A program made the position numbers and the translations under genes. Source: an uncultured Gammaproteobacteria bacterium (GTDB lineage Bacteria > Patescibacteriota > Patescibacteriia > SBBC01 > CAIJZX01). Taken from it: 53,188 bases of DNA. The stretch covers positions 1 to 53,188 of the forward strand of contig CAZFGG010000006.1 in the NCBI GenBank assembly GCA_964518425.1. The letters are read 5' to 3'. Below are positions 1 through 53,188 of the stretch, one piece after another. Below the pieces are notes generated by a model. The model saw nothing but the letters and a program-made list of their open reading frames with translations, did not search any database and had not been told where the DNA came from. Each line of letters starts with the position of its first letter. Within the stretch, counting starts at the first letter, position 1.

Positions 1-105
1 GAGCGGCGGGGTCACACCTGTTCCCATTCCGAACACAGCCGTTAAGCCCGCCAGCGCCGATGATACTACGATGCATGTCGTGGGGAAAGTAGGCCAGTGC
101 CCGGT
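1..105 (+). rRNA. rrf: 5S rRNA (5' end truncated by the window edge)
   Basis: Conserved 5S motifs CACCTGTTCCCATTCCGAACACAG, GTTAAGC, GCGCCGATGATACT and GGGAAAGTAGG; 3' end approximate. Confidence 0.95.
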
Positions 106-119
106 ACCCTCATCTGAAG

Positions 120-149
120 AACACCTCCTATCGGGGGTGTTTTACTTTT
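120..149 (+). terminator. Intrinsic terminator after the 5S gene
   Basis: Hairpin AACACCTCC-TATC-GGGGGTGTT followed by TTACTTTT. Confidence 0.7.
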
Positions 150-153
150 GTGA

Positions 154-227
154 CCCCGCCGCTCGGCAGTCGAAGCGGGCGGGTGATACTACGATGCATG
201 TCGTGGGGAAAGTAGGCCGTCGCGGGG
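154..227 (+). repeat. Truncated 5S-derived element ('mini-5S')
   Basis: 184-218 is an exact 35-nt copy of 5S positions 61-95; it is closed by CCCCGC (154-159) pairing with GCGGGG (222-227). Confidence 0.75.
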
Positions 228-697
228 ACTATGTGACTCTTCAAGACACTACCACCTTGGTAGTTGTTTTGTTTTTCCAGAAAACATTGGGCCTACTTTC
301 CGAAGGTTCGAGGACGCGACTGCGAAGCAGTCAGGACGCAAACTGCTTTGCGTCCGGCGGCCGAGAAGGATTTGCCCTTGCGCCGCAGCAACGCGAGGAG
401 CGGGCAAATCCAAGTAGTAGGCCGTCGCGGGGACCATGTGACTCTTGCAAATACCACCAACAAAGGTGGTTTTTTGTTCTCACTATTGATCAACCACGAA
501 GTGAGCGACGGCCTACTTTGGGCAGGAGCGAGCTAGCCGTTTCGGCGCAGTGAGCGTCCGGCGAGGCGCCAGTGGCGCGTCGCCGCTGCCCGGGGAAGTA
601 GGCCGTCATAACCTGAAAACCTAGGGACCATGTGACTCTTTCAAACACTATCCGAAAGGATGGTTTTTGTTTTATCCACGAACGTTAGGCCTACTTT
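209..697. repeat. Array of three ~200-nt units: AGTAGGCC...GGGAC(C/T)ATGTGACTCTT, terminator-like hairpin, then GGCCTACTTT
   Basis: ATGTGACTCTT at 231, 436 and 630; AGTAGGCC at 211, 416 and 597; GGCCTACTTT at 290, 510 and 688; each unit carries a hairpin plus T-run. Confidence 0.8.
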
Positions 698-740
698 AAG
701 AGAAGCTAAACAAGTAAGTTTGAAATACAGAGTGGTTTTA

Positions 741-1037
741 TTACTTCTTAAAAATTCCAGAAAAAATCACCAGAAAGACCGTATCCGTGAGTAAGAACCA
801 AAGAATAATCTGGCTAACCTTACCTAGCAGAATAAGTTGGGGATCGGATTTTATAGCTGTGATTTCTCCTGCAGAAGGTATTTGCGGCCCTGTGAGCTTA
901 TTCAGCGCCCCTGTCCACCCTATCGCACGGGGTACATTAGGATAACGTGATCGTAACGTTTGCCCCATCAACCCACCGAAAAATATCCTGGCAACAAACA
1001 AAATCACCTCAATAATCCAGAGAATTGTAATAATCAT
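741..1037 (-). CDS. Small hypothetical membrane protein, AT-rich
   Basis: 98-aa ORF with hydrophobic helices at both ends; region visibly more AT-rich than its flanks. Confidence 0.6.
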   Translation of the reverse strand: MIITILWIIEVILFVARIFFGGLMGQTLRSRYPNVPRAIGWTGALNKLTGPQIPSAGEITAIKSDPQLILLGKVSQIILWFLLTDTVFLVIFSGIFKK

Positions 1038-1162
1038 AATATTAACAATGTTACTCTATAATCTCGCACTAAGCAAAAAATTCTCGTAGTTAGGTCGACA
1101 TTGAACCAGAAGAAAAGTAGGTCCTCCGGCAGGGATCGGGTTTATTCTGCTACACTTCCCTT

Positions 1163-1933
1163 ATGGTACGAAAAACTCGCGGCGGCTACGTCGTCTTCTC
1201 ACACAAAACTGGCAAACGACTGGGCCGGGTGTATAAAACCAAAACCGAAGCCACGAAGCGCCTTCGGCAAATTCAGTTTTTAAGTACGGTGGAAAAAAAT
1301 GAATTTCAAGTGCCCAGACCCAGCCATACATTGAATCCAGGTCGTCTCAGTATGCGCCTCAACACCCCGCTGAAAGTTCAACGTTGGTTGAAATCCCTCG
1401 ACTACAACCACGACGAGACAATGCACACGCTCCACGGGGTTACCCGACGCGAACAAGCCCATTGCCTTGAGGGCGCGCTGTCCGCCGCGGCGCTACTCGA
1501 ACCGCAAGGATATCCGCCACTCATTCTCGACCTTGAATCCGTCGGCCCGCTTGACCACACCGTTTTTCTTTTCAAACGGAAGGGTCGCTGGGGTAGCGTC
1601 GGCATGTCTCATGATATCGGCCTCCATGGCCGCCGGCCGGTATTTCGTAGTGTTGAAGCTTTAGTAAAAAGTTACATCATCCCCTACATCGATCACCAAT
1701 CCCACCTGACCGGTTGGGGCGTTTTGGATTTACGGACGCTGAAAAAAGATGATTGGCGAGATTCGAAGAAAAGCGTTTGGTATGTCGAGCGAGCCCTGCA
1801 ACATATGCCCCATCACCGACTACATACATCTCCCGTGGTGATCAAGCGCTGGCGCGAACGCTACAAACGCTTTCACAAAAAATACCCACGTAGACAGCCA
1901 GATTATTTTCCCAATCAGTACCAGTGGATGTAA
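1163..1933 (+). CDS. Putative transglutaminase/papain-like protein with a short basic N-terminal module
   Basis: AHCLEGALSAAA (Cys) and LDHTVFLF (His) resemble a transglutaminase-like catalytic core; TGcTACACT lies 6 nt upstream of the ATG. Confidence 0.65.
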   Translation: MVRKTRGGYVVFSHKTGKRLGRVYKTKTEATKRLRQIQFLSTVEKNEFQVPRPSHTLNPGRLSMRLNTPLKVQRWLKSLDYNHDETMHTLHGVTRREQAHCLEGALSAAALLEPQGYPPLILDLESVGPLDHTVFLFKRKGRWGSVGMSHDIGLHGRRPVFRSVEALVKSYIIPYIDHQSHLTGWGVLDLRTLKKDDWRDSKKSVWYVERALQHMPHHRLHTSPVVIKRWRERYKRFHKKYPRRQPDYFPNQYQWM

Positions 1934-1981
1934 TGACTGCCCGTCATTCTTGGCTTGTCAGTTACGATAGCTTTTTCAAAG

Positions 1982-2017
1982 AAAAAAATTAGGCGGGCTC
2001 CCCGAAGGTCGCCCGCC
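1982..2017 (-). terminator. Intrinsic terminator
   Basis: Minus strand GGCGGGC-GACC-TTCG-GGGA-GCCCGCC-TAATTTTTTT. Confidence 0.75.
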
Positions 2018-2117
2018 ATGTGTGGACGTGCCAGGTCCGTGAAGCGTCCGGTGAGCTAGCCATGAGTCGCTCAATGCCCCTCCATGGATCAATGACGTAC
2101 ATCCGGACCGGTACAGC
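1982..2117 (-). ncRNA. Candidate ~135-nt structured small RNA, family not recognised
   Basis: Minus-strand TTGCTT (2153-2148)-N18-TAGTAT (2129-2124); long irregular hairpin; ends in a UUCG-capped GC stem plus U-run. Confidence 0.45.
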
Positions 2118-2342
2118 CTGTGCATACTACCGTAAAATACTGAGAACAAGCAAATTCATGAGAAGTCAATTGGTAAGGAATGATCGAATAAATTGTCTCT
2201 TATCGTATGGTCAGAAAGACTCACGGCGGTTACGCCGTCTTCTCCCACAAAACCGGTAAGCGTTTAGGTCGTGTCTACAAAACGAAAGCGGAGGCAACAA
2301 AACGGCTTCGGCAGATACAGTTTTTCAAGTATCGGGGAAAGT

Positions 2343-2372
2343 AAAAAAGCGGATCCGGTGGTCTGGATCCGC
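2343..2372 (-). terminator. Intrinsic terminator of the 2378-2983 gene
   Basis: Minus strand GCGGATCCAG-ACCA-CCGGATCCGC-TTTTTT just after the stop codon. Confidence 0.8.
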
Positions 2373-2377
2373 TCATG

Positions 2378-2983
2378 CTACTTTTTCAGTGATTCCTCGA
2401 TCTGCCGATCAAAATCGGCGGCCGTTGATTTCAAGATTCGCCAATTGATGAATGTGCTTGTTTGCGGCTGACGAGCATTGAGGAAAGCGAAGATGAACTG
2501 AACGAGATTCGTGCCATTCTTCACTTGACGGTGCTCATCTTTCGCCTCCGGATCGGCGGCGTCTTCTATCGCCACCGATTCGAGGAGAGAAGCTACCTTG
2601 AGGTACAGCACTTTGCTATCTTCACGATAGATGGCGGGCGAACCGAATTCTCGATTTGCCTCTTCCTCGTCGCGCCGCTCCTGCTCTAGGTCAGCCTGAC
2701 TGAAGACTTTGGGGACCCGCCCAAGCGATTGTTTGCTAGCCATCTGAGCAGCGTTAGAAATCGCCTCCATCATGCCCACCCGCCGGGCCAAGGGCCAATC
2801 AGGCTCAAGAATGCGAATGCGACGGAGAAGATCCCAGCATGAGCATTGCTCGAGCACGGGCACGATCAGCGCATACAGCTCGTCAGGCGGCACCGGTTCG
2901 TATGGGTTCGGTGGGAAGGCGGTCTCAAAGACGTAGTCGATGAGCTCGTCCCGTAACGTTTTGTATCTCGACGTCACCGGCAC
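2378..2983 (-). CDS. Hypothetical protein (acidic, probably helical)
   Basis: 201-aa ORF, GTG start preceded by AAGGAGGT, followed by a terminator; no family recognised. Confidence 0.7.
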   Translation of the reverse strand: MPVTSRYKTLRDELIDYVFETAFPPNPYEPVPPDELYALIVPVLEQCSCWDLLRRIRILEPDWPLARRVGMMEAISNAAQMASKQSLGRVPKVFSQADLEQERRDEEEANREFGSPAIYREDSKVLYLKVASLLESVAIEDAADPEAKDEHRQVKNGTNLVQFIFAFLNARQPQTSTFINWRILKSTAADFDRQIEESLKK

Positions 2984-3107
2984 GTTAACCTCCTTCGTTA
3001 GAGAAAAAAATCAGAGTTGGAACGTACGATGAAAGAATTCCCGTCACTCTTACCACGGCTTTGTCCCTTTGTCAATCCAGCTCAAGATGTCTGGTATACT
3101 ATTTCCT

Positions 3108-4391
3108 ATGCGCCTCTTCGCCGATCTCCACGTCCATTCCAAATTCAGCCGCGCTGTGTCACAGGACATGGACATTCCGCACATCGACCACTGGGCCAAG
3201 ATCAAAGGCATCGGCCTCATGGGCACTGGTGATTTTACTCATCCGCAATGGTTCGCTTCGCTGAAACGCGACCTGGTCGAAGATGGATCGGGTTTCTTGC
3301 AGCGAAAAGATTCTCCGGAACACACGAAGTTCGTGCTCTCCGCCGAGATTTCTTGTATTTACAGTAAGGGCGGTAAGACGCGGCGTATACACTTGATTGT
3401 TCTCGCCCCCGACTTTGCGACAGTTGAGAAAATAAACGCTTACCTTAACCTCATCGGAAATTTGAAATCTGACGGCCGGCCAATCCTTGGTCTCGACGCC
3501 GAAGAACTGACAAAAATCGTGATGGACGCCAATCCGAAGAATATGGTTATCCCTGCGCACGCCTGGACACCGTGGTTTTCGCTGTTTGGTTCGATGTCCG
3601 GCTTCGACAGTGTTGAAGAGTGCTTTGGGTCAATGACAAAACATATTTACGCATTGGAAACAGGGCTGTCCTCAGACCCGGCCATGAACTGGCGTTTATC
3701 GCAACTCGACCGGATCGCTATCACCTCGTATTCCGACGCCCATTCACCTAAACCAAACAAAATGGGGCGAGAAGCCACTGAGTTTGAGTTGGTTGAACCA
3801 ACCTTTGATAATCTCGCCGAAGCGCTAAAAAGCCAATCGATGATCGTTGATGGACAACAACCAAAGAATACCATTGCTTCAACCGTGGAGTTCTTTCCTG
3901 AAGAAGGAAAGTATCACTGGGATGGTCATCGGGAACACAACATCCGCTGGTCACCGGAAGAATCGAAGGAACATAAAAATATTTGCCCGATCTGCGGCCG
4001 GCCGGTCACGATCGGCGTGGAGAACCGTGTTGAACAACTGGCTGACCGGCCGGCCGATTATAAACCAACGAACCGCCCACCGTTCACGAAGATGGTCCCC
4101 TTGGAAGAAATAATTGCTGAAGCGGTTGGCACAAAGCCCGGCACGAAAAAAGTTAGTGCCGTGTATGAGCGTTTGTCTAGGCAAGCTCCAGAATTCGATA
4201 TTCTCTTGAAGTTCTCTCCGAGCGAACTCGCCGCCCTCGGCGAGCCGCGAGTAGCTGAAGGTATTGAACGAGTCCGACAAGGCAAGCTCGATATTGTCCC
4301 CGGTTATGACGGAGTGTACGGAACGGTCCATATTTTTTCCAGTCGCGAACCTACGTCTAAAGCGAGCACACCTCAAGCAAGGCTATTCTAG
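3108..4391 (+). CDS. Endonuclease Q-like PHP-domain protein (TIGR00375 family)
   Basis: Motifs DLHVHS, GTGD, PAHAWTPW, ETGLSSD, SDAHS, GKYHWDGHR, CPICG, PGYDGVYG; start moved to ATG 3108 after TGgTATACT. Confidence 0.85.
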   Translation: MRLFADLHVHSKFSRAVSQDMDIPHIDHWAKIKGIGLMGTGDFTHPQWFASLKRDLVEDGSGFLQRKDSPEHTKFVLSAEISCIYSKGGKTRRIHLIVLAPDFATVEKINAYLNLIGNLKSDGRPILGLDAEELTKIVMDANPKNMVIPAHAWTPWFSLFGSMSGFDSVEECFGSMTKHIYALETGLSSDPAMNWRLSQLDRIAITSYSDAHSPKPNKMGREATEFELVEPTFDNLAEALKSQSMIVDGQQPKNTIASTVEFFPEEGKYHWDGHREHNIRWSPEESKEHKNICPICGRPVTIGVENRVEQLADRPADYKPTNRPPFTKMVPLEEIIAEAVGTKPGTKKVSAVYERLSRQAPEFDILLKFSPSELAALGEPRVAEGIERVRQGKLDIVPGYDGVYGTVHIFSSREPTSKASTPQARLF

Positions 4392-4395
4392 CATC

Positions 4396-4932
4396 ATGAT
4401 CTTACCGTTTCTTTTTTTATTTCTGGCTGGCACAATTGTTGCCACCATTTTTAGTTTGAACGCCCTGGTCAACACCTTACGATTCGGTCTGCCATACGTC
4501 ACGACGCCGCACTGGGCTATTGACTGGTTAGTACACTATCTCGAGCTCAAGTCGACTGATATTGTTTGCGAGCTTGGTTGCGGTGACGCGCGAGTGTTGG
4601 CGGCGCTCGCCAGAAAACACCCGGGCGTAAAGTTTATCGGCCTGGAAATCCAATGGTGGCCATTCCTTCTAGCCAAATGGCGGACGAGAAATCTGAAGAA
4701 TGCTACGATTCGACTGCAAAACTTTCTCACGGCCGATCTGTCTGGCGTGACAATATTTTATGGCTTCTTCATTACCGTCATCATGCCGAAAGTGGCTGAC
4801 AAGCTGGCCAAGCATTTACAGCACGGCGCACAGCTCATTTCCTTCGGTTTTGCCTTACCGGGGCATACGTCTACAAAAGAAATTTCCTCACCGACGGGGC
4901 GGGGAAGCAAAATCCGGTTTTACAGCAACTAG
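4396..4932 (+). CDS. Class I SAM-dependent methyltransferase with N-terminal membrane helix
   Basis: LPYVTTP and ELGCGDAR (motif I), GLEIQ; start reassigned to ATG 4396. Confidence 0.85.
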   Translation: MILPFLFLFLAGTIVATIFSLNALVNTLRFGLPYVTTPHWAIDWLVHYLELKSTDIVCELGCGDARVLAALARKHPGVKFIGLEIQWWPFLLAKWRTRNLKNATIRLQNFLTADLSGVTIFYGFFITVIMPKVADKLAKHLQHGAQLISFGFALPGHTSTKEISSPTGRGSKIRFYSN

Positions 4933-4939
4933 ATTCTGT

Positions 4940-5264
4940 CGGAGGAGGTGACCCCGTAAACCGCTTTGCGGTGCGGGGCAAGGATTCGAACCCACCAGGT
5001 CCTTTCGGGTCTGCAGCTTTTCTCAGCCCGAATCAAAAATCTCCACTTGGCGGAGGCGGAAGGATTCGAACCTTCGATACCCTTACGGATATACTGGTTT
5101 TCGAAACCAGCGCGTTCGACCACTCTGCCACGCCTCCATCAGGCACAGACTTTGAACAAATCATTGTCAGAGAACATTTTTTGGTACGGGGAGCCGTGCT
5201 TTCATCCGGGTCGCTCGTGGCGACCCATCTCGCTTTCTAGCTCGACCCACTCAGCCACTCCTCC
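4940..5264 (-). pseudogene. tRNA-Ser-like gene interrupted by three insertions (functional status unknown)
   Basis: Acceptor GGAGGAG (5264-5258)/CTCCTCC-G (4947-4940); D arm GCTGAGTGG..GAAAGC; anticodon stem CGGCT (5196-5192)/AGCTG (5018-5014); long variable arm; T arm GTGGG-TTCGAAT-CC[insert]CAC. Confidence 0.7.
5048..5137 (-). tRNA. tRNA-Ser (anticodon CGA)
   Basis: 90-nt cloverleaf: GGAGGCG/CGCCTCC, anticodon arm CTGGT-TTCGAAA-ACCAG, long variable arm, GGTTCGAATCC, GCCA end. Confidence 0.97.
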
Positions 5265-5275
5265 ATACCGCGAAG

Positions 5276-5304
5276 ACTGTACGTGTTTTCGCTGAAAAAA
5301 TCAA
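5276..5304 (-). promoter_or_regulatory. Sigma70-type promoter of the nested tRNA locus
   Basis: TTGATT (5304-5299)-N17-TACAGT (5281-5276), 11 nt upstream of GGAGGAG at 5264. Confidence 0.65.
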
Positions 5305-5660
5305 GTCACCAGCTTTCTGCGGATGGTGAGAACAACCCACCGCCCAACCAGCAAACCAACTGATCCAATCACCAGGTCGCCGAATGAATTCAGTTTTGTC
5401 TCCGGAGCGAAACCAAAATTATTCACGGCGATCTTAAATCCAGCAATGACCTCATGGTGGTGGACATCGAGATACTGCGTGGTCCGTTCATACACCTCCC
5501 AGAGAAAAAGTATCCCAATACACAGCCACCAAAAAACCTTCCGCCGTCTCGTCGGTGGCCACCAAGCCGCGATGAGACCAATGAGCGTTCCGCTCATAAA
5601 GTGAATGCCGGACCATGGCCAATCGAACATCGCAATGTTGATGCTACCAAAAAGTTGCAT
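5301..5660 (-). CDS. Small hypothetical membrane protein
   Basis: 119 aa, three hydrophobic segments, motifs HFMSG, WEVYE and NSFGD; TGgTATGAT 6 nt upstream. Confidence 0.75.
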   Translation of the reverse strand: MQLFGSINIAMFDWPWSGIHFMSGTLIGLIAAWWPPTRRRKVFWWLCIGILFLWEVYERTTQYLDVHHHEVIAGFKIAVNNFGFAPETKLNSFGDLVIGSVGLLVGRWVVLTIRRKLVT

Positions 5661-5706
5661 GGCCGTATCATACCATGCCGGAGGCGAATACTAGCAGGCT
5701 GAGAAG

Positions 5707-7212
5707 CTAATTTACGTTTTGCACTGGCGGCACTTCCGGTGGTGGCGGGGTAACGATCAAGCCAACAGTCCGAATCGACGCTCGACGACCGCCATTCGAG
5801 GTCGACATAATGACCCGGTCTTCAGCCGCAGCCACATCAAACCCGCCTCGCCACCATCGTTCGAACAGAATGTGGGCGCTAACTAATTGTCCGTTTTCAG
5901 AAAATTGACGCAGTTCACCTCCCCCACCGCTATATGGGGCAGTAATAATATTCAGTGATCCATCGGTGAATCGATGGGCACTGACACGAACTCCGCCGTG
6001 AAATAACTTATCGTAGGCGTAAAATCCCGCGTGAAATGTTCCGTCCATGCTAAAGGTTCGGACTTCCGGGCCGCCACCACGCAAGGCTCCAGTCACGACG
6101 AGGCCGACTTGGTTCGTTGTAGCATCAAAGGGTACGGCTGACACGTCGACCCCTCCTTTGAAGGCTGACGTGTAGGCATTCCACGAGGCGAGGCGGTCAC
6201 CATTGAAACGGAAAATGCGAACCTCTGGTGATATGCCTGGACCAGGACTGGTAATAATTTCTGCTTGCCCGTCCCCGTCAAGATCGGCAGCAGCAACGTG
6301 TGCTCCACCAAGAAACGTAGCTGGATAGGCCAAGAACTCCGACAGGAGTAGGCCCTGCTCAGTAAAAACGCGAACATAGGGCGGCGTTCCGGGGCCCGGA
6401 ACAGTAATAATTTCTTTCGTGCCATCGGCATTAATATCGCCAACCGCGACGTCGACCCCACCATGGAAGAACAGTTGATCGTAAGCGTAGAATTTGCTGA
6501 TTTGGCCGTTGGATGAGTTCAGAACACGGACGAGCGGTCCGCCACCCAGCCCAGCGCCAGCGATGAGTTCAATCCCGTCAATGGACGGATCAAGGTCATC
6601 CAGCACAATGTTCGCTCCGCCTCGAAACTCACCGAAGGGCAGAAATTCTCCCGGCAGCGGCGGTGCGATAACTGGCCGCGAAATATGGGTCGCAGCATTC
6701 AGACTGTAGAAAGGATTGATGACGGTCCCATCTGGTCGGTGTATTTCGAAATGCAGATGTGGGCTTGTCCCTTCAGCATTCCCGCTATCGCCGACCCAAC
6801 CGACAAGTTGTCCTTTGACCACCGGTGCGCCATTGTCAACACCCGGCGCATAGGCAAAGTTTCCTCCGCCCCGATCATCATCGGTACCAGGGTTATCGTT
6901 ATTGACGTGGATATACCAATACTCATAGCCGTCGTCGCCCTGCAACGAAATAAAATAACCATACGATGCTTCGGGCCAGGTAATATACTGGATGCGTCCA
7001 TCAGCAGCGGCTACGAGCGGGGTATGTTTGGGCGCGAAAATATCGTTACCTTCGTGCGTATGTCCTACTCGCGGGGCGCCAAAGTCATTACTATATGACG
7101 TCGGGCCGATCACGGGGAAAATGATTTTGTGAGTTTCGGCTTGAACTGGACGCGCCAAAAACACGGCCAGACCAATAATGGCTGCCCCGAGGGTGGGTAG
7201 GAAACGACGCAT
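5707..7212 (-). CDS. Secreted M23 family metallopeptidase with FG-GAP-like repeats
   Basis: Signal peptide; HEGND and HLHFE zinc motifs; repeated GGVxVAxGDxxxDGxxEIITxPGPG units. Confidence 0.88.
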   Translation of the reverse strand: MRRFLPTLGAAIIGLAVFLARPVQAETHKIIFPVIGPTSYSNDFGAPRVGHTHEGNDIFAPKHTPLVAAADGRIQYITWPEASYGYFISLQGDDGYEYWYIHVNNDNPGTDDDRGGGNFAYAPGVDNGAPVVKGQLVGWVGDSGNAEGTSPHLHFEIHRPDGTVINPFYSLNAATHISRPVIAPPLPGEFLPFGEFRGGANIVLDDLDPSIDGIELIAGAGLGGGPLVRVLNSSNGQISKFYAYDQLFFHGGVDVAVGDINADGTKEIITVPGPGTPPYVRVFTEQGLLLSEFLAYPATFLGGAHVAAADLDGDGQAEIITSPGPGISPEVRIFRFNGDRLASWNAYTSAFKGGVDVSAVPFDATTNQVGLVVTGALRGGGPEVRTFSMDGTFHAGFYAYDKLFHGGVRVSAHRFTDGSLNIITAPYSGGGGELRQFSENGQLVSAHILFERWWRGGFDVAAAEDRVIMSTSNGGRRASIRTVGLIVTPPPPEVPPVQNVN

Positions 7213-7267
7213 GGATGAAAGGTTTTTTATTTTACCATACGGTTATTGTTTGACCGTATGTACACGC

Positions 7268-7296
7268 AGTATAGCACGAATCAGTCAATTTTTCAA
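7268..7296 (-). promoter_or_regulatory. Sigma70-type promoter of the M23 gene, with a 5' UTR hairpin
   Basis: TTGAAA-N17-TATACT; the leader holds the inverted repeat CATACGGT/ACCGTATG (7236-7260) and an A-rich tract with no SD. Confidence 0.65.
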
Positions 7297-7362
7297 GCCC
7301 TAGCATTGTGCTCCGCCGAAGAGATTGATGTGCGCACTTGAGCCTGGTGCTATACTAGAGTT

Positions 7363-7785
7363 ATGTGGTTCCTCTATGCCCTGCTCTCGGCCATCACGGC
7401 GGCTCTTGTCGCTATTTTTGGTAAACTCGGTCTGAGTAAAATCGATACGACGCTGGCGACAACATTGCGAGCAATAATCATGGCGTCGTTTTTTGTTCTG
7501 GCCTCGCTCATCCTTCGAAAATTTGAAGGGTTTCATCTCAGGGACCTTGATAGCAAACAATGGTGGTTCATTGTTTTGGCTGGATTAGCCGGAGCGCTGT
7601 CATGGTTCTTCTACTTCTTAGCGTTAAAGTATGGGCCGGCCTCAAAGGTCGCGGCGATTGACCGCCTCAGTGTCGTCTTTGTCTTCATCTTGGCACTCTT
7701 CGTCCTGAGTGAAAAATTCAAATGGGAGGCAGCGCTGGGAGCACTCCTGATCGTCGGCGGGGCAATTCTCATGACCGTTGCTTAG
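7363..7785 (+). CDS. EamA/DMT family transporter
   Basis: 140 aa; WFLYALLSA..AALVAIFGK, ALKYGPASKVAAIDRLS. Confidence 0.9.
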   Translation: MWFLYALLSAITAALVAIFGKLGLSKIDTTLATTLRAIIMASFFVLASLILRKFEGFHLRDLDSKQWWFIVLAGLAGALSWFFYFLALKYGPASKVAAIDRLSVVFVFILALFVLSEKFKWEAALGALLIVGGAILMTVA

Positions 7786-7792
7786 ACTTCCC

Positions 7793-8254
7793 ATGACCCT
7801 GACGTCTTCGGCATTTACCGATGGGAAACCAATCCCCAAGCAGTTCACCTGCGACGGGCAAAACATTACTCCTCCGTTGGTCATCAGCGCTGTCCCGACT
7901 GGCGCAAAAAGCTTGGCCTTGATTATGGAGGATCCCGATGTGCCGCGTAATCTCCGACCTGATGGATTATTTATCCATTGGTTGGTCTGGAATATCCCTC
8001 CGTCGACCAAAGAAATTCCTGGTGGAGCTGCTCTCCCGGGCGTGGCTGGTGAAAATACGACTGGACAAATCGGATACGTCGGCCCCTGTCCACCCTCTGG
8101 TGAGCACCGTTATTATTTTCGTCTCTACGCTCTTGATACTGATCTGATGATTCCTTCGAGCGCCTCAAAAGCTGAACTGCTCCAGGCTATGGACGGTCAT
8201 CTGATTGATCAAGCTGAACTGATGGGACGATATCAACGGTCAGTCTCAGTCTAG
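7793..8254 (+). CDS. YbhB/YbcL family (PEBP) protein
   Basis: LTSSAF, FTCDG, MEDPD, HWLVWNI, YVGPCPPSGEHRYYFRLYALD; start at ATG 7793. Confidence 0.92.
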   Translation: MTLTSSAFTDGKPIPKQFTCDGQNITPPLVISAVPTGAKSLALIMEDPDVPRNLRPDGLFIHWLVWNIPPSTKEIPGGAALPGVAGENTTGQIGYVGPCPPSGEHRYYFRLYALDTDLMIPSSASKAELLQAMDGHLIDQAELMGRYQRSVSV

Positions 8255-8286
8255 TCAAGACCTTCGGGAGACGGTAGAGTGAGGCC

Positions 8287-9738
8287 ATGTCAACTCAGGA
8301 TCTTGATCATGTTGTTCGTGGGATCGCCCAAGCGATAACTCAGGCTGGGGGCCGGACGTTTTTTGTTGGCGGGCCAGTTCGAGATCAGCTCTTGGGTCAT
8401 CCAAGTAAAGACTACGACCTAGAAATTTTTGGTTTGCCTGGTGACCAAATTCGAACCATCGCTGAACGTTTCGGATACGCCAAAGATGTCGGCCAAATTT
8501 TCGGTATTCTGAAACTACGAATCGGCGACCATGAAATTGATATCGCCGCTCCTCGGCGTGAGCGGAAAACTGGCCCTGGCCATACTGGATTTGCTGTCGC
8601 CGTTGACCCGACCATGACGCCAGCTGACGCCGCGCGGCGGCGGGATTTCACGATCAATGCCATCATGCAGGACGTTTTGACTGACGAATTAATTGATCCA
8701 CATCACGGTCAAGAGGATATCCGGAAAAAAATCTTGCGCGTGGTCGATCCAGCGACCTTTGTCGAAGACCCCTTGCGTGTTCTTCGGGCTTTTCAATTCG
8801 CCGCCCGGTTTGACTTGATAATCGATCCAGCCACAAAAAATATTCTACGCGACATGTTGCCGTCAGTTATTGAGCTCCCACCTGACCGGTTGCGGCAAGA
8901 ATGGATCAAGCTGTGTCTGCAAGCAAGGCGTCCGTCGATAGGTTTCAACCTAGCCTTCGACATCGGATACTTCCAGCGCTGGCCGGAGTTCGAGAAGATG
9001 AAGACGACGATGCAAGGCGCGACCGAGCATCCCGAAGGGGACGTCTGGAAACATACAATGATGGCCGTCGATAAGGCGGTGATGATTTCCGAGCGGGATA
9101 CGCTAACCGATGAAGCGCGATTGATGGTTGTTTTAGCAGCGTTTTGTCACGATGTTGGGAAGCCGGCAACGATGCGCCGAGAAGGAAATAAAATCACTGC
9201 CCATGGTCACGCCCAAGCCGGGGTTAAGCCATCACGACGATGGCTAGCCAGCCAGGGGTTCTCTGAGCACCTCATCGACCCGATCGTTAATCTTGTTCGT
9301 GACCACATGGTCCTCCACGAACTCTTCGAGTCTGATCGTCGCGCACCAGTCACCGACGGCGCGATTCGCCGGATGCTCCGCAAACTTTATCCAGCCACCA
9401 TTCAACAGTTGGTCTCCGTTGGCGAGGCCGATTTCTTGGGCCGGGGACCTTGGCCCGGACGCGACGGACGACCAGTTTGGCCGAGTCATTATCCTCGGAA
9501 AACCTGGTTTCTTGACCGACTGGCTCGGGCCAAGCTTGAAGATGACCCGCCGCCGATTATCCAAGGCCGCGATCTGATCGCTCTCGGTTGGAAACCTGGT
9601 CCAGACTTTAGTCGAGTGATTGAAGCCGCCGAAAAGTACGCCGAAGATACCAGCGCTTCGCAGGAAGATATTCTCCATCTCATTCGGAAAGCTGGCTCGG
9701 CCGAGGAGTCACTTCGGACGTTGTCTGCGCGTTCGTAG
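8287..9738 (+). CDS. cca: CCA tRNA nucleotidyltransferase with HD domain
   Basis: [42 protein letters not shown]. Confidence 0.9.
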
Positions 9739-10951
9739 CGTGCCATCGCGGTAACCATTGTCGCCATCGCTGCTGCTGACGAGTCAGCGGCATGTTGAGA
9801 TACAGTGGACTGAACCAGAGAAAGATGATGATCCCTATGGCCAGATATGCGATGGTCTGGGGGCGATGGTCCTTCCAACGCTGACCAAAGAGAATAGCCA
9901 CCAACATAATCGTCAACAGTCCAAAGGGCATCGCATGGTAGCTATACATGACGCGATGAATGAAAGCGAACGGCAGCCACGTCATTAGTAATAATACATT
10001 CAGCAGGCGCATAGGTGGCCGCGTCCAACCGTGGATGAGACTGTATCCGAAGGCAACGACCCCCGTCCACCAGAGCCAGGGATTTGGTAGCGACCAGATG
10101 ACGCTCATTTTTGATCCAGCGGACTGCGTCCAGTAGACGAACGGTTGCCACATAACCAACCAACCCCACCACGGTTGGGCGTATGGATCGCCGTGTGATG
10201 GAACGCTGAGGTGGTAGTTCAACATGTGAATATTGGTTTGCCAAAACGTATCGGGAACACCAAGCCAGCCAAAATGCAGTCGAAAAACAAATTGATAGAT
10301 CACCCCTGGCAACAGTATCAGGGTGACAAAAGAGATCACCCATATCCATCCTGACTGCTTGAAACTGCGCTCCTGCCCGAAGAGCTTTGGCCAACTCCAC
10401 AAGAGAAGAGCTGGCACAATAATCATTGCCGCTAACCATTTCACCGATACTCCCAGGCCGATGAGCGTCCCAGCGCTCAGCAGCCACCACGCTGGCCGAC
10501 GCGACTCAAGCGCTTTCAATACACCGGCCAGGGCGGCAAAGCTATAGAGAATGTACGGCACGTTGATCAAACCAAGGCGGGACTCAACCAGGAGAAATCC
10601 GTCGAGTAAGCTCAGAAGAACAACCAGATTAGCGGCGACCCGATTGCGGGAGAGCCGCCAAACGAGCCACCACAGTACGGGCACCAACAAGGCGCCCTCA
10701 ACAGCATTGACGATACGCCACGTGAATGGCGTGTATCCAAAGAACGTAAAGACCGCGGCCAACTGGAGTTTGCCGAGCGGCGGATGCGGATCAAAGTATG
10801 GTTGAGCGAGGACGTAGTCCTGTCCATCGCGAACAAAAAAGGTTTCGTCACTGACAATCGTTGCTGGTTGACTAAGATGCCAAAGGTGCATGCCCAGGGC
10901 CAGAACAAATCCCAGCCAGGGCACGAGATAGAGCTTCCAGCGGTCAGACAT
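9680..10951 (-). CDS. PMT/ArnT-like (GT39, GT-C fold) protein O-glycosyltransferase
   Basis: SDETFF, DPHPPLGK, ESRLGL, SVKW, PWWGW, NPWLWW, YSYH; start moved to ATG 10951 after TGcTATACT. Confidence 0.85.
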   Translation of the reverse strand: MSDRWKLYLVPWLGFVLALGMHLWHLSQPATIVSDETFFVRDGQDYVLAQPYFDPHPPLGKLQLAAVFTFFGYTPFTWRIVNAVEGALLVPVLWWLVWRLSRNRVAANLVVLLSLLDGFLLVESRLGLINVPYILYSFAALAGVLKALESRRPAWWLLSAGTLIGLGVSVKWLAAMIIVPALLLWSWPKLFGQERSFKQSGWIWVISFVTLILLPGVIYQFVFRLHFGWLGVPDTFWQTNIHMLNYHLSVPSHGDPYAQPWWGWLVMWQPFVYWTQSAGSKMSVIWSLPNPWLWWTGVVAFGYSLIHGWTRPPMRLLNVLLLMTWLPFAFIHRVMYSYHAMPFGLLTIMLVAILFGQRWKDHRPQTIAYLAIGIIIFLWFSPLYLNMPLTRQQQRWRQWLPRWHATNAQTTSEVTPRPSQLSE

Positions 10952-11008
10952 GGTGTACAGTATAGCAAGAGAGTGGACATGAGCGCGAAAATGTGGTAAA
11001 GTCATCAC

Positions 11009-11890
11009 ATGCCAAAAAAACGGCACGGACAAAAAATACGCAAGGCGGTCATCCCGGTGGCTGGTTTTGGTACCCGCTTTTTACCGGCGACCATCGCTCA
11101 GCCGAAAGAAATGTTGACCGTCGTCGACACACCGGTCATTCAGTACATTGTTGAGGAAATGGCGGCGGCTGGGATTGAAGAAATCATTTTCGTCACCGGG
11201 CGCAATAAACGAGCAATTGAAGACCATTTTGACTACTCCCCTGAACTCGAACAGTCACTCAAGGATGGCGGGAAGGCGGATCTCTTGAAAGAAGTCCACC
11301 GCATCTCAAAGCTGGCCAAGTTCGTCTATGTCCGGCAAAATAAAATGCTTGGCAACGCGAATGCCCTCTACATGGCCAAGGATATTGTTGGGGATGAACC
11401 TTTCGCTTTCTCGTATGGTGATGACATCATCCAAGCCAAGAGACCAGCCATCAAACAACTGATTGATGTCTATCATCGCACACGATCAACGGTCATAGGA
11501 ACGATGCTCGTCAAGCCTGACGTAGCACATCGGTATGGCATCATGAAACCGTCCGGCCCCATTCGCGGAAAAACGTTCCGCGTCAGTTCAATCGTTGAAA
11601 AACCAACGGGCCACCCGCCCTCCCTTCACTTTAGTCCTGGCCGCTACGTTTTTACACCAGATATCTTTTCCTACATCGAAAAAACCCAGCCGTCGATTAA
11701 CGGAGAAACGTTCATTACGGAAGCGGTCAACCTGATGGCCCGTCGTAAACCAGTCTACGCCCATCAAATGGCTGGGCGGTATTTTGATTGTGGCAGTAAA
11801 CGTGAATACCTCAAGGCCAATATTTTTTTCGCGCTCCAGCATCATGACCTCCAAAAAGACATCCGGGCTTATCTCAAAAAACCAATCTAA
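11009..11890 (+). CDS. galU: UTP--glucose-1-phosphate uridylyltransferase
   Basis: KAVIPVAGFGTRFLPAT, PKEML, AIEDHFD, VEKP, DCGSK. Confidence 0.93.
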   Translation: MPKKRHGQKIRKAVIPVAGFGTRFLPATIAQPKEMLTVVDTPVIQYIVEEMAAAGIEEIIFVTGRNKRAIEDHFDYSPELEQSLKDGGKADLLKEVHRISKLAKFVYVRQNKMLGNANALYMAKDIVGDEPFAFSYGDDIIQAKRPAIKQLIDVYHRTRSTVIGTMLVKPDVAHRYGIMKPSGPIRGKTFRVSSIVEKPTGHPPSLHFSPGRYVFTPDIFSYIEKTQPSINGETFITEAVNLMARRKPVYAHQMAGRYFDCGSKREYLKANIFFALQHHDLQKDIRAYLKKPI

Positions 11891-11893
11891 CCT

Positions 11894-13267
11894 ATGCGTC
11901 GCGTTCTGATCATCATTGCCATCCTGCTGATTCCTGCTATTCCCATCGTTTTAGTAGTGTCCGGGGTAATCAAGAAAAAGCCGATCACGGCGCCGCCGGT
12001 CGCTTTGACGGTCTGGGGCACCGAAGATAACGACAAAGCCTTGGCTGGGACCATCGCCCAGTATCGTGCTACCCATCCCTACGTCACGATCACCTATCAA
12101 AAGGCTGCGACCGACGACTATTTCCAAAACCTCCTGCAGGCCTGGTCTCAAGGCACCGGCCCAGATATTTTCTTTGTCCCGAATGCCTGGATTGGACAAA
12201 TGACGTCCTACGGTATTCCCATGCCGGCCAATCTGACCATTCCGGTGGTCCGAACAACGAAGGGGGTTTTTGGTGTCAGCCGGACGGTCATCAACCAACC
12301 TCTGACCGCTCCGTCACTCAGTTCAATCCACGACACGTTCGTTGATGCCGTTGGCAACGACATCGATCGCGATGGCCAGATCTGGGCCCTGCCGTTATCG
12401 ATGGATACGATCGTCACGTACTACAATAAAGACCTGCTCAATAACGCCAAAATTTTCGAGCCAGCAAAAACCTGGCCGGAGCTGGCCAGTCAAGTCAGCG
12501 GAAATCATTTAACCGTCACTGATGCCCAAGGTAACCTGGTTCGATCGGCGACGGCGCTCGGGACATCGAACAATGTGCCGTACGCAACCGACTTGTTGAC
12601 CTTATTGATGCTGCAGAACGGAGCCACGATGACCACGGCTGACCGGCACGCTTCCTTCAACCAGCCTCCGGGACTCATTGCTCTGAATTTCTACACCAGC
12701 TTTGCTCAGTCAACCAAGACGACCTATAGCTGGGACGGTAACCAAACCAATGGCCGGGATGCTTTTTTACAGGGCAAGGTCGCGTATTACTTCGGCACAC
12801 TCGATGACCGCTCGGTCATTGCGGCTGGCAACCTCAATTGGGGGGTCAGCCCCATGCTCCATCTATCGTCCAGCGGGGATAACGATTCTGCTTCTGGGGG
12901 CGAACGATTCATTGACGTCGCTCGATATCAGGTCGGCATGGTGTCTCGGGCCGCCGCGACTGCTGGCCGCGGAACTGTCGCCTGGAACTTCTTACAATTC
13001 GCCAGTCAGGCCAATAACGTTTCCAGCTTCCTGAAGGTGACCGGCGGTTTGTCTGCCCAGAAGAGCATCCTCGTTACTCAGAAAGATGACCCGCGATTAA
13101 CCGTCTTTGCTGGACAGCTCTTAACGGCCAAAACCTGGTACCACGGTACCGGCGGTCAGGTGATCGAAGGGTACTTTAAAGATTTGATTTCCAGTGTTGT
13201 CAGCGGGAAAGCCAGCGCCCAAGAAGCCCTGGACTTAGCTGCAAAACAAGTTGAGTCAACGCTATGA
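11894..13267 (+). CDS. Membrane-anchored extracellular solute-binding protein (SBP_bac_1-like)
   Basis: N-terminal TM, LTVWG, GPDIF, ALPLSMDT..YYNKDL, AFLQGKVA. Confidence 0.85.
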   Translation: MRRVLIIIAILLIPAIPIVLVVSGVIKKKPITAPPVALTVWGTEDNDKALAGTIAQYRATHPYVTITYQKAATDDYFQNLLQAWSQGTGPDIFFVPNAWIGQMTSYGIPMPANLTIPVVRTTKGVFGVSRTVINQPLTAPSLSSIHDTFVDAVGNDIDRDGQIWALPLSMDTIVTYYNKDLLNNAKIFEPAKTWPELASQVSGNHLTVTDAQGNLVRSATALGTSNNVPYATDLLTLLMLQNGATMTTADRHASFNQPPGLIALNFYTSFAQSTKTTYSWDGNQTNGRDAFLQGKVAYYFGTLDDRSVIAAGNLNWGVSPMLHLSSSGDNDSASGGERFIDVARYQVGMVSRAAATAGRGTVAWNFLQFASQANNVSSFLKVTGGLSAQKSILVTQKDDPRLTVFAGQLLTAKTWYHGTGGQVIEGYFKDLISSVVSGKASAQEALDLAAKQVESTL

Positions 13268-14466
13268 CTTGGAAGCGTTGGAGCCTGGTTACCCTTCTCG
13301 TCGTCACTCTGTTGGGTGGCGGACTACGGGTCCACGCCGCCTTAGTCGTACCGTGTGACACGACCATAGAAAACGGGCAGTTTACCGACCCCTGCACCGT
13401 CGACAAGTTCGTCGAACAGTTCATCATCCTTTCACAATACGCCCTGAGCATTGTAGTGGTTTTAGGCATGCTGATGATGGTCTACGGCGGCGTCCAATTC
13501 ATTACCGCGGCCGGCCGGCCGGCCAAAGTCGAGGAGGGAAAACGGGTAATTGAGGGGACGATCATCGGAATTATTATTTCTATGACCGCCTTCGTCATCG
13601 TCAACTTCACGATAGCGGCCGTCACCGGGTCGGCCGTGGCCAGTCACAGTATTAACCCCTTTGGGGCTATCGCCCGAGTGTTCTCCGGTAAAAAAGGTTT
13701 GGAGCGAGCGTTTAATACCACCGGCCAGACGAGTGGCGGTGGTGGGTGCCAGAGTTTAACGACTGGCTGGGACAAAGACTGTTCGAATCAGTTACACTGT
13801 GCCGATGCCAGCAAGGATAGCGGAGCCATACATGATTTACAAAAGAAACTCAGCGCGGCTGGATGCACGGATGACAGCAACGCCGGCTTGGTTGCCGACG
13901 GTTGCTTCGGACCAAAAACGTATTCTGCCGTCCGCCGGTTCCAGATCGCTAATCAGCTGCCGCCAACTGGGCAGGTCGACGACCAAACGTTGAATCGTCT
14001 GAATGGTGGTGGCCAAACCTGCACATCAAATACCACATTGATTAGCGGAGTAGTGGCCCAATTGCCAACCGTCCAAGATGCAAGTCAGACATTTTCCGCT
14101 ACCCAAACTGGATGTTGCGTTGTAAAAAACTCAAGCGGTCAGCCACTCTTTTGTGGTGATAAAGTTTCAGAACGAACTTGTGCCGGGGTCGGCAGCTTCG
14201 CTGAGTTTTATGGTGGCGACCCTGGGTTCTTCTCGGGCGTGAGTAGCTGCGCCACTGATACGTCTACCCGGAATGTCTGCGGGTATTGTCAGGATTCTCG
14301 CGATCAACAATGTTTCCAAACCACCTCCGCTCACTGGTGCACCGATATTGTCCGGGACTCGGCTAGTCCAAACTTCCGGATGACCTTTCAAGCCGGCCGG
14401 ACCTGCAATGGCGAGTCCGCTTGCCAGAATGGCTGTACGAGCGAATTGTTGAATCTCCCACCGTAG
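13264..14466 (+). CDS. VirB2/TrbC-like pilin fused to a peptidoglycan-binding domain and a Cys-rich tail
   Basis: Pilin core YGGVQFITAAG...VEEGKRVI..IIG; PG_binding_1-like LQKKL..DGCFGPKTYSAVRRFQ..LPPTGQVD; 20 Cys counted. Confidence 0.8.
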   Translation: MTWKRWSLVTLLVVTLLGGGLRVHAALVVPCDTTIENGQFTDPCTVDKFVEQFIILSQYALSIVVVLGMLMMVYGGVQFITAAGRPAKVEEGKRVIEGTIIGIIISMTAFVIVNFTIAAVTGSAVASHSINPFGAIARVFSGKKGLERAFNTTGQTSGGGGCQSLTTGWDKDCSNQLHCADASKDSGAIHDLQKKLSAAGCTDDSNAGLVADGCFGPKTYSAVRRFQIANQLPPTGQVDDQTLNRLNGGGQTCTSNTTLISGVVAQLPTVQDASQTFSATQTGCCVVKNSSGQPLFCGDKVSERTCAGVGSFAEFYGGDPGFFSGVSSCATDTSTRNVCGYCQDSRDQQCFQTTSAHWCTDIVRDSASPNFRMTFQAGRTCNGESACQNGCTSELLNLPP

Positions 14467-14483
14467 TCTGATACAGTTGTCCT

Positions 14484-14837
14484 ATGCGACGCTTCTTTCC
14501 GCTCATCCTGGCTGCTGTATTGATGTTGGCGATCGCCAGTCCCGCCCTGGCTGATTCGACTGGCTCAAGCACGAGCGCCGTTACTATTCCGAATCCTATC
14601 GCCTGCAATGACGCGACCTGTTTGATTAGCCAGGTGATTCGGTACATTCTTGGCGTTATCGCTATCCTGGCGACCCTGATGTTTGTCTGGGGAGGGGTCA
14701 TGATGTTAACCTCCGCGGGCAACGCTGATCGGGTCAAGCGTGCAAAAGAGACGTTAGCCTGGGCGGCCATTGGTATCATCATCATCATTCTCAGCTGGGC
14801 CATCATTCGTTTCGTTCTATCCGGTCTGCTCAAATAA
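14484..14837 (+). CDS. VirB2/TrbC-like pilin
   Basis: Signal peptide, IPNPI, WGGVMMLTSAGNADRVKRAKETLAWAAIG. Confidence 0.85.
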   Translation: MRRFFPLILAAVLMLAIASPALADSTGSSTSAVTIPNPIACNDATCLISQVIRYILGVIAILATLMFVWGGVMMLTSAGNADRVKRAKETLAWAAIGIIIIILSWAIIRFVLSGLLK

Positions 14838-14877
14838 GCCTTTTGAGGGCAAAAGAGGTGCTCTGAGGATAACGCGT

Positions 14878-14906
14878 TTGACAAAGAACGCTGTTTTGTG
14901 TACAGT
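14878..14906 (+). promoter_or_regulatory. Near-consensus sigma70 promoter of the tandem pilin genes
   Basis: TTGACA-N17-TACAGT with an extended -10 TG. Confidence 0.75.
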
Positions 14907-14964
14907 AATGACCAGTTCATTCAATCGGTCAACATTTATTTAACGAATTAAGGAATTTCTTTCT

Positions 14965-15342
14965 ATGAAACTCCAAAAGTTTGCCAAAGTGGCACTCATT
15001 GCTGGTTCGCTCGCGGCCTTAGCACTGCCAGTCATGGCCAGCGCCCAATCAGCAACGAGCTTCAGTATTGAGAATATCGGTAGCTCAATCGGTCTCGGGA
15101 CGTCGGATTTGAAAACGACCGTCGTCAACATCATTAAGTTGGTCCTCGGTTTGATGACCCTCCTGGCCGTCGCCCTGATCATCTATGGTGGTTTCGTTTG
15201 GTTGACCGCGGCTGGCAACGAAGAAAACGTTGAGAAAGCCAAGCGGATCATTTCCGCCGCGGTTATCGGATTAGTCATTATTCTGTTGGCCTGGGCCATC
15301 GTCATCTTCGTGGCCAACACGACTGCTAACGTTACCAAGTAA
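14965..15342 (+). CDS. VirB2/TrbC-like pilin (probable major pilin 1)
   Basis: Signal peptide, YGGFVWLTAAGNEENVEKAKRIISAAVIG; strong promoter upstream. Confidence 0.88.
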   Translation: MKLQKFAKVALIAGSLAALALPVMASAQSATSFSIENIGSSIGLGTSDLKTTVVNIIKLVLGLMTLLAVALIIYGGFVWLTAAGNEENVEKAKRIISAAVIGLVIILLAWAIVIFVANTTANVTK

Positions 15343-15390
15343 CGTCTCGATTCTTTTTCACATCTTCTCTGTTGAAAGGGGGTGACATAC

Positions 15391-15759
15391 ATGAAACTCT
15401 CAAAAATTTCTAAATTCGCAGTTCTCGCCGGTACGCTGGCAACCGTAGCTCTTCCGTTCGCCGCATCCGCGACGAGCTTCAGCATCGAATCGGTTGGTAG
15501 CACGCTTGGTCTCGGCACATCCGACCTCAAGCAGACCGTCGTGAACATCTTGAACCTGGTGCTCGGCCTCTTGGCTTTGATCGCCGTGGTCATGATTATT
15601 ATCGGTGGCTTCACATGGCTCACCGCTGGTGGCAACGAAGAAAAAGTGGACAAAGCGAAGAAAATTATTTCGGCCGCTGTTATTGGTTTGATCATCGTCC
15701 TGTTGGCCTGGGCTGTCGTTATCTTCGTGGCTCGTACCACTGCAAACGTTACCGCGTAA
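15391..15759 (+). CDS. VirB2/TrbC-like pilin (paralogue of 14965-15342)
   Basis: 74 of 97 residues identical to the upstream pilin from SATSFS to the C-terminus (hand count); ATG 15391 preferred over GTG 15382. Confidence 0.88.
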   Translation: MKLSKISKFAVLAGTLATVALPFAASATSFSIESVGSTLGLGTSDLKQTVVNILNLVLGLLALIAVVMIIIGGFTWLTAGGNEEKVDKAKKIISAAVIGLIIVLLAWAVVIFVARTTANVTA

Positions 15760-15778
15760 AAATTCCCTTCAATCATTC

Positions 15779-15812
15779 AACCGCTTCCCCCGCTTGGGGG
15801 AGGCGGTTTGTT
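15779..15812 (+). terminator. Intrinsic terminator after the pilin pair
   Basis: AACCGCTTCCC...GGGAGGCGGTT followed by TGTT. Confidence 0.7.
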
Positions 15813-15883
15813 GTCGATGACGGCCGTATCCGATACACTGGACGCATGTTGACTGGACGGGAGACTGACCCGAGGTACCAATC

Positions 15884-17872
15884 ATGAACCAAAACTTTTC
15901 TAGCTGGATGAAGCTTTATGAGCGTCGGTTGCTCATAGGTTCGGCGATGGTATTTGTTGTAGTCATTAGCTTGCTCGGAGCATGGAAGGTGTGGGCGTTT
16001 GGCTACAACGGATTTGACTTGGCTATCTACCAGCAGGTCATGTTCAACTCGATTCACGGGCACCTGTTTGGCCTGACCATTAATCCTAATAGTTTTCTTG
16101 GCGATCATTTAGAGTTAGGACTGGTGCCGCTCCTGGCGTTCTACGCGATCGCGCCGCACCCACTCACCCTGGTGATCCTTCAAGCCTGTGCCTTGGCCAT
16201 TGCCGTCTTTCCCTTAACCAAGATAGCCTCGGTGCTCGTTGGCCGACCGTGGCATATGCTCTTCGGACTGATGTACCTAGCGAATCCGGTCGTCCAAAAT
16301 ATGAGCCTCTTTGAGTTTCACATGCTTCCTTTTGCCCTTCCGGTCATCAGTTACGCCTTATTGGCCTTCATCGAGAGGCGATTTCGTCGGTGTATTCTCT
16401 TCTGCGCCTTGGCGCTGATCATTCGAGAAGATGTTGCCCTGGCCATTATCGGATTTGGTTTCCTGGCCGTTATTGAGCGTCGCTCATGGCGCTGGAGCAT
16501 GGTGCCAATTCTTCTTGGCGGAGCTTGGCTGGTCGCCGCACTTGCCCTCATCGGCCACCTTAATGGTGGGAACCAGTATAAATTCCTTCAGTACTACAGT
16601 TCCCTCGGAAGCTCGGCTGGCGCGATTTTATTATCGGTCTTCACAAAACCATGGTTATTCTTTGGTCTCTTGCTGAGGAACGACAACTTGAAATTTCTCC
16701 TGGTGTTGCTGATGCCGTTTGCCTATCTCCCCCTCTGGCGTCCGCGCTGGCTTATCCCCGCCATTCCCACCCTGCTCCAACTCCTCCTGCTCCCAACGAC
16801 CGGCGTACTCCTGACACAAATTCATTATCCAGTTTTGCTTATTCCCTTTGTCTTCACCGCCGCAGCGGCCGGATGGAAAACGTTGCTGACCTCATCGAAC
16901 GAAACCTTTAAGAAATATGGGGGAGTCGGCCTGGCCGCCGTGCTGAGCGTTCTCGTGATTCTGTATACTATGTTTACCTTGGGACCTTTCGCCCAAGCGC
17001 TCCCCATCGTCGCCACATCTGCATCCATCTCTGGCCGGGTTCATCTTGAACGAAATATTATCCGGATGATTCCTTCAGGCGGGGTCGTGGCTGGTTATGA
17101 AACGATCACTGCTCTGGCTGCTCGTTCAAAGCTCTACTCACTTCAGTATGTTTTTCTTGGCTTGAAGCAGTTTTCCGACCAAGCCTATACCCTACCTGAT
17201 GATGCCTCCACTATCGTTCTTGATCTCCGAGACTTTCTATTTTTTCAACTCAACTACCCTCACCAAAGCGTAGCTGAGCGGGGAGGCTATACCCGATTAC
17301 GTCAGATGATCGAACAACGGCACTTCCAAGTTACAACATATCTTGACCGCTTCGCGATCCTCAAAGAGGGCGCGTCGTCAGCGCCTCCCACACCGCTCGT
17401 CTCAACTGAAGTGCCGAGCGTAGTAGAGGGTACGCCCTCCATGCACGGAGAGCTGTCTTTTCTTGGTTGGTCGTCTCCCTCTGACAAGTTAGCGATCGAA
17501 TCTCAAAAAATTGGCGACGCGACGTTTCACTGTTTGCCAGTCAGCCTAACCGTAAAGAAAATCGCCTCGTCAAATGAAATTCGACCGATCGAGTTCATTT
17601 TCCGAACCAATGGCCAGGTTGTCTATCGTCAACTTCTTCCGCTCGGTGGAGGGATTCTCCCATCAAGTGACTGGACCATCAACCAGCCCGTGACGAGCCA
17701 TTATCGCCTCCTGATCCCAAGCTACCTAACCGGACAAACAACCGACGTTTCGGTTCACCTGCTCGACGTAGCCGGACAGATTGGCCTGAATGGTCTTCGC
17801 TCAGTCAGCCTGGACTATAGTCACTATCGCCAAGTAGGGCCATCAATTGACCTCGGCGTTTTGACCTTGTAG
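15884..17872 (+). CDS. DUF2079-family polytopic membrane protein (GT-C-like)
   Basis: FDLAIYQQ, FLGDH, FEFH, IREDV, IHY; about 10 TM segments plus an extracytoplasmic tail. Confidence 0.82.
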   Translation: MNQNFSSWMKLYERRLLIGSAMVFVVVISLLGAWKVWAFGYNGFDLAIYQQVMFNSIHGHLFGLTINPNSFLGDHLELGLVPLLAFYAIAPHPLTLVILQACALAIAVFPLTKIASVLVGRPWHMLFGLMYLANPVVQNMSLFEFHMLPFALPVISYALLAFIERRFRRCILFCALALIIREDVALAIIGFGFLAVIERRSWRWSMVPILLGGAWLVAALALIGHLNGGNQYKFLQYYSSLGSSAGAILLSVFTKPWLFFGLLLRNDNLKFLLVLLMPFAYLPLWRPRWLIPAIPTLLQLLLLPTTGVLLTQIHYPVLLIPFVFTAAAAGWKTLLTSSNETFKKYGGVGLAAVLSVLVILYTMFTLGPFAQALPIVATSASISGRVHLERNIIRMIPSGGVVAGYETITALAARSKLYSLQYVFLGLKQFSDQAYTLPDDASTIVLDLRDFLFFQLNYPHQSVAERGGYTRLRQMIEQRHFQVTTYLDRFAILKEGASSAPPTPLVSTEVPSVVEGTPSMHGELSFLGWSSPSDKLAIESQKIGDATFHCLPVSLTVKKIASSNEIRPIEFIFRTNGQVVYRQLLPLGGGILPSSDWTINQPVTSHYRLLIPSYLTGQTTDVSVHLLDVAGQIGLNGLRSVSLDYSHYRQVGPSIDLGVLTL

Positions 17873-17888
17873 TGCTACACTGCGACAT

Positions 17889-19814
17889 ATGTCGCGACGC
17901 TGGTGGGCTGTACTTCTTGGTTCAGCCGCTCTCTGGGCAATTGGGATCGGGTGGATACAGTGGCTTAAGTTTCATGCTTTTGGTTACAACGGCATGGACC
18001 TGGCTATTTACCAACAAGCCGTCTGGGCGCTGGCCCATGGCCATGGTTTTGCTTCATCGATTCACGATCCTTCCTACCTCGGCGACCACATGGAACTATG
18101 GCTCATCCCCTTGTCTTGGCTGTATCGGGTCTTTCCGTCAATCCTGACGCTGCTCTGGACCCAAACTATTGTCCTGGCGATATCCGTTGTCCCCTTCGCT
18201 CTGCTAGCCAAAAAATACCTTGGTCCCCGGCTGGCGATTCTAGCGGCCGCTCTTTTTCTCCTGCATCCGCTCCTCTACAATATCGGGCTGTACGAGTTTC
18301 ATGGTCTCGTCTTCGCCTTACCGCTCGTGCTGTGGTCAATTGTGGCCTACGAAGGGCGCCACTATCGCTTGTGGATCGTCGTGTTGCTTCTCACCCTGGC
18401 CGTTCGTGAAGACTTGCCGTTCGTTATCCTTGGTTGGGCCGCCCTAGCTGCCATTGACCGTCGAGGTTGGCGCTGGTGGTTGGTACCAGCAGTCATGGGC
18501 ACCCTGTGGTTTGTTGTGGCCCAAAAAGTTATCGGCGCGCATAACTTTGTTCCGGGGTATAAGTTTTTGGCATTTTACCGCTGGCTCGGCGACAGCTATG
18601 GGCAAATGATCACCTTCCCTTTCCGCCACCCACTGGTATTTCTGAAACACGTTTTCGGGTTGCAAAATTGGGTGACTGTCGTCGGTCTGTTAGCCGGTTT
18701 TGGGTTCTTGCCGCTTTTTCGACCAAAAATGCTTTGGCCGCTTGTTTTTGCTTTTCTAAACTTGCTTGTTCTTGAGGGTGAGCCCATTTCCTTCCTCCAC
18801 TTACACTACACCGTTCCATTTATTCCTTTCTTACTCTGGGCGAGCTTGGTTGCGGCGCGCGACGTGAAAGCTCACCATATTTGGACACGCTGGGATCAGG
18901 CACTCGTCGTTCCCCTCTTGGCCATTAGTCTTGTCCTCGGGCCACTCTATAGCCACTTGCTCTATGGCGCCGCCGAGCTACCGTGGAAAACCTGGACGGA
19001 TACCGGGCTGACGTCGCCGATCGCCTTACGGGCCGCCTTGACGCACATCCAACCGACAGACCGGGTTCTGACCACCTTCAATCTTCTCCCCAACCTTTCG
19101 AATCGCCCATCAATTTATTCCCTGAATTACGTCTATCTTGGGCGGCGTCAGTATAGTGAAATCCCTTACACCGTTCCGACTCCCCTCGACGCAGTGATCA
19201 TTGACTGGGGCCAGCTGGAACATTTCCAATTCCTGTACACTGATACCCTTTTCCAAGGGAAAACTGGTAGCCAGCGGATTCGCGATCTTCTTCGACAAAA
19301 TGGCTTACAGGCCGTCTGGGGGCAAGACAATGTCGTGGTCTATCGTCGCGATGGGAAACCGGGCCTTGTCCTGACCAATGAAATCCCCGATTCCGGTGAA
19401 CGAGAGCAACTTCTGGGACCGATCACGCTTCGCCGTTCACCACTCCTCAGCACAAGTGCCCATGCCCAAACTGATTCAGCACTAAGTTTGTATTGGCGAG
19501 TCGATAAAAAAATTTCCAAGCCGCTGTTTATTCGGTTCAGATTTCAGCAGCATGGTGCTGACCAGTGGTCCTCAACACGGCTCCTGGGCCAAGGGGGCTT
19601 TCCCGCCGACGAGTGGAAGCCGGGACAATCTTGGCAAACAAACTATGACATCGCTTGGCCATCCCTTCCATCCGGAACATACACGCTATCAGCAGATATT
19701 CTCCAGATTGACGGCCAGTACCGACTTGATCGTTGGCGACAGTTCCTGCCATTCGTGACCAAAGAGAAAAAGTTGGGAACGGTTTCCGTCGGCACCATCA
19801 GTCGAGAGCGCTAG
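17889..19814 (+). CDS. DUF2079-family polytopic membrane protein (paralogue)
   Basis: MDLAIYQQ, YLGDH, YEFH, VREDL, LHY; same layout as the upstream gene. Confidence 0.82.
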   Translation: MSRRWWAVLLGSAALWAIGIGWIQWLKFHAFGYNGMDLAIYQQAVWALAHGHGFASSIHDPSYLGDHMELWLIPLSWLYRVFPSILTLLWTQTIVLAISVVPFALLAKKYLGPRLAILAAALFLLHPLLYNIGLYEFHGLVFALPLVLWSIVAYEGRHYRLWIVVLLLTLAVREDLPFVILGWAALAAIDRRGWRWWLVPAVMGTLWFVVAQKVIGAHNFVPGYKFLAFYRWLGDSYGQMITFPFRHPLVFLKHVFGLQNWVTVVGLLAGFGFLPLFRPKMLWPLVFAFLNLLVLEGEPISFLHLHYTVPFIPFLLWASLVAARDVKAHHIWTRWDQALVVPLLAISLVLGPLYSHLLYGAAELPWKTWTDTGLTSPIALRAALTHIQPTDRVLTTFNLLPNLSNRPSIYSLNYVYLGRRQYSEIPYTVPTPLDAVIIDWGQLEHFQFLYTDTLFQGKTGSQRIRDLLRQNGLQAVWGQDNVVVYRRDGKPGLVLTNEIPDSGEREQLLGPITLRRSPLLSTSAHAQTDSALSLYWRVDKKISKPLFIRFRFQQHGADQWSSTRLLGQGGFPADEWKPGQSWQTNYDIAWPSLPSGTYTLSADILQIDGQYRLDRWRQFLPFVTKEKKLGTVSVGTISRER

Positions 19815-21421
19815 GTCGCTTGAGGCTGACAACCGTTCCAATGGTAGAGGGTCATTCCTTGTCCCGACCAGGCGACAGAGATGTCTGACCACGCGGTCGG
19901 CTGCCAGGCTGTACCGTAGGCTCGTTCACGCGGACCATCAAGAACATAGCAAACACCCGACGCTTGAAGCAGTTGACGCTGCTCCGACATGCTGGCTCGA
20001 CTATAGAAATATTCCATGGCCGCCATTTTGTAGTGATAGTTGAGCGTTTCTACTCCGTAACCAACCCAGACCTGGTGAGCCGTAAAGCCGGCTATAATGT
20101 TGCCGTCAAGCAGTGTGCTCAATATTGGTTCATGGGGACTGGTCGTCGTTTTAATGATGGTGATCAGGTCCTGATATTGTTTTGGCAAATAGTACAGGAG
20201 CTGTTGATTGGGCGTTTGGTTGGCGTAATCGTAGACAACGCTTTGATACGTCGTCAGCCAAGACAAACACAGAAAAAGAAGCATTCCGAATCCGAACAGA
20301 ATTCGCCAGACTCCTCGGCGCCAATGTAACCACAGCCAGGCAACTACCGGCACGGATAGCAGTGAAAAAGGAATAACGATGGCCTGACTGAGTCGGCGCT
20401 GAAATGTGACTGGCAAATAAATCGCTATCAACATTATTCCCGCCCAGGCCGTCAACCACTGCCAGCGCGCTCCTCGTCTCCGGGTCCACCAGACTCCGAT
20501 GATCGCTCCCGGGACGAGAAGCCCTAAACTCAGTAACACGTTCCAGGCTGGTGGGGTGGGCAAAATATTTTGGGCGGCCCGACCGTATGTGACTGGATCA
20601 AAGAAAAGCTGTAAACCATACATCGTCAGCGGCGGAATACACATAGCCAAGACCAGGAGCCAGGTAGCAAGATACCGGCCGGGGAATTTTCTCGTCGTTA
20701 GCCAACGGAAATAGGTCAGCAGGGACCACAAGAGTGTCCAGGTCAAGACATGAAAGGGATGGATGCTGAGCGTGATGCTAGCAACCGCCCCAGCCCATAA
20801 AGCTCGTCGCCACGATCGCTCCTCCCACGACCGCTCGACGGACACCAGCACAAAGATGATCCCGGCGCTGACGAGCAGAAAATGGGCCGTCGTAGCGGCA
20901 CTAAGCATGGTGTACCCTTCAGCCACCCAACCATCAATTGGACCGACCCCGCCGTTAGCGTAGATGGCTTGGTGGGCCACCAACGTAGCCCAGGAGCCCA
21001 AACCGCCGGCGAATGTACCCAAAACTAAAGCCAGGCGCTGTCGTAGACGATCAGCCCATAGCCACCTGGCCGCCCACCACAGAGTTCCAAGCAACGCGGG
21101 CAAAGCCAATACCCGAGCCAGAAAGTACGCGACGGGCGTAGTGACATGAAAGACGTTGGCCATCTGACCGACGACAAACCAGACCGGTTGCCAGAGCGTC
21201 GGTCGATAGTGTTCACTGGTAAACGCATCGTACATAATGATATGGCCATGTCGTCCTTGCTCGATGTAGCTATAATAGACGCTAGCGTCCCCGTAAGCGA
21301 TTTTATACGAGCCCACGAACTGGCTTCCCCGAGGAGCCATGGCTGACCCGAGAAGAAAAGGAAGAGCGGCCAGAACAACCGCTAGTGCTGTCACGGTCCA
21401 AAAAAAAGTTCGATTAGTCAT
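19811..21421 (-). CDS. Polytopic membrane protein, putative GT-C glycosyltransferase
   Basis: Loop GDASVYYSYIEQG..AFTSE after TM1, many TMs, soluble C-terminal domain; start reassigned to ATG 21421, overlapping the upstream gene's stop. Confidence 0.7.
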   Translation of the reverse strand: MTNRTFFWTVTALAVVLAALPFLLGSAMAPRGSQFVGSYKIAYGDASVYYSYIEQGRHGHIIMYDAFTSEHYRPTLWQPVWFVVGQMANVFHVTTPVAYFLARVLALPALLGTLWWAARWLWADRLRQRLALVLGTFAGGLGSWATLVAHQAIYANGGVGPIDGWVAEGYTMLSAATTAHFLLVSAGIIFVLVSVERSWEERSWRRALWAGAVASITLSIHPFHVLTWTLLWSLLTYFRWLTTRKFPGRYLATWLLVLAMCIPPLTMYGLQLFFDPVTYGRAAQNILPTPPAWNVLLSLGLLVPGAIIGVWWTRRRGARWQWLTAWAGIMLIAIYLPVTFQRRLSQAIVIPFSLLSVPVVAWLWLHWRRGVWRILFGFGMLLFLCLSWLTTYQSVVYDYANQTPNQQLLYYLPKQYQDLITIIKTTTSPHEPILSTLLDGNIIAGFTAHQVWVGYGVETLNYHYKMAAMEYFYSRASMSEQRQLLQASGVCYVLDGPRERAYGTAWQPTAWSDISVAWSGQGMTLYHWNGCQPQAT

Positions 21422-22745
21422 CTGGCGACGTGAAAGCTTTTTGCTGCTGCCCAAAAAGACGGTCGGAAAATACCCAGGCCGCGATGGCGACCTGAATGCC
21501 GCTGACATAATAATTTTCCGCTCCGAATCGGGAGAAGAGCGCGGCCACAATAATCGCGATCGATGTGCAGGCCAGGACCGTTGCTGGATGCGGATTCTTA
21601 CGTAAATGACGACCCAGAAAAAAAATAATGAGTGTAAATAGCACGAGCTGGATTGGCCAGGATGGAAAAACGGTCCAGGCCGATGGGACCAGGCCAAAGA
21701 TGTGAATATATTGCAAAAACGTTACCCCCGATAGGGGGAACGACCAGGGGATAGCTCCGCCAACATACTTCACCAGGTCATCGAAGAGCCCGACCGGTGA
21801 CCACAGGAAAAAAGGGAAGAACAGCACGGTCGCAGTAAGCATCGTGGCCAACGAAAAACGGATAGCGCCCTTTCGGTTGATCAGTCCTTGTTGAACAGCC
21901 GGCCACAGCAACAGACCAAAAAAAGGTAGCGACAGCCAGGCTGTTTGTTTGCTGGCTAAAGCTAGCCCGTACATTGCCCCGGCCCAGACCCAGCGGCGAG
22001 AGAAGAGGAGCAAGGTCGTCGCGACGAGAAAGAAAATAAAGACGATGTCGTTATATCCAGAAACTGGAAAACTCCAGGACATAGGATTGGCCAGTAAGAT
22101 CAGAACAATCCATGTCCTGTTTTTCCAGGTCGCGGCCGAAAAAAGAAGCACGCCGGTCATGGCGAGAAAAAAGAAGAGGTAGAGGCTTTCATTATCAACG
22201 GCTATGGTCGTGTGCTCGTTGAGCCATGCGCCCGGAACAAAAAGCAGGGGCACCAATGGCGGGTAGGCGTAATGGGTACTGGCGACGTCGTCACCATTCG
22301 GCTTGGTCGGGTTATAAAAGAATGAGAACTTTGTTTGTCGGTAGTTCGCGGTGTAGGGATTTTGGCCGTGAAGCATAAACGCGGCGGCGGCCTCAGATTG
22401 AACCAGGCCGTCATTTCTTGCTTGCGGATAAGGTTGGGTCTGTCGAACATGAAGCTGGGTCAGCCAGACCGCCAGAATGGTCAGCAACGACCCAATCAGG
22501 ACCGTGAAAAAAAATCCCCGCTCGTTCCCTTTCGGCCGCTGCAAGACAAACCACCCGACAAGCGCCGTCACGATTCCGAGCAAATAAATCGCCAAGATGT
22601 TGCTGTGTTGGACAAGAAAAAAGTCCTGAAACTTCAGAACGAACAGCTTTCCGGTCAGAAGAGCCGAGAACAAGAAAAGGATCACCCGGAGATCCATCTG
22701 CAGGACTGAACTACGTGGGCTGATAGACCGTGGCTTCATTGTCAT
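21414..22745 (-). CDS. GT87-like (GT-C) membrane glycosyltransferase
   Basis: ND..QSEAA..LHGQNPY, YAYPP, GYND, ASKQTAW; start uncertain (22745, 22739 or 22697). Confidence 0.78.
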   Translation of the reverse strand: MTMKPRSISPRSSVLQMDLRVILFLFSALLTGKLFVLKFQDFFLVQHSNILAIYLLGIVTALVGWFVLQRPKGNERGFFFTVLIGSLLTILAVWLTQLHVRQTQPYPQARNDGLVQSEAAAAFMLHGQNPYTANYRQTKFSFFYNPTKPNGDDVASTHYAYPPLVPLLFVPGAWLNEHTTIAVDNESLYLFFFLAMTGVLLFSAATWKNRTWIVLILLANPMSWSFPVSGYNDIVFIFFLVATTLLLFSRRWVWAGAMYGLALASKQTAWLSLPFFGLLLWPAVQQGLINRKGAIRFSLATMLTATVLFFPFFLWSPVGLFDDLVKYVGGAIPWSFPLSGVTFLQYIHIFGLVPSAWTVFPSWPIQLVLFTLIIFFLGRHLRKNPHPATVLACTSIAIIVAALFSRFGAENYYVSGIQVAIAAWVFSDRLFGQQQKAFTSPDD

Positions 22746-24330
22746 GATAGACCTGCCGGAATCGTGGGTTATGACTAAACTCTTCGTCCATGATTGTATG
22801 TCCACTGGCAACCAGAACGTACTTTGCACCCAGCGTTTTCGTGACAGCCGTGACGAGGTCACCATTGAATTTTCCTAGGGTGATATTGACCCATGTCCAG
22901 TACGTATCCTGGTTAGCTTTGTAGAGAAAGGTTGGATCGAGTCCGGCCACATAGGTATTGTGACTATCGTAATAGAAGAGCGGCGGGAATTCATCCCAGT
23001 CAGAGTGAACGATCCGGCTGCCAGCGGGGGTGTGATCAGCTAACCATGTTCCGACGCCCTGAAATTTCGTCAAGGCAAAGCCCTGATTGAGGTCGGCCCG
23101 CTCATTGTAAAAATCTCGGCCGGCGATATAGCCCAAGCCGAAGAGGAGATAGACCACAATCGCTATTCCCCCCAACCTCTTCGCGCCTGGCTGAAAGAGG
23201 CGGCCAAGCTCATGCCGCAGTTGACGGTTCGTCACCCCGGTTAAGGCATTGGAGATAGCAAAGGCGCTGAAGATAACCGCTGTCGGAATGTAGTACTCGA
23301 CATACCGTCGTGACTTCAGGGTCAAGAAGAAGAAAAAGATGGTTAAGACGAGGAGCGCCCAGCTCTGCTTGGATTGTTGTTTGGTTCGAAAAATGATGGC
23401 CAGGAGGGCCAATAAGACAAGCAGTGAAGCGATGGCACCGTTCGCCGCTAAGTCTCCAAGAGAGTATGGGTACCACTCCGCCCCAACGCCGATGACGCGT
23501 TGGAAATTAATGATGCCGATGTTGACGAGCTGGTGCCAGTAAAAAAATAAATTTTGGGGAAAGTATGGGTTGATGATCAATCCAGCGGCGATGCCGCCCG
23601 CAACGGCGAGTAGTGCTTGGAGGTTTGGGTGCCGCTCGTGCCGCCGCCGGAGGTGACGACCGAGTAAGCTATAAATCTTTTGGATGTATCGATGGCTTCG
23701 AAGCCCATGAACTCGGTTATACAACAGACTGATGCCCGTCGTGATGAGGGCGGCGATACCGAGTAAAGGAAATCCGCCGTAGTACCACACGTAGGCAAAG
23801 GCTAGAACGAACAGTCGTTTGATCCGGTATTGGAAAATCCAAGTTAAGCCGACGAAAAAAAAGATGAGTGATGTGCTCGGAGCTTTGGCTAAGGAAATCC
23901 GAAAGGTGAATGGTCGGATGACCAGGAGGAGGAGAACGAAAACCATAGCCCAACGGATGCGGAACTGTCGTAACATCCAATACACAACCGTGAAGAGCGT
24001 CGCGCCAAAAAAGACCGTGGCCAATTTTAACCCGATCAGCGGCGGTAACCACGTCACGAAAGGAATGAGGAGGACGTGATAGAGGAAATGTTGATCCGTG
24101 TAGTGTTGCCCGAGAACAGTCAGTCGCAGCCAGGGGAAGTCACGCACAATTCCCTGGTCACGAATGAGAAGCGCCATTTTCGCGTGGTAGAACGAATCGG
24201 GATCAGCAAAAAAAGGACTGGCCTGGAAAACAAGAAAGATGATGAACGCTAGAGCAAAAACAAGGAGGTAGGATAACCACCACCATTCTCCGCGCAGGTA
24301 GTCGACAACCCGAAAGGACCGTTGGTGCAT
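22711..24330 (-). CDS. STT3/AglB-like GT-C membrane protein
   Basis: DPDSFYH after TM1, VGAEW (cf. SVSE/TIXE), RRYVEY, HSDWDEF (cf. WWDYG); start at ATG 24330. Confidence 0.65.
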   Translation of the reverse strand: MHQRSFRVVDYLRGEWWWLSYLLVFALAFIIFLVFQASPFFADPDSFYHAKMALLIRDQGIVRDFPWLRLTVLGQHYTDQHFLYHVLLIPFVTWLPPLIGLKLATVFFGATLFTVVYWMLRQFRIRWAMVFVLLLLVIRPFTFRISLAKAPSTSLIFFFVGLTWIFQYRIKRLFVLAFAYVWYYGGFPLLGIAALITTGISLLYNRVHGLRSHRYIQKIYSLLGRHLRRRHERHPNLQALLAVAGGIAAGLIINPYFPQNLFFYWHQLVNIGIINFQRVIGVGAEWYPYSLGDLAANGAIASLLVLLALLAIIFRTKQQSKQSWALLVLTIFFFFLTLKSRRYVEYYIPTAVIFSAFAISNALTGVTNRQLRHELGRLFQPGAKRLGGIAIVVYLLFGLGYIAGRDFYNERADLNQGFALTKFQGVGTWLADHTPAGSRIVHSDWDEFPPLFYYDSHNTYVAGLDPTFLYKANQDTYWTWVNITLGKFNGDLVTAVTKTLGAKYVLVASGHTIMDEEFSHNPRFRQVYHDNEATVYQPT

Positions 24331-24365
24331 AGCCACAGTATATCAAAAACGAATCGGGTGGGCGA

Positions 24366-26027
24366 CTAGCCTCCGAGCACGCGATAGACCGATATGTCGT
24401 GGTGCTGATACGCCAAGATGAGGCCCGGGAGAGCTGATGGTTGGAACGAGCCCAGCCGTTTTTCATTCGGGCCCCACATGATATAGGTGATGTGGTTGTC
24501 CTCGAGAAAATGCTGTTTTTGCTGACGGTCGCTGTTCGTTGCGTAAAACCAGTTCCGCACTAGCGTTAGTTTTTGAAGATAGTGGATTGTTTGAATATTG
24601 TGCCCCACGTATGTTTGCCGGTTGGCATACTGCGGGACAAGGTTTCCTGATGCGTAATCGCCGAGAATAACCGCGTTCGGCGGGGTGTGAGCATCGATCC
24701 AGCGAAGAGTATCGAGTAGATCAGTGGGGGCATAATGGTATATCGGTTCGATCGGCTGCGCCCGGCTGATGCGTAGAGGAAAGAAAATTACCGTCGAAAA
24801 CGTTATAGTCACGCTAGCCGTCAGCGTGGCCACCAGAAGAAAGCGGCGCTTCGTCCACCAGGCAGTTCGAGATAACCTTTGCGCGCCCATGACGGCTAAC
24901 ATGCTCACTGGTACACTGAGCAGGCTGAGCATTTTTGCTTGGAAAGGAATGAACGGCACATAGGGCAGCATTGTTCCAGTTACCGCCCAAGCGGTCACCA
25001 GCAGTCCGGGTCCCGGTTGACGAATAGCTCGCTGCGCGCCAATGAAGGCAAAGAGTGACATTGCTCCGAAACCTGCGAGCAATGATGTCAGCGGCGGTGA
25101 GTATAGAATGTTTTGACTGAACCATTGATGAATGACTGGTTCGGTGATGATCGCCCAGAGGTAATAGATGGCGGCCGGAAGAAGGGCTAGCGAGAGAAGT
25201 GCGGCCGCGCGAAGGTACCGCCGGACAAGTTCCGGAGTCATCTGATTGGACAAGATTCCGAACACCACGTGGCCGGCGATGATCCCAAAAAAAAGCACGG
25301 GGTCATAAGGATGGATGAATGCGAGTACCCCGACCAGAACAGCCACCCAGAGCAATCGTCCGCCGCGCCAAAGAATCATCCATGAGCCAAGCAGAAGCAA
25401 CTGCCCAAGTTCGAACAGCGGCGAGTGGCTGATCGTCAGCCAGGTGAAACTAATGGCGTAAGTCAGGTCCGACGGAAGGCTTCGGAGAATTGGTGTTTGG
25501 GTTTGAATCCAAACGAGTCGTGGATCACTGTGATGGATAAGCAGTAGTAGTCCGCCGAGCCCGCCGCCGAAGACGGCTGCTAGGAAAGTAATCCATCGCC
25601 ACCTCGGCTGTTGGAAAAAATGACTGATGACGTAAAAAATGGCCATCACTAACAGCAGCCCTCCAAGAACGCGGGCGGACGTGAAGACAACATCCGCCGG
25701 ATACCCAGTCAACCGCTCGATTGTACCGAGGGTTAGCCAGAGAGGATTGAATAAAACCGCTTTTTGGGGCTCACTCGTGAAAAGGTTTTTGTAGACGACG
25801 TGGCCACGGGCATTCTGGTCGATGAAAGCATAGTAAATTTGGGTGTCCGAGGTGTCCGGAATGTTTGAATACAGGTATTGTTGGCCGGCCGGCGCCTGCC
25901 GAAGGCCGGTTATCGTTGGCCACAAGCTCCAGCCTGCTGCCACGACGGCTACGACTACGGCTAGCCACCATTCTTTTCGGTGGATAGTCGGCGGGCGGAG
26001 AAATTCAAGGGAAATCGGGTTGGCCAT
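24366..26027 (-). CDS. Polytopic membrane protein, putative GT-C glycosyltransferase (paralogue of 19811-21421)
   Basis: SDTQIYYAFIDQ..NLFTSE, IHPY, GN...TYVGHNIQT; ATG 26027 lies 6 nt after TGcTACACT. Confidence 0.7.
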   Translation of the reverse strand: MANPISLEFLRPPTIHRKEWWLAVVVAVVAAGWSLWPTITGLRQAPAGQQYLYSNIPDTSDTQIYYAFIDQNARGHVVYKNLFTSEPQKAVLFNPLWLTLGTIERLTGYPADVVFTSARVLGGLLLVMAIFYVISHFFQQPRWRWITFLAAVFGGGLGGLLLLIHHSDPRLVWIQTQTPILRSLPSDLTYAISFTWLTISHSPLFELGQLLLLGSWMILWRGGRLLWVAVLVGVLAFIHPYDPVLFFGIIAGHVVFGILSNQMTPELVRRYLRAAALLSLALLPAAIYYLWAIITEPVIHQWFSQNILYSPPLTSLLAGFGAMSLFAFIGAQRAIRQPGPGLLVTAWAVTGTMLPYVPFIPFQAKMLSLLSVPVSMLAVMGAQRLSRTAWWTKRRFLLVATLTASVTITFSTVIFFPLRISRAQPIEPIYHYAPTDLLDTLRWIDAHTPPNAVILGDYASGNLVPQYANRQTYVGHNIQTIHYLQKLTLVRNWFYATNSDRQQKQHFLEDNHITYIMWGPNEKRLGSFQPSALPGLILAYQHHDISVYRVLGG

Positions 26028-26203
26028 GAGGACAGTGTAGCAAATAAGCACAACGAACTCCTGCCCAAGCATGGTTGGCGGGAGTTCGAGGTGATCGGAG
26101 TTGATTTCGTAGGCCGCGGGCGATCGGCCGAGGACTAGTCGCCAGTACTCTAGCAGAGCTCTTTCGAGCACGCAAGTGTCCGTCCGGGTCTGATTCGAGC
26201 GGA

Positions 26204-26232
26204 TTGACCAATTGGGTCAAAATTGGTACACT
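26204..26232 (+). promoter_or_regulatory. Sigma70 promoter of the yebC operon with an overlapping palindrome
   Basis: TTGACC-N17-TACACT; TTGACC-AATTG-GGTCAA inverted repeat at 26204-26220. Confidence 0.75.
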
Positions 26233-26276
26233 GCCAATACGTTTTTTGGCTGGTGTGAGCGAAAAACTCGCCTTCG

Positions 26277-26987
26277 ATGTCTGGACACTCTAAATGGTCG
26301 ACGATCAAGCGTCAGAAATCCGTTACTGATGCTCGCCGCTCCGTCGTTTTTACGAAGTACGCGCGACTGATTAGCGTCGCGGCTCGATTGGGGGGCGCTG
26401 ACCCGGCCTCAAATTTTCGTCTCCGCCTAGCAATTGATAAAGCCAAGGCCGCCAACCTACCCAATGAGAACATTGAGCGTGCCATCCGCGCTGGCAGCGG
26501 GGAAGGAAAGGAAGGTCAGTCAAAAGAGATGCTGTACGAGGGCTTCGGGCCGGGTGGCGTGGCGATCTTAGTGCAAGCGATCACCGATAATCCGAACCGG
26601 ACCGCCGCGGAAGTACGAAGTTTGCTCACCAAACATGGCGGCTCCATGGGTAGCCACAATAGCGTTGGTTGGATGTTCACCTCGAAAGGCGTCATTCGAC
26701 TACCCAGCGCGATCAGCGAGGAATTGGAGCTTGGGGTGATTGACGCGGGCGCCGAAGACGTTCGCCAAGAAGATGGCGCCTCCATCATTATGAGCTCGGT
26801 TGATGCCCTTGAGTCCGTAAAGAACTGGTTGGCTGACCGCGGCCTCGCTTCGTCTGAAGCGGAAGTTGAGCTTCTTCCCACCACGATGGTCGCTGTTGAA
26901 GAAGATGTTCGGCTCAAGCTGAATGACCTTCTCGGCGCCTTAGATGAGCTTGATGATGTCACAAATATTTTCACGAATGAAGCCTAG
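26277..26987 (+). CDS. yebC: YebC/PmpR family protein
   Basis: MSGHSKWSTIKRQK, YEGFGPGG, TDNPNRT, LDDVTNIFTN. Confidence 0.96.
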   Translation: MSGHSKWSTIKRQKSVTDARRSVVFTKYARLISVAARLGGADPASNFRLRLAIDKAKAANLPNENIERAIRAGSGEGKEGQSKEMLYEGFGPGGVAILVQAITDNPNRTAAEVRSLLTKHGGSMGSHNSVGWMFTSKGVIRLPSAISEELELGVIDAGAEDVRQEDGASIIMSSVDALESVKNWLADRGLASSEAEVELLPTTMVAVEEDVRLKLNDLLGALDELDDVTNIFTNEA

Positions 26988-27471
26988 CTTGCGTCGGACA
27001 TTCGGGATTGATCCGGGACTGGCCAGCCTGGGCTGGGCCGTCGTTGAACACGAGGCTGGACAGGTTCGCCTGATTGCCTGCGGCTGTCTGACGACTGCCT
27101 CAACCGACGCACCCACCCAACGCCTTCGTTTTCTCCACGATCAGTTGGCCAACCTGTTCAAGGAGCACCAACCCCATCTTGTCTCCATGGAAAAACTCTT
27201 GTTCACAAAAAACGTAACGTCGGGTATTGCCGTCGGTCAGGCCCGGGGCGTAGCCGCCCTGGCGGTGGCCGAAGCGGGGTTACCGCTCCGTGAATTTACA
27301 CCGACCGCCGTCAAGCAAACGGTGACCGGTGATGGGCGGGCGGATAAACGACAAATTCAACAGATGATCAAGATACTTCTTCGCTTACCGACCACGCTCA
27401 GTAACGACAATACTGCTGACGCCGTAGCGATTGCCCTGTGCGGAGCTCAGACTATTGATTTCTCGTCATGA
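26977..27471 (+). CDS. ruvC: Holliday junction resolvase RuvC
   Basis: GIDPG, MEKL, QARGV, PTAVK..VTG.GRADK.Q, ADAVAIA; start at ATG 26977. Confidence 0.95.
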   Translation: MKPSLRRTFGIDPGLASLGWAVVEHEAGQVRLIACGCLTTASTDAPTQRLRFLHDQLANLFKEHQPHLVSMEKLLFTKNVTSGIAVGQARGVAALAVAEAGLPLREFTPTAVKQTVTGDGRADKRQIQQMIKILLRLPTTLSNDNTADAVAIALCGAQTIDFSS

Positions 27472-28937
27472 ATCCTTTACACGTTGGTATCGTCACCTCT
27501 GAAATCTCGCCATTTTCTAAAACTGGCGGGTTGGCCGATGTCGCTCACGCCCTGCCAAAGCACATTGCCCGACTGGGGCACGATGTCAGTGTCGTGACAC
27601 CGTATTACCAATTCATTGATCTTCAGCCTATCCAGAAAGAGCTGATTGGCGAAGCCAGCGTGGTTTTAGGAAAGACGACGTATCCTGTAAAATTTCTAAA
27701 AACCCTGCTCGGCCCAGACGCCCCGGTGCCCGTCTACCTCATTTATCAGGAGGAGCTCTTTTCCAGCCGGCCAAAAATTTATCAATACCCCGACGACGCT
27801 TTACGGTTCGCTGTCTTTAACCGAGCGGTCTTTTCGCTCTACGAACACCTCGGTAGCGCTCCTGATTTACTCCATTGTCAGGACTGGCAGGCCGGGTTAG
27901 TACCCAACTACCTTCGGGCTGAGTTTTCAAAAAAGCCCTTTTGGAAAAATACCGCCACCCTGTTTACCATCCACAACCTTCTCTATCAAATGTCCGGCAT
28001 GTGGTATGACGTGCCGCCCGAAAAACGGGACGCCGGCCGGGGCGCGCCGCCCGCTGATCCAAAAAAATTACGGACTGCCAATTTTACGTTACGGGCGATT
28101 AAGAACGCTGACGCTATCAACGCTGTCAGCGAGCGCTACGCTGAAGAAATTCTGACCAAGAAATTCGGTGAGGGGCTGGACGCCCATCTCCGACGACGAC
28201 GCACCCGGGTCTATGGAATTATCAACGGGATCGACTACACGGTCTTTAATCCTAGCCTTGACCCTCACCTGAAAATTCATTACGACTGGAATTCGCTTGA
28301 TCGAAAATTGCAGAATAAGCTTGCGCTTCAGCGCGACTTTGGTTTACCGGAATCGGCCGATACCCCGGTCATTGGTTTAGTCCACCGCCTGACTGAGCAA
28401 AAGGGTTTTAACCTCATCATGGATATTCTGCCGCTGCTCCTCAATCAACGCGTCCAGCTCGTCGTCGTCGGTCATGGACAAAAAGACTATCTGTCGTTCT
28501 TTCGTCAGATGGCCCGAAAGTATCCGCACCAGGTGGCGGTCCACCTAGAGTTTTCCGAAGCTATTGGCTCCCGGATTTACGCCGGCTCGGATATGTTCCT
28601 GATGCCGAGTCGCTACGAACCCTGCGGAATTTCTCAGCTCATTAGTTTACGCTACGGATCAATCCCTATTGTTCACCGCACGGGTGGTTTAGCCGACACC
28701 ATTACCGATTTCGATCCGAAGAGCGGCGTCGGAACTGGGTTCATTTTCAATCACTACACTGGCGGCGACCTCCTCATGGCCCTAACGCGGGCCGTGGAAA
28801 CCTATAAGTACCCGAAAGTCTGGGAGCATCTCACCTGGCAAGCCATGCGACAGTCTTTTTCCTGGGAATTACCGGCCAGTAAGTACGTTGAGCTCTATCG
28901 GCGGGCTATAAAAGAACACGACCATGCGCTGGTCTAA
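27468..28937 (+). CDS. glgA: Glycogen/starch synthase (GT5)
   Basis: KTGGLADV, HCQDWQ, TIHNL, NGID, RLTEQKG, PSRYEPCG, TGGLADT. Confidence 0.93.
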   Translation: MNPLHVGIVTSEISPFSKTGGLADVAHALPKHIARLGHDVSVVTPYYQFIDLQPIQKELIGEASVVLGKTTYPVKFLKTLLGPDAPVPVYLIYQEELFSSRPKIYQYPDDALRFAVFNRAVFSLYEHLGSAPDLLHCQDWQAGLVPNYLRAEFSKKPFWKNTATLFTIHNLLYQMSGMWYDVPPEKRDAGRGAPPADPKKLRTANFTLRAIKNADAINAVSERYAEEILTKKFGEGLDAHLRRRRTRVYGIINGIDYTVFNPSLDPHLKIHYDWNSLDRKLQNKLALQRDFGLPESADTPVIGLVHRLTEQKGFNLIMDILPLLLNQRVQLVVVGHGQKDYLSFFRQMARKYPHQVAVHLEFSEAIGSRIYAGSDMFLMPSRYEPCGISQLISLRYGSIPIVHRTGGLADTITDFDPKSGVGTGFIFNHYTGGDLLMALTRAVETYKYPKVWEHLTWQAMRQSFSWELPASKYVELYRRAIKEHDHALV

Positions 28938-30150
28938 CTTCTTCCATATCTACCAGCCGCCAGCTTGGGACGAAGACATTGTCCGTCGGGCCGCCGAACA
29001 AGCTTATCGGCCGCTTATTGATATTCTTCGCCGCCATCCAAACCTCAGTATCACGCTCAACATTACTGCCGCCCTGACCGAGCAGTTGATCGCCATTGGG
29101 TTGACCGATATTTGCGACGGCTTCAAAGAGCTCGTCGCGAAAGAACAGATTGAGCTCGTCGGCAGTGCCGCGTACCACCCCATTCTTCCCCTGCTACCCC
29201 GGGAGGAGATTGTCCGGCAAATTGACCTGCAAGATCAGCGACAGTGTCAGGTCTTCGGTGAGAACTATCACCCGCGCGGTTTCTTCCCGCCGGAAATGGC
29301 CTATGGCCCAGTCTTGGAAGACATTCTTCTCGAGCGCGGATACGATTGGGTGATTCTGGACGAGCCGGCCGCGACCGGCACGATCGGCGATCTCGACTTT
29401 ACGCAGCGCTACCGAACGCCCCGCGGACTCGGTCTCGTTTTTCGTAATCGCCATGTGAGTGACTTCTTGTCCTTCTCCGCCCTGATTGATCAACCGGAAG
29501 CGGCCATTGCCGTGCTCCACAGCGATTCGCGTAGTCATGATTTTTTAGTCACGGCTATGGACGGAGAAAACTTGGGTCATCACCGTCCCGGAGTTGACCG
29601 TCTGTGGGAATTGCTGATTTCGTGGCCGGATATTACCGGAATTTCTGTTGGCCGTTACTTTTCTGAATTACAAAAAGAGCGGACCCTTGAACCCTTCCCA
29701 TCGAGCTGGTCATCCCAACCCTCGGAACTCCGTGATCACATTCCTTATGGCCTCTGGAACCACCCGGATAACCCGATTCATAAAGCCCAATGGGAACTCA
29801 CCCACCTTGTTATTAGCGCCGTCACCACACATCCAGACGACCCGGCGTATGACGGCGCCCGTCGTCTCCTCGACCAGGCCCTCACGTCCGATAAATATTG
29901 GTGGGCCTCCGCTTCGCCCTGGTGGGACGCGGCGATTGTTATCCGCGAAACACAGCGCCTGGCCGACGTCATTGGTTCCCTGGAAACGTTGCCAGCGTCC
30001 ACGAAAAATAAGGTGGGGCGGCTCATGAAAGAGGTAGCCACGACCGCAGAACTCTGGGACAAAACTGGGTTGGCCAAGAAACGCCAGACAAATTATCTGT
30101 CTTCAACTGGAGCAACCCATTTCATGGGTGGCCAACAGGTGACGGCCTAG
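28924..30150 (+). CDS. Glycoside hydrolase family 57 protein
   Basis: HIYQP, HPILPL, GFFPPEMA (nucleophile Glu), AMDGENLGHH (acid/base Asp), SD.YWW. Confidence 0.88.
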   Translation: MRWSNFFHIYQPPAWDEDIVRRAAEQAYRPLIDILRRHPNLSITLNITAALTEQLIAIGLTDICDGFKELVAKEQIELVGSAAYHPILPLLPREEIVRQIDLQDQRQCQVFGENYHPRGFFPPEMAYGPVLEDILLERGYDWVILDEPAATGTIGDLDFTQRYRTPRGLGLVFRNRHVSDFLSFSALIDQPEAAIAVLHSDSRSHDFLVTAMDGENLGHHRPGVDRLWELLISWPDITGISVGRYFSELQKERTLEPFPSSWSSQPSELRDHIPYGLWNHPDNPIHKAQWELTHLVISAVTTHPDDPAYDGARRLLDQALTSDKYWWASASPWWDAAIVIRETQRLADVIGSLETLPASTKNKVGRLMKEVATTAELWDKTGLAKKRQTNYLSSTGATHFMGGQQVTA

Positions 30151-30183
30151 TCCGCGCCTGGTATACTGACCCTCTACACTCTT

Positions 30184-31545
30184 ATGATCTGGGCTAATTT
30201 CCTCCACTTTTACCAGCCCCCGACCCAGAAAGCATACTGGATCAATAAAATCACCAACGAATCATACCGTCCCCTGGTGCGCGGTTTGCTTGATCATCCT
30301 AAGGCAAAATTAACCCTCAACATCAACGGCGTCCTGGATGAGCTCCTTGACGCCCATGGCCACCGAGACGTGCTTGATGGTATTCGCACGCTCCTCGAGC
30401 GCGGGCAAATCGAGTTAACCGGCTCGGCCATGTTCCACCCCTTGCTGCCAATGTTGCCGGACGAAGAAATTATTCGGCAGGTTGAATTGAATACCACGAC
30501 TCACCAGAAGTACTTTGGCAAACTCTACCAACCGCAAGGATTCTTCCCGCCAGAAATGGCCTTTTCAAAACATGTGGCCGAGGTGGTAAAAAAACTAGGC
30601 TTCAAATGGATTATTGCTGATGAACTTTCCATGACTGGTCATCATGCGAGCGTTGATTACAGCACGGTCTACACCGTGACCGGCCTGGACGATTTTGCCA
30701 TCTTCTTCCGTGAACGAGCAGCCAGCTTCCGGATTCTGTCCGGCCAGATCGGCACCGGTCAGCTCTTGATCGACTCGCTTGGTGACCGGCTCAAGCGCCA
30801 AGAATATTTGCTGACGGCGATGGACGGTGAGACATTTGGTCATCACCGACCCGGACTGGAGCACTTGTTGTTTGAAATCGCCGACAACCCAAGTATTACC
30901 AATGTCAGAATTTCGGATTTACCCAAGCTCTTCCCTCGGCGAACAGCCGTTGATCCGCTACCATCGACCTGGGCGCTGATGGAGAAAGATTTAGAGCGGA
31001 ATAAGCCCTTTTCCCGTTGGCTCGATGAAGAAAACCCTATTCACGCTTTACAGTGGGAACTGACCCGGCTAGCCATCGATACCGTTCACCGAGCTGACCC
31101 ACAAGCGAAGGGCTATGCTCGGGCTCGTCAATCTCTTGATCGGGCTTTACACTCCGACCAATTTTGGTGGGCCTCGGCTCGTCCGTGGTGGTCGCTCGAA
31201 ATGATTGAACGGGGGGCCAAAGACCTCCGCGATACTATTCAACTCGCCCCAAAAACCGGTCCGAAGCTTAAAGAAAAAGCTCAAGACCTGTATCAAAAAA
31301 TTATTTTTACTGGTTTTGAATGGCAGCGGGAAGGGATTGTTGAGCGACTAGCCCATCAAGAAGACGAAGAGGTTCGGCAGCAGACTGACCAGGCTATCCC
31401 ACAGCTCCCGAAGAAAGAAATCGACGCCATGGTTGCTCGTTTGACGAAGGAAATGGACTTGTTGGCCGGACGTCAGGAATTTGAACGGGCCGCCCAGTTG
31501 CGCGACCGAATCAAAGAACTGCGGTCGTATGAAGCGCCCGCGTAG
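30184..31545 (+). CDS. Glycoside hydrolase family 57 protein with C-terminal UVR motif
   Basis: HFYQP, GFFPPEMA, AMDGETFGHH, HSDQFWW; tail EMDLLAGRQEFERAAQLRDRIKEL. Confidence 0.88.
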   Translation: MIWANFLHFYQPPTQKAYWINKITNESYRPLVRGLLDHPKAKLTLNINGVLDELLDAHGHRDVLDGIRTLLERGQIELTGSAMFHPLLPMLPDEEIIRQVELNTTTHQKYFGKLYQPQGFFPPEMAFSKHVAEVVKKLGFKWIIADELSMTGHHASVDYSTVYTVTGLDDFAIFFRERAASFRILSGQIGTGQLLIDSLGDRLKRQEYLLTAMDGETFGHHRPGLEHLLFEIADNPSITNVRISDLPKLFPRRTAVDPLPSTWALMEKDLERNKPFSRWLDEENPIHALQWELTRLAIDTVHRADPQAKGYARARQSLDRALHSDQFWWASARPWWSLEMIERGAKDLRDTIQLAPKTGPKLKEKAQDLYQKIIFTGFEWQREGIVERLAHQEDEEVRQQTDQAIPQLPKKEIDAMVARLTKEMDLLAGRQEFERAAQLRDRIKELRSYEAPA

Positions 31546-32524
31546 CGCTCCGTTTTTATCCGCCCCGACCATGCGTCGGGCCTTCCAGGCTCGAATGATG
31601 AGCCTGGCTCCAGATGCGCGCCGCGTGACCGGGGTTGAGGCCCATCGTCTGGGTGGCTTTGAGGACCGAAGTTATCGTCTGCGCTATGTCGTTCACACCC
31701 AAGACCGTCGCGGTCGGGCCCATGTCGTGCACCTTCGTGGCTCAAGTGAGCGAAACGATGATACTCGCCGCCAGGCCTACGTCATCATGAAATACTTATG
31801 GTTACACGGCTTTCGCGCCGGCCCGTTCCGCGTTGCTCGGCCGGTAACTTTTTTCGATCGCTGGCACTTGCTCATCTATGAAGAGGCGGCCGGGCATCCC
31901 CTCCACCACCTTCTTCGGCAGCACCCCCACCGAGCAACGACCTACCTCCGACAAGCGGCCGCTTGGTTGGCTCGGCTCCACCAACTCGCACCGCCCGTAT
32001 TAGCGCGTGTCAATGGCCAGCGGCGGCGGCAACGCTACTGGCTGAACGCCCTAGACCTATTGTCGTCGATGCCGACGCGTGAAGTAGCGGCCATGCGTCG
32101 ATCAATTCAACAAATTATGCGCTTTGAAAACAAGCTAGCCATCAGCCCGCAGCGCACGTTGGTTCATCACGATTTCCATCCCGGGAACCTCATTTTCGGT
32201 CAAGACGCCATCCGCGTCGTAGACTTTACTGACTCGCGGCTGTCTCATCCCGTTGTTGATGTGGCCACGTTCGTGACTCAACTCGAATTGCAACTGTCTG
32301 GCATGGTACCGCCGGCCGTTCTTGAGCGCTGGCAAAAAACTTTTCTGTCCGCTTACCGCGTCCTTCGTCCATCTCTTCGTCTCAAGTCGGCTGCTTCTCA
32401 ACGGGTTTTCCGTTTTATTCGCTACCGCATCGCCGTTCAGTCGTACCTTGGCAACTACCTGCTTGGTCGCCGAGAGGGGCAGCTGAAGGAAACAATCATG
32501 ACTCACCACTGGTATTATGCCTAA
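31529..32524 (+). CDS. APH/choline-kinase-fold phosphotransferase
   Basis: LARLH, LVHHDFHPGN, VVDF, DVATF; start at ATG 31529. Confidence 0.82.
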   Translation: MKRPRSAPFLSAPTMRRAFQARMMSLAPDARRVTGVEAHRLGGFEDRSYRLRYVVHTQDRRGRAHVVHLRGSSERNDDTRRQAYVIMKYLWLHGFRAGPFRVARPVTFFDRWHLLIYEEAAGHPLHHLLRQHPHRATTYLRQAAAWLARLHQLAPPVLARVNGQRRRQRYWLNALDLLSSMPTREVAAMRRSIQQIMRFENKLAISPQRTLVHHDFHPGNLIFGQDAIRVVDFTDSRLSHPVVDVATFVTQLELQLSGMVPPAVLERWQKTFLSAYRVLRPSLRLKSAASQRVFRFIRYRIAVQSYLGNYLLGRREGQLKETIMTHHWYYA

Positions 32525-33575
32525 GGCCCGGTACGCCATCATTCCCCAGGCGCCCGAGTGGATTGAGCAGACCCTAGCGGAGCTTCGGATCCGGCCGCTT
32601 GATCCCAAGTTTACTCCGGCCGTAGCACAGCGGAAGCGCGCTCGATTCTATATGACCCCCGTCCTTGATCAACGAGGCCGACTGGCCTGGTTTAAAGCCA
32701 CGCTCCAGAATTCGCCCGGGCTACGACCCGGTCTCCGTGAAGAGATTCGTGTTCAGAAAACGTTTGCTGAATATGAGCGCCGCGGTCGCCCAGCCTTTGA
32801 CTCACCTTCATATATCGCTAGCCACGATAACCGCCGCGGTTTCATTTGGCTGCTCCGGAAGTACTGGCAAGGCTTGTATGCCGGCGACATGGACCATTGG
32901 TTTGGTTTGAATCCGACATTCTTTCGTCGCGTGGCGCCCGTCGCCATGGCCAGGATCCTTGGGGATGTTCGGAAAATGACCCCGCTCATCAAGCGGCGCA
33001 TAGCCTTACCGACGCACGATCTCGGTTGGTACCTTCTCGATTTTCACTTTTACCGACGAAATTTTTTTCGCCCCCTTCTGTCGAGCAACCTTAACCCGGG
33101 CTGGAAACTTGGTGACATCGACCGCCTGGAAGAATTGTTGCACGACCATCGACGCTTTCTGCGCCGCCAAGCCGTTGTTTTTTCTCATGGTGATTTCTAT
33201 CCGAACAATATCATGGTTCGCCCTGGAGGAAGCCGGCCGGTAGTCCTGTTCGATTGGGAGTTATCGCACCTCAACCTTCCGACATTCGATGCCGTCATGC
33301 TCTACCTCCACGCCTGGCGTCATCCCGTTTGGCGCGAACGGTTCAAGCGAGAAACCTTAGATCTTCTTGGCCAAACGGCGTCCGCTAGGTTGTCCTGGCG
33401 ATTAGCGACGCTCTCGCTGGCCACGCGTTTAGCTGGTTTCGGCTTTATTCGTCTCACAAATAGCCAGCCCGATCGGTACCCTCATTTACCACTCAAACAG
33501 CGCCCGGTCATGACCAGGATGTTCCGCTCTCACCTTGATCAGCTCCGCCGTGCCTACCTCGACGAGCTTACCTGA
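32517..33575 (+). CDS. APH/choline-kinase-fold phosphotransferase
   Basis: SHGDFYPNN, LFDWE, FDAV. Confidence 0.82.
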   Translation: MPKARYAIIPQAPEWIEQTLAELRIRPLDPKFTPAVAQRKRARFYMTPVLDQRGRLAWFKATLQNSPGLRPGLREEIRVQKTFAEYERRGRPAFDSPSYIASHDNRRGFIWLLRKYWQGLYAGDMDHWFGLNPTFFRRVAPVAMARILGDVRKMTPLIKRRIALPTHDLGWYLLDFHFYRRNFFRPLLSSNLNPGWKLGDIDRLEELLHDHRRFLRRQAVVFSHGDFYPNNIMVRPGGSRPVVLFDWELSHLNLPTFDAVMLYLHAWRHPVWRERFKRETLDLLGQTASARLSWRLATLSLATRLAGFGFIRLTNSQPDRYPHLPLKQRPVMTRMFRSHLDQLRRAYLDELT

Positions 33576-33576
33576 T

Positions 33577-35016
33577 ATGCGAATTCTCTTCGTCGCCTCA
33601 GAAGTGACCCCGGTGGTAAAAGTTGGCGGATTGGCTGACGTTGTTGGCTCACTGCCGAAAGCGTTAGCCGACCTTGATCACGATGTGCGCGTCATGATTC
33701 CTTTCTATGGCTCAATAGAACGGGGCACACTGAAGACTCGGCCGGCCTGGACCGGTCTCCCGGCCTCTTTCGGGGGCCGTGAATGGAAAATTGATATCGC
33801 CCAGACGGCGCTGCCGGACTCGACCGTGCCGCTCTATCTCCTGGATTGTCCAAATTTTTTTTCTGAGAACGGAGTGTATATCGCTGGCCATAGCAGCGAT
33901 GCCCAGCGAAGGGGACTCCAGCGTTTTGTCGCTTTTTCATCATTCGTTGGGCAGATTGTTCCGCAGCTCGATTGGCAGCCCGACATTGTCCATGTTCATG
34001 ACTGGCACGCCGGGTTGGTGCCACTCGCCCTGACGAGGAGTGGTTCGGTCATTAAAACGGTCTTAACTATTCACAACCTCCATAACCAGGGCGTCTGGAA
34101 TCCCGACGAGATTTTCGACTGGCTGGGTTGGGAAGGTCATGACCAGCCCATGCTTGAGTTGCGTGACAGCCGTGGCGACCTCAATATTCTTCAGTTGGCC
34201 ATTCATAGCGCCCACAACATTACAACCGTTAGTCCGACTTACGCCCAAGAAATTTTTACGCCTGGGTATGGCGAGGGCTTAGAAAATGATCTACTTGTTC
34301 ATCAGCCAAAGCTCGTCGGTATCCTCAACGGTTTAGACGTTCAAGCGTTTGATCCGGTCCATGACCGAGCATTGGTCGAGCGGTACTCAATTGAATCGGT
34401 TGGTATCGCTAAGCAAAAAAATAAAGAGGCTTTGCAGCACCAGCTCGGCTTAGCCCCGGCCCAAACCGCCCCTTTGTTTGTCGCGGTTAGTCGGCTCAGC
34501 CCACAAAAGGGTTTTGATCTTTTGCCGCCGGTCATTAATGACATTGTCCGCGCTGGCGGCCAAGTAGCTATTCTCGGCAGCGGCTGGCCAGAAATCGAGG
34601 GCCAGCTACATCACTTGGCCGACGAACACCCGCGTTCAGTTGTTGTGGTCTTGAAATTCGATCCGATTCTGGCCCAGCGCATGTATGCCGGTGGGGATTT
34701 CTTCCTCATGCCTTCGCGCTTTGAGCCGTGCGGCCTAGGACAACTCATCAGTATGCGCTATGGCACCGTTCCTGTTGTCCGCGATACCGGCGGACTCCAT
34801 GACACGGTCATCGACGTCATCGCCCACCCTGACCGAGGAACAGGCTTTGTCTTCAGTCGTTTTGATGCGACTGACTTTCGCCAGGCCATTACGGCTGCTT
34901 TACGACTCTACCAACAACCAGCTACACTACGGTCACTTATCCAGCGTGCTATGCGCCAAGATTTTTCTTGGGCCCATTCCGCCGAAGCCTACCTGAAACT
35001 CTATGCCCAAACCTAA
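33577..35016 (+). CDS. glgA: Second glycogen/starch synthase (GT5)
   Basis: KVGGLADV, HVHDWH, TIHNL, RLSPQKG, PSRFEPCGL, TGGLHDT; start at ATG 33577. Confidence 0.93.
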   Translation: MRILFVASEVTPVVKVGGLADVVGSLPKALADLDHDVRVMIPFYGSIERGTLKTRPAWTGLPASFGGREWKIDIAQTALPDSTVPLYLLDCPNFFSENGVYIAGHSSDAQRRGLQRFVAFSSFVGQIVPQLDWQPDIVHVHDWHAGLVPLALTRSGSVIKTVLTIHNLHNQGVWNPDEIFDWLGWEGHDQPMLELRDSRGDLNILQLAIHSAHNITTVSPTYAQEIFTPGYGEGLENDLLVHQPKLVGILNGLDVQAFDPVHDRALVERYSIESVGIAKQKNKEALQHQLGLAPAQTAPLFVAVSRLSPQKGFDLLPPVINDIVRAGGQVAILGSGWPEIEGQLHHLADEHPRSVVVVLKFDPILAQRMYAGGDFFLMPSRFEPCGLGQLISMRYGTVPVVRDTGGLHDTVIDVIAHPDRGTGFVFSRFDATDFRQAITAALRLYQQPATLRSLIQRAMRQDFSWAHSAEAYLKLYAQT

Positions 35017-35971
35017 GTCCGTTGGTTCGATGAAACCCGAGATCCGCGTTGACTACGTCCATGATCGGCAGGTGATCATTGCCCCCAGTCGATCGAAGCG
35101 GCCCCACGACGTCAACTTCGCGCCGAGCGGCCAACCTGCGCCACTCTCTCCAGAAGACGACACCTTTAGCCCTGAGCGCTTGAAGGCGGTCCCGGCGCTG
35201 TTAACCGTTCGCGGCCAGAAACCATGGAAGGTCAAGGTGATTCGCAATGCCTACCCCGTCGTGAGTCCGGATTTTCCCCGGGCCTATGGCTATCAAGAGG
35301 TCGTCGTAGAAACGCCGGAGTACGGTATTGAATTAGCCAACTTGCCCGAAAATCACATTGCCGACATCCTCCGGGTCTATGGGCGTCGAGTTCGGGCTAT
35401 CCAAAAAGATAGAAAGGTACGCTACATTCTCGTCTTCAAGAACAATGGCGGACGGGCCGGCGCCTCAATTAACCACGCCCATTCCCAAATTTTTGCTTCA
35501 GCGTACGTCCCGCCCCATATTGTCACTCGCCGCAAACGAGCCCAAGAATATCGTGTTGTCTATAACCGCGACTACTATAGCGACCTGCTGATCAAAGAAG
35601 AAAACGGCCCGCGCTGGATCGCCTCAGGTGGCCAGGTCTGTGCCCTAACACCATATGCTTCGGTCTACAATTATGAGGCCTGGATTATGCCTTGGCGCCG
35701 GGTTGATAACATCTCGCAACTCAACGATAAAGAAATCCGAGAAATGGCGCACTTCTTGAAATTGATGCTTCTCCGGCTCAACCAAGAAAACCTGCCGTAC
35801 AACTTTTATATGCACCAGGTTGTTGGCGACCAATCAGAGCACCTCTACCTTCGCATTTCGCCTCGTCGCGACGTTTGGGCCGGTCTTGAACTCGGCTCGC
35901 GGCTCGTGGTTAATTCGGTCTCGCCCGAAGAAGCCGCAAAATTTTACCAGGCCTCGTTCTTAAAAAAGTAA
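35003..35971 (+). CDS. GalT-like (HIT superfamily) sugar-1-phosphate nucleotidyltransferase
   Basis: R.KRP, NAYP, GYQEVVVETP, FKN.G..AGASINHAHSQ, AGLELG. Confidence 0.85.
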   Translation: MPKPKSVGSMKPEIRVDYVHDRQVIIAPSRSKRPHDVNFAPSGQPAPLSPEDDTFSPERLKAVPALLTVRGQKPWKVKVIRNAYPVVSPDFPRAYGYQEVVVETPEYGIELANLPENHIADILRVYGRRVRAIQKDRKVRYILVFKNNGGRAGASINHAHSQIFASAYVPPHIVTRRKRAQEYRVVYNRDYYSDLLIKEENGPRWIASGGQVCALTPYASVYNYEAWIMPWRRVDNISQLNDKEIREMAHFLKLMLLRLNQENLPYNFYMHQVVGDQSEHLYLRISPRRDVWAGLELGSRLVVNSVSPEEAAKFYQASFLKK

Positions 35972-35978
35972 TTCTGGT

Positions 35979-37181
35979 CTAGACCAGCGTGATTCGCGCG
36001 AATTTTCGTTTGCCGACTTGAATGACCATGCCGTCCCGAACGGTGATATTGGCTTGCCAGTCGGTCATGACCCGACGGTCAATTTTTACCCCTCCCTGTT
36101 CAATCAGGCGTCGCGCTGCGGATCGACTGTCGGCAAGACGGTGACTGACTAATACATTCAATAGTTGGTGATCGCCAGGCCTCAGCTCGATTGTGGGCAT
36201 AGACGTGGGGGCGCCTTTCTGACGGAAGACCCGGCCAAAATCTGCAGCCGCCTCATCGGCCGCTCGCTGGCCATGGTACTGACGGACGATGTCTTTGGCT
36301 AAGCGAATTTTCGCGTCCCGAGGATTGGTCGTTTTTTTTCTCAAGTCTCGCTTCACTTCGGCTACTAGACTAGGTGGAAGATCGGTGCACAGCTCAAAAT
36401 ACTGAACAATGAGCTTGTCGGGGAGGGACATTGCTTTTCCGAACATCTCATTGGCCGAATCATCGAGAGCAATGATGTTGTTCTCTGTTTTGCTCATTTT
36501 CTTCTTCCCATCGGTACCAATGAGGTATGCCAAGGTCATCACGTCTTGTGGGTCTTGCTTATAGGCCTGTTGAACGTCGCGCCCGGTCAGAAGATTGAAG
36601 GTCTGGTCAACCCCACCGAGCTCAACGTCGGCCTCAACCGCCACGGAATCGTAGCCCTGTAGCAATGGGTAGGTCAGTTCTTGCATTCCGAGCGGTTGTC
36701 CTCGATCAATCCGTTGGCGGAAGGTTTCGTGGGCCAACATTTGATTAACCGTCGCTCGACCAATTAGGCCAACAAAATCGCGGACGGTAAATCGGTCATA
36801 CCACTCGCTGTTATACCGTACTTCTGTTTTCTTGAGATCGAGAATTCGTCCGACCTGGTCAAGATAGGTGCCAGAAAATTTCTTCGTTTGTTCGGGCGAG
36901 AGAGCCAGTCTGGATTTTTCTCGACCGCTAGGGTCGCCAATTTGAGCGGTGTAGTCTCCAATGATCAAAACGGCTTGGTGGCCGAGGTTTTGCCAAGCCC
37001 GCAGCTTGCGTAAAGGAACAACGTGGCCCAGGTGGAGCTGGTAGCCCGTCGGGTCAATGCCTAATTTTACTCGCAGCGGTCGGCGACGATGAAGCTTTGT
37101 GCGTAGCGTTTTTTCTTCGATAATCCGCTCGACTCCGCGATGAAGCAGGTCATCAATGTCGCCCTCGTGGTTAGTGGTCAT
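35979..37181 (-). CDS. tyrS: Tyrosine--tRNA ligase
   Basis: GIDPT..LHLGH, YPLLQGYD, GGVDQTFN, KMSKT, C-terminal S4-like domain. Confidence 0.97.
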   Translation of the reverse strand: MTTNHEGDIDDLLHRGVERIIEEKTLRTKLHRRRPLRVKLGIDPTGYQLHLGHVVPLRKLRAWQNLGHQAVLIIGDYTAQIGDPSGREKSRLALSPEQTKKFSGTYLDQVGRILDLKKTEVRYNSEWYDRFTVRDFVGLIGRATVNQMLAHETFRQRIDRGQPLGMQELTYPLLQGYDSVAVEADVELGGVDQTFNLLTGRDVQQAYKQDPQDVMTLAYLIGTDGKKKMSKTENNIIALDDSANEMFGKAMSLPDKLIVQYFELCTDLPPSLVAEVKRDLRKKTTNPRDAKIRLAKDIVRQYHGQRAADEAAADFGRVFRQKGAPTSMPTIELRPGDHQLLNVLVSHRLADSRSAARRLIEQGGVKIDRRVMTDWQANITVRDGMVIQVGKRKFARITLV

Positions 37182-37227
37182 GGCGCTTGAAAGTATAGCA
37201 AATATGGTGTAGTATCAACAGCGTTTT

Positions 37228-40110
37228 ATGGCCATTCACCTACCCGGCGGGCGCGCGCGCCGACGCCCGACCACGCTTAGTCACTCCCACCCACAGGGGC
37301 GCCGTTTGCCGCTTGGCCGGTTCCCTGGTCGTGGTTGGCGACCCTCACTGACCCTGCGCCGCCGACTGATCCAGGCCGGCTTGGTGTTGGTCGTGCTCGG
37401 CATCCTGACGAGCGTCGCCGCCGTGGCCTGGGTCTCTCAAGACCTGCCCGACCCGAACAAACTGAACACTCGCGTGGTAGCGGAGAGCACGAAAATCTAT
37501 GCCCGCGACGGCACAACGGTTTTGTATGAAATTCACGGGGACCAGCGCCGAACACAGGTGCGGCTATCTGACATTCGGCCCGACACGATTCATGCCGTTT
37601 TGGCAATTGAAGATAAGGATTTTTATAAACATTCGGGTGTGTCTATCCGGGGTATTTTTCGTTCCGTTTGGGTCGACCTGACCCATGGTACGACCGCCCA
37701 GGGTGGCTCGACGATTACCCAGCAGTTGGTGAAAAATTCTATCTTAACGCCTCAAAAAAGTTTTACCCGAAAAGTCAAAGAGGTTATTCTGGCCTATCAA
37801 CTTGAGCAGCGGTTCACGAAAGAGCAAATTCTCAAGCTCTATTTTAACGAAATTCCGTGGGGCTCTAGCGCGTATGGCGTTGAGGCTGCCGCTCAAACAT
37901 ATTTTGGTAAACACGCCAAAGACCTCGACCTGGCCGAGAGCGCCTTGCTGGCGGCCATGGTTCAGCGACCGTCACACTATTCTCCAACCGGCCCCCATCG
38001 CGACGACCTTGTTGCCCGCCAGCGTCTCGTCTTGAATCTAATGGTTGACCAGGGGTACATCACCAGGGCGCAGGCCGCGTCGGCTAAGGATATTGATGTC
38101 CTGAAGCGCATCAGTCCCTCGCGTGACCCGATCATTGCCCCTCATTTTGTTTTCTACGTTCGCGACTTGCTGGTACAGAAATACGGGGACGTCGCTGTTG
38201 AGCGCGGCGGGCTACGAGTCGTCACAACGCTTGACCCAAGGTTGCAAAAAATTGCCGAGGAAGAGGTGGCGGCTGGCGCGGCCAAGAATGAAAAAAAATA
38301 CGGGGCCAATAACGCCGCCCTGGTCGCGACCGACCCGAAGACGGGGCAGGTTTTGGCCATGGTCGGATCGCGTGATTTTTTTGACACCGAGCACGACGGC
38401 AACTTTAATGTAGCCACGGCTGTCCGCAATCCCGGTTCTTCGTTCAAGCCCTTCGTCTACCTAACCGCCTTTACGAAGGGTTACAGTCCCGACACGCTCA
38501 TGTTTGACTTAGTGACCAATTTCGGTCCTGATGGGTCGGGGAAAGATTTCGTTCCAAAAAATTATGACTTCAAAGAACATGGGCCGGTCAAGATGCGCCA
38601 GGCGCTGGCCGGATCGCTGAATATTCCGGCCGTCAAAACTTTGTATTTAGCTGGCATTCCTCAGGTGCTCGACCTGGCCGACCAAGTGGGGTACACCACC
38701 TTCGACCGGTCGCGGGTTGGGTTGGCTTTGGCTATTGGCGGCGGCGGCGTAAAACTTCTTGAACACGTTGGTGCCTTTGGCGTCTTGGCGAACGATGGCC
38801 TGCGCGACCCACTAACGCCCATTCTCCGTATTGAGGATAAAAACGGAAAGGTTCTCGAACAATACAAGAAGGGCGAGGTGCGTGCTGTTGATCAACAAAA
38901 CGTTCGTCAGGTGAACAGCGTCTTAACGGACAACAATTCCCGCGCGTTCGTCTTCGGTTCTCATAGTCCGCTGATCTTGTCTGACCGACCGGTCGCGGCG
39001 AAAACCGGCACCACCAACGACTTTAAAGATGGCTGGACAATGGGCTTCACCCCGTCCTTAGCGGCTGGGGTCTGGGTCGGCAACAATGATAACTCTCCGT
39101 TCAAGCCCGGTTCCGACGGCGTAGTCGTCGCCGCCCCCATCTGGCACAACTTTATGCAGCGCGCCCTCCAAGGAAAGCCGGTTGAGAAGTTTCCAGGCCC
39201 AAAGCCAGCGACGGAATCCAAGCCGGTTCTTCAAGGAAAGCTGCAGGCTGACACGCCGGTCTATATCGATAGCCAGACGGGCCAGAGAATTCCTGATGCC
39301 TGTTTGGCGGCCTGGCCGCCGCAGTTCGTGAAGGCGGTAAAAATAAAAGAGGTCCACGATATCCTTTTCTATCTTGATAAGGATGATCCGAATGGGGCCC
39401 CCCCGAGTAATCCGGGCAGCGACCCAATGTTCTCGCGTTGGGAGGGGCCCGTCCAGGCTTGGGCGAAAAAGAATAACTTCCTCGCGGCTGCCCCACCGTA
39501 TGAAGACTGTTCGTTGCGCGCAAATCCAGCCGGACCCTCGGTCGCGATCAGTAACCCCCTAACGAACAGCACCATCTCAACGGCCACCGTGCCCGTCTCC
39601 GTTTCGGTCTCCTCGCCGGCCGGGGTTGTCTCGGTTCAATACAGTATTGATGGGCAGGTATTAGCAACCGTCCAGGTCGCGCCGTTTGACGCGTTGCTCG
39701 ACGTATCATCAATGAGCAACGGCTTCCATTCGCTCCGAGCGACGGTCACTGACGGGTCTGGGGCTACATCATTCAACGAAATTTCCGTCAACATTCTTTC
39801 CGATAAAACGGCACCGACGGCCTATTTCATTTCGCCCAAATCACGCGCAACGTTCTCACAGTCAAGCTTCCCTCAAGAGGTTCAAGTCTTTGCCTATGAC
39901 CCCGATGGTGTGGCCTCGGTAACCCTGTCGATGAAATCTGCTGATGGAACCTCGACTGTTCTCGACGCGGTCGATCGCCCAGCCGATAACACCGTGTCCT
40001 TGTCGTGGCCAACAACCCCACCCGGCTCATACCAGCTGTACGTCACCGTCAAAAGCAAAAAGGGCCGAATGACCCAAAGCGACTACCTGCCGGTTACGGT
40101 TACGAAATAG
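37228..40110 (+). CDS. Class A penicillin-binding protein with C-terminal Ig-like domains
   Basis: GT51 motifs EDKDFY, GGSTITQQL, RKVKE; transpeptidase motifs SSFK, SLN, KTG; two beta-rich C-terminal modules. Confidence 0.93.
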   Translation: MAIHLPGGRARRRPTTLSHSHPQGRRLPLGRFPGRGWRPSLTLRRRLIQAGLVLVVLGILTSVAAVAWVSQDLPDPNKLNTRVVAESTKIYARDGTTVLYEIHGDQRRTQVRLSDIRPDTIHAVLAIEDKDFYKHSGVSIRGIFRSVWVDLTHGTTAQGGSTITQQLVKNSILTPQKSFTRKVKEVILAYQLEQRFTKEQILKLYFNEIPWGSSAYGVEAAAQTYFGKHAKDLDLAESALLAAMVQRPSHYSPTGPHRDDLVARQRLVLNLMVDQGYITRAQAASAKDIDVLKRISPSRDPIIAPHFVFYVRDLLVQKYGDVAVERGGLRVVTTLDPRLQKIAEEEVAAGAAKNEKKYGANNAALVATDPKTGQVLAMVGSRDFFDTEHDGNFNVATAVRNPGSSFKPFVYLTAFTKGYSPDTLMFDLVTNFGPDGSGKDFVPKNYDFKEHGPVKMRQALAGSLNIPAVKTLYLAGIPQVLDLADQVGYTTFDRSRVGLALAIGGGGVKLLEHVGAFGVLANDGLRDPLTPILRIEDKNGKVLEQYKKGEVRAVDQQNVRQVNSVLTDNNSRAFVFGSHSPLILSDRPVAAKTGTTNDFKDGWTMGFTPSLAAGVWVGNNDNSPFKPGSDGVVVAAPIWHNFMQRALQGKPVEKFPGPKPATESKPVLQGKLQADTPVYIDSQTGQRIPDACLAAWPPQFVKAVKIKEVHDILFYLDKDDPNGAPPSNPGSDPMFSRWEGPVQAWAKKNNFLAAAPPYEDCSLRANPAGPSVAISNPLTNSTISTATVPVSVSVSSPAGVVSVQYSIDGQVLATVQVAPFDALLDVSSMSNGFHSLRATVTDGSGATSFNEISVNILSDKTAPTAYFISPKSRATFSQSSFPQEVQVFAYDPDGVASVTLSMKSADGTSTVLDAVDRPADNTVSLSWPTTPPGSYQLYVTVKSKKGRMTQSDYLPVTVTK

Positions 40111-40408
40111 GGCCGACCCGGGTGTGAATACTTGAGACCGGGACGCGATTCGTCGGGAACCGGTCGGCGAGCCGGCGATTAATCGATACAAGGAGATCGT
40201 GTTCGTGAAGATGAATCTCTCCGGCAACCGCGCTGTGTCCAACAACAATCATGACCGCGCCGCGGGAGAAGGTTTTTGCTTGAGCGTCGTTGGCGACCCA
40301 GCGCTGCTGAAGAGCGTCGTTGGCGACAGCGACGACGGCCGAGGCCAGGAGTTCGTTGCCCCCGTCTTGGCGCAGCCGCCCAGCAAAGAGCTCTTGGAGC
40401 GACCTCAT
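40100..40408 (-). CDS. DciA/DUF721-like protein
   Basis: 102 aa directly after dnaN; V.HSAVAGEIHLHEHDLL..IN pattern fits a DUF721 fold. Confidence 0.6.
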   Translation of the reverse strand: MRSLQELFAGRLRQDGGNELLASAVVAVANDALQQRWVANDAQAKTFSRGAVMIVVGHSAVAGEIHLHEHDLLVSINRRLADRFPTNRVPVSSIHTRVGPIS

Positions 40409-40409
40409 C

Positions 40410-41513
40410 TTACTGGCGAATCGGCATAATCAGATAGAGACCGCTGGTTTGTTGTGGGCTTCGGATGACCGCCGGAGCCTGCGGGTTTGAGAGCTCCAGC
40501 TGAACCTCGTCGCCAGACATCGTAGCGACGCCGTCGGTTAAGTATCGGTGATTGAAGACAATCTCAATCGGCTGTCCCTCAATTTTTGCTTCGATCTCGG
40601 CCCGGTGTTCGCCGAGCTGGGTGTTGGCGGCGGCTAGAGTGATATGCCCTTTGTCCGTGTCGACGGAAAGCGTCACGTCGTTGATCCCGGGCTTACAAAA
40701 AAGACTGGCGGCCCGAATATTCGCCGCCAACTCTTCACGAGAAATGAGCACCTTGGTCTGCCAGTCGCTCGGAACGATTTGTTGGTAGTCTGGGTATTGC
40801 CCGTCAATGATTCTTGACACGAGCTCCGCTTCGGGGAGAACACAGCGAACGTGGTTATCACCAATTTCTATTTTTACCTCATCGTCGCTTTTTGGGAGGA
40901 GGCGCAAGAGTTCGTGGGCGGTTCGGCTTGGCAAGATTGCCTTGACCGCCTTGGTGGCCGGCGTCGTGAGTTGGGCCGTGCGTTCTGATAGCCGGTAGCT
41001 GTCCGTTGCGACGAGGGTGAGCTTCTTTCCGTCGGCTTGGCAGTAGAGGCCCGAAATCTCCGGCCGGGACTCGTCGTTCGCGGCAGCGAAAACTGTTTCG
41101 CTGATAAGCTGATGTAGGACCGCTGCAGGAAGGCCGACCGCGGTTGCTTCTTGCGGTTGTGGAAGAACGGGGAAATCGTCGGCTGGCGCGCCATGAATGG
41201 TTGTTTTTGAATGTCCCGATGTAAGTTGAACGCCGGTTCCGATCAGCTCGAGGGTGACATTTTCATGACCAAGGAGCGTGATGAAGTCGCTAATAACCCG
41301 ACTGGGGACGGTATATTTTCCTTCCGCTTCAACCTTGGCGCGCATGTTCACGGTCACTGCCACCTCGAGGTTGGTGGTTTGAAATCGCACACCGCCCCGT
41401 TCAGCGGTGATGAGTACATTATGTAAAATGGGTAGGGCCACGTTCTTGCTGGCCACTCGACTAACGAGACCCAGGGCCTGTGCCAAGTTCTCTTGTGTAC
41501 ATGTGAATTTCAT
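40410..41513 (-). CDS. dnaN: DNA polymerase III beta clamp
   Basis: LPIL, TNLE, SRP, VATDSYRL, GQYPDY, FNHRY, LIMPIR. Confidence 0.97.
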   Translation of the reverse strand: MKFTCTQENLAQALGLVSRVASKNVALPILHNVLITAERGGVRFQTTNLEVAVTVNMRAKVEAEGKYTVPSRVISDFITLLGHENVTLELIGTGVQLTSGHSKTTIHGAPADDFPVLPQPQEATAVGLPAAVLHQLISETVFAAANDESRPEISGLYCQADGKKLTLVATDSYRLSERTAQLTTPATKAVKAILPSRTAHELLRLLPKSDDEVKIEIGDNHVRCVLPEAELVSRIIDGQYPDYQQIVPSDWQTKVLISREELAANIRAASLFCKPGINDVTLSVDTDKGHITLAAANTQLGEHRAEIEAKIEGQPIEIVFNHRYLTDGVATMSGDEVQLELSNPQAPAVIRSPQQTSGLYLIMPIRQ

Positions 41514-41796
41514 ATGGTTGTATAGACTGATGGGAGTAGTAAGGAGGTGGACAGCCGGGATAACTCGATCGGCTTGCGCGTCACGGCACAGGAGCTGAGG
41601 AATTTATTATATTTCCGTCAAAGACTGATGCCGGCAAAGCCCACAGGCGCAGAGGACAACTTGTGACCGACAGTGGAAAGAATTTTGTCCGACCACCAAG
41701 GGGTCGCGATCACCCACAGAAGACCCCCAGCGCCGCAGGCAACCACCCACCGTGAACCCAAGGGCTACCCACAGGAATCCACCGCGCTACCCACAA
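41514..41796. other. Probable oriC (dnaA-dnaN intergenic region)
   Basis: Position; several CCACA-core box variants; tandem boxes TTATCCCGG and CTGTCCACC (minus strand, 41563-41546) followed by TTACTACT; AT-rich patch at 41601-41614. Confidence 0.75.
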
Positions 41797-43143
41797 CTAC
41801 GAACCGTACAATCGCTGCTTGATGAGCTCGATGTCTTGCTTCAACTTGTCGTTCTTTGGTAAAGAGTCGGTGATTTTGGTTACCGCATGCATGGCGGTAG
41901 TGTGGTCGCGGTCCCCCAACTCATGACCAATGGCCGGAAAAGAAGAGTGAAGCTCTTCTCGAAGCAAAAACATGGCCACTTGGCGCGGCCCGACCAACTC
42001 CTTCTTACGGCTGGCCCCAGATAAATCATCAACAGCCACATCAAAAAACTGGGCGACGGTCGAAACCACCTGTTTTGGGGTTACTCCGCCACGCCGCTGA
42101 CCCTGCACGAGGGTGCCAAGGATTGAGCGGACGCTCTCGAGTGTCGGCTCGGTGTGATTAAGATTATGGAAAGCAACAATCCGATTGAGCGCACCCTCGA
42201 GCTCACGAACATTGCTCTGGACGGCGGTGGCTACAAAATGAATAACATCTAGGGGGATGGTATACCCACGCTCACGACATTTTGCTTCAAGAATAGCAAC
42301 CCGCGTCTCTTGGTCGGGCAGGGCAATATCAGCGATCATGCCCCACTCAAACCGGGACACCAGCCGGGCCTCGAGAGCCGGAATAGACTTCGGCGGCCGA
42401 TCTGAGGTGACCACGATTTGTTTATTGGCCTGATGAAGGGCATTAAACGTATGGAAAAATTCTTCCTGAGTACCCTCCTTGCCGGACAAAAACTGAATAT
42501 CATCAATCAGCAGGGCATCGACGCCTCGGTAGAAGTTTTTAAACTTTTCGGCGCCACCCCGCGAAATGGCCTGGATGAATTCATTGGTGAATTTCTCGGA
42601 CGAGGCGTAGACGACCCGCTTCTTTTTGTCGCGGGCTAAGATTTCATTCCCGATGGCCTGCATGAGGTGGGTCTTACCTAATCCAACGCCCCCATAAATA
42701 AACAGCGGGTTGTAAACCAGTCCCGGCTTGTCGGCCACCGCGCGCGCGGCCGCTCGAGCCAACTCGTTTCCTTTACCGACCACAAAAAACTCGAAAGAAT
42801 AACGCACATCCAAACCGTTTGTTGAGGGGGCCGAAGAGGGGGCCGGTGTTGGTGCCGGAGCTTCTGTTATCGCAACCGCGGTGGGTGTCTGATGATGGGT
42901 TTCGACACGATATTCGACGCCAGCAATTGGCTCGGGCGAGGAATTTTGGAGCGCCTTGAGAATGGCGGGGTTATACTTTGTTTCCAGCCAGGCCTTCGTG
43001 AATCCATTAGGAACACCAACAATAACCCGACCGCCCTCAACCCCGGCCACAAAGGTGTGTTTGAACCATGTCGTGAAATTCGCCTTACTAATCAAAAGCT
43101 CAAGCTCGCCTAGCGCAGCTTGCCACAATTGATCATTCGTCAT
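41797..43143 (-). CDS. dnaA: Chromosomal replication initiator DnaA
   Basis: YNPLFIYGGVGLGKTHL, LIDDIQF, EEFFHTFN, SRFEWG, NVRELEGA, RDHTT; start at ATG 43143. Confidence 0.98.
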   Translation of the reverse strand: MTNDQLWQAALGELELLISKANFTTWFKHTFVAGVEGGRVIVGVPNGFTKAWLETKYNPAILKALQNSSPEPIAGVEYRVETHHQTPTAVAITEAPAPTPAPSSAPSTNGLDVRYSFEFFVVGKGNELARAAARAVADKPGLVYNPLFIYGGVGLGKTHLMQAIGNEILARDKKKRVVYASSEKFTNEFIQAISRGGAEKFKNFYRGVDALLIDDIQFLSGKEGTQEEFFHTFNALHQANKQIVVTSDRPPKSIPALEARLVSRFEWGMIADIALPDQETRVAILEAKCRERGYTIPLDVIHFVATAVQSNVRELEGALNRIVAFHNLNHTEPTLESVRSILGTLVQGQRRGGVTPKQVVSTVAQFFDVAVDDLSGASRKKELVGPRQVAMFLLREELHSSFPAIGHELGDRDHTTAMHAVTKITDSLPKNDKLKQDIELIKQRLYGS

Positions 43144-43260
43144 AACGAGGCAAAATATCCCACAAGAAACCAATAATAGCACAATCCACACCCCCCAAAA
43201 ACAGCCAAAGTTAGCCAAAAAGTGTAAATCCTGTGGAATTACTGTGGATTGAAGATAATT
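43144..43260. promoter_or_regulatory. dnaA upstream region with DnaA-box-like motifs
   Basis: ATCCCACA and CAATCCACA on the plus strand; TGTGGAATT and TGTGGATTG are box-like on the minus strand. Confidence 0.55.
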
Positions 43261-43274
43261 GTAAAAAGAACCGA

Positions 43275-43303
43275 TTGACCTGCGTCCCCCGCCCTGGTAC
43301 ACT
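43275..43303 (+). promoter_or_regulatory. rpmH promoter
   Basis: TTGACC-N17-TACACT with an extended TG. Confidence 0.75.
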
Positions 43304-43318
43304 TGTCGGGATTTTTCT

Positions 43319-43456
43319 ATGCCCAAGAGAACCTACCAACCAAAGAAGCGCCGGCGAAGCCGAGTCCACGGTTTTCGTCGACGCCAGAGCAAACCAACTG
43401 GCCGCCGCGTTCTGAAGAAACGACGAGCGAAGGGCCGGCATCGTTTGACGATCTAG
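43319..43456 (+). CDS. rpmH: 50S ribosomal protein L34 (absent from the ORF track)
   Basis: Hand translation [45 protein letters not shown]. Confidence 0.97.
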
Positions 43457-43457
43457 C

Positions 43458-43817
43458 GTGCTCAAGCGCTCCCGCCGCCTTCGGACGGACCGCGACTACA
43501 GCGCGCTTTTCCGCCGGGCACGCCAGCTTCGGGGCCGAACGCTTGTTCTGCGGGTCGGAGCCGGGCAGCGCCCAAACGACCGCTTCGGCTTCGTCGTTAG
43601 TCAAAAAGTTGCCAAGCGCGCGACGGTTCGTAACCGGATTAAGCGGCGGCTCCGCTTTGCCACCCGCGAACTGGACCTCCCCGCACACCAGCCCATCGAC
43701 GTCGCCGTCATCGCTCAACCCTCAAGCATCGACGCAACCTACCAACAACTTCGCCAAGAACTTCACGAACTCGTCACCGCTAGCCTGCATGCGCCAATTC
43801 GCCGCCGCCCTCATTAA
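43458..43817 (+). CDS. rnpA: Ribonuclease P protein component
   Basis: RFGFVVSQKV and ATVRNRIKRRLR (RNR motif); follows rpmH. Confidence 0.95.
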   Translation: MLKRSRRLRTDRDYSALFRRARQLRGRTLVLRVGAGQRPNDRFGFVVSQKVAKRATVRNRIKRRLRFATRELDLPAHQPIDVAVIAQPSSIDATYQQLRQELHELVTASLHAPIRRRPH

Positions 43818-44031
43818 TCTCTACCAACAAACGCTCTCCCCCGACCACGGGTGGCGCCGGGCCCAATATCCCTATGGGCACTGTCGTTTTTATCCCACCT
43901 GTTCGGAATACACCAAACAAGCAATCCTGACCCACGGGATCGGCCGCGGAAGCTGGTTGGGTATCCGCCGCATCCTCCGCTGCCACCCCTGGAGCGCCGG
44001 TGGTATTGATCATATCCCAGCCCAATCATGA
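43789..44031 (+). CDS. yidD: Membrane protein insertion efficiency factor
   Basis: YQ..LSP, CRFYPTCSEY, RILRCHPW..GG.D; start at ATG 43789. Confidence 0.95.
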   Translation: MRQFAAALINLYQQTLSPDHGWRRAQYPYGHCRFYPTCSEYTKQAILTHGIGRGSWLGIRRILRCHPWSAGGIDHIPAQS

Positions 44032-44813
44032 ACTGGTTCGACGTCGCCATCTACCAGCCGATTCTCAACGCGCTCTTGTATTTACAGCGGACGCTGCCCG
44101 GCCACGACATGGGCCTGGCGATTGTTTTGCTGACCCTCGTCATTAAGGGAATTTTCTATCTGCCGTCGTTGTCAGCAATCCGGTCATCGCGACAACTGCA
44201 AACACTGCAACCGAAATTGCGGGCCCTCCAAGAGCAATATAAAAACGATCGCGAAGGACTTGCTCGCGAACAAATGAAGCTCTACAAAGACAGCAAGGTC
44301 AACCCGCTCTCTTCGTGTCTGCCGGTCATCATTCAGTTGCCCGTTCTGTATGGCCTCTACCGAGTCTTCTTCAATGGCCTTCACCTTGATCAGCACGGCC
44401 ACCTCATTGCCAGTCAACTCAAGCACGTCTATCCGGCGCTACGGGCGTACTATGAAACCACCCCGCTGCACACCACTACCCTCGGATGGATCGACTTAGC
44501 CAAAGCGCACAACATCATTTTAGCTGTCCTGGCCGCGGCCAGCCAGTTCTGGCAAACCAAGATGTTGGCTGCACCGAAAGAACCAAAGACCCCCGAAGCG
44601 AAGGACGAGGCCATGACGAGCGCCATTAACAAGCAGGCCACCTATCTCTTCCCGCTCTTAACGCTGTACATCGCCTATCGTTTTGCCGCCGGCCTGGCGC
44701 TGTATTGGCTAACCTCTACGGCCTTCACCGTCGTCCAGCAATACATTTTCCTTCGACGACACCCGCTCCAGCCGCCCGCGACAAAACCCGCGCTACCCGA
44801 TGGACGCCCATAG
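44028..44813 (+). CDS. yidC: YidC/Oxa1 membrane insertase (short form)
   Basis: GLAIVLLT, LQPKL, NPLSSCLP..IQLP, GLALYW. Confidence 0.95.
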   Translation: MNWFDVAIYQPILNALLYLQRTLPGHDMGLAIVLLTLVIKGIFYLPSLSAIRSSRQLQTLQPKLRALQEQYKNDREGLAREQMKLYKDSKVNPLSSCLPVIIQLPVLYGLYRVFFNGLHLDQHGHLIASQLKHVYPALRAYYETTPLHTTTLGWIDLAKAHNIILAVLAAASQFWQTKMLAAPKEPKTPEAKDEAMTSAINKQATYLFPLLTLYIAYRFAAGLALYWLTSTAFTVVQQYIFLRRHPLQPPATKPALPDGRP

Positions 44814-45066
44814 CCCACTTCGACTGCCCGTCCGGACCGCCGCCGGCCAAAAACTTGGCCACGTTGTTGATGTCACCATTGACCCACAAACACAGTCCAT
44901 CGTGGCCTATCACGTTAAACCAAGCCGGCTGGTGCCTGACATGGTCCAATCGCCGCTCCTCATCCACCACAGTCAGGTGATCTCCATCACCGAACAAGAA
45001 ATTGTGGTTGATGATGCGCTGAGCAAACAGCGGGGCACCGCGCCCGCACCCCTACCGACGGCCTAG
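44800..45066 (+). CDS. PRC-barrel domain protein
   Basis: LPVRTAAGQKLGHVVDVTID...I....V.SI....IVV pattern. Confidence 0.75.
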   Translation: MDAHSPLRLPVRTAAGQKLGHVVDVTIDPQTQSIVAYHVKPSRLVPDMVQSPLLIHHSQVISITEQEIVVDDALSKQRGTAPAPLPTA

Positions 45067-45528
45067 GCGTAGCGAAATTCGCCGCCCCCGTCGAAGGTGG
45101 CGGAGCCTTATCGACCAATGGTTTCCCCAAGAAACACCAACGAGCCGCTCAGGCCACTCAACGAACAGCAGCGTCTGCGGATCGGCCTTTAGTTCGGATA
45201 TGTCTAGGGCCGCAATTTCGCTTTGGTGGTTGATCCGATACGCGTCAATGTGAACCGCTGTTCGCCAGGGGCCCCGACGCGGCGAATACCTTTTTGCCAA
45301 TGTAAATGTTGGGCTGGTGACCGGAAGGGCCACCCCCAACGACCGAAGCGCCGCCCGAACGATGGTTGTTTTCCCTGAACCGAGAGGTCCCCGAAGGAGC
45401 CAGATGTGTGGCGCGGCCGGGTCGCTCACCAGGCGATTCGCCAACGTGCGCGTCGCAGCCGGCGAAGGCAAAACCATTGACAGGCCGGCCCCAGTTCGAT
45501 ACACTGTCCTATTCTTCTTTTTTACCAT
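45052..45528 (-). CDS. tsaE: tRNA t6A biosynthesis ATPase TsaE
   Basis: GPLGSGKTT, VTSPTF, HIDAYR, VEWPE; start at 45528 or 45477. Confidence 0.92.
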   Translation of the reverse strand: MVKKKNRTVYRTGAGLSMVLPSPAATRTLANRLVSDPAAPHIWLLRGPLGSGKTTIVRAALRSLGVALPVTSPTFTLAKRYSPRRGPWRTAVHIDAYRINHQSEIAALDISELKADPQTLLFVEWPERLVGVSWGNHWSIRLRHLRRGRRISLRLGRR

Positions 45529-45562
45529 GGACGGCTTCGTCGCCGGCCTGCGCTGATCAGAC

Positions 45563-46696
45563 ATGGACCCCATTGTAGCACCACTTCAATCAGCCGCCGA
45601 GATTTTGCGCGACAGCCGTCGTCCCTTGCTTCTCATTCCTGAAGATCCGACGACTGACGTCTTGGCGGCGGCCCTGGGGTTAGCGACCGCGCTGCGAGTT
45701 CAGCGACCGGAAATATCTATCGTCTCACCGAACTTCTCGGCCCACCAGCCACCAGAAGGATTATCCGACCTCCATCGTATTGTTGGTACCCTGCCCAACC
45801 TACGAGATTTTCTGGTCACCATAAATACCAATCGGACAAAACTCGACAGTATCCGTTACGAGGTCCTGGCCCAATCGGTTCAAATACACCTGACACCAAA
45901 AACAGGGCTTTTCGAAGCCCGCGACATCTCTACGTCGACCACGCCATTTTTCTTTGATCGGATCGTGACCATCGGCCTCCGCCGACTTGAAGACCTGGGA
46001 GAGATCTACCAGGGTCAGCGAGATTTTTTCTACCACACCCCCATTGTGAACATTGACGATCAAGCCGACAATGGCCGCTTTGGCCACGTGAACCTCGTTG
46101 ATGTCACGGCGGTGAGCCGTTCCGAAATTGTGGCCGACCTCACCCACCAACTTTTTCCGGACGCGCTGACCGAACCATTGGCCACGACCCTCTTGACGGG
46201 CATTATTGCCGCCACCAAGGGCTTTCAGAGTCAGCTCATCACCCCACACACCCTAACGACCGCGGCTCGATTGATGGCGGCCGGCGCCAAGCGGGACGAC
46301 ATCATTCGCCGACTCTATCATACCAAGACCGTACCGATCCTCCGCTTATGGGGCCGGGCGCTGACGAATCTGCAGTCAGCCAGCCACGATCGTCTCGTCT
46401 GGACGGCTGTTTCCAAAACAGACCTTGAGAACCAACAGGCTCAAGCGAGTGACGTCGTCGGCATGGCCGACGAGCTTTTGGCCACCACCCCCAATGCTAT
46501 TTTTGCGGTGGCTCTCGTTGAAACACCCCCCAATGTTCAGGTAGTCGTCATTTGTCGTGCCGGCTCGGCGCCGACGGGCCTACCGCCCGAACTCCATTCC
46601 GGCGATGGACAAAAATTCGTCGGTCAGGTGGGTGGGTCGCTCGCCTCGGTAGAAAAACAAATCATCGGAACGCTCCGAACCGCCCTCGGGGAGTAG
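45563..46696 (+). CDS. DHH/NrnA-like protein with degenerate catalytic motifs
   Basis: Scaffold motifs P..D..AA, IVNID, N..FG..NLV, SE, LLTGII..T.GF, LWGRAL; DHH replaced by DDQ. Confidence 0.8.
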   Translation: MDPIVAPLQSAAEILRDSRRPLLLIPEDPTTDVLAAALGLATALRVQRPEISIVSPNFSAHQPPEGLSDLHRIVGTLPNLRDFLVTINTNRTKLDSIRYEVLAQSVQIHLTPKTGLFEARDISTSTTPFFFDRIVTIGLRRLEDLGEIYQGQRDFFYHTPIVNIDDQADNGRFGHVNLVDVTAVSRSEIVADLTHQLFPDALTEPLATTLLTGIIAATKGFQSQLITPHTLTTAARLMAAGAKRDDIIRRLYHTKTVPILRLWGRALTNLQSASHDRLVWTAVSKTDLENQQAQASDVVGMADELLATTPNAIFAVALVETPPNVQVVVICRAGSAPTGLPPELHSGDGQKFVGQVGGSLASVEKQIIGTLRTALGE

Positions 46697-46697
46697 G

Positions 46698-46720
46698 GCC
46701 GCCCAAGTCGGGCGGTTTTT
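46698..46720 (+). terminator. Intrinsic terminator overlapping the pilB promoter region
   Basis: GCCGCCC-AAGTC-GGGCGGT-TTTT. Confidence 0.7.
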
Positions 46721-46734
46721 GCTATACTTCATCT

Positions 46735-48414
46735 ATGGTTTCCTCCCCTCCCCACGTCGCCACTCCGGAAGTCGAAGAGGCGCTACAGGACAAAATGCTG
46801 AAAATCGCGCTCAAGGAAAAAGAGCGCCAAACGCAAACACGGGCCAGCGCCCTCGGCTTAGGCTACATCGATCTGATCGGATTTCCCATTGGCCCCGAAA
46901 CAATTTCGGTCGTGCCAAAAGACCAAGCCCAAGAATTACGAGCGGTCTGTTTTTTGAAAACCGGAACGCAAATCCGTCTCGGGGCGGTTGACCCGACCGA
47001 CCCAGCGGTTCAGGCTCTCGCCCAGGCGCTTGGCCAGAAGTATCATGCCCACGTAGAACTCTATGTCATTTCGGAGCACAGCCTCGAATCAGCCCTGAAA
47101 CTCTACGAGCGGTTACCGAAAATAATGAAAATGACGAGCGACGTCGAGTTGGCCCAAGCCGATATCGAACGGTATCGCCAAGAGGTCCAAGATGTTCGAC
47201 AGCTGAACGAGCACCTGGCCCGCTCCTCGATCTCCGACGTGTTTACGATCTTGCTGGCCGGGGCGATTGGTTCGCGCGCCTCAGACATTCACGTTGAGGC
47301 CGAGGCAGACGACGTTCGAGTTCGCTACCGCATCGACGGCGTTTTAGTCTCCGTGGCCTCGATTGCAGCCGATCGCTGGCCGCGCGTTATCGCCCGCATT
47401 AAATTACTGGCTGGGTTAAAACTGAACATCACCAGCGTGCCCCAAGATGGCCGGATTACGGTCTTCCTGTCCGATGACAAACTCGACATCCGTGTTTCCA
47501 CGCTGCCAACTGCTTTTGGCGAAAGTGTAGTCATGCGGCTCCTTCGGGCTTCGGCCAGCAGTATTACGTTTGAGGACCTTGGTCTTCGCGACCGCGCCTA
47601 CGAACAGCTCAAGCGGGAAATCGACCGCCCGAATGGCATGGTCGTCGCAACCGGACCAACCGGATCAGGAAAAACAACAACCCTCTACGCTGCGCTCAAC
47701 CGGCTGAACAAGCAGGAAACAAAAATTATTACCCTCGAAGATCCGATTGAGTACAAACTGGCCGGCATCAACCAAAGCCAAGTTGACTGGTCAAAGGGCT
47801 ATACCTTCGCCAAGGGTCTCCGTTCAATTTTGCGGCAAGACCCTGATATTATCATGGTCGGAGAAATCCGCGACCTCGAGACAGCTGATACCGCTATCCA
47901 AGCTGCCCTGACTGGCCACCTGGTTTTATCGACGGTCCACACCAACGACGCCGCTGGCGCCGTACCACGGTTCCTTTCGATGGGCACCAAGCCCTTTCTC
48001 TTGGCCCCGGCCTTAAATGCGGTCGTTGGTCAGCGACTTGTTCGGAAAATTTGTTCGCATTGCCGCCACGAAGACGTTCCTGGCCCAGAAACCCTTGAAC
48101 AGATAAAAAAAACATTAGCGGCTATCCCTAAAAGTTCCGGGTACGCTGTTGACTCGGCAAAACCACTGAAGTTTATGAAGGGCGCTGGATGTGATCAGTG
48201 TCATGGCCTTGGTTACTTTGGTCGGATTGGCATCTTCGAGGTCTTGGTGGTTGACGAAAAAGCTGAGAAGATAATTCTGACCGGCGAGGTGAGCGAATAC
48301 CAAGTTCGTGAATTAGCCGAAGAGCAGGGCATGATCACCATGGCTCAAGACGGACTCCTCAAGGCGCTCGACGGAATTACGACCGTCGAAGAAGTATTCC
48401 GCGTAGCGCAATAA
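46735..48414 (+). CDS. pilB: Type IV pilus/T2SS assembly ATPase (PilB/GspE)
   Basis: ASDIH, PQDGR, GPTGSGKTTT, EDPIEY, LRQDPD..MVGEIRD, TGHLVLST.HTN, CxxC...CxxC; start at ATG 46735. Confidence 0.92.
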   Translation: MVSSPPHVATPEVEEALQDKMLKIALKEKERQTQTRASALGLGYIDLIGFPIGPETISVVPKDQAQELRAVCFLKTGTQIRLGAVDPTDPAVQALAQALGQKYHAHVELYVISEHSLESALKLYERLPKIMKMTSDVELAQADIERYRQEVQDVRQLNEHLARSSISDVFTILLAGAIGSRASDIHVEAEADDVRVRYRIDGVLVSVASIAADRWPRVIARIKLLAGLKLNITSVPQDGRITVFLSDDKLDIRVSTLPTAFGESVVMRLLRASASSITFEDLGLRDRAYEQLKREIDRPNGMVVATGPTGSGKTTTLYAALNRLNKQETKIITLEDPIEYKLAGINQSQVDWSKGYTFAKGLRSILRQDPDIIMVGEIRDLETADTAIQAALTGHLVLSTVHTNDAAGAVPRFLSMGTKPFLLAPALNAVVGQRLVRKICSHCRHEDVPGPETLEQIKKTLAAIPKSSGYAVDSAKPLKFMKGAGCDQCHGLGYFGRIGIFEVLVVDEKAEKIILTGEVSEYQVRELAEEQGMITMAQDGLLKALDGITTVEEVFRVAQ

Positions 48415-48415
48415 A

Positions 48416-50938
48416 CTAGACCTCCAGCAGGCGCCGCTTCGCTTCGGTGAGCTTTTGTCGCTCGGTTTCAACAACGGCAGCCGGAGCATGATCAACAAAT
48501 TGTTGGTTGCTCAGTTTGAGCTCGACTGATGCGATGTATCGATCAAGATCCAAACGTTCGTTTGCGCGCCAGGATTCAAAACGTTGAACAAATTCAGTCG
48601 GCACCTGAAAACGAACATCACCCAAGACAATATCCTGATAGCCACTGGCGACCGTCAGTCGGTTGATCGGTTCTATTGGTAAGCCGGACAACGACTTGAG
48701 AAGACCGAGGTCGAGCCCTGGCGCGGGAACACACCGAATGGGCGCGGAAGTGGGAAGGTGGCTATGGAGCTTAAAATTCCGAAGGGCGACAACGGTCGTT
48801 TGTAGGGCAGAAAAAGACCTGATCATCGGTGAGGGACGGACCGGACGGGACGTTGGCCACGGCTGAATCATTAACAGTTTCTCGGGGTGGACGTGGTCCC
48901 ACAGCTCCTCCGTAATAAACGGCATGAACGGATGAAGGAGGATGAGAATGGTTTCGAAAACGTCATACAACAGGGCCGGATTTGGCTGCGCCTTGCTGAC
49001 CTCAACGTACCAATCCGCAAAATCGTGCCAGACGAAATCGTAGAGCGCCTGACCAGCGGCTGAAAAATCAAGCCCCTCAATGCTGAGCGTCACGTCGCGA
49101 ATAAGTCGATGACGCTGAGCGCCAATCCATCGTTCAGCGGCAGTGGTGGGCGCCGCCGCCCTGAGCGGCCGAGGCTGACTGTAAATAAACCGCCCGACGT
49201 TCCATAGTTTGTTGGCAAAATTGCGGTAGCCCTCAATTTTCTTTTCATACAAACGGAAATCCTGCCCGGCGGCGTTGCCGACAACCAAGCTCATCCGGAC
49301 GGCATCCATCCCATATTTTTCGGCGATCGGCAAGGGATCAATACCGGTGCCCTTCGATTTCGACATCTTTTTTCCTTGTTCGTCAAGGACCAGGCCGTGC
49401 AGGTAGACCCTTCGGAACGGCACCGTATTCATGAAATACAGCGAGAACATGATCATTCGGGCGACCCAGAAGAAGAGAATGTCCCAACCAGTTTCCATAA
49501 TATCGGTTGGGTGGAAGCGGAGGAGGTCCTTGGTCTTCTTAGGCCAACCAAGGGTAGAAAAAGTCCACAGACCAGAAGAAAACCAGGTATCCAGCGTATC
49601 TTCATCTTGAACCCATGTTGGTCCTGGTCGCTTGATGGCCACTTTTGGATCTTCACGACGGACGTCGGTTTTTTTATACCATACCGGCAGCCGGTGTCCC
49701 CACCAGATTTGCCGGGAAATATTCCAATCTCGAATATTCTCCATCCAGTGGAAGTACACTTTGGCGTACCGTTCCGGCACAATAGTAATTTTTCCTTGAC
49801 GCACGGCAGCCATGGCCTTCGCCGCCAAAGGCTTCATGCTCATAAACCACTGTCGGGACACCAATGGCTCGATGGGAGTCTTCGTGCGCTGGCAGTAAGC
49901 GATAGCATGAACATAGTCCTCTTCTTTGACGAGAGCCTGGCTACTTCGTAGCTGTTCGATGATCTTGTCCCGGGCCTGAACAACCGGTAAACCAGAGAAC
50001 TCCGGCCCGGCCGCCGCCGTCATCTTCCCATCAAAACCAATAATCTGTATTTGGGGTAGTCCGTGTGTCTGGCCGAGATCGAAATCTAAAGGATCGTGCG
50101 CTGGCGTCACCTTGACCGCGCCCGTTCCAAAACTTTGGTCTATGCGGCCGTCGGCAATAATAGGAATTTGACGGTTGATCAGCGGCAGGCGAACCATTTT
50201 CCCAACCAGGTTGGCATAGCGCTCATCTTTTGGGTGAACAGCCACGGCTGTATCGCCGAGCATTGTTTCTGGACGAGTAGTTGCGACCGTGATCGAACCG
50301 GATCCATCGGCCAACGGGTAGCGCAGGTGCCAGAGCTTACCCGGGCTTTGTTGATGGTCAACTTCAAGATCGGAAACGGCCGTTTGACAGTCGGAACACC
50401 AATTAATAATTCGTTCACCGCGGTAGATCAGTCCATCATGGTAAAGCTTCACGAAGGCGGTTTGGACGGCATCGGTTAAGCCGGGATCCAAGGTAAACCG
50501 CTCGCGCGACCAATCAGCCGAGGCGCCCATGGCCTTAATTTGTTCAACAATCCTTCGCCCATATTTCTCTTTCCACTTCCAAACTTCTTTCACAAACCTT
50601 TCTCGGCCAAGTTTTTGCCGGTCAATCCCTCGACGACGGAGCTCGCGCTCGACGACCACCTGCGTAGAGATAGCGGCATGGTCCGTACCGGGTAGCCACA
50701 AGGCGGCCCGGCCAGCCAGGCGGTGGTAGCGAATCAGAATATCTTGAATGGTCATGCCCAGCGCATGACCAAAGTGTAGCTCGCCGGTAATGTTCGGCGG
50801 GGGCATAGAAAGAACAAACGGCAGTCGACGCCGGGCACCGGGCAGCCGATCAGGATTAAAAAAACCTGAACGCTCCCAGCGTTGGTAAATTTTCTTTTCA
50901 ACTTTCTGTGGATCGTAGACTCGCGGAAGCTCAGACAT
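48416..50938 (-). CDS. valS: Valine--tRNA ligase
   Basis: PPPNITGELHFGH, GTDHA, ATTRPET, ISRQIWWGH, DTWFSS, KMSKS, C-terminal coiled coil. Confidence 0.98.
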   Translation of the reverse strand: MSELPRVYDPQKVEKKIYQRWERSGFFNPDRLPGARRRLPFVLSMPPPNITGELHFGHALGMTIQDILIRYHRLAGRAALWLPGTDHAAISTQVVVERELRRRGIDRQKLGRERFVKEVWKWKEKYGRRIVEQIKAMGASADWSRERFTLDPGLTDAVQTAFVKLYHDGLIYRGERIINWCSDCQTAVSDLEVDHQQSPGKLWHLRYPLADGSGSITVATTRPETMLGDTAVAVHPKDERYANLVGKMVRLPLINRQIPIIADGRIDQSFGTGAVKVTPAHDPLDFDLGQTHGLPQIQIIGFDGKMTAAAGPEFSGLPVVQARDKIIEQLRSSQALVKEEDYVHAIAYCQRTKTPIEPLVSRQWFMSMKPLAAKAMAAVRQGKITIVPERYAKVYFHWMENIRDWNISRQIWWGHRLPVWYKKTDVRREDPKVAIKRPGPTWVQDEDTLDTWFSSGLWTFSTLGWPKKTKDLLRFHPTDIMETGWDILFFWVARMIMFSLYFMNTVPFRRVYLHGLVLDEQGKKMSKSKGTGIDPLPIAEKYGMDAVRMSLVVGNAAGQDFRLYEKKIEGYRNFANKLWNVGRFIYSQPRPLRAAAPTTAAERWIGAQRHRLIRDVTLSIEGLDFSAAGQALYDFVWHDFADWYVEVSKAQPNPALLYDVFETILILLHPFMPFITEELWDHVHPEKLLMIQPWPTSRPVRPSPMIRSFSALQTTVVALRNFKLHSHLPTSAPIRCVPAPGLDLGLLKSLSGLPIEPINRLTVASGYQDIVLGDVRFQVPTEFVQRFESWRANERLDLDRYIASVELKLSNQQFVDHAPAAVVETERQKLTEAKRRLLEV

Positions 50939-51121
50939 GAAGAGCGATAAACATTAATTCAGTATGTTTATCAGGACCCAGCGGCTATAACCGCCTCACG
51001 AAGGGTGGTACCACCTGATTTTCCCGAAGCTCGTTCGAGACGCTTATTTCGCGAGGTCTACTAATCCCTTCACATGGGACGTTCTTCTCTAGCTCTCCTG
51101 GTGACAAGCCAGGGTCGTCGC
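50939..51121 (-). promoter_or_regulatory. T-box riboswitch (ultrashort Stem I, Val GUC specifier) upstream of valS
   Basis: Stem I GCGACGA-C-CCTGG-CTTGTCA-CCAGG-AGAGC; Stem II with AGAAC/AGTAGA S-turn; antiterminator-like TCAGG-TGGTACC-ACCC...GGGT-CCTGA. Confidence 0.88.
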
Positions 51122-51127
51122 AGGAGA

Positions 51128-51156
51128 AACGTATCCTAAAAAACGCCTACAGTCAA
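51128..51156 (-). promoter_or_regulatory. valS leader promoter
   Basis: TTGACT (51156-51151)-N17-TACGTT (51133-51128), 6 nt before the first base of Stem I. Confidence 0.7.
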
Positions 51157-51253
51157 GCCTTAATCAAGGCCCCTCGTTCGTTCTCGGCAGCCTTGTGGCT
51201 TGGCAAAATCTCGGTGCACAACCCCCTGCTTCTGAACGAGAGAGGCACGAGGA

Positions 51254-52279
51254 TTACACCAACTCCCAATTCGGATCACCTTTAATTTTTTGCCACGATG
51301 AAAAATCTTTTTTTTGGGCCCGGATTGCTCCAGCCATGGCAATCATGACGCCATTATCCATACACAGATTGAGCGCCGGCTGAATGTATCGGACGCCAGG
51401 AAGTACCTGCTCAACCATTTTCGTTAAACGATGTCGCAGTAGTTGGTTCGCGGCAACACCACCCCCGAGCACAATAGTTTTCGCACCAGTTTTTTCAACG
51501 GCCCACAGCGTTTTCTTGATGAGCGGATCAATAGCGGCGGCCTGAAAACTAGCACAGAAATCATTGACCAACTGCGGCGAACGCTTAATATGTTTACGCG
51601 CCTCATACAGGACTGATGTTTTGAGCCCGGAGTAACTGAAATTCAAGTTGCCCGATTTCATGAATGCTCGCGGAAAGGCAAATCGTGTAGCATCACCATG
51701 AATTGCCCGACGAGAAATTTCCGGTCCACCCGGATAGGGCAAGCCGAGAATCTTGGCCACTTTATCAAAAGCCTCTCCCACCGCGTCATCCACGGTTCGG
51801 CCCAACAGCTTATACTGTCCAAGTCCTCGAACAAGAATCAGCTCGGTGTGTCCACCGGAAACGATGAGCGCCACGGCCGGGAAAGCGATTTTCGTGGCGT
51901 CAGGCGAAGCCCAACTGCTGACGATATGTCCTTCGATGTGGTTTACTCGGACCAGCGGCTTCTTCAGAATGTATGACAATGATCGCGCTGTTTCCACACC
52001 CACAAGCAGCGCCGTATTCAATCCCGGCCCAGCCGTTACCGCGATTGCGTCAACATCTTTCCAATCCTTCCGTGACTTTTTCAGCGCAGCTTTCAACGTC
52101 GGAACGATCGTGACCGCGTGCTCCCGCGCGGCAACTTCCGGTACGACGCCGCCATATTTGCGGTGAATCAACACTTGCGAGGCGGCAACCTGTGCCTCGA
52201 TGGTAAGCTTCTTTTGATGATACGACACAATACCGATCGCCGTGTCGTCGCAAGAGGTTTCGATACCTAAAATACGCAT
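51254..52279 (-). CDS. tsaD: tRNA N6-threonylcarbamoyltransferase TsaD
   Basis: GIETSCDDT, GGVVPEVAAR.H, NHIEGH, SGGHT, DDAVGEAFDK, GGVAAN, DNGVMIA. Confidence 0.97.
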   Translation of the reverse strand: MRILGIETSCDDTAIGIVSYHQKKLTIEAQVAASQVLIHRKYGGVVPEVAAREHAVTIVPTLKAALKKSRKDWKDVDAIAVTAGPGLNTALLVGVETARSLSYILKKPLVRVNHIEGHIVSSWASPDATKIAFPAVALIVSGGHTELILVRGLGQYKLLGRTVDDAVGEAFDKVAKILGLPYPGGPEISRRAIHGDATRFAFPRAFMKSGNLNFSYSGLKTSVLYEARKHIKRSPQLVNDFCASFQAAAIDPLIKKTLWAVEKTGAKTIVLGGGVAANQLLRHRLTKMVEQVLPGVRYIQPALNLCMDNGVMIAMAGAIRAQKKDFSSWQKIKGDPNWELV

Positions 52280-52306
52280 TGTTGTGAACTAGCCATGAAT
52301 CCCCGG

Positions 52307-53086
52307 TTACTCAGGCGACTGCTTGCTTGGTTTTTCCTGAGCCAAGAAACTCTGAATATCTTTGAGCGTACCCATAAACTGAGCCGGGAAAATGATCGTC
52401 GAATTCTTTTCGACGCTGATCTCAGCCATGGTTTGAAGATTACGTAACTGCAAGGCAATCGGATGAGCCTGCATAATGTCGGCGGTATCAGCTAGTTTTT
52501 GTGAAGACAAGAATTCACCTTCGGCGGCGATAATCTTGGCCCGCTTCTCCCGCTCGGCCTCAGCTTGTTTAGCCATGGCCCGCTGCATCCCTTCCGGCAG
52601 TTCAATGTCCTTAATTTCAACCACTGAAACGATGACGCCCCAAGCTTCGGTGTGCGTATCAAGAACTTTGGTAATTTCCGTATTGATCGTCTCGCGTTCA
52701 CTCAAAATTTCGTCGAGCTGGAATTTTCCAACAATGTTACGGACGGACGTCTGCGAAATCTGATTGATCGCCGACATAACATCTTCAATGGCGACAATGC
52801 TTTTTACTGCATCGACAATTTTAAAGTAGGCCACGGCCGAGACATCAACCGAAACGTTATCCTTGGTAATAATTTTCTGCGGGGGGATAGGCATGGTGAT
52901 TGTCCGAAAATCAACTCGCCGCATTTGTTCAAAATAAGGAATGACAATGTTTAGCCCTGGGCCAGCTTGCCGGACAATTTTTCCGAAACGAAAGACAACG
53001 CCTTTTTGATATTGCTGAACAACCCGCAACCCCGGCAGGACGATGAAGAGAATGATGAAACCAATGGAGCCGAAGATGTAGGGCAT
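52307..53086 (-). CDS. SPFH/band 7 (stomatin-like) protein
   Basis: GVVFRFG, ITKDNV, QTSVRN, QAEAEREKRA, ALQLR; start at ATG 53086. Confidence 0.93.
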   Translation of the reverse strand: MPYIFGSIGFIILFIVLPGLRVVQQYQKGVVFRFGKIVRQAGPGLNIVIPYFEQMRRVDFRTITMPIPPQKIITKDNVSVDVSAVAYFKIVDAVKSIVAIEDVMSAINQISQTSVRNIVGKFQLDEILSERETINTEITKVLDTHTEAWGVIVSVVEIKDIELPEGMQRAMAKQAEAEREKRAKIIAAEGEFLSSQKLADTADIMQAHPIALQLRNLQTMAEISVEKNSTIIFPAQFMGTLKDIQSFLAQEKPSKQSPE

Positions 53087-53113
53087 AGAAATCACGAGCG
53101 TAGATAAAACTGT

Positions 53114-53188
53114 TGGTAGCCCCACGGGGAATCGAACCCCGATTACCGGCTTGAAAAGCCGATGTCCTAACCGTTAGACGATGAGGCC
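53114..53188 (-). tRNA. tRNA-Glu (anticodon TTC)
   Basis: 75-nt cloverleaf GGCCTCA...TCGGC-TTTTCAA-GCCGG...GGTTCGATTCC...TGGGGCT-ACCA. Confidence 0.96.

Follow-up and report, generated by a model that had tools for sequence, protein, structure and literature searches.

Introduction

Group I introns occur in the anticodon loops of bacterial tRNA genes, and REP/BIME sequences, MITEs and palindromic elements derived from IS200/IS605 are small non-autonomous elements of bacteria. Integrases reportedly prefer particular sublocations at tRNA genes, as Williams is said to have set out in 2002. The tRNA-dependent lysogeny of actinobacteriophages involves a temperate phage, a tyrosine integrase and a core of about 10 bp (Guerrero-Bustamante and Hatfull, mBio 2024, PMC10865867). 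For archaea and red algae, reviews describe disrupted tRNA genes with multiple non-canonical introns as well as split and permuted tRNAs, with processing at bulge-helix-bulge motifs (PMC4090602, PMC4033280, PMC3978253).

Here we describe a locus in which one tRNA-Ser gene lies inside another, and we propose that it is probably the scar of the replacement of a tRNA gene by a small hairpin cassette that carries a tRNA. The locus resembles tRNA-dependent lysogeny in that a host tRNA gene is broken up by an incoming element that does not restore it (PMC10865867). The systems differ in that the cassettes described here measure 130-170 nt (171 nt in the genome under study, G000), are non-coding and carry no integrase, and in that the new tRNA sits inside the old one, is apparently read from the old promoter and belongs to events that stack in layers. 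Disruption with replacement is what we find in G000 and its relatives; an integrase and a phage genome are not, apart from an integrase gene at the G004 locus. Our search of full texts, a body to which most subscription journals and supplements do not belong, yielded no account of tRNA genes that are nested or interrupted by hairpins, either in Patescibacteria or in other bacteria.

Results

Anatomy of the locus

Positions refer to the window, by which we mean the whole stretch of DNA analysed (53,188 nt). A tRNA-Ser gene in four pieces (5264-4940, minus strand) encloses an intact tRNA-Ser(CGA) (5137-5048), with the following features:

5276-5304, minus strand: putative promoter of the former outer tRNA-Ser gene (TTGATT at 5304-5299, 17 nt, TACAGT at 5281-5276)
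5243-5264, minus strand: outer piece 1, acceptor 5' strand GGAGGAG, then TG and the first part of the D arm, as far as GGGTCG (from spliced alignment to L011)
5203-5242, minus strand: D-loop insert, 40 nt (computed boundaries)
5192-5202, minus strand: outer piece 2, D-arm 3' side AAAGC, A and anticodon-stem 5' strand CGGCT (from comparison of relatives)
5021-5191, minus strand: tRNA cassette 'type A', decayed, 171 nt (computed boundaries)
5191-5177, minus strand: left arm of the cassette, CCCCGTACCAAAAAA
5176-5138 and 5047-5040, minus strand: spacers of the cassette
5048-5137, minus strand: inner tRNA-Ser(CGA), intact, CCA encoded (ARAGORN; Rfam RF00005, 56.4 bits)
5031-5055, minus strand: terminator-like hairpin and T run directly 3' of the inner tRNA (stem 5055-5041, then ATTTTTGATT; a consensus match only)
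5039-5027, minus strand: right arm of the cassette, TTTTTGATTCGGG
5026-5021, minus strand: tail of the cassette, CTGAGA
4982-5020, minus strand: outer piece 3, AA, anticodon-stem 3' strand AGCTG, variable arm, T-stem 5' strand and T loop
4951-4981, minus strand: T-arm insert, 31 nt, forming a small hairpin that belongs to the CCCCGCACC family (computed boundaries; hairpin regular expression)
4940-4950, minus strand: outer piece 4, T-stem end CAC, acceptor 3' strand CTCCTCC, then discriminator G with ACA instead of CCA after it

Run on the locus in place, ARAGORN and Rfam call the inner tRNA only and leave the outer copy uncalled. The flanks, with the inner tRNA masked, nonetheless align to the intact tRNA-Ser(CGA) of L011 with a spliced-alignment score of 119-120 of 180, against 23-67 for loci judged un-nested, and these calls and the alignment together confirm the nested arrangement that an initial annotation of the sequence had proposed. 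Several of its details were likewise reproduced: its inserts of 42, 165 and 31 nt, whose boundaries on that parse were recomputed as 5246-5205, 5191-5027 and 4981-4951; the perfect 7-bp outer acceptor stem, paired at 7/7 positions; the cloverleaf obtained once the inserts are removed, which ARAGORN calls as a 90-nt 'tRNA-???' with a four-base anticodon (gaga), i.e. an anticodon loop of 8 nt; and the missing CCA of the outer copy, whose 3' end CACCTCCTCCG at 4950-4940 (minus strand) runs on as GACA in place of GCCA. CCA is encoded by 43 of the 46 tRNAs that ARAGORN calls in G000.

The inner tRNA is, by ARAGORN, the sole Ser(CGA) gene of G000 and is 96-98% identical to the tRNA-Ser(CGA) of G003, G006, G008, G010 and G012. 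The T run of the terminator-like hairpin that follows it is part of the right arm of the cassette. The D-loop insert contains the hairpin GGGTCGC / GCGACCC (5226-5208), and a similar insert occupies the same D-loop position upstream of tRNA-Ser(TGA) in G005 (L030); inserts like that of the T arm recur at the same place in G019 (L012), in G035 (L016) and at L067 and L073. Rfam reports nothing beyond tRNA at 4800-5400, and neither an intron nor a ribozyme match there.

The window is part of a metagenome-assembled genome, and assemblers break at the repeated 31-mers of tRNA T arms, with loose ends here at 5046-5078. An assembly artefact or a chance resemblance is, however, so improbable as to be negligible. 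A 687-nt Logan contig from run X1, which may be the source sample, is an independent contig that crosses 4721-5407 with 0 differences, and both halves are backed, again with 0 differences, by contigs of a second sample (X2, 4700-5076 and 5048-5500) that overlap in the T arm only, a part common to tRNAs. The same architecture is moreover present in many other assemblies, and the spliced-alignment score lies far above those of the un-nested controls. No RNA run is listed as covering 4700-5500; run X22, guessed to be RNA, covers only the shared tRNA part at 5046-5137, from other organisms.

The initial annotation had also proposed the promoter TTGATT-N17-TACAGT, whose TACAGT lies 11 nt from the outer +1. 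A consensus promoter scan left it uncalled, but comparison spoke for it: a cTTGATTTTTT..TACA(A/C)T motif stands at the same 11-nt spacing before un-nested tRNA-Ser(CGA) genes in G001 (L014) and G005 (L007). The scan of G000 called no promoter within the cassette, and in most cassettes the left arm is separated from the inner tRNA by merely 8-12 nt, which leaves no room for one. It therefore seems most likely, as judged from sequence, that the outer promoter now drives the inner tRNA, and the terminator-like hairpin would be used along with it.

Decay of the outer copy

The outer gene of G000 is a decayed relic. Its piece 2 lacks the four loop bases expected after CGGCT, i.e. bases 32-35 of the anticodon loop, in comparison with the intact outers L061, L021 and L069, whose 5' halves terminate in CTTG or CTCG; its variable-arm stem has two mismatches, while that of L011 is fully paired; and with the inserts removed it has no valid anticodon, the broken essential element expected of a pseudogene. 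The cassette within it has decayed as well, its arms pairing at 11 of 13 positions and its tail reading CTGAGA as opposed to TCGAGA in intact copies. This tail explains the loop CTGAGAAA, which had been read as lying one base away from Ser GGA and is actually the mutated cassette tail followed by AA. Intact Ser genes for CGA (the inner one), TGA, GCT and GGA are present in the 100%-complete genome, and the nearest intact homologue of the outer copy is a Ser(CGA) gene. The proposal of a pseudogene hit by palindromic elements, one of them with a tRNA, thus agrees with the degenerate outer copy, the intact Ser genes elsewhere and the recurrence of the hairpin family described below.

No close relative of G000 shares its nest, but in other nests the outers may be under relaxed constraint. 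Between L074 and L073 the inner tRNA differs at 1 of 89 positions and the outer at 6 of 88, with an additional 71-nt indel, which suggests faster change of the outer on the small numbers of a single pair, and a 41-nt hairpin in the outer T loop is present in one and absent in the other of L065 and L067.

These observations bear on whether the insert could be a new kind of bacterial tRNA intron, in which the nested precursor is cut and rejoined so that, in young nests at any rate, the outer and the inner sequence both mature into tRNAs. The two do share strand and promoter, and fully intact outers exist in other lineages (L015, L021, L061, L063) whose minimum-free-energy folds are nested cloverleaves and, as such, also resemble a spliced intron. 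The bases CGAG of the cassette tail can pair with bases 32-35 of the loop (CTCG, or CTTG if one G-U pair is allowed), placing the junctions across a 4-bp helix in a topology like that of the archaeal bulge-helix-bulge, and the insert sits mid-anticodon loop in Ser and Gly nests and near the loop in Arg, Asp and Pro nests, regardless of loop sequence. In the fold of L074, the anticodon stem is followed by a bulge of 4 nt, a helix of 4-5 bp, a bulge of 1 nt and a long helix; despite this similar topology, the bulge-helix-bulge motif itself (two 3-nt bulges and a 4-bp helix) is absent there, and in G000 the pairing partner for such a helix has been deleted.

We nevertheless consider splicing very unlikely. 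Most outers are beyond repair by it, with non-complementary anticodon stems (L069, L065), lost 3' halves (L058, L066) or mismatched acceptors (L009, L026), and the outer of G000 is without half its anticodon loop. Outers seem to change faster than inners, to judge by L074 and L073, and at the loci read the small hairpin inserts occur only in copies already interrupted, never in a sole working gene. Nor was the archaeal machinery found: EndA (PF01974, a model that matches in 4 archaea as a positive control) had no match in any of six genomes (G000, G004, G010, G015, G017, G020), and RtcB (PF01139) none in five, namely G000 and four other nest genomes, which leaves splicing unsupported. For the locus in G000, the suggestion that one nested precursor yields two tRNAs accordingly finds no support, given the loss of the 5' side of the loop and the failure to find EndA and RtcB.

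The comparison with archaeal and red-algal genes is divided. The likeness consists in inserts that are short, lie in the D, anticodon and T regions and number up to three per gene, and in the 4-bp helix between the junctions of young nests. The differences are that the host here is a bacterium, with a tRNA-Tyr that has a long variable arm, that EndA and RtcB were not found, that the interrupted copies decay and that an insert holds a whole tRNA. The cassette also shares its place in a bacterial tRNA anticodon loop with group I introns, but its 171 nt contain no ribozyme core and 90 of them are the inner tRNA; Rfam Intron_gpI had no match at gathering score in the window and none at E up to 10 in 4800-5400.

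The cassette and its hairpin family

Across the nests, the cassette is a helix of CCCCGCACC and GGTGCGGGG around a tRNA of the same kind as its host, usually promoter-less, and it lies in one of the loops of the resident tRNA gene, in most cases at the middle of the anticodon loop. In intact copies the sequence is CCCCGCACCAAA..tRNA..TTTGGTGCGGGG TCGAGA (L002, L011, L056, L061, L063, L065, L068, L069, L071, L073), with arms that pair perfectly over 13-14 bp in L002, L061 and L068. The earlier description of an element that had 'captured a tRNA' understated the matter, as cassettes with tRNAs of the same kind are recurrent and organised across Patescibacteria. The junctions (..TTG, cassette, AAA..) repeat no bases, and no target-site duplication was seen; for the tRNA-carrying cassettes, no filled and empty pair of one site was found. 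The sequence-specific target T(T/C)G^AAA was considered and dropped after the Gly (TTTC before and CAA after the insert), Asp and Pro nests had been read, whose junctions define the insertion site by its position in the loop and not by its sequence.

The two CCCCG(C/T)ACC-type inserts of G000 are members of a hairpin family found again in relatives, where it is dispersed in 14, 8, 6, 6 and 2 copies compared to 0-1 for a reversed control, the highest numbers being those of G004 (14) and G020 (8). G000 itself lacks such multiplicity: the motif CCCCG[CT]ACC has 12 matches, about chance level, and about 1-3 hairpins lie elsewhere (CCCG..CGGG at C8:35975, C12:22226 and C15:22311), so that nothing in this genome hints at activity. 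Solo copies of the hairpin are located after stop codons. As a short non-coding hairpin with a conserved arm and 2-14 copies in relatives, the family resembles REP sequences and MITEs, and the 171-nt cassette of G000 has the terminal hairpin and the lack of coding capacity that such elements show. It differs from them in that the cassette prefers the loops of tRNA genes, can hold a tRNA in its own loop and has neither a visible target-site duplication nor a link to Y1 transposases. Homologues of the latter occur in 7 of 11 nest genomes and 5 of 10 others, and reverse transcriptases in 5 of 11 and 5 of 10, respectively, neither being associated with nests, and Y1_Tnp had no match in G000. The IS200 ends in G010 bear no resemblance to the cassette.

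Other mobility genes were sought around the nests. No transposase, integrase or other mobility gene is common to the flanks of 24 nest loci, where the flanking frames, compared all-versus-all, yielded nothing but housekeeping neighbours and spurious frames lying across the tRNAs. At G004, however, a gene for a 282-aa tyrosine recombinase stops some 40 nt short of the nest's 3' end, with cargo genes after it, and at G007 a 2.7-kb segment with an oxidoreductase, an FMN reductase and an HxlR regulator lies between direct repeats, each composed of a tRNA-Ser 3' half and a cassette end. Together with the arrays of 3' halves downstream of some nests (L022, L025), this raises the question whether the locus is debris of repeated integration and loss of tyrosine-integrase islands at tRNA-Ser, the fragments being copies of att sites. 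We regard this as unlikely. The crossover of an integrase duplicates the 3' part of a tRNA; it leaves no 5' halves in mirror order upstream and no whole tRNA at the tip of a helix, and the loop bases are unduplicated at both junctions. An integrase is present at one of about 76 loci, that of G004 alone; none adjoins the nest of G000, whose single Xer-like recombinase is encoded on another contig. Hence, the nests resemble tRNA-integrated islands insofar as tRNA loci are hot spots and island-like cargo is found at G004 and G007, and differ from them in that an island leaves behind direct repeats of just the 3' part and no mirror-ordered halves around an intact gene.

Nests in related genomes

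Nests or their remnants are present in at least 11 of 21 genomes of the same order (Kerfeldbacteria-like Patescibacteria), a lower bound given that the tRNA-Ser loci of the 21 genomes were read in part. Eight of them (G000, G004, G007, G008, G010, G011, G015, G017) were recognised by the score of the spliced alignment with every tRNA masked, and G005, G019 and G020 were counted by eye. Nests of 2 to 5 layers occur (L002, L024, L025, L038, L068), of which ARAGORN calls the innermost copy alone. Arg, Asp, Gly and Pro tRNAs are also nested, in two relatives, with the same anticodon inside. In all eight cases with a TGA outer (two of them close relatives) the inner is TGA as well, and the anticodon kind matches throughout the Ser nests with the exception of L024 and, in L025, the outermost layer, in both of which a TGA inner lies within a CGA outer.

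The insert ends seen in distant Patescibacteria (Moran- and Uhrbacteria) are the same as those within the order. A 19-mer at the right end occurs in eight genome stretches, including Kerfeld-, Uhr- and Moranbacteria records; an intact tRNA-Ser lies directly upstream in four of the five examined, the other three being contigs of G010 and G007. It also occurs in 12 metagenome stretches, and 10 of the 11 examined are tRNA-Ser nests, the twelfth (L064) being the same contig as L060. The 19-mer was not found in viral contigs. The 15-mer GGTGCGGGGTCGAGA was found in none of 401 sampled genomes of the phylum by exact matching, which misses decayed copies, that of G000 among them, and the distribution thus appears sporadic. 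Rfam had no match for a conserved element, about 110 nt long, that lies behind tRNA-Ser in relatives.

Five young nests have inner and outer sequences that are 67-80% identical and differ by paired stem changes, and the inner tRNAs of G015, G010, G008, G004 and G020 group together across families and anticodons. On these comparisons, the inner tRNA in the young nests of relatives is imported and is not a copy of its outer. This also weighs on the alternative that local rearrangement alone, by partial deletion and gene conversion of tandem tRNA-Ser copies and with no mobile element, produced the locus. The tRNA-Ser genes are indeed mosaic, a gene of G001 sharing the acceptor and T arm with the inner tRNA of G000 and differing otherwise, and Ser(TGA) and Ser(GCT) form a tandem. 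Deletions from such an array would, however, give direct and not inverted flanks, the same helix and tail surround inner tRNAs that are unrelated and come from different classes of the phylum, and the same cassette ends have in part been seen around other kinds of tRNA (Arg, Asp, Gly, Pro). With inner and outer differing by paired stem changes, we find an origin by local rearrangement highly improbable.

Discussion

Replacement by a tRNA-carrying cassette is the explanation that we prefer, and we infer for it an insertion at the DNA level and the following order of events. An earlier resident tRNA-Ser with the acceptor GGAGGAG, most likely a Ser(CGA) gene, would have stood behind the conserved promoter. 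A small non-coding cassette with the arms CCCCGCACC(A)n and (T)nGGTGCGGGG, the latter followed by TCGAGA, and with a complete tRNA-Ser(CGA) in its loop would then have inserted into the middle of the resident's anticodon loop. The insertion would have destroyed the resident gene, whose promoter would go on to transcribe the tRNA of the cassette, RNase P presumably trimming the outer 5' pieces as a 127-nt leader. The dead outer would subsequently have decayed and gained two further small hairpin inserts, that of the D loop and that of the T arm, the latter being of the same CCCCGCACC family. The fact that the targets are cloverleaf loops in several kinds of tRNA leads us to speculate that insertion is guided by structure, into single-stranded DNA of the tRNA gene.

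More tentatively, the nests may point to a wider, so far undescribed class of promoter-less tRNA cassettes in Patescibacteria with the tRNA at the tip of a conserved helix, which would enter the loops of cognate resident tRNA genes, chiefly in the middle of the anticodon loop, under structural guidance at the level of single-stranded DNA or RNA, take over the promoter, build up Russian-doll nests and so bring about horizontal tRNA replacement, the young outers perhaps being spliced without EndA and RtcB; taken as a whole, this is a proposal that we lean slightly against.

Such a route for the replacement of tRNA genes would be one undescribed so far. As tRNA genes are single-copy and essential in symbiont genomes of about 1 Mb, their turnover is hard to observe, and nests would record successive replacements at one place. 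Each layer being an older resident gene, they could make the history of horizontal tRNA exchange in the Candidate Phyla Radiation legible. Were the cassettes mobile, they would represent a selfish element that survives by supplying the very function it destroys, a logic that, to our knowledge, has so far been seen only in whole phages. The preference for loops in several kinds of tRNA suggests an enzyme that reads the shape of a tRNA in nucleic acid, and such an enzyme would be relevant to research on recombinases as well as on RNA processing.

There is also a practical side to these nests, in that standard tRNA finders report the innermost gene only and nested remnants may be mis-annotated as open reading frames; spurious frames do overlie the remnants in the loci studied here. 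Among other odd tRNAs of G000, a 93-nt Arg(tcg) call folds poorly, and Glu(ctc) and Arg(gcg) are normal.

Results

An interrupted tRNA-Ser with an intact tRNA-Ser inside it

The minus-strand layout claimed in the initial annotation, a promoter-like motif followed by the pieces of an outer tRNA-Ser with three inserts and an intact inner tRNA-Ser(CGA), was confirmed from the sequence and by ARAGORN and Rfam.

Features of the locus, in order of transcription
5304-5276, minus: promoter-like TTGATT-N17-TACAGT (sequence)
11 bases past the promoter-like motif, minus: outer tRNA-Ser-like 5' start, GGAGGAG (sequence)
5246-5205, minus: D-loop insert (computed boundaries)
5191-5027, minus: anticodon-loop (middle) insert (computed boundaries)
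5137-5048, minus: inner tRNA-Ser(CGA), complete, inside the middle insert (ARAGORN; Rfam 56.4 bits)
4981-4951, minus: T-arm insert (computed boundaries)
ending at 4940, minus: outer tRNA-Ser-like 3' end, CTCCTCC-G (sequence)

The arrangement is not an assembly error: a single independent 687-nt contig, possibly from the source sample, spans 4721-5407 with zero differences, and each half is also backed by a second sample. With the inner gene masked, the flanks were aligned in spliced form to an intact tRNA-Ser(CGA) of a relative and scored 119-120 of 180, compared with 23-67 for loci judged un-nested, and the best intact homologue of the outer copy is a Ser(CGA) gene. The tRNA-Ser(CGA) of G001, a genome of the same genus, is uninterrupted; its upstream gene and its promoter are those seen in G000, and the promoter again lies 11 nt away. 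It follows that the outer 5' end in G000 stands in the resident gene's position.

The outer copy is a relic. The bases 32-35 on the 5' side of its anticodon loop are missing, its variable-arm stem has two mismatches, its 3' end reads GACA where 43 of the genome's 46 tRNAs encode CCA, the arms of its cassette (the hairpin-ended insert that carries the inner tRNA) pair at 11 of 13 positions and are followed by a mutated tail, and two further inserts interrupt it. The minimum-free-energy fold of the entire region retains the outer acceptor stem and loses the cassette helix. When the three inserts were sliced out by script, ARAGORN did call a 90-nt tRNA with the 8-nt anticodon loop that had been described, though with no valid anticodon; the loop CTGAGAAA, previously read as an anticodon loop one base away from Ser GGA, is really the mutated cassette tail TCGAGA plus two A, as judged against intact cassettes of relatives.

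The genome (G000; 982 kb, 100% complete, the window being its contig C6) resembles its relatives in size, all of about 1 Mb, and its tRNA-Tyr has a long variable arm, from which it follows that the organism is a bacterium. The proposed genome-wide check for other serine tRNAs returned intact Ser GGA, TGA and GCT among the 46 ARAGORN tRNAs, together with a single Ser(CGA), the inner one; the outer copy is therefore redundant. Elsewhere in this tRNA set, a 74-nt tRNA with anticodon TCA (C10:23623-23696, minus; Rfam 43.5 bits) is labelled SeC by ARAGORN and has mismatches in the anticodon stem; the 130 nt or so immediately before it hold an extended tRNA-like stretch that has a T arm of the form GAAGGTTCGAATCCTTC and that no tool calls. 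Either a genuine tRNA-Sec or a further disrupted tRNA may be present here. The set also includes a tRNA-Ile with anticodon TAT (C23:2096-2172), which is unusual in bacteria.

Next to the outer tRNA lies a convergent 222-aa ORF (4264-4932, plus), which matches Methyltransf_4 (TrmB-like) weakly and stops 8 nt short of the outer 3' end. Together with a 440-aa ORF (3069-4391) it is a conserved neighbour of tRNA-Ser(CGA) in G019, G015 and the locus L056, the 440-aa ORF being kept in G040 too. The contig begins within a 5S rRNA gene (1-105) and ends in a tRNA-Glu(TTC) (53114-53188), so that both ends lie in RNA genes, probably reflecting assembly breaks at repeats.

Nests recur across the order

Such nests, or their remnants, were found at tRNA-Ser(CGA) or tRNA-Ser(TGA) in at least 11 of the 21 genomes of the order in the collection, a lower bound since only part of the tRNA-Ser loci were read. 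Eight genomes (G000, G004, G007, G008, G010, G011, G015 and G017) have a spliced score of at least 89, at least 20 matched bases per side and an intact tRNA within one insert; nests in G005, G019 and G020 were assigned by eye. Five loci (L002, L024, L025, L038 and L068) contain 2 to 5 layers, several of the layer assignments having been made by eye. Kin genomes do not count as independent cases. In every nest ARAGORN calls the innermost copy only. With nests in relatives and a degenerate outer copy, the earlier suggestion of a pseudogene with palindromic inserts gains support and can be sharpened to a tRNA cassette that disrupts and replaces.

Cassettes come in two variants. Common to both is a core helix in which C(C/A)CCGCACCA pairs with TGGTGCGGG(G). 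Type A, the kind in G000, reads CCCCGCACC(A)n, spacer, tRNA, spacer, (T)nGGTGCGGGG and then TCGAGA. Type D begins TCACCGCA.., and the next 4-5 bases pair with the discriminator and what follows it, thereby lengthening the inner acceptor stem to some 20 bp of helix; downstream of the tRNA are the other arm and another hairpin, CCCGCC..GGCGGG, which covaries (CCCGGC/GCCGGG in L021).

In well-preserved nests the outer 5' half ends CTTG or CTCG and the 3' half begins AAA, which places the cassette between anticodon bases 35 and 36, as in L021, L024, L025, L026, L061, L069 and L073. Cassettes also occupy the D loop (L009, L015) and the T loop (L068), the middle tRNA of L002 holds an empty type-D hairpin without a tRNA in its D loop, and many outers carry small hairpins of the same family in their D and T regions. 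Separately, about 110 nt after tRNA-Ser are conserved in G006, G012, G010 and G007 (L004, L006, L021, L022), consisting of AYACAATCTTTTATCGGAG .. and then a GC-rich hairpin and a T run; with no Rfam match at gathering score, this stretch may be a small RNA with a terminator.

The hairpin CCGCACC..GGTGCGG is repeated at dispersed sites in relatives, with 14 copies in G004, 8 in G020, 6 each in G007 and G017 and 2 in G010, against 0-1 copies of the reversed control, and its copies led to nests in four other tRNA kinds.

Nests outside tRNA-Ser
G004:C6:52300-53300 (L097): tRNA-Arg(CCG)
G004:C1:790400-791200 (L099): tRNA-Asp(GTC)
G004:C1:154300-155200 (L100): tRNA-Gly(TCC)
G020:C15:10100-11500 (L098): tRNA-Pro(GGG)

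Spliced alignments of these nests score 63-77 (shuffled-query maximum 44-54). In each, inner and outer anticodons are the same, the helix brackets the inner tRNA and extends its acceptor stem, and the older copy also bears CCCCGCACC-type hairpins. Insertion falls mid-anticodon loop irrespective of loop sequence (Gly TTTC|CAA, Asp at about 33/34, Arg ambiguous within 34-36), while in the Pro nest the anticodon loop holds a small hairpin, the inner tRNA being placed after the anticodon arm. As the loop sequences differ, the target is a position in the cloverleaf loop and not a DNA word. In G000 itself, nothing was seen beyond the Ser(CGA) nest and a single solo hairpin, a perfect member of the family (CCCGCACCA..TGGTGCGGG; C12:22226-22258) 5 nt past an ORF stop codon.

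Discussion

From sequence comparison, we read the nests as insertions of imported cassettes. In five young nests, inner and outer tRNAs are 67-80% identical with paired changes in stems, and the inner tRNAs of G015, G010, G008, G004 and G020 cluster across families and anticodons, apart from their own outers; the inner is thus not a local copy of the outer. A 19-mer from the cassette's right end is the same in separate classes of the phylum, although the inner tRNAs beside it differ widely. Eight genome stretches contain it, with an intact tRNA-Ser directly upstream in four of the five read (the remaining three being G010 and G007 contigs already in the set), and so do 12 metagenome stretches, with nests in 10 of the 11 read. 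Named records sharing insert ends belong to Candidatus Kerfeldbacteria, Uhrbacteria and Moranbacteria (Patescibacteria), and a related 15-mer was found in none of 401 sampled genomes of the phylum. This patchy, sporadic distribution fits horizontal spread. No filled and empty pair of one site was found.

Outers appear to decay and inners to be conserved. In most cassettes only 8-12 bases separate the arm from the tRNA, which makes the outer promoter the most likely source of inner tRNA transcription; the G000 spacer is 39 nt, and no promoter was called within it. TGA outers contain TGA inners in all eight cases (two being close relatives), and CGA outers contain CGA or, twice, TGA inners, which is what an indispensable Ser(UGA) and a dispensable Ser(CGA) would predict. 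In G014, G017 and G020 a Ser(CGA) query matches solely Ser(TGA)-like genes at 74-79% identity; an intact Ser(CGA) gene is thus apparently missing from all three.

The initial annotation had also considered that one nested precursor yields two tRNAs. At the G000 locus this is unsupported, the outer loop side being missing and EndA and RtcB not having been found. More generally, splicing of the archaeal kind is unsupported because EndA (0 of 6 genomes) and RtcB (0 of 5) were not found, Rfam gave no ribozyme or intron match at the locus, and most outers are past repair. An RNA-level route is kept as a minor rival since young nests fold as nested cloverleaves and the type A tail pairs with loop bases 32-35, bringing the two junctions face to face across a 4-bp helix; the damage to most outers and the same enzyme searches speak against it. 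For the imported cassettes, we envisage that the hairpin-shaped element would insert into the loops of a cloverleaf, a shape that the non-template strand could adopt where a tRNA gene is heavily transcribed.

tRNA-dependent lysogeny, in which a host tRNA is destroyed and a same-isotype replacement brought in, follows the same logic of disruption and replacement (PMC10865867); by contrast, the nest element is a cassette of less than 200 nt that has no integrase, and it is nested, stacked into layers and most likely transcribed from the old promoter. Archaeal multi-intron tRNAs present a similar picture, but their defining enzymes and motif were not found here. REP/MITE-like hairpin repeats have some features in common with the cassette, which in contrast shows no target duplication and no high copy number in G000; the search for Y1 transposase pointed to no partner enzyme. 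The literature covered held no description of such nests in bacteria, and the family appears undescribed. We consider it of real interest, the G000 locus itself being an old, decayed example.

The searches turned up no enzyme for the insertion. Y1 transposase and reverse transcriptase genes are no commoner in nest genomes than in others, the flanks of 24 nest loci have no mobility gene in common, and the 19-mer is absent from viral contigs. G010 (L046-L053), G017, G019 and G020 hold several Y1-transposase-like gene copies, one true IS200 TnpA (G010:C76) and numerous RAYT-like ORFs 130-250 aa long; about half of the order has reverse transcriptase genes of some 340-360 aa, which, like Y1, do not track with nests.

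A tyrosine recombinase adjoins one nest only, in G004. At this locus (L076, G004:C5) the gene, a second Xer-like recombinase of 282 aa (5590-6438), stops some 40 nt away from the tRNA-Ser nest's 3' end; behind it come a GNAT acetyltransferase and six ORFs to which no Pfam family was assigned. The final tRNA 3' piece at this locus fits a GGTGGGA-type acceptor, not the outer GGAGGAG. In G007 (L041, C1:5500-12037), a 2.7-kb segment at about 1818-4730 encodes a GFO/IDH/MocA oxidoreductase, an FMN reductase and an HxlR regulator, with no mobility gene. It is flanked by 62-nt inverted repeats and by direct repeats that each combine a tRNA-Ser 3' half with a cassette end, and nests are therefore also landing places for larger cargo.

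Follow-up and report, generated by a model that had tools for sequence, protein, structure and literature searches.

A leader before valS in a candidate phyla radiation genome is very probably a valine-specific T-box with an ultrashort Stem I

The window analysed here is a stretch of 53,188 nucleotides from the genome of an uncultured bacterium. On its minus strand lies valS, with a T-box leader (51121-50971) directly 5' of it and tsaD as the neighbour across the leader. The sequence-only reading had described a series of leader elements, from a promoter to the T-box bulge, and each of these was found where it had been placed on the minus strand. The features of the locus are as follows.

tsaD, 51254-52279 (minus): neighbour across the T-box leader; NCBIfam TIGR03723, 396.7 bits.
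Promoter-like site, 51128-51156 (minus): -35 TTGACT at 51156-51151, 17-nt spacer, -10 TACGTT at 51133-51128, read from the sequence.
Ultrashort Stem I, 51092-51121 (minus): K-turn-like base (GC / GAC bulge / GA ... GA / GC), 5-bp helix CCUGG/CCAGG and 7-nt loop CUUGUCA.
Stem I, 5' side (minus): GC 51121-51120, GACGAC, CCUGG 51113-51109, loop CUUGUCA 51108-51102.
Stem I, 3' side (minus): CCAGG 51101-51097, AGA, GC 51093-51092.
Specifier, 51102-51105 (minus): GUC 51105-51103 followed by the purine A51102, in the apical loop of Stem I.
Stem II, 51053-51089 (minus): lower helix GAG/CUC; AAGAAC opposite UAGUAGAC, an S-turn-like internal loop; upper helix GUCCC/GGGAU.
Linker from Stem II to Stem III, 51041-51052 (minus): purine-rich GCGAAAUAAGCG, 12 nt, at the position of the Stem IIA/B pseudoknot in other T-boxes.
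Stem III, 51022-51040 (minus): UCUCGAA/UUCGGGA with loop CGAGC, from the RF00230 alignment.
Discriminator (antiterminator/antisequestrator), 50971-51018 (minus): helix A1, UCAGG 51018-51014 with CCUGA 50975-50971.
Discriminator bulge, 51013-51007 (minus): UGGUACC, 7 nt, between helices A1 and A2.
Discriminator helix A2 (minus): ACCC 51006-51003 with GGGU 50979-50976; its loop carries a 23-nt insertion that is itself a hairpin.
AU-rich hairpin, 50945-50973 (minus): UGAUAAACAU / AUGUUUAUCG with a 9-nt loop; candidate off-state element, present in the MFE and centroid folds.
valS, 48416-50938 (minus): valine--tRNA ligase of 840 aa, predicted regulated gene; NCBIfam NF004349, 1043.5 bits (cut-off 704), and TIGR00422, 952 bits.

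The earlier proposal that valS is the regulated gene agrees with its position directly downstream and with its NF004349 score, and the N-terminus of the encoded ValRS aligns with the M[PS]ELPK..Y starts of relatives. The discriminator, folded alone, reached -16.3 kcal/mol. We also noted several side features of the locus. The T-box core GGUGGUACCACC (51004-51015, minus) is a perfect palindrome, and in the tRNA-free MFE structure it folds on itself (GGUG-GUAC-CACC), by which the UGGU would be masked. A uORF of 7 codons (50931-50954, minus) has its AUG at the start of the 3' strand of the AU-rich hairpin, and its UGA overlaps codons 2-3 of valS out of frame; it is absent from relatives and is probably due to chance. 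Elsewhere in the window, a 5S rRNA truncated by the window edge occupies the start (1-105, plus), tRNA-Ser(CGA) lies at 5048-5137, and tRNA-Glu(UUC) lies at the window end (53114-53188, minus).

We assessed the membership of the leader in the T-box family with covariance models. At the gathering score, Rfam reported no T-box in the window, only the 5S rRNA and two tRNAs. The RF00230 search that the sequence-only reading had proposed was run with permissive thresholds and gave a full-length alignment below the cut-off: model positions 1-219 were aligned end to end on 50969-51127 at 20.7 bits against a gathering cut-off of 93 (E 0.019 in 601 bases searched). The alignment placed the K-turn and the base of Stem I and reduced 76 Stem I model positions to 9 nt. 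This leader was the sole T-box candidate in the 982-kb genome. The T-box core was common to four family members, whose leaders likewise precede valS, and RNAalifold on the four leaders found Stem I, both Stem II helices, Stem III and the A1/bulge/A2 arrangement unaided, with a compensatory change in 14 of 30 pairs.

At E<=0.01, a covariance model built from these four leaders (R1) had a match in 18 of the order's 21 genomes; by family, these were 8/11 in f1 (without the host genome, G000), 2/2 in f2 and 7/7 in f3. A second model (R2) was built from 8 relatives with the window left out. Searched against both strands of the whole 53-kb window, it returned a single match at E<=1, at 50969-51124 on the minus strand (83.3 bits, E 1.8e-23). 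When 21 R1 hits were aligned, an alignment that is fitted to the model and thus biased towards structure, 93.7% of cells paired and both-sided changes occurred in 26 of 30 pairs; none of 500 shuffles was as good, and slid controls paired at most 57%. Compensatory changes across the 21 rows were found in all 7 pairs of Stem I, in 3/3 and 4/4 pairs of the Stem II helices, in the 5 modelled pairs of Stem III, in 3 of 5 pairs of A1 and in all 4 pairs of A2. The covariation that had been proposed as a check among the valS leaders of relatives was therefore observed.

The conserved details of the aptamer were also retained. A GUAGA-type motif was present in Stem II of 17 of the 18 order leaders; in the window, AGUAGA faces a GAA-containing strand, which suggests an S-turn fold in Stem II. 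All aptamer positions conserved in relatives, namely the K-turn, GUC-A and AGUAGA, were intact in the window, and a 23-nt core was identical between the window and two relatives (G009 and G006). The T-box identity claimed from the sequence is upheld by the end-to-end RF00230 alignment, the R2 match and the covariation, and we conclude with high confidence that the valS leader is a Val-specific T-box.

Stem I of this leader is ultrashort and carries GUC in its apical loop, as had been claimed: 9 nt stand in place of 76 model positions, and the promoter adjoins the K-turn. The motif TTGAC(N)-16/17-TAnnnT stands just 5' of the K-turn in the window, and by eye most of the relatives with inspected flanks have it at the same place. 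A scan for consensus promoters did not flag the window's site because its -10 element shares only 3 of 6 bases with TATAAT. Given the position of the promoter, the transcript would start a few bases before the K-turn. A search for sequencing runs listed 4 DNA entries, all from a single study, and none of RNA. A long Stem I whose distal platform of interdigitated T-loops would contact the tRNA elbow was absent, the promoter abutting the K-turn, and the spacer at 51157-51256 (100 nt) folded no better than shuffles (z -0.66).

The GUC (Val) specifier matches valS and, in line with the initial reading, was retained by every one of the 17 valS leaders of the order whose Stem I loop could be assessed. 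GUC followed by a purine was scored by script in 16 of these 17; in L015 the script took the wrong hairpin, and GUC-A-C was read by eye in the loop ACUAGUCAC. The eighteenth order leader (L023) is cut by a contig end and was left out of the count. In other families of the class, 9 leaders showed a codon for Val in the loop of Stem I (6 GUC+purine, 2 GUC+C and 1 GUA+G); 8 of them precede valS, and the first ORF after the ninth (L035) had no family match. GUC is also the commonest Val codon in the genome (44%).

The host genome encodes a tRNA-Val(GAC) with the anticodon loop UUGACAU, A73 and an encoded CCA. This gene spans overlapping contig ends (C23 from about 2341 to the end, C13 from 1 to about 73), so the two contigs are adjacent in the genome, and aragorn missed it because the gene is split over the two ends. 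Aragorn did report tRNA-Val(CAC) and tRNA-Val(UAC), each with A73 and an encoded CCA; a run with introns and a low threshold yielded hundreds of false tRNAs and was discarded. The suggested pairing of UGGU with the ACCA end of tRNA-Val is thus consistent with the sequences of the GAC, UAC and CAC isoacceptors, which are all complementary to the bulge. Just after tRNA-Val(UAC), its anticodon arm recurs unchanged over 28 nt (C13:5122-5149), within a tRNA-like fragment (C13:5103-5170) whose T-arm region is different.

Short-Stem-I T-boxes with other specifiers were found in the class. In the thrS leaders the loop has ACC and the bulge is UGGA; the host genome's Thr tRNAs have U-CCA ends. The ileS leaders carry AUC, and one leader of a non-discriminating aspS carries GAC. 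This aspS leader (L026, G007:C2:52157-52327) has a short stem, the loop GAC and the bulge UGGU; tRNA-Asp of the host genome has G73, for which a U-G wobble with UGGU is expected, the leader itself belonging to genome G007. An NCBIfam search of downstream genes confirmed 7 of 10 proteins, left 2 without a family match and identified 1 as a GNAT acetyltransferase. Three T-box-core matches (L035, L037 and L044) lie before such non-aaRS ORFs (2 without an NCBIfam match, 1 the GNAT acetyltransferase), and their regulated genes may be farther downstream. The valine version is no isolated re-specification, since the short design also stands before ileS, thrS and aspS.

These results also bear on whether a T-box is present at all. 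The resemblance could have arisen by chance in the spacer, or a canonical T-box with a long Stem I could lie farther upstream, and the RF00230 score, far below its cut-off, would fit such a reading. However, the R2 match was obtained with a model that does not contain the window, the helices covary, and the specifier agrees with the gene for valS, thrS, ileS and aspS alike. A longer Stem I would have to fit between the tsaD stop (51254) and the K-turn, a distance of only 132 nt that is occupied by the conserved promoter. We regard this explanation as extremely improbable.

We then examined how far the element extends among relatives. With stricter filters, a threshold of E<=0.001 and the host genome counted in both samples, R1 found the element in 21 of the 151 genomes sampled from the class and in 26 of the 151 from the phylum. 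G008, a genome of the same genus that is 99% complete and whose ValRS N-terminus is 79% identical, has no T-box in its short valS leader (L048). In G003, only a remnant of the 3' hairpin precedes valS (L049). The loss in one genome and the remnant in the other indicate that the element is dispensable in the window's family. In G011 the contig starts inside valS, and its leader was not assessable. A search with the ValRS N-terminus gave, among the matches listed, mostly distant valS (Paenibacillus and others, 54-63% identity). R1 was run on 23 of the 80 listed valS loci, comprising CPR, actinobacterial and a few others, and produced 1 match, in a Candidatus Kerfeldbacteria MAG whose leader is identical to one f3 leader of the order. 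This identity and the genome size of about 1 Mb support the description of the host as CPR-like.

A literature search for T-boxes in Patescibacteria, the candidate phyla radiation, Saccharibacteria and Parcubacteria found no paper. By the description of its build, the class II search of TBDB was restricted to Actinobacteria and truncated class I hits, and for this reason it is unlikely that such leaders are included in that database.

The Bacillus valS and tyrS leaders are canonical examples of class I T-boxes. Like canonical class I T-boxes (RF00230), the window's leader has a K-turn, a specifier that matches the gene, Stem II, Stem III and a 7-nt T-box bulge with predicted complementarity between UGGN and the tRNA discriminator. 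Unlike them, it lacks the AG bulge and the distal loop platform along with the rest of about 76 Stem I model positions, has neither the IIA/B pseudoknot nor a U-tract terminator, and scores far under the Rfam cut-off. T-boxes of the glyQS type keep the long Stem I platform and are without Stem II and IIA/B. The window's leader resembles them in being a naturally reduced T-box without the IIA/B pseudoknot, but the reduction is the opposite one, with Stem II retained and the platform lost. Both described accessory anchors are therefore missing from it.

Ultrashort-Stem-I T-boxes of the translational type are described for ileS in Actinobacteria (Mycobacterium tuberculosis and Nocardia farcinica; 'class II' in TBDB) in the relevant parts of PMC7583486 and PMC10651847. 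The window's leader shares with them a Stem I made of a K-turn and a short helix, an apical loop that holds the specifier and, after it, a purine, the absence of the elbow-binding distal platform, Stem II (S-turn-like by sequence in the window), Stem III, the UGGN discriminator and an A2-loop insertion. It differs in having GUC before valS rather than AUC before ileS, in belonging to a CPR lineage rather than to Actinobacteria, in being without the Stem IIA/B pseudoknot, and in an alternative hairpin that contains no Shine-Dalgarno sequence and overlaps the antisequestrator by 3 nt. The claim that it has the same architecture as the actinobacterial leaders consequently fails, with no pseudoknot and no Shine-Dalgarno sequence to sequester.

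Short-Stem-I T-boxes from other CPR families (L029-L047), which precede valS, ileS, thrS and aspS, agree with the window's leader in Stem I, specifier loop, Stem II and discriminator. An element of the IIA/B type (CGGG-N-CCCGU-N-A) between Stem II and Stem III was found in none of the 18 order leaders; the regex matched 2 of the 18, both misplaced (one inside Stem II, one 189 nt upstream). Of 11 leaders taken from the other class families, 9 gave a match, one of these matches being misplaced in a leader that does have the motif, and one of the 2 misses has a GA variant by eye. Unlike the window's order, most of L029-L047 thus keep a IIA/B-like element together with a hairpin/U-run terminator. 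From these sequences, the window's order appears to have lost both the IIA/B-like element and the plain terminator.

The region before the start codon was analysed for a possible readout. No Shine-Dalgarno sequence precedes the valS AUG. Genome-wide, no enrichment was detected: motifs at -18..-4 occurred in 9.8% of 143 unambiguous ATG starts, with 9.8% and 16% at two control positions, and the 16S 3' tail keeps CCUCC (C7:37855-37914) despite this absence. The AU-rich hairpin (50973-50945) has 10 bp and -7.7 kcal/mol, its 3' end lies 6 nt before the AUG, and it overlaps the antiterminator by only 3 nt (UGA of the A1 3' strand). The tail after it reads CUCUUC; in CUCUUCAUG there are 3 U in the first 8 bases, and a terminator scan of the leader found no terminator-like site. 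When the antiterminator was imposed on the fold, the hairpin kept 6 bp, and the mean unpaired probability at -15..-1 rose only from 0.20 to 0.39.

The corresponding region was compared between families. The f1/f3 relatives have a conserved hairpin, GGRUCCUGA-loop-UCAGYGAYCC (about -11 kcal/mol), which uses the whole 3' half of the antiterminator and is followed by a pyrimidine-rich stretch without a U run and then by the AUG. By eye, 8 of 11 f1/f3 relatives have 6-11 nt between the end of the hairpin on the antiterminator 3' strand and the AUG, and L020 shows two substitutions that compensate each other, U to C in the shared strand and A to G in the strand facing it. In family f2, the partner of the antiterminator 3' strand is GGAG or a run of G a few bases 5' of the AUG, and this sequestrator that pairs with the Shine-Dalgarno sequence is present in L014 and L015. 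Other families of the class have a hairpin that includes the A1 3' strand and, after it, a run of 5-7 U, which often adjoins the AUG; plain terminators of this kind follow the short-stem T-boxes L029, L030, L031, L034, L035, L037, L032, L036 and L042. The window's hairpin differs from the conserved hairpin of its relatives, the conserved 3' strand being absent, and its role is therefore without comparative support. Metagenome contigs scanned for the T-box core and the A1 3' strand with two patterns gave 0 matches, and hence no closer relatives of the hairpin.

In the switch that we propose, the valS transcript would begin just before the K-turn-based 5-bp Stem I, whose apical loop would offer GUC-A to the anticodon of tRNA-Val(GAC), and Stem II with its S-turn-like loop would support the codon-anticodon contact. 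The UGGU of the 7-nt bulge would pair with the uncharged A73-CCA end, and A1 and A2 would be stabilised. When uncharged tRNA is absent, the hairpin would take 3 nt from A1 and close 6 nt upstream of the AUG; when it is bound, A1 would prevail, the hairpin would be weakened and the start region would open. In this scheme, the binding of tRNA, the sense in which valS is regulated and the blocking of the start site are inferred. A2-loop insertions are presented as typical of translational T-boxes in the account of PMC7583486, and the insertion in the window's leader was counted for a translational readout. For the ileS T-box, the IIA/B pseudoknot is described as essential for pre-docking and high-affinity tRNA binding in PMC10651847; this counts against the proposal, in which tRNA would bind without it. 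The small change in predicted accessibility speaks against occlusion, as it would make for a weak switch logic. Taken as a whole, the reading of a minimal Val-specific T-box that gates valS by occluding a start site without a Shine-Dalgarno sequence is, in our judgement, evenly balanced.

Two other accounts of the hairpin keep the same T-box. Transcription attenuation would make 50973-50945 an atypical intrinsic terminator that uncharged tRNA-Val prevents from forming. Since other families of the class join the short-stem T-box to a hairpin with 5-7 U, termination may be the ancestral readout; the window's hairpin, however, is AU-rich and of modest stability with a 9-nt loop, has few U in its tail, shares only 3 nt with the antiterminator and was not picked up by the terminator scan, and we consider attenuation quite unlikely. 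Alternatively, the tRNA-binding part may be intact and the expression platform eroded, the UCAGYGAYCC hairpin having been replaced, with weak or no regulation on the way to a loss such as that in G008. The missing conserved 3' strand, the small change in start-site accessibility, and the absent and remnant T-boxes of G008 and G003 fit this course. Against it, the K-turn, GUC-A, AGUAGA and the 23-nt core shared with G009 and G006 are all intact, the ValRS has diverged to 72-79% identity with those of family members, which argues for continued selection, and the new hairpin keeps the family layout, overlapping A1 and ending a few nucleotides before the AUG. Erosion thus seems rather unlikely to us.

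Returning to occlusion of the start site, a broader proposal can be made for the order. Its T-box may have shed the two accessory anchors for tRNA seen in solved structures, namely the distal platform of Stem I and the IIA/B pseudoknot, and may gate translation without a Shine-Dalgarno sequence by a bare hairpin a few bases upstream of the start codon. This would be a third kind of platform, neither terminator nor Shine-Dalgarno sequestrator, with an origin in terminator-type forms that sister families still have. We put this forward tentatively, with the balance somewhat against it.

In what the T-box papers say of Stem I, the short form belongs to translational ileS leaders of Actinobacteria, and transcriptional T-boxes are stated in the pertinent section of PMC7583486 to need a long Stem I generally. 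In the sister families the short Stem I is joined to plain terminators, and in the window's order it occurs without a pseudoknot or a Shine-Dalgarno sequence. Standard annotation at the Rfam cut-off overlooks these leaders entirely. If tRNA binding holds true, the leader would be among the smallest natural T-box aptamers, at about 150 nt, and would allow a direct test of which T-box modules are required. These findings suggest that a conserved family of short-Stem-I T-boxes in ultrasmall bacteria serves at least the synthetase genes for Val, Ile, Thr and Asp.
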